A stretch of 10,941 nt of DNA from NCBI GenBank assembly GCA_018238545.1, contig JABCTC010000072.1, positions 1-10,941 of the forward strand. Direction: 5' to 3'. Source of the DNA: Candidatus Heimdallarchaeota archaeon. Its GTDB lineage: Archaea > Asgardarchaeota > Heimdallarchaeia > Heimdallarchaeales > Heimdallarchaeaceae. Positions within the stretch are counted from its first letter, which is position 1; each line of letters opens with the position of its first letter. The translations under genes were made by a program, and so were the position numbers. This document shows positions 1-10,941 of this stretch, piece by piece. The notes under the pieces were generated by a model, which made no database searches, was not told the origin of the DNA, and saw only the letters and a program-made list of their open reading frames with translations.

Positions 1-1
1 T

Positions 2-1531
2 CTCTTTAGGTTTGGTTTCAGGAGCTAGGGTTTTTTTTAACTTCTCTCTAGTAATTCTACGGAGATGGTTTTCAGCTCTTTCATAATCTAAACCTATGTC
101 ATTAGTTCCTTGAATACTTTCTCCTTTCAAAATATCCTCAATAAATTCTGTTTCTTCTTTGGTAAAGTGTCCATACTCATCTTTAGAACCAGTAATAAAA
201 GTCCAACTACCAACTGTTCCTGTTCCCTTTTTGACAGAGAATTTAGCCTTCTTATTGTAGCGGTTTTCAAATTCAGTTTTAAGAAGATCTCTGATAGCTT
301 TTGTTCTTTCCACAGATGTTTCAGGAACTCCTTCAGCTTTGTTTATATCTTTACGTAAATCTTCATACTCATCAATTTCAGCTATACTAAGTAGAGTTTT
401 AAGATGTTTCTTGGCTTGGTCTATATTTTCTATTGTATTTAGATCAGTTGGTTTCTTTGTTTCTTGTTTAGGTTTAAAATCCATTTGTTCATATTTTTCT
501 TTAGTTATTACTTCCCAGCGTTTTTCTTTATAGGTTATATTTGTAGGTTTAAATTTATTAAACCATTTCTCAGCTCCTTCTTTAGAAGTGGATTTGTGTA
601 AGATCTGTCCTGTACCATCAATAATATAATATTGTTTTGGTTTTTCAGCTTGTTTTCTAGCGTCTAATCTAGCAAACTGTTTCTTACTAATCTGAACTTT
701 AGCTTCAGCTATCTCTTTCTTGATGTGTTGATAAGTAGGATCAAACGTTCTTTGTTCAGGAGTTAGTTTCATACCAAGTCTAGCTAGTTCTGATTCATCC
801 TTTCTAGCAATGTCAATTAATTCTTGAATTGAAAGATCATCAGAAATCTTTGATACGTGTTTAGGTGAGGATGGTTTTTCCATATCTTTATATCTTTGAA
901 TGTAGGTTTTTTCCATCTGTTTGTGCATGACTGGATGATCAGGATAACGCAAGTGTAATAGTTCGTGAATTATTACTTTGTCTTGAAAGTCTTTACTTTT
1001 TTCTAGAAGTTCAGGATCAAAACGAACACTATTTGTACTTGTTGCTTCACCCCATTTTTTACCTTTCATGTCTTTAAACAATATAGCTTTGGGTTCGACA
1101 TTCATATCAGCAGCGATATAAGATACTCGTTTAACAAAAGCACTCATTGTATCGTGGTCATAGGTTTTCTCAAGTTTAGGAGGAGTGTCTATTCCTTCTA
1201 CATCTCTTTTAGTAAAATCAAAGAACTGCTTAGCTGTTAAAATTGGAGCTGTTCTAGTATCTTGAGCTCTTATCCTTAGATCTCGTGCTGCTGCTTGAGG
1301 ATTAACTCTTCTTCTAGCAGCAAATTGCAATTCCAGATTATCTTTATCTAATTCATAACCAGTAAAAATTTTACTGTATTCGTACCCAGAACGATTTCTT
1401 AGCACTAAAGCCTTATCTTTTTTAGTTTTAATCGTTCTTTCGCCTTTTCGCAAATTTTCTTTATTCACCCAGAAACCCATCTTTTTAGCTGGTACTGGGA
1501 TATTCAGTTTCTTTGTAACCTTTTTAGGCAT
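2..1531 (-). CDS. Large multidomain protein (>=510 aa, 3' end outside the window) with a YgjP/DUF45-like zinc metallopeptidase domain; polyvalent-protein-like
   Basis: Not in the ORF track. Manual translation from ATG 1531 (MPKKVTKKLNIPVPAKKMGFW...) is open to the window edge. It contains MKGKKWGEATSTNSVRFDPELLEKSKDFQDKVIIHELLHLRYPDH, with HELLH at 953-967 and a third His at 935-937. This matches the YgjP/DUF45 pattern (WG...hhHELxHLxxxxH). The start overlaps the stop of the upstream ORF. Confidence 0.85.
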   Translation of the reverse strand, partial: MPKKVTKKLNIPVPAKKMGFWVNKENLRKGERTIKTKKDKALVLRNRSGYEYSKIFTGYELDKDNLELQFAARRRVNPQAAARDLRIRAQDTRTAPILTAKQFFDFTKRDVEGIDTPPKLEKTYDHDTMSAFVKRVSYIAADMNVEPKAILFKDMKGKKWGEATSTNSVRFDPELLEKSKDFQDKVIIHELLHLRYPDHPVMHKQMEKTYIQRYKDMEKPSSPKHVSKISDDLSIQELIDIARKDESELARLGMKLTPEQRTFDPTYQHIKKEIAEAKVQISKKQFARLDARKQAEKPKQYYIIDGTGQILHKSTSKEGAEKWFNKFKPTNITYKEKRWEVITKEKYEQMDFKPKQETKKPTDLNTIENIDQAKKHLKTLLSIAEIDEYEDLRKDINKAEGVPETSVERTKAIRDLLKTEFENRYNKKAKFSVKKGTGTVGSWTFITGSKDEYGHFTKEETEFIEDILKGESIQGTNDIGLDYERAENHLRRITREKLKKTLAPETKPKE

Positions 1532-1757
1532 TAGTTTCTTCTCCGTTTAGTTCTGTTTCTTCAAGTTTTAGTAGTGCTTTGAGGAAAACTTCACCATGTC
1601 TTTTGATGATCCTTTTCTCTTTACGCATATAATCTTGATATAATTCAAAATTTCCAGAAACTTTTAGAATCGAATAGTTTTCTAGAAATTCTTCTAGACT
1701 TAATTTTCTAATATTATTAAGTCTAGGTTTCATTGTCATTAACTCATTCCAAATCAT
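1524..1757 (-). CDS. Hypothetical protein, 77 aa
   Basis: Fills the gap in the operon exactly: ATGA overlap with the zinc-ribbon gene upstream and an 8-nt overlap with the gene downstream. No recognisable motif. Confidence 0.7.
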   Translation of the reverse strand: MIWNELMTMKPRLNNIRKLSLEEFLENYSILKVSGNFELYQDYMRKEKRIIKRHGEVFLKALLKLEETELNGEETNA

Positions 1758-1912
1758 TTTACATCACTTTTTACTACTGTTGAAAGATAGATGATATTTC
1801 GAGCAAAAACGACTTTACAGCTAGGACAGCGTAAAGTGACCATATCTATGTCATCTTCTATATCTAGATATTTAGGTATGAATTCGCAACCACATCTAGG
1901 ACATTGTACCAT
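1754..1912 (-). CDS. Small zinc-ribbon protein (CPxCG-type), 52 aa
   Basis: Not in the ORF track. Translation: MVQCPRCGCEFIPKYLDIEDDIDMVTLRCPSCKVVFARNIIYLSTVVKSDVK*, with two CxxC knuckles. The ATG directly follows the TAA of the ATPase gene, and the TGA overlaps the next ATG. Confidence 0.85.
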   Translation of the reverse strand: MVQCPRCGCEFIPKYLDIEDDIDMVTLRCPSCKVVFARNIIYLSTVVKSDVK

Positions 1913-3505
1913 TTACTGTCTTACCCCCCGCTCTTTTTCAAGTAATGGCTGTGCTGATTCGGACTGTTTTTGAACTTTATCTTTTGGGTGAACTTGGGGA
2001 GTTTTTTGCGGAGAGGAAGAGAGGGTAAGACGTGAAAGCATTTTCAACCCCTCTGAGAGCGTCATAAACGGATTGTCCGTCCTATCCGAGCCTACAGGTA
2101 AATTGCGTTTTTCACTAATGTATCCTGAATCGAAAATTTGCACGAGATTCCTAGTTAAATCATAGTACAATACGAAAGTTTCGAATCCGTTTTGAGAAAA
2201 AACGTAAGTGGTTTTGTAATGATTTTCCCAAGAATAACTGTTCATTCCTTCACCAACTTTGAGATTAATAATGGTGTTTTCTCCTAAAAGTAGATCATCT
2301 TCATAGATTTTATTGTCTATTGTATGTCTAGGTTTATGAGAATGAGGAATGTCTAAGTCCACACAAGCGTTAAGAACAAATTGCTCAAAAAGTTCTTCTC
2401 CTCGTTTAGCACTAATGTAACCAAAAACAGAAGAATTTTTATCTTTGATCAGATTTCTACGCATATCGAAAACTTTCGTTCTGCCACAAGATAATTTTTT
2501 CCATGTTTCAGGGGAAGCAGGAGGTTCATCCTCTATAACTAAAATCTTCCAGAACTCAGCGTATTTGTCATATTTAGGGTGAATCAACAATTCTTCATAG
2601 ATTTTTTCTTCCCAGTCAAAAACATCTATTTTTGTCCAGTTATGATCTATTGTCGGAATGCCTTCACCTTCGCCTCTTCTCAGAAATTCTACATCCCACA
2701 GATCTGTCTTATCGACAACAGGATTATACCATAACCCTATTTTCTTTGTTGATTCTACCTTATATGTTCCATAACCAAAATAGTGCCCATATTTTTTCAT
2801 GGCTTCGGAAACTTGGTAGACTCTTTTTTTAGATTTAACTAGTGTTCTTTTCTCACTACATTCGTTAAGAAACTTAGCTCCTTTATAAGAGACTAGCTTG
2901 CTAATTTGATGAGTGGAGTCATAGACATTCGCTTCAGTAGGAACGCTTTTGACAATGATTAGGTCGATATCATCTCTGAAAAGTTCAGGAATGGAAAAAT
3001 ATCTGTGAACACCTAAAACTTGAATTAATATCCCTTCATTTAGTCCAGTTTTGTTTTTACAGATCCATCTACGCTTTTTGATATTTACTTTAATATCTTT
3101 ATACTGTTTAGTGAGAGCAGAAGTAACATCTTCAGCACATAAAAGGATATATTTTTTGTTTCTAGGAATTTTCTGGTAGAGAGCTTCTAACTCGGTAGAA
3201 GTTACTTCAGTGAAACTTTCTTCTGTAGGAAAGATATCTTTAAAGAAATCGCAAATAAAATCTATGGTTTCACTTTTTCCAGATTCTTCAGCCCCTACAA
3301 CTAAAATGTAGGTTATGGACCATTGATTTTTTTCTTTAACGGTTGTTTTAGCTTTCTTTTTTAGATAACGAATATAGGCAGGTTTGGGAAAAAGCTCATC
3401 TAAAACTTTGTAAGCTTGTCTTAATCCTTCGTCTTGATCTGGATCATCAAAAGGATTTTTTTGAAATACAATTGTTTTAGGTGGATCATAATCTCCCCAG
3501 CTCAG
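1913..3505 (-). CDS. ~530-aa P-loop ATPase (FtsK-HerA/A32-like packaging-type) with putative HTH and C-terminal PD-(D/E)XK-like nuclease domain; probable CTG start
   Basis: The track ORF 1913..2800 stays open upstream for 236 more codons, to 3508. The extension has Walker A ILVVGAEESGKS (3272-3295), a Walker B-like YILLCAED (3128-3151), and VLGVHRYFSIPELFRDDIDLIIV, which resembles the A32/HerA hhhxQ...P..hR...dhhh motif with His for Gln. The C-terminal half has RGEELFEQFV...EDDLLL...INLKVG. CTG at 3503-3505 lies 7 nt after GGGGGT. Confidence 0.8.
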   Translation of the reverse strand: MSWGDYDPPKTIVFQKNPFDDPDQDEGLRQAYKVLDELFPKPAYIRYLKKKAKTTVKEKNQWSITYILVVGAEESGKSETIDFICDFFKDIFPTEESFTEVTSTELEALYQKIPRNKKYILLCAEDVTSALTKQYKDIKVNIKKRRWICKNKTGLNEGILIQVLGVHRYFSIPELFRDDIDLIIVKSVPTEANVYDSTHQISKLVSYKGAKFLNECSEKRTLVKSKKRVYQVSEAMKKYGHYFGYGTYKVESTKKIGLWYNPVVDKTDLWDVEFLRRGEGEGIPTIDHNWTKIDVFDWEEKIYEELLIHPKYDKYAEFWKILVIEDEPPASPETWKKLSCGRTKVFDMRRNLIKDKNSSVFGYISAKRGEELFEQFVLNACVDLDIPHSHKPRHTIDNKIYEDDLLLGENTIINLKVGEGMNSYSWENHYKTTYVFSQNGFETFVLYYDLTRNLVQIFDSGYISEKRNLPVGSDRTDNPFMTLSEGLKMLSRLTLSSSPQKTPQVHPKDKVQKQSESAQPLLEKERGVRQ

Positions 3506-3508
3506 TAG

Positions 3509-4414
3509 TTAAACCCCCTTTTGTTCGAGTAGTTTTGCGAGTTGGCGTTTTCCTATCTTTTTGCCTAGCTCCTTCTCTTCTCGCTCAATTTCCTCTTTAA
3601 CCTCAAGCAGAACAGTTAAGTCTGCTTTTGCTTCAGCTATTCTTTTATTAAGATTAAGATTAAGCATCTGGTTACAGCCTTTCTGCATCGAGGAAAGCTC
3701 GTTTTTGGATTGAATTAGATCCTCTTTGTCTTGTAGTTGTCGTAGTTTCATAATAGCATATTCTTCATTTGATTCATCGAAATACTCTTTAGTTTCTTTT
3801 CTAATTTCTGAAATATGTTCTTTTATTTCGTCTTTTGCTTCATTCAATTTTCCTATCACCTTTCGTTTTTTTTCATAATTTATTGCTCTTTGAAGAATCT
3901 GTAAGTAGATTTTCAAAGTCATTAAAGCTAATGGACTAGCATCAGCTTCTTCTGGATCTAAAAGATAACCTTCCTTATATTCTTCCTTTTCAGGATTAAG
4001 AACCATATCAACAGCTAGAGCAGCAAGTCTATTTTCCCAAGAATCCAATTTGATTTTAGAAAGCGGAATGGGAGTGATAGCAGGTTGTTTTTGTGCGCTA
4101 TAACTAGCTTTCTCGATCTTAAGAGCAGAACTCATAAGGTATTCTGCATTTTCTTGCCCTTTCTGAGAAAAGTGTTTTATACCTTCTCTGTAAGTATATT
4201 TGTTATTACAGCGGAAAGCTCCTGCAACGAAGTAGATAATGTGCTTCTGATCTTTGAGGAAATTAACTTCAGCATAATAATCCCAAAATTCTAAAGCTAG
4301 TTGGATAGAAGCAAAATTATTAGGCCCCATGTGGAGAGCAGCACCGTACATGTGGTGAATAAAACTCATCCAGTTAGTAGCGTCTAAAGTTTCAGTTCTC
4401 TTCCTCGCTGACAT
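3509..4414 (-). CDS. Hypothetical protein, 301 aa, with a C-terminal E/K-rich coiled coil
   Basis: ORF track. The C-terminal ~130 aa are heptad-like and highly charged (KLNEAKDEIKEHISEIRKETKEY...EVKEEIEREEKEL). It overlaps the upstream gene by 23 nt. Confidence 0.85.
   Translation of the reverse strand: MSARKRTETLDATNWMSFIHHMYGAALHMGPNNFASIQLALEFWDYYAEVNFLKDQKHIIYFVAGAFRCNNKYTYREGIKHFSQKGQENAEYLMSSALKIEKASYSAQKQPAITPIPLSKIKLDSWENRLAALAVDMVLNPEKEEYKEGYLLDPEEADASPLALMTLKIYLQILQRAINYEKKRKVIGKLNEAKDEIKEHISEIRKETKEYFDESNEEYAIMKLRQLQDKEDLIQSKNELSSMQKGCNQMLNLNLNKRIAEAKADLTVLLEVKEEIEREEKELGKKIGKRQLAKLLEQKGV
3513..3518 (-). promoter_or_regulatory. Putative Shine-Dalgarno (GGGGGT) for the CTG-initiated ATPase gene
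   Basis: The minus strand reads AAGGGGGT-TTAACTA-CTG, a 7-nt spacer. Similar GAGG(T) motifs precede the starts at 6046 and 5399. Confidence 0.5.
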
Positions 4415-5399
4415 AATACATCATCACTGCGTCTAGTTCTTCTTTTGATTTAGCTTGACTTAATTCTTTCAATAGACTCTTTTGTCCTTCAATTTCTACT
4501 ACACCATCATAAGGTTCAGTCTTCTTGTCTGTAACCCTCTTAATTCGCAAAAATTCTTCGCCTTTGTGAGGTAGAGCAACGTCTAATACCATTTCTAGTC
4601 TTTCGATAACAACGTTTCTGAGTTGATATTTAGCTTGTAATAATTGCTGTTTAATATCGGCTGTACCTAGAATAGTTTCATAAATAACGTTTTTTTCCAC
4701 TTCTTGTTGTGTAGGAGGTAAACCTTTAATGATCATGGTATAATAATCTCTAATAGGTTCAGTGACAAGAATAGCTTGGTTAAGAAAACATTTTTTGGTT
4801 TCTATATCTGTGATATATAAAGAATCATTTCTCCATGAAAGAGGAACGATATCCAATTCTAAGAAATCTTTGTCTTCTTTACCTTTTTCTTTGAAAACTC
4901 TTTCAGAACCATTTTCTTTAAAATATTGAACAGTTACTTTGTCTAGATAAATGGGTTTATTGCCAAAGAATCTTTTCTCATGCAAAAGATATCCATCGGA
5001 GGTTGTAGTAACTTTGAAAAAGTAAGTATGTTTAGAACCTAGTTCTCGAAAACCTACTTTATCAACATGAATAAAATATTTGATAATGAGGTAGATCAAT
5101 GGAGCAAAGAGCAAAGCTAATCCAGCTCTTGAAACAACAAACCAAATGGCGAGAAAAACCCATTTAAGAACCCAATAAAGCAAAATAAAAATACCTACAA
5201 AGCCAAAGCCCCAGTGCATTTTCATAACAAATATAACAAATGGAAAACCTATAATAAAAAAGAAAATTATAGAGATAATTGTTCCCCAAAACAGTTTAGC
5301 ATGTCTTACAAGTAATTCGTATTTGTATCGTTGCCAAATACTACGAGTAGGAGTGTCTTCTCGCTCTAATTTTATGTTCATCTGTTGTGGATCACTCAT
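4392..5399 (-). CDS. Membrane protein, 335 aa, about 3 N-terminal TM helices and a soluble C-terminal domain
   Basis: Hydrophobic stretches LFWGTIISIIFFFIIGFPFVIFVM, WGFGFVGIFILLYWVLKWVFLAIWFVV and AGLALLFAPLIYLII. ATGA coupling to the upstream gene with a GAGG SD. Confidence 0.85.
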   Translation of the reverse strand: MSDPQQMNIKLEREDTPTRSIWQRYKYELLVRHAKLFWGTIISIIFFFIIGFPFVIFVMKMHWGFGFVGIFILLYWVLKWVFLAIWFVVSRAGLALLFAPLIYLIIKYFIHVDKVGFRELGSKHTYFFKVTTTSDGYLLHEKRFFGNKPIYLDKVTVQYFKENGSERVFKEKGKEDKDFLELDIVPLSWRNDSLYITDIETKKCFLNQAILVTEPIRDYYTMIIKGLPPTQQEVEKNVIYETILGTADIKQQLLQAKYQLRNVVIERLEMVLDVALPHKGEEFLRIKRVTDKKTEPYDGVVEIEGQKSLLKELSQAKSKEELDAVMMYYVSEEEN

Positions 5400-6046
5400 T
5401 TTTGGTCCTCTTTGATTTTGCTTTTAATGAAATGTTTTACGCCCGTACCTTCTCGCTGAATAACTATCACGCCAGTAAAAATTATCATAAAAGGAATGGT
5501 CACTAAGTAACTTAAATTGGTATATAGAATCTCTTGTTTGTGTTTCTCTTCACTCATAGATTCTTCGTCTTCATCACCAGGAGGTCGCCACCAAGACGAT
5601 TCGTCATAAGTATACAGAAGAGATAATTGTGCATAAATTACTTCTCCAGAGAGATCTGTTACAGATGCAGTCCAAATCAAGTGCTCCTTATCCATGTGAG
5701 GACGGACAGTCCATCTCCTTTCTTTTGCTCCTATACCATTTTCGTTATCAATTTCAAGAAACATATCTTCGTCACTATCAAATATACGCAACCTGAAGTT
5801 TCGCTCTGCATCCATGCAAATTACTACGACTGTGATATACATGTAATCTGAACCAGAATTATTAACACCAGTAGTAGTTACAGTTAAAGCACCTGATAAG
5901 TCATCAAATCTTTCAACGTAAGTATACAAACCTGGGGAATCGACTCCTATTCCTTCTTCAGTGGATAAGGCACTTGCTGTTGAACTAAAACAGATAAGAA
6001 ATAGTAATGGGACCACAATTAAGAATAATTTCTTTTTCTTTTTCAC
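5396..6046 (-). CDS. Secreted, C-terminally membrane-anchored protein, 216 aa
   Basis: Class I signal peptide MKKKKKLFLIVVPLLFLICFSSTASA, a beta-rich ectodomain, an acidic linker (PPGDEDEESMSEE), a TM helix (LSYLVTIPFMIIFTGVIVI) and a basic tail. The GTG start overlaps the TGA of the upstream gene, with GAGGT upstream. Confidence 0.85.
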   Translation of the reverse strand: MKKKKKLFLIVVPLLFLICFSSTASALSTEEGIGVDSPGLYTYVERFDDLSGALTVTTTGVNNSGSDYMYITVVVICMDAERNFRLRIFDSDEDMFLEIDNENGIGAKERRWTVRPHMDKEHLIWTASVTDLSGEVIYAQLSLLYTYDESSWWRPPGDEDEESMSEEKHKQEILYTNLSYLVTIPFMIIFTGVIVIQREGTGVKHFIKSKIKEDQK

Positions 6047-9000
6047 TTGTTTAACCTCTCTTTCTTTTTAACGTTTTTATTAACAATATATATAGCAACT
6101 AAAATAATAATGAGTGCAATAGCTGACATACCAGCTATGAATGCTGGTTTTGTCCACCATTTATCTATCACTTCTTCTTCTTCAGGTTCAAAAACCAAAT
6201 CTAATGGTATTACAATCACGTAAGGAACTGTTCTAAGTTCTGGATAATCTGTTATATCATCATATAATTCAACCATAGCACCATTTTCATCATAAGTTGT
6301 TGAACCAACAGAAAGGATTCTAATCTCATAAGTGCGATTACAAACCCAATATTCTGTCTGATAACCAGGAGGGAGTATGGGTGTTGTTTGCCACTCTTCG
6401 CCACTCAAATAAGACCGTATAGAGATTTTATGACTTTCATCATCGTTATTCACTACACCTAAACGATAAACTGGAAGTTCAATAATAGCATAAGCAAAAC
6501 TTGAAATATCTATTGTTAGATTATACATTATTTCTCTACCGAATAAATCTGTGATAGTTAAATTATGGATCGGCATGTTGTTTCTGATTCTTATATAATC
6601 ATTTGCGATAAAAGTATAATTTGAGTAGTCTGGAACATCGTCAATTTCTCCATCAAAAATCAACTTTCCATTAAAATAAGTATTAACCCATGAAACTTCA
6701 AACGCATCTCCAATGGCTAATCCAAGATAATTAGTTGGAACATATCTTATTCGAATATCATAGAACAATTTTGTCTCATACCAAAATTCGTAAGAGATTG
6801 TTGCATTATATTCAGCAATAGGATACCCTTCGCTATCTGTAGAGATATTATAACTGTATATTAATGTGATATTATGTAATCCGACTTTAGATGCCTTAGG
6901 AATTGAATAGCGTGTCTCTGTGCTGTCATCAATGATTAATACACTATCATGCCAGACATCAACCCAGAAGAACGCTAAATTAGTGTAGAGGCTGATATTA
7001 TAGAAGCCCTGACTGTCGGTTCTATAAAGGTCATTTGAAGGGTGTAATGGAGGAATAAGGTTGCTATACCAGGTCATAAAAGTGATATTTTCAGAACCGT
7101 AAGTAAAGACTATAGTAAAGTTGTATAATCCTGCTGCTCTGCTCTTTGGTGAGATAATAATTGTTCCAACAGCCATTCCCGATCCACTACCAATATCTAG
7201 GTCATTTTGATATACAATGTAGGTATAATCAAAATTAGCTGTAGCGTAAATATTCAAATAATCATCAGAAACATAGAAAGATTCAACATAGACACTAAAG
7301 GCAATAGGAGGATAAACAGAATAACTAAAGCTGTGAATAATGTCATCATATCCAGCAGCAGAAAAGATAAGTGTAACATAATGATTACCGACTGTGGTAT
7401 TTTTAACCCAAGTCGTTGTACTCTCTGGATCACTATCTTCGATCAACATTCCATCTTCATAAATAGTGAGAGAATCTAAAGCTGGAAGAGTTGTATCCCA
7501 AGTAATAGTGATAGTTGAACCATCAGTAACTCTGTAATCTGTCAAGTAGAAAGGTGTTCTTGGATTGCTGTAAGTAGTGTTAAACCATATTTCTGTGGAT
7601 TCATAAACAAATTTGATAGCATAAGCAATCGTTATCCCTGCGGTAATATTTTTATTTGTTTCAATGACCGTTCCAGAACCATAAAGAGTTCCAGTTTCAA
7701 TTTCAACATTATCTTCATAAACATAGTAAGAACCATCATAGTTTGCTGTAGCGTAAGTATTCACATAATTATCTGAAACTTGAAAACTACCTATGTCGAC
7801 TTGAAAATCTGCAACAGCATAAATATGATAATTGAAAGAATAAGCTACGGTTGTATAACCATCTGCTTCAAACAATAACGTCACAGAATGAGTTCCAACA
7901 ACAGTAGATTTTGTCCAATCAGAAGGACTAGTTGTGTCTTCATTAACAGTAGTAAGTGCTCCATCCTCATAAACAGTTAGTTTGTCGCTATCAGTCAAAG
8001 AAGTAGCCCAAGTAACTGTTATTGTTGTATCGCCGATATTTACAGAATAAGAAGTAACAAAGAAAACTCCTTCAGTGTTACTATAAGTAGTGTTAAACCA
8101 GATTGTGTCTTCAGCAGCATTCCAGAATTTTATGGCATAGTTGATGAAAGCTCCTTCGGTTGTATCACGATCTGTTTGAATAGATGTGCCAACACTGAAA
8201 AAAGGTGTGGGAGAGTCTGAAGGGATAGCTGTGTTATTCTCATAAACTTGATAATTACCATTCTCACTAGCTGTGATATAGGTGTTGACATATAATTCAC
8301 TCAAATGAAAAGATTCAATGTTGATCTCAAAGATAGCTGAAACAATCTCATAATTAAAAGAATAAATTATATCTTGAAAACCAGCAGCTGAAAAAATCAA
8401 AGTAACGTAATGCACTCCAACAGTAGAAGATTTAGTCCAAGATGAAGGACTGGTTGTATCTGCATTAACTGTAGTAAGTGAACCATCCTCATAAACAGTG
8501 AGAGAATCAATAGTGCTTTTAGAAGTACTCCAGATTATTTCGACATTCTCTTCTCCAATTTCAACAGTATAAGATGAAACGTAAAAAGCAGAGACAGGGT
8601 TATTGTATCTCGTGGTGAATGTAACTGTTTCAGAACCGTAAGTGAATTCTAAGGTTAAGGTTACTTCTGAACCAGGAGTGGTGATTCTTGTTACACTGAT
8701 CGTTGTTCCTTCCTTATCAATATTACCACTACCAGAACCACCTGCAGTTATTTCGTAAGAACAATCATAATTACTCGTGACAAATAAATTAGCATAATCA
8801 TCACTCAAATAGAAATTCTCGACAGAAACACTGAAAGCAGCAGAATCAACAGTGTAGAGATATTCATAAGTAGAACTAAGATAAGCTCTTTCTTCTCCTG
8901 CGCTGAAAAGAACATAAGTAAGATTGTGATTTCCAACAGTGTTATTCTTTAGAATTGTTTCAAGATCCTGATAAACACCTAAATAATTGGAATCAGAATA

Positions 9001-9819
9001 AATTTCATATTGATAGGTGTTGTTTTCGCTTGAAAGATAGAAAGTTGTATCAGTTTCGTATAACTCAGGATCTTCAACGTGAACAAGTCTGATATACTCA
9101 ATATCAATTTTAGTTCCTACTACAAATGTGGTTGTGGAATTAGAAAAAAGGATTTGAAAATCTGTTTCTGTTCCAGTCCATGATGCAGAAGTTATTTCCA
9201 CACAAAATTCATACCATTTGTCAGCTAGAAATCCTCCATCACCATAACCACAATCATCCCAACCATTAACATCTACGACCGTATTTCCCCAATGTCCATC
9301 ATAGAGATATATTTCTCCTAGTGCTGTGTCTGTTCTACAAATAGTTACATTTGTTCTAAATCTCATCGCAAAATGGGTATAATAAGAAGTATCTACTGAA
9401 GCAGTTGAACTATAATCTGTGTAAATATATACTGTTGCAATACCTGTTTTTGCAACAAAAGAATAAATCCCATTTTCATGCGTTTCTGATCCAACATCAC
9501 CACATGTTGAATCCCAATCGTCAGTGTCCCCTTCAGTCCAATCCCAAGCGTCTAATTCAAAGATTTCAGCGTAATCTGTTTCGGTGGGAACAGAGGGAGT
9601 GAAATAAAAACTACAATTATTAAATTCTCCTGAAGAATAACTGTAAGTCCAGATTTCATATTCTTTTTGTTCTAAAGTGCCTCTAAAAGTTGTTTGAATT
9701 ATTCCGTTGCTATCAGTTGTTAAAGAGGTAACATCGGGATAAAGTGTCGATAAAGCTTTTGAATGTGCCAGCGCAGTTGCTTCTGTCCAAAATTTTGAAA
9801 GAAAACGGTTGCTTTTTTG
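6043..9819 (-). CDS. Very large acidic surface glycoprotein / adhesin / spike-like protein with Ig-like repeats and a C-terminal TM anchor; 5'-truncated
   Basis: The track start at 9366 is internal. The frame is open to 9819 and reads in the same style up to about 9720 (TTDSNGIIQTTFRG...ELDAWDWTEGDTDDWD). No signal peptide or start is visible, so the true N-terminus is missing. The protein is T/S/Y/D/E-rich with about 20 N-X-S/T sequons. It ends in PAFIAGMSAIALIIILVAIYIV followed by NKNVKKKERLNK. Confidence 0.85.
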   Translation of the reverse strand, partial: QKSNRFLSKFWTEATALAHSKALSTLYPDVTSLTTDSNGIIQTTFRGTLEQKEYEIWTYSYSSGEFNNCSFYFTPSVPTETDYAEIFELDAWDWTEGDTDDWDSTCGDVGSETHENGIYSFVAKTGIATVYIYTDYSSTASVDTSYYTHFAMRFRTNVTICRTDTALGEIYLYDGHWGNTVVDVNGWDDCGYGDGGFLADKWYEFCVEITSASWTGTETDFQILFSNSTTTFVVGTKIDIEYIRLVHVEDPELYETDTTFYLSSENNTYQYEIYSDSNYLGVYQDLETILKNNTVGNHNLTYVLFSAGEERAYLSSTYEYLYTVDSAAFSVSVENFYLSDDYANLFVTSNYDCSYEITAGGSGSGNIDKEGTTISVTRITTPGSEVTLTLEFTYGSETVTFTTRYNNPVSAFYVSSYTVEIGEENVEIIWSTSKSTIDSLTVYEDGSLTTVNADTTSPSSWTKSSTVGVHYVTLIFSAAGFQDIIYSFNYEIVSAIFEINIESFHLSELYVNTYITASENGNYQVYENNTAIPSDSPTPFFSVGTSIQTDRDTTEGAFINYAIKFWNAAEDTIWFNTTYSNTEGVFFVTSYSVNIGDTTITVTWATSLTDSDKLTVYEDGALTTVNEDTTSPSDWTKSTVVGTHSVTLLFEADGYTTVAYSFNYHIYAVADFQVDIGSFQVSDNYVNTYATANYDGSYYVYEDNVEIETGTLYGSGTVIETNKNITAGITIAYAIKFVYESTEIWFNTTYSNPRTPFYLTDYRVTDGSTITITWDTTLPALDSLTIYEDGMLIEDSDPESTTTWVKNTTVGNHYVTLIFSAAGYDDIIHSFSYSVYPPIAFSVYVESFYVSDDYLNIYATANFDYTYIVYQNDLDIGSGSGMAVGTIIISPKSRAAGLYNFTIVFTYGSENITFMTWYSNLIPPLHPSNDLYRTDSQGFYNISLYTNLAFFWVDVWHDSVLIIDDSTETRYSIPKASKVGLHNITLIYSYNISTDSEGYPIAEYNATISYEFWYETKLFYDIRIRYVPTNYLGLAIGDAFEVSWVNTYFNGKLIFDGEIDDVPDYSNYTFIANDYIRIRNNMPIHNLTITDLFGREIMYNLTIDISSFAYAIIELPVYRLGVVNNDDESHKISIRSYLSGEEWQTTPILPPGYQTEYWVCNRTYEIRILSVGSTTYDENGAMVELYDDITDYPELRTVPYVIVIPLDLVFEPEEEEVIDKWWTKPAFIAGMSAIALIIILVAIYIVNKNVKKKERLNK
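7057..8841 (-). repeat. Intragenic tandem repeat: alternating A and B domains of ~85 aa each, arranged A-B-A-B-A-B-A (period ~170-174 aa)
   Basis: A units begin FSVSVENFYLSDDY, FEINIESFHLSELY, FQVDIGSFQVSDNY and FSVYVESFYVSDDY. B units contain LTVYEDG...WTKS..VG.H.VTL.F.A.G. A DNA-level near-repeat GAAGGACT...CCATCCTCATAAACAGT occurs at 7922 and 8444, 522 nt apart. Confidence 0.9.
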
Positions 9820-9851
9820 TTAGGAATTTCACCTTCAATAACCAATATTTC
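9774..9851 (-). other. Short fragment resembling the C-terminal Tudor-like domain of PcrA/UvrD helicase (Bacteroidota type)
   Basis: EILVIEGEIPNKKATVFFQNFGQKQL resembles the PcrA/UvrD tail pattern V..IEG...NKKATIFF...GQKQLLLKFAKL, but breaks off before LLKFAKL. Recognised from memory. Confidence 0.55.
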
Positions 9852-9986
9852 GTACCCTTGCAGCACTCTTATTACATCCCGTTTATATTTTGGCCTCTTC
9901 TTAACGCCCCGTATACCTCTAAAACCTTCCCGGCGAACCTCTTCTTTACTCTTAGGTTCTGCGCTATCACAGATTATTTTATCATC
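9837..9986 (-). other. Internal fragment of a PBSX-family phage terminase large subunit (RNase H-like C-terminal domain)
   Basis: IICDSAEPKSKEEVRREGFRGIRGVKKRPKYKRDVIRVLQGYEILV matches the typical TerL segment I.aDSAEPKSI.El...G....ga.K.......I..LQ.Y.I.V. Only about 50 aa are present. Confidence 0.7.
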
Positions 9987-10310
9987 TAATTCAACTGCAT
10001 AAAATTTATCGCTAGCAATTGAAATTTCATAAACTCCATTCAAATTCTGAACTGACGAAGATGTATAAGTTCCACTATCCGATTCTCCTGTTGTTTCATT
10101 TATATAACTATAAGTATTATTATCCTCGTCTATTTGGTAAGTAATAACATCTCCATAACTACCAGAAGCTAAATAATTATTCTTATTTTCTACTGTTTGA
10201 TTGTTGTTATTGTTGTCATCTTCAAGCGTTGTATCATCTTCATCTTTTCCACAAGCTCCGATTAACACTGCAATGACCATTAATAAAGTCATTAATTTTA
10301 AATAATTTGT
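9972..10310 (-). other. N-terminal fragment of a bacterial (Bacteroidota-style) lipoprotein
   Basis: TNYLKLMTLLMVIAVLIGAC-GKDEDDTT: a hydrophobic core, a lipobox Cys at 10251-10253 and an acidic KDEDD export-signal-like stretch, followed by an N/T/S-rich beta region. Composition switches abruptly to basic sequence after ELDDKII. Confidence 0.65.
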
Positions 10311-10329
10311 CTGCCACAATCACATCCCC

Positions 10330-10722
10330 TTAAAATTTCTGAGCCCCAGGCTCTACTTTTAATAAATCACTACCAAATTTAGCATCATACACATTTTTAA
10401 CTATCACTTCAAAATACATTAATATCGGCCTACCTAATGACACTGAATCATTAATATAAAGAACTAAAGACCCTAACTTATTCGTATCCTCTGAAGTAAG
10501 AGTTAAGTAATACAAACCCGCACAACCTGGAATATCAGCCCAGACATGCGTTCCAATGTTAACTATAGTTTCATCCGCCTTTACGATATACTTCCAATAA
10601 TACCAACTAAGCTGGGCCCCAGATATTGGATTAAGAGGATCGGTAAGTTTTGTTTGTCTGGTAAGAAGCACTCCAACTCGAATCTTTTGTTGTGTTTCGT
10701 GCCTTATTTGATAGCTAAACAT
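10330..10722 (-). CDS. Hypothetical phage-like protein, 130 aa (beta-rich, possibly virion-associated)
   Basis: Complete ORF starting 1 nt after the GIY-YIG stop. GLYYLTLTSEDTNKLGSL...FEVIVKNVYDAKFG recalls a domain common in uncharacterised tailed-phage proteins (from memory, unverified). Confidence 0.7.
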   Translation of the reverse strand: MFSYQIRHETQQKIRVGVLLTRQTKLTDPLNPISGAQLSWYYWKYIVKADETIVNIGTHVWADIPGCAGLYYLTLTSEDTNKLGSLVLYINDSVSLGRPILMYFEVIVKNVYDAKFGSDLLKVEPGAQKF

Positions 10723-10723
10723 A

Positions 10724-10941
10724 TTATGGTATCCGAATTGCCCCTTGCTCCCTCAAGTAATCTATCTTATCACATCTCTTTTGTTGCTTTACTTTATACT
10801 CTAACTTAAGAGCATCACTTCTTGACATAGCACCGCTTACCCGCACCAATCGCACAGGCAAACGTGAACGAGTATACTTGGCCCCTCGCCCCCTATTATG
10901 GATTATCAGTCTCTTATCGAGATTATTAGTTACTCCACAAT
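10724..10941 (-). CDS. GIY-YIG nuclease, UPF0213/YhbQ-like, 5' end outside the window
   Basis: Not in the ORF track. Translation: CGVTNNLDKRLIIHNRGRGAKYTRSRLPVRLVRVSGAMSRSDALKLEYKVKQQKRCDKIDYLREQGAIRIP*. It carries the G.TN.L..R...HN.G.GAKYTR.R.PV.LV and A.K.E..hK family motifs. Confidence 0.9.
   Translation of the reverse strand, partial: CGVTNNLDKRLIIHNRGRGAKYTRSRLPVRLVRVSGAMSRSDALKLEYKVKQQKRCDKIDYLREQGAIRIP

Follow-up and report, generated by a model that had tools for sequence, protein, structure and literature searches.

A series of closely spaced genes for a giant surface protein, smaller membrane proteins and an ATPase raises the question of whether the locus builds a virus particle, exports DNA from an integrative element or belongs to the cell that carries it. 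The window (the whole stretch of DNA that was analysed, 10,941 nucleotides) is one complete contig (C2) of a 3.63-Mb, 128-contig Heimdallarchaeaceae metagenome-assembled genome (MAG; G000). The first-pass annotation had read it as a translationally coupled morphogenesis or extrusion module of a new enveloped archaeal virus and had guessed at an Asgard host; the guess was right, because homologues of the window proteins bear Heimdallarchaeota or Heimdallarchaeaceae names in NCBI. The window is likely to hold the genes with which non-tailed, membrane-assembled viruses of the Heimdallarchaeaceae, in a group not described before, carry out morphogenesis.

Gene content of the window

The coupled series is real: all eight minus-strand genes are present from ~9735 to the left end of the contig, with junctions of -23 to +3 nt. 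The first encodes a giant type-I membrane adhesin (6043-9735), of which ~1230 aa are present. Its ORF has no start in the window, the 5' end having been severed by foreign DNA, and its homology to relatives, which are 1462-2027 aa long, ends near 9735-9740, with unrelated fragments beyond. The protein contains beta-rich repeats of ~172 aa and gave no Pfam, PHROG or PDB match of note. Hydropathy places a single TM segment at its C-terminus, in keeping with the predicted membrane anchor, but its 'sequon-rich' character is mainly a matter of composition: the 21 sequons counted do not clearly exceed a shuffled mean of 15.8 (P ~0.09).

The last ~1.2 kb of the contig (9740-10941) lies outside the element; on the minus strand it is a mosaic of a 130-aa ORF, a GIY-YIG piece and a Bacteroidia-like lipoprotein piece that shares 57-60% identity with a protein from that class. 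No second copy of any of these fragments was found elsewhere in the MAG, and the right end is probably an assembly chimera, judging by its sequence. One foreign piece (9840-9985) matches phrog_6672, labelled terminase large subunit (E 1e-7), and is unrelated to the module. The MAG contains fragments of related elements, at least three or four in number, spread over contigs C2, C67, C97, C23, C128, C22, C44, C108, C70 and C15; the last five have their matches in the accessory region of the circular 30-kb contig described below. Contigs C128, C23, C67 and C97 were considered as the missing 5' half of the window's giant gene and rejected, because each encodes the part of the giant protein that the window already has, at 29-47% identity.

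Downstream of the adhesin gene lie genes for a 216-aa protein (5396-6046) with a signal peptide and a C-terminal TM, and for a 335-aa protein (4392-5399) with three N-terminal TMs and a soluble domain; hydropathy bore out both topologies as predicted. The 3-TM protein has 22 homologues, and an ESM Atlas feature search with it gave no usable match. A 301-aa soluble protein follows (3509-4414), with a conserved N-terminal region of ~190 aa and a coiled-coil-like tail; it is weakly similar to a 223-aa protein that occupies the same position in the second subtype. Next comes the ATPase gene (1913-3505).

A 52-aa Zn-ribbon protein (1754-1912), with weak matches only, and a 77-aa protein (1524-1757) are encoded by genes that vary among relatives and are accessory. 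The last gene (2-1531) runs off the contig end and encodes a multidomain protein of at least 510 aa, with a conserved N-terminal region of ~120 aa, a YgjP-like metallopeptidase domain (aa 117-218) and a variable remainder; the metallopeptidase domain was not found in the two full-length relatives scanned. The Zn ribbon and metallopeptidase listed in the first-pass annotation are thus present, but not as constants of the module. Proteins of the 510-aa type (window 2-1531; L025 6087-7502; L066 440-2017) combine the constant N-terminus with wholly different C-terminal domains, and in this they are like the polyvalent proteins of phages and conjugative elements.

Synteny, mobility and host

In ~ten further contigs the giant adhesin gene is again followed, wholly or to the extent of each contig, by the genes for the signal+TM protein, the 3-TM protein, the protein of 223-303 aa and the ATPase, in that order: C67 and C97 of the same MAG, contigs of three related MAGs and several metagenome contigs. 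The synteny expected in archaeal MAGs is therefore conserved. Scans of IMG/VR and a JGI metagenome scan returned no relatives; short peptide patterns were used, so these scans do not prove absence.

The upstream DNA lost from the window could be read in the relatives, where the operon opens with a ~410-aa protein with a signal peptide and two TMs. This gene is followed either by small multi-TM proteins of 60, 62, 100, 232-251, 75 and 136 aa, or by the 136-aa protein and four signal+TM proteins; the relatives encode two-TM hairpins of 60-75 aa, and small membrane proteins are numerous upstream. The ~410-aa family has 24 matches among 1.84 billion representatives. An ESM Atlas feature search with this protein gave no usable match, and its fold model (pLDDT 38) was unusable. 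Elsewhere, an 80-aa protein (L006 6498-6740) with a signal peptide, a short acidic segment, a TM and a basic tail recalls inovirus coat proteins by its architecture, with no significant profile match.

The whole module is present on one metagenome contig of 30,200 bp, ERZ4219663 NODE_448. Its ends carry a 91-nt terminal direct repeat (89/91 identical), so the contig most likely represents a complete circle of ~30.1 kb. Its ~60 genes are mostly tiny and densely packed, and include ORFs that resemble Zn fingers or short regulators, as well as genes for ASCH, radical SAM, DNA methylases and a protein with an ORF6C domain. Its Pfam labels include no housekeeping, polymerase or integrase label, and no host genes were recognisable. 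A 10.5-kb part of it is 100% identical to a contig of a MAG of the same genus (G010). In another relative the ~410-aa gene is immediately preceded by a tyrosine integrase gene. The element is mobile, as shown by the integrase in one relative and the circular contig in another. The window probably corresponds to the second half of the morphogenesis operon of a circular dsDNA virus, together with the first part of its accessory region.

The distribution of the genes is sporadic. The 3-TM gene was found in 4/82 Heimdallarchaeia genomes, all of one family; for the ~410-aa gene there were clear cases in 3/399 genomes of the phylum. Many of the genomes searched are incomplete MAGs. Both single-contig members of the family (G026, G029) are without the 3-TM, ~410-aa and ATPase genes.

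The host link is given by CRISPR spacers, as the first-pass annotation had proposed. Three of ~46 spacers from two genomes of the same family match giant genes of the group, all three from G024: 31/36 to the window, 30/38 to C128 and 32/40 to a 54-kb contig (79-86%), whereas 0/282 shuffled spacers reach 75%. The protospacer-like stretch in the window lies at 8078-8116 on the minus strand, within the giant gene (31/36, or 32/39 with a longer spacer boundary). As the matches contain mismatches, the true targets of the spacers are relatives of these elements. The three matching spacers, in G024 arrays L069 and L129, share their orientation relative to the repeat and all target the giant gene. One of the arrays flanks a RAMP-rich, type III-like cas locus, as read from ORFs. 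In the window's own MAG a single CRISPR array was found, with 3 spacers and only a 16-nt match. Seven other short DNA matches, and those checked in a further search, lay outside CRISPR arrays and were dropped.

On C67 (L003, 2608-7864) a type IV-B-like cluster stands directly after the ATPase gene (a CxxC protein, a 149-aa protein, two RAMPs and CysH) and converges on IbrA/IbrB genes; a repeat scan found no CRISPR array on this contig. Type IV-B-like cas clusters are typical of plasmids and conjugative elements too, as are polyvalent proteins (PMC5512222).

The ATPase and comparison with known systems

The ATPase gene predicted earlier is present, but its extent needed revision: the product is a 530-aa fusion of an FtsK-HerA (A32/pI-type) ATPase, a helical linker and a PD-(D/E)XK-fold C-terminal domain. 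No ATG lies near the start of the frame, and CTG 3505 is probably the start, because homologues have ATG at the aligned position. In a structural model (pLDDT 74) a P-loop domain leads through a helical region to an alpha/beta domain at the C-terminus. In Foldseek searches STIV B204 ranked first in the PDB, and the first BFVD matches were an unnamed protein and two archaeal-virus proteins, followed by A32-type ATPases; one of the two archaeal-virus proteins belongs to a Nitrosopumilus spindle-shaped virus. Over residues ~20-270, a wide structural search gave members of the FtsK-HerA superfamily: VirB4 (Z 10.6), B204 (Z 10.2) and HerA (Z 9.7). By profile, pleolipovirus NTPases were the closest to the N-terminal domain among the references tested (87.8%, E 3.4e-6, 136 columns). 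The proposed kinship with pleolipovirus and spindle-virus motors therefore holds. The ATPase domain is compact (~250 aa), lacks a TM and has Zot/A32-like structural neighbours. A tblastn search of INPHARED with a related ATPase found no match.

For the C-terminal part, the wide search gave PspGI (Z 8.6, residues 285-497), RecU (Z 8.5) and Hjc (Z 8.4, both 367-496), values that barely exceed background; a D...EVK motif visible in two relatives agrees with these PD-(D/E)XK matches. The C-terminal half exists in two versions, each of which occurs irrespective of the N-terminal subtype. That the protein is an active ATPase is uncertain, because the first glycine of Walker A is absent in three relatives and Walker B reads ED in place of DE in the window's subtype. 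ATPase genes of both subtypes occur on one contig, ~1.8 kb apart (L025, 4347-8677), and a truncated copy lies amid host-like genes in L144 (G010:C32, 8926-9906), either a provirus remnant or a misassembly. The fold of residues ~20-270 is common to the FtsK-HerA superfamily, including STIV B204, A32 and inovirus pI (Zot), from which the module's ATPase differs in its helical and PD-(D/E)XK-fold domains and its non-canonical Walker motifs.

In gene order and topology the module parallels the core block of the Pleolipoviridae (HRPV-1 genes 3, 4, ORF6, ORF7 and gene 8; His2 ORFs 29-33), which have the same succession of a large type-I surface protein, a signal+TM protein of ~200 aa, an internal-TM protein of ~300 aa and an NTPase. 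The 216-aa protein is like ORF6 in position and topology, with no detected sequence homology, and the 335-aa protein takes the position of ORF7. A ~135-aa multi-TM gene upstream, circular genomes and, in some members, an integrase extend the likeness, as does the conserved NTPase. The module differs in its surface protein of 1.4-2.0 kaa with beta repeats, in the fusion of its ATPase to a nuclease fold, and in encoding the ~410-aa protein and more small TM proteins. Pleolipoviruses have genomes of 7-17 kb and hosts in the Halobacteria (ICTV, PMC12642806), a definition into which a 30.1-kb circle from the Heimdallarchaeaceae does not fit.

Profile comparisons with the pleolipovirus structural proteins gave low scores. 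With hhalign, a 9-member VP4 spike profile gave 0.2% for the giant C-terminus and 0.1% for the ~410-aa protein, against 100% for the His2 spike control; VP3 gave 0.15% for the 136-aa 4-TM protein encoded upstream in relatives; and the ORF6 and ORF7 profiles gave ~1% for the proteins in matching positions, against 97-98% for controls. A PDB search for a spike fusogen found no match. A His1-like two-TM MCP was sought by profile (best 6.5%), in a test so insensitive that its positive control, His1 against SSV1 VP3, reached only 0.4%. No double jelly-roll capsid was found, and no known capsid, matrix or fusogen homologue was detected among the structural proteins. The description of the window as a divergent enveloped-virus relative is thus supported in its related NTPase, synteny, mobility and CRISPR targeting, but not by a spike or a His1/SSV1 capsid homologue.

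Wyrdviruses have genes for an MCP and an adhesin, a block of further genes and a pI-like ATPase that lacks a TM; some also carry ASCH and methyltransferase genes (10.1101/2021.07.29.453957). Together with NMV3, the Halspiviridae and the Thaspiviridae they resemble the module in their small TM genes, adhesin, gene block and TM-less ATPase. Wyrdviruses and NMV3 also have Asgard hosts, but from Loki or Thor lineages rather than Heimdall, and wyrdviruses, as described, have five genes between adhesin and ATPase where the new group has three in every locus. The viruses that PMC8813620 and PMC13700489 tie to the Heimdallarchaeaceae either are head-tailed or have no stated morphology. HeimV1 and HeimV2 (PMC8813620) share the host family, HeimV1 being circular at ~30 kb and HeimV2 carrying IbrA/IbrB, as on C67, but their apparent host genomes (G026, G029) lack the 3-TM, ~410-aa and ATPase genes. 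A literature search found no report of Heimdall pleomorphic viruses, nor of Heimdall type IV-B.

Nature of the element

These comparisons suggest that the module probably works like pleolipovirus and wyrdvirus systems, but do not place it in either group. The envelope or shell of the virion would be made of the ~410-aa protein and up to six small TM proteins, all encoded upstream in relatives; the giant protein would bind the host surface, and the signal+TM and 3-TM proteins would constitute the membrane assembly site. Packaging of the genome would be driven by the TM-less ATPase, and the particle would leave the cell by budding or extrusion, with no lysis, as has been suggested for pleolipo-, wyrd- and inoviruses. 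The nuclease-fold domain fused to the ATPase may act in packaging by cutting or resolving the DNA. Against this reading count the lack of matches to known capsid, matrix or fusogen proteins, the IMG/VR scans that returned no relatives, the near-equal scores of VirB4 and B204, the altered Walker motifs, and spacer matches that are imperfect and stem from a single genome.

The same genes could be arranged as a cell-contact DNA-export system of a non-viral plasmid or integrative element, with the adhesin holding the mating contact, the TM proteins as channel and the ATPase-nuclease pumping and processing DNA. VirB4, HerA, TcpA and TrwB rank alongside B204 in the structural search, the VirB4-like fold being common to all FtsK-HerA motors; no capsid was detected; and the group includes the cas cluster of C67 and a polyvalent-like protein, both of types typical of plasmids and conjugative elements. 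This reading is nevertheless unlikely: an ATPase domain of ~250 aa is like those of viral packaging ATPases and nearest by profile to pleolipovirus NTPases, the complete circle has no relaxase, partition or T4SS Pfam match, and its dense arrays of 45-100-aa genes resemble viruses.

Somewhat less probable still is a divergent wyrdvirus or pleolipovirus-related virus whose hallmark proteins have diverged past detection. The wyrdvirus layout, including ASCH/methyltransferase genes (10.1101/2021.07.29.453957), the two-TM hairpins and the NTPase homology are consistent with it, but the number of genes between adhesin and ATPase, the absence of a pPolB or HUH Rep Pfam match on the 30-kb circle and a genome larger than those of pleolipoviruses argue against it, as does a spike profile that recovers the distant His2 spike and finds nothing here. 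That the module is a chromosomal host surface or secretion locus is very improbable; it was found inside MAGs, and a short stretch of the complete chromosome G029 matches the giant gene at the DNA level, but the module was not found in 78/82 class genomes, occurs on a circular contig and is targeted by CRISPR. A conserved chromosomal locus and a tailed virus had been named in advance as findings that would count against an enveloped virus. Neither was seen here; no HK97 capsid, portal or terminase appears among the NODE_448 Pfam labels, for the part of its genes scanned, or the PHROG hits of the module proteins.

The most likely explanation for these observations is the membrane-assembled virus, which would extend enveloped or extruded viruses to the Heimdallarchaeaceae and supply new candidates for fusion or envelope proteins. 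The group is recurring and CRISPR-targeted, its structural genes all encode membrane proteins without known homologues, and the complete 30-kb genome makes the idea testable. A more specific proposal is tentative: a new family of Heimdallarchaeia viruses with its own virion type, in which the ~410-aa protein, possibly a new fusogen, and hairpin-TM proteins make the envelope, a single ATPase-nuclease serves as a terminase analogue that cuts and extrudes DNA, and some members carry an array-less type IV-B Cas complex.

On three contigs, of 35, 54 and 131 kb, more distant relatives of the ~410-aa protein are likewise encoded ahead of TM genes and a giant gene. On the 131-kb contig (L036, 3569-21275) the ~420-aa homologue comes after an intein-containing MCM and an S8 peptidase, and is itself followed by TM genes and a giant protein with laminin-G; this contig is possibly a larger related element.

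Follow-up and report, generated by a model that had tools for sequence, protein, structure and literature searches.

The stretch of archaeal DNA analyzed here (10,941 nucleotides, the window) carries on its minus strand a gene (1913 to 3505) for a 530-amino-acid protein in which an FtsK-HerA ATPase, a linker, a helix-turn-helix (HTH) domain, a PD-(D/E)XK nuclease and a low-complexity tail are joined in one chain, and the tail lies across an inverted repeat at the 3′ end of the gene. The three-domain fusion is genuine; its parts are of known kinds, and their combination appears to be new. We propose, with a probability of about one-half, that the protein binds and cuts its own site and then pumps the DNA out, as a terminase or a coupling protein-relaxase pair does, and the matching repeat at the end of the gene suggests a mode of genome cutting and export that has not been described before.

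Reading frame and start codon

Translation of the minus strand from 3505 to 1913 yields 530 codons with no internal stop. The claim of an earlier note, made from the letters alone, that one uninterrupted frame holds three parts is borne out by this translation, by the fold of each part and by homologues of the same layout. All of the motifs it quoted are in place: Walker A at G71 to S78 (3272 to 3295), Walker B at L121 to D126, His167, an HTH-like segment at residues 332 to 352 (2450 to 2512) and the C-terminal residues E374, D403/D404 and N414-L-K416 (2250 to 2404). The first ATG, GTG or TTG codon of the frame is the Met codon at 2800, where the public gene call (P0004) begins; as had been predicted of standard gene calling, this 295-amino-acid product is truncated and has lost the ATPase part. 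Gene callers can thus lose an ATPase domain at a non-ATG start.

The junction at Met 2800 is spanned by eight aligned homologues, six of them complete (531 to 599 amino acids) and two partial. In the start region (3503 to 3518, minus strand), a CTG codon (3503 to 3505) aligns with the ATG of L001, L005, L012, L034 and L045. It lies 3 nt past an upstream stop (3509 to 3511), a spacing shared with L001, L005 and L012, and 8 nt downstream of a G-run resembling a ribosome-binding site (3514 to 3518). Other homologues start at TTG (L050) or GTG (L051). Between the window gene and that of L010, dN/dS is 0.12 for codons 22 to 235, indicating purifying selection upstream of Met 2800. Across all domains, dN/dS values range from 0.06 to 0.27. 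Because homologues align across Met 2800, their start Met matches CTG 3505, relatives use non-ATG starts and dN/dS is 0.12, the fusion is considered real. CTG 3505 is a putative start; alternatively, one base of the codon may be in error, or an ATG may have mutated recently.

Two other explanations were discarded. A gene split at Met 2800 is ruled out by the homologues aligned across the junction, which keep the fusion, and by dN/dS; readthrough from an in-frame upstream gene is unneeded, the junction frame being different in P0005 and L003. It is very improbable that the window allele is defective, through mutation of ATG to CTG or an assembly error, and makes only the 295-amino-acid HTH-nuclease. 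L012 has ATG where the window has this codon, a difference of one base, and the contig is also broken inside the adhesin gene, but 235 codons under this constraint contain no stop or frameshift, the G-run is normally spaced and relatives start at TTG or GTG; the conclusion for the family would, moreover, stay unchanged.

ATPase domain

The ATPase domain (2690 to 3442, minus strand; residues 22 to 272) includes K77, E125-D126, R146 and His167. A search of 1.8 billion representative sequences found 63 relatives, and motif conservation was scored in an alignment of 56 sequences. FtsK-HerA ATPases usually have a Walker B motif of the form hhhhDE, an arginine finger before strand 4 and a Gln that ends this strand. 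In the 56 sequences, Walker A (GxxxxGK[ST], G71 to S78) has an invariant Lys (K77), and Walker B is hhhh[ED]D family-wide, with a nearly invariant D126; hhhhDE with its catalytic Glu is absent, and an Asp in Walker B may replace the usual catalytic Glu. R146, invariant within an RxRH motif, sits where the arginine finger is expected and is a putative one. The usual Gln at the end of strand 4 is replaced by His (His167) in at least 90% of the 56 ATPases and appears only in the branch of C67 and P0017. The catalytic motifs had been called atypical, and ED, His and NLK are indeed present, but they are family-wide and give no sign of decay.

When refolded from the 56 sequences, the domain was modeled with a pLDDT of 92.8 and matched (VIA) VirB4 (Z 12.0, rmsd 3.6, 180 aligned, residues 1 to 248) and STIV2 B204 (Z 11.8), followed by EccC (10.9), TcpA (10.5), HerA (10.3) and FtsK (10.2). 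The best AAA+ match scored 9.9, mostly over a shorter span, and the refolded model has the FtsK-HerA fold, including the C-terminal strands past the P-loop core. An AAA+/Orc assignment had come from the full-length model (pLDDT 69) and was outscored by FtsK-HerA once the domain was refolded (pLDDT 93). Among viral models (BFVD), the matches of the ATPase included Zot, A32-like ATPases and a protein from a Nitrosopumilus spindle-shaped virus; the best viral structural match was A0A2Z5WQ22 (E 7e-8, TM 0.67). The Pox_A32 profile (PF04665) did not match the query and matched 1 of 64 homologues, at 3e-5, and no gene for a double jelly-roll capsid protein, the companion expected of an A32 packaging ATPase, was recognized. 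Of the original label of an A32/HerA-like ATPase, membership of FtsK-HerA therefore stands by fold, whereas the specific link to A32 is not established. As modeled, the ATPase is a pump of the FtsK-HerA kind whose signature diverges, rather than a demonstrable A32 enzyme, and by analogy it is predicted to form a ring oligomer that translocates DNA.

HTH and nuclease domains

The HTH-type helical domain (2444 to 2611, minus strand; residues ∼299 to 354) is defined by the model and by HTH profile matches of homologues. Its helices (residues 299 to 308, 313 to 324, 332 to 338 and 342 to 354) form a confidently modeled bundle with a pLDDT of ∼90. The homologous segments match HTH_28, Sigma70_r4 and Mor, and the family profile weakly matches the HTHs of Rex and NtrC, in support of the HTH-like segment first proposed.

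The C-terminal part, previously described as restriction endonuclease-like, is a PD-(D/E)XK domain (2021 to 2431, minus strand; residues ∼359 to 495) containing E374, D403-D404 and N414-x-K416. It was modeled with a pLDDT of 80 to 93 and has the core alpha-beta fold of this group. Its matches (VIA, residues 368 to 496) were Hjc (2wcw, Z 8.9, rmsd 3.9, 118 aligned), PspGI (3bm3, Z 8.4) and Hje (1ob8, Z 8.1), with RecU among those in BFVD. None of the three outcomes that the earlier note had set against its own reading (no restriction-endonuclease fold, homologues split in two or an ATPase grouping with unrelated AAA+ or kinase families) was found.

The motif II Asp (D404) and motif III Lys (K416) are invariant in 31 homologues, among which motif III is NxK, ExK or SxK. 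The acidic residue of motif III is absent from the window protein (N414), and sister genes have the canonical ExK. In 16 of 18 NxK members, Asp or Glu directly precedes the motif II Asp, and the remaining two have a Glu on the next helix. Carboxylate migrations of the types EPD-XXK and PD-XXK-E are known in PD-(D/E)XK enzymes (PMC3424549), and the relocated acid of the NxK types, by its likeness to these, favors a live site with predicted activity. D403 is the candidate third carboxylate, with a geometry taken from the alignment, not from coordinates. Metal-dependent DNA cleavage is predicted for the modeled domain.

Exchange of the HTH-nuclease module

The ATPase-HTH-nuclease layout occurs in ∼30 homologues; their nucleases are of three types, and their ATPases do not all belong to one family. 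A sister gene with the canonical ExK lies on contig C67 of the same genome. Pairs of these proteins differ sharply between their two halves: identity is 80% in the ATPase and 9% in the module for P0005 and P0014, 78% and 8% for P0017 and C67, and 13% and 78% for P0017 and P0008. NxK proteins form a single clade in the nuclease tree (support of 100/100), but five changes would be needed on the ATPase tree, which rejects NxK monophyly (AU test, P = 2e-21; 22 proteins). Judged from these sequences, the HTH-nuclease module is exchanged repeatedly between ATPase lineages. Other relatives consist of the ATPase alone or of ATPase and HTH without nuclease. As many relatives are of these two kinds and lack nuclease and repeat, DNA export would be workable without the module.

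Several arrangements depart from the single complete gene. Contig L001 carries two ATPase-HTH-nuclease genes of different types (4347 to 5945 and 7709 to 8679), the second being identical to the C67 gene (100%) over ∼190 ATPase residues and diverged from it in the HTH. L043 (G010:C32, 8701 to 9909) has a 5′-truncated ATPase-HTH-ExK gene with its repeat, flanked by apparently chromosomal, unrelated genes; this copy could be a remnant or a moved cassette. Longer versions (808 to 933 amino acids) in L036, L037, L039 and L040 have an extra N-terminal region (with a second P-loop-like motif in L037) and HTH-nuclease tails that have diverged; host-like genes adjoin those of L036, L039 and L040.

These patterns bear on a selfish origin of the module, in which a homing-type HTH-nuclease cassette would parasitize the 3′ end of the ATPase gene and cut rival elements at coinfection, the fusion being its route to expression and the repeat a scar or protected site. 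Repeated swapping between ATPases fits such a cassette, as do a lower dS in the nuclease (0.40) than in the ATPase (1.5) between the window and L010, the identical ATPase and diverged HTH of C67 and the second L001 gene, the truncated L043 copy with its repeat between unrelated genes and the existence of nuclease-free relatives. Nevertheless, we consider it rather unlikely: swaps join ATPases of <20% identity, where homing by homologous repair would hardly operate, the module was always found in frame behind an ATPase, and the repeat arms keep pairing with each other although the spacer between them is hypervariable, a constraint not expected of a scar.

Inverted repeat at the 3′ end of the gene

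Of the two arms, the left one (2023 to 2031, minus strand; GTCTTACCC on the coding strand) has its pyrimidine tract inward, and the right one (1918 to 1926, plus strand) has a purine tract inward. The arms are 9 bp long, and the gene tail is translated across them. The spacer (1927 to 2022) has 96 nt and is hypervariable, with ∼45 to 230 nt in homologues. DNA homology between elements breaks off at the left arm and is found again from the right arm onward (for example, between window and L012, window and L047, and L005 and L043), the right arm being where homology with the downstream genes of other elements begins. Because homology ends at one arm and resumes at the other, the spacer is interpreted as a boundary of sequence exchange.

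Three comparisons support the repeat. First, with a threshold of at least 9 of 10 matches, it was found at 12 of 15 nuclease-bearing loci and at 1 of 94 control gene ends, in a test that was designed after the motif had been seen and on loci that are interrelated. L001, one of the loci missed, has its own 15-nt repeat without the CCC anchor used by the test. Second, all six loci retrieved once the motif had been recognized (L016, L045, L046, L047, L050 and L051) have the repeat, which is found in none of three ATPase-HTH genes without nuclease. Third, arm sequences vary by locus and yet pair, with 82 of 91 outer positions Watson-Crick, compared to a mean of 42 and a maximum of 69 for permuted arms. 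The long Hodarchaeales-like versions L036, L037 and L039, from more distant genomes, have weak repeats (6 to 8 of 10). In folding energy, the stem of the window does not surpass shuffled sequences (z of about −0.8), and a strong RNA hairpin in the window is therefore unlikely; support for the repeat is comparative and does not come from the window's fold alone. Contigs L034 and L007 end at or just past the left arm, and these ends could be DNA ends or assembly breaks.

A swappable module together with a cis repeat, neither of them noticed in the earlier note, is the best evidence for a bind-cut-translocate enzyme, and it would also fit an origin or a homing role; joint inheritance of site and nuclease may be mere linkage. 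A replication initiator with its origin is an unlikely reading: the half-sites around the A-rich spacer would be the origin, bound by the HTH and nicked by the nuclease, with the ATPase acting as helicase or translocase and the Rep and origin swapped as a replicon cassette. The position of the site at the 3′ end of the gene recalls the hairpin origin downstream of rep in the SNJ2 pleolipovirus, and no other replication protein was recognized in the flanks of L045, L046, L050, L051 and C67. However, the ATPase comes last in a membrane-protein operon and has packaging and secretion motors as its structural neighbors, no covalent-Tyr domain (HUH or Rep_trans) was seen, and a separate Rep may lie outside the assemblies, the contigs being all partial.

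It is improbable that the repeat is instead an HTH-bound operator or an RNA stem serving the downstream genes, with a nuclease that is inactive or a debrancher of the Hjc or D212 type that clears DNA for the pump. Holliday junction resolvases are the top fold matches of the nuclease, fuselloviruses encode a stand-alone PD-(D/E)XK protein (D212), and in the window and L012 the right arm overlaps both the stop codon and what is probably the ribosome-binding region of the following gene. In L010, L045, L047 and L016, by contrast, the right arm does not adjoin a start codon; the lack of a repeat in nuclease-less ATPase-HTH genes and the unexceptional energy of the window stem also argue against a role of this kind.

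Gene context

Upstream of the fusion gene, the minus strand encodes a soluble protein of 301 amino acids (3509 to 4414) with a coiled-coil-like C-terminal half, conserved in this position (family F6); a 335-amino-acid membrane protein (4392 to 5399; family F2, also in C67 and C97) with two or three predicted transmembrane segments and a soluble domain, a candidate channel or anchor for the motor; a 216-amino-acid protein (5396 to 6046; family F4) with N-terminal signal-like and C-terminal transmembrane segments; and a large, C-terminally anchored adhesin-like protein (6043 to 9717), ∼520 N-terminal residues short of its 1,588-amino-acid homologue in L046. Downstream, also on the minus strand, a 52-amino-acid Zn-ribbon protein (1754 to 1912), found in L012 and L047 and absent from L010, starts 1 nt past the stop of the fusion gene. 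It is followed by a conserved protein cut by the contig end (2 to 1531), basic and multidomain, with a YgjP-like zinc metallopeptidase domain that occurs in several elements. Homology to the L046 adhesin begins at ∼9717; beyond it (9717 to 10941) lie a bacterial lipoprotein-like open reading frame (ORF), an ORF of 130 amino acids and a GIY-YIG fragment, and this region is probably a chimeric join or insertion.

The operon of adhesin, 216-, 335- and 301-amino-acid proteins and ATPase fusion is conserved in L001, L034, L035 and L045, and C67, L040, L046, L050 and L051 have a variant form. The fusion gene comes last in such a membrane-protein/adhesin operon in the window, C67, L001, L040, L045, L046, L050 and L051, and where context is visible, most of the ∼30 homologues close operons of this kind in virus-like elements of archaeal metagenome-assembled genomes (MAGs). 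L045 has a tyrosine integrase, L046 has a long run of tiny genes, including ASCH and antirepressor-like ones, and L040 is integrated, as it adjoins an arginyl-tRNA synthetase gene. The named relatives are in Heimdallarchaeia and Odinarchaeota MAGs, binning being no proof of host, and strong matches are patchy (12 of 399 genomes of the phylum).

The suggestion of a nontailed archaeal virus is upheld as to its setting, which is tailless and rich in membrane proteins, but not as to virus status, as no capsid protein was recognized. Two-helix membrane proteins of 60 to 100 amino acids in L046, C67 and C128 had no capsid family match, and a profile search of the window operon gave no portal or capsid family. 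The 40 flanking ORFs included no recognizable polymerase, HUH Rep or primase, and the window's own genome had no CRISPR spacer-like match to it. That genome (G000) contains at least two further related membrane-protein/adhesin modules (contigs C67, C97, C23 and C128), and an 80-amino-acid protein of C128, which matched no family, has the shape of an inovirus coat precursor. Directly after the sister gene on C67 (L008, G000:C67, 4503 to 7864) is a type IV-B Cas-like cluster with a CysH/PAPS-reductase gene, the PAPS-reductase family alone being profile confirmed.

Comparison with known systems

Searching the query sequence against Pfam, PHROG and PDB produced no informative match, Rfam gave no match, and an ESM Atlas feature search with the C-terminal part gave scores under 0.9. 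No relatives were found in IMG/VR, in GTDB pattern scans or in phage or plasmid records, these scans being insensitive, and the literature searched, with incomplete coverage, held no description of an ATPase-HTH-nuclease fusion or its repeat.

The wyrdviruses, spindle-shaped viruses of Asgard archaea (bioRxiv 10.1101/2021.07.29.453957), similarly have an adhesin, a short block of unknown genes and a pI-like ATPase without transmembrane segments that is thought to extrude the genome, with small Zn-finger, HTH and ASCH genes nearby. They differ in having five conserved genes from adhesin to ATPase, compared to three in the window, C67, L001, L040, L045 and L046, and a His1-like capsid protein, which was not detected here, the corresponding region being missing from the window. 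For wyrdvirus ATPases, which were compared by description, that paper mentions neither a nuclease fusion nor a repeat (bioRxiv 10.1101/2021.07.29.453957). Pleolipoviruses (PMC3384331) and pT26-2 plasmids (PMC6972569) likewise have a conserved membrane-protein cluster closed by a P-loop NTPase, and the pT26-2 ATPase has the same two top structural matches, VirB4 and STIV2 B204 (PMC6972569). Their NTPases, unlike the present one, are not reported as nuclease fusions, and plasmid and phage collections gave no sequence match.

Where a type IV coupling protein is paired with a MOB_C relaxase, TraX of pAD1 (PMC12857230), an HTH and a restriction-fold nuclease act on a cis site alongside an FtsK-HerA pump, but as separate proteins, with direct repeats at oriT and a type IV secretion system (T4SS). 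Neither the 31 modules nor the neighbor genes matched a Replic_Relax/MOB_C or T4SS family in Pfam, remote homology being possible. Archaeal proteins of the order AAA+ ATPase, HTH and RecB nuclease (arCOG03166, PMC4158269; COG1672/DUF234, PMC3424549) have the same succession of NTPase, HTH and PD-(D/E)XK; they contain AAA+ domains and occur in defense islands (PMC4158269, PMC3424549), whereas here an FtsK-HerA ATPase closes a membrane-protein operon with a repeat downstream. The PD-(D/E)XK fold itself is found in spindle-shaped viruses and archaea, as fusellovirus D212/D244 and archaeal Hjc/Hje, but in stand-alone proteins, unlike the present domain, which is part of a fusion, carries an NxK site and goes together with a repeat.

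The large terminase of tailed viruses unites ATPase and nuclease in one chain, cuts at a genome signal and pumps DNA. Its likeness to the fusion protein, which could be assigned to neither the terminase nor the MOB_C relaxase family, is functional only: the terminase has an RNase H-fold nuclease and works with a portal and an HK97 head, whereas here the nuclease has a restriction fold and no portal or capsid was matched.

Proposed mechanism and implications

We predict that the gene encodes a DNA export motor with its own recognition and cutting module, in a tailless, membrane-protein-rich mobile element of Heimdallarchaeia-like archaea that is most likely an enveloped, budding or extruded virus or, alternatively, an agent of cell-to-cell transfer. 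(i) The HTH domains would bind the two inverted half-sites present at the 3′ end of the gene. (ii) The PD-(D/E)XK domain, with E374, D404, K416 and the relocated D403, would cut in or beside the spacer; the NxK site without the canonical motif III acid is a counterpoint to this mechanism. (iii) With the membrane proteins encoded upstream as its docking site, the FtsK-HerA ring would drive the cut DNA through the membrane and into either a particle or a recipient, a role suggested, beyond the fold and gene context, by its analogues pI, B204 and VirB4/TcpA. Cutting would make the site recombinogenic, which may be why the HTH-nuclease and its site have been swapped between ATPase lineages. Somewhat more tentatively, at less than even odds, there may be undescribed enveloped viruses or DNA transfer elements of Asgard and related archaea in which a single polypeptide is both site-specific nuclease and export pump, its gene having the inverted-repeat cut site within the tail and its specificity module being swapped between lineages as a cassette.

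The question addressed concerns extruded or budding archaeal viruses and elements of the pT26-2 kind, and how these select their DNA and deliver it to the export ATPase. The family brings together, within 1.6 kb and in natural cognate and noncognate combinations, an ATPase with candidates for its specificity module and cis site, and the mechanism is therefore testable with purified protein and short DNA though the hosts are uncultured. The family also marks an Asgard-associated group of elements that did not come up when viral, phage and plasmid collections were searched by sequence. If the proposal is true, a terminase equivalent would exist outside the tailed viruses, and particles of these elements would carry site-cut linear or nicked genomes.
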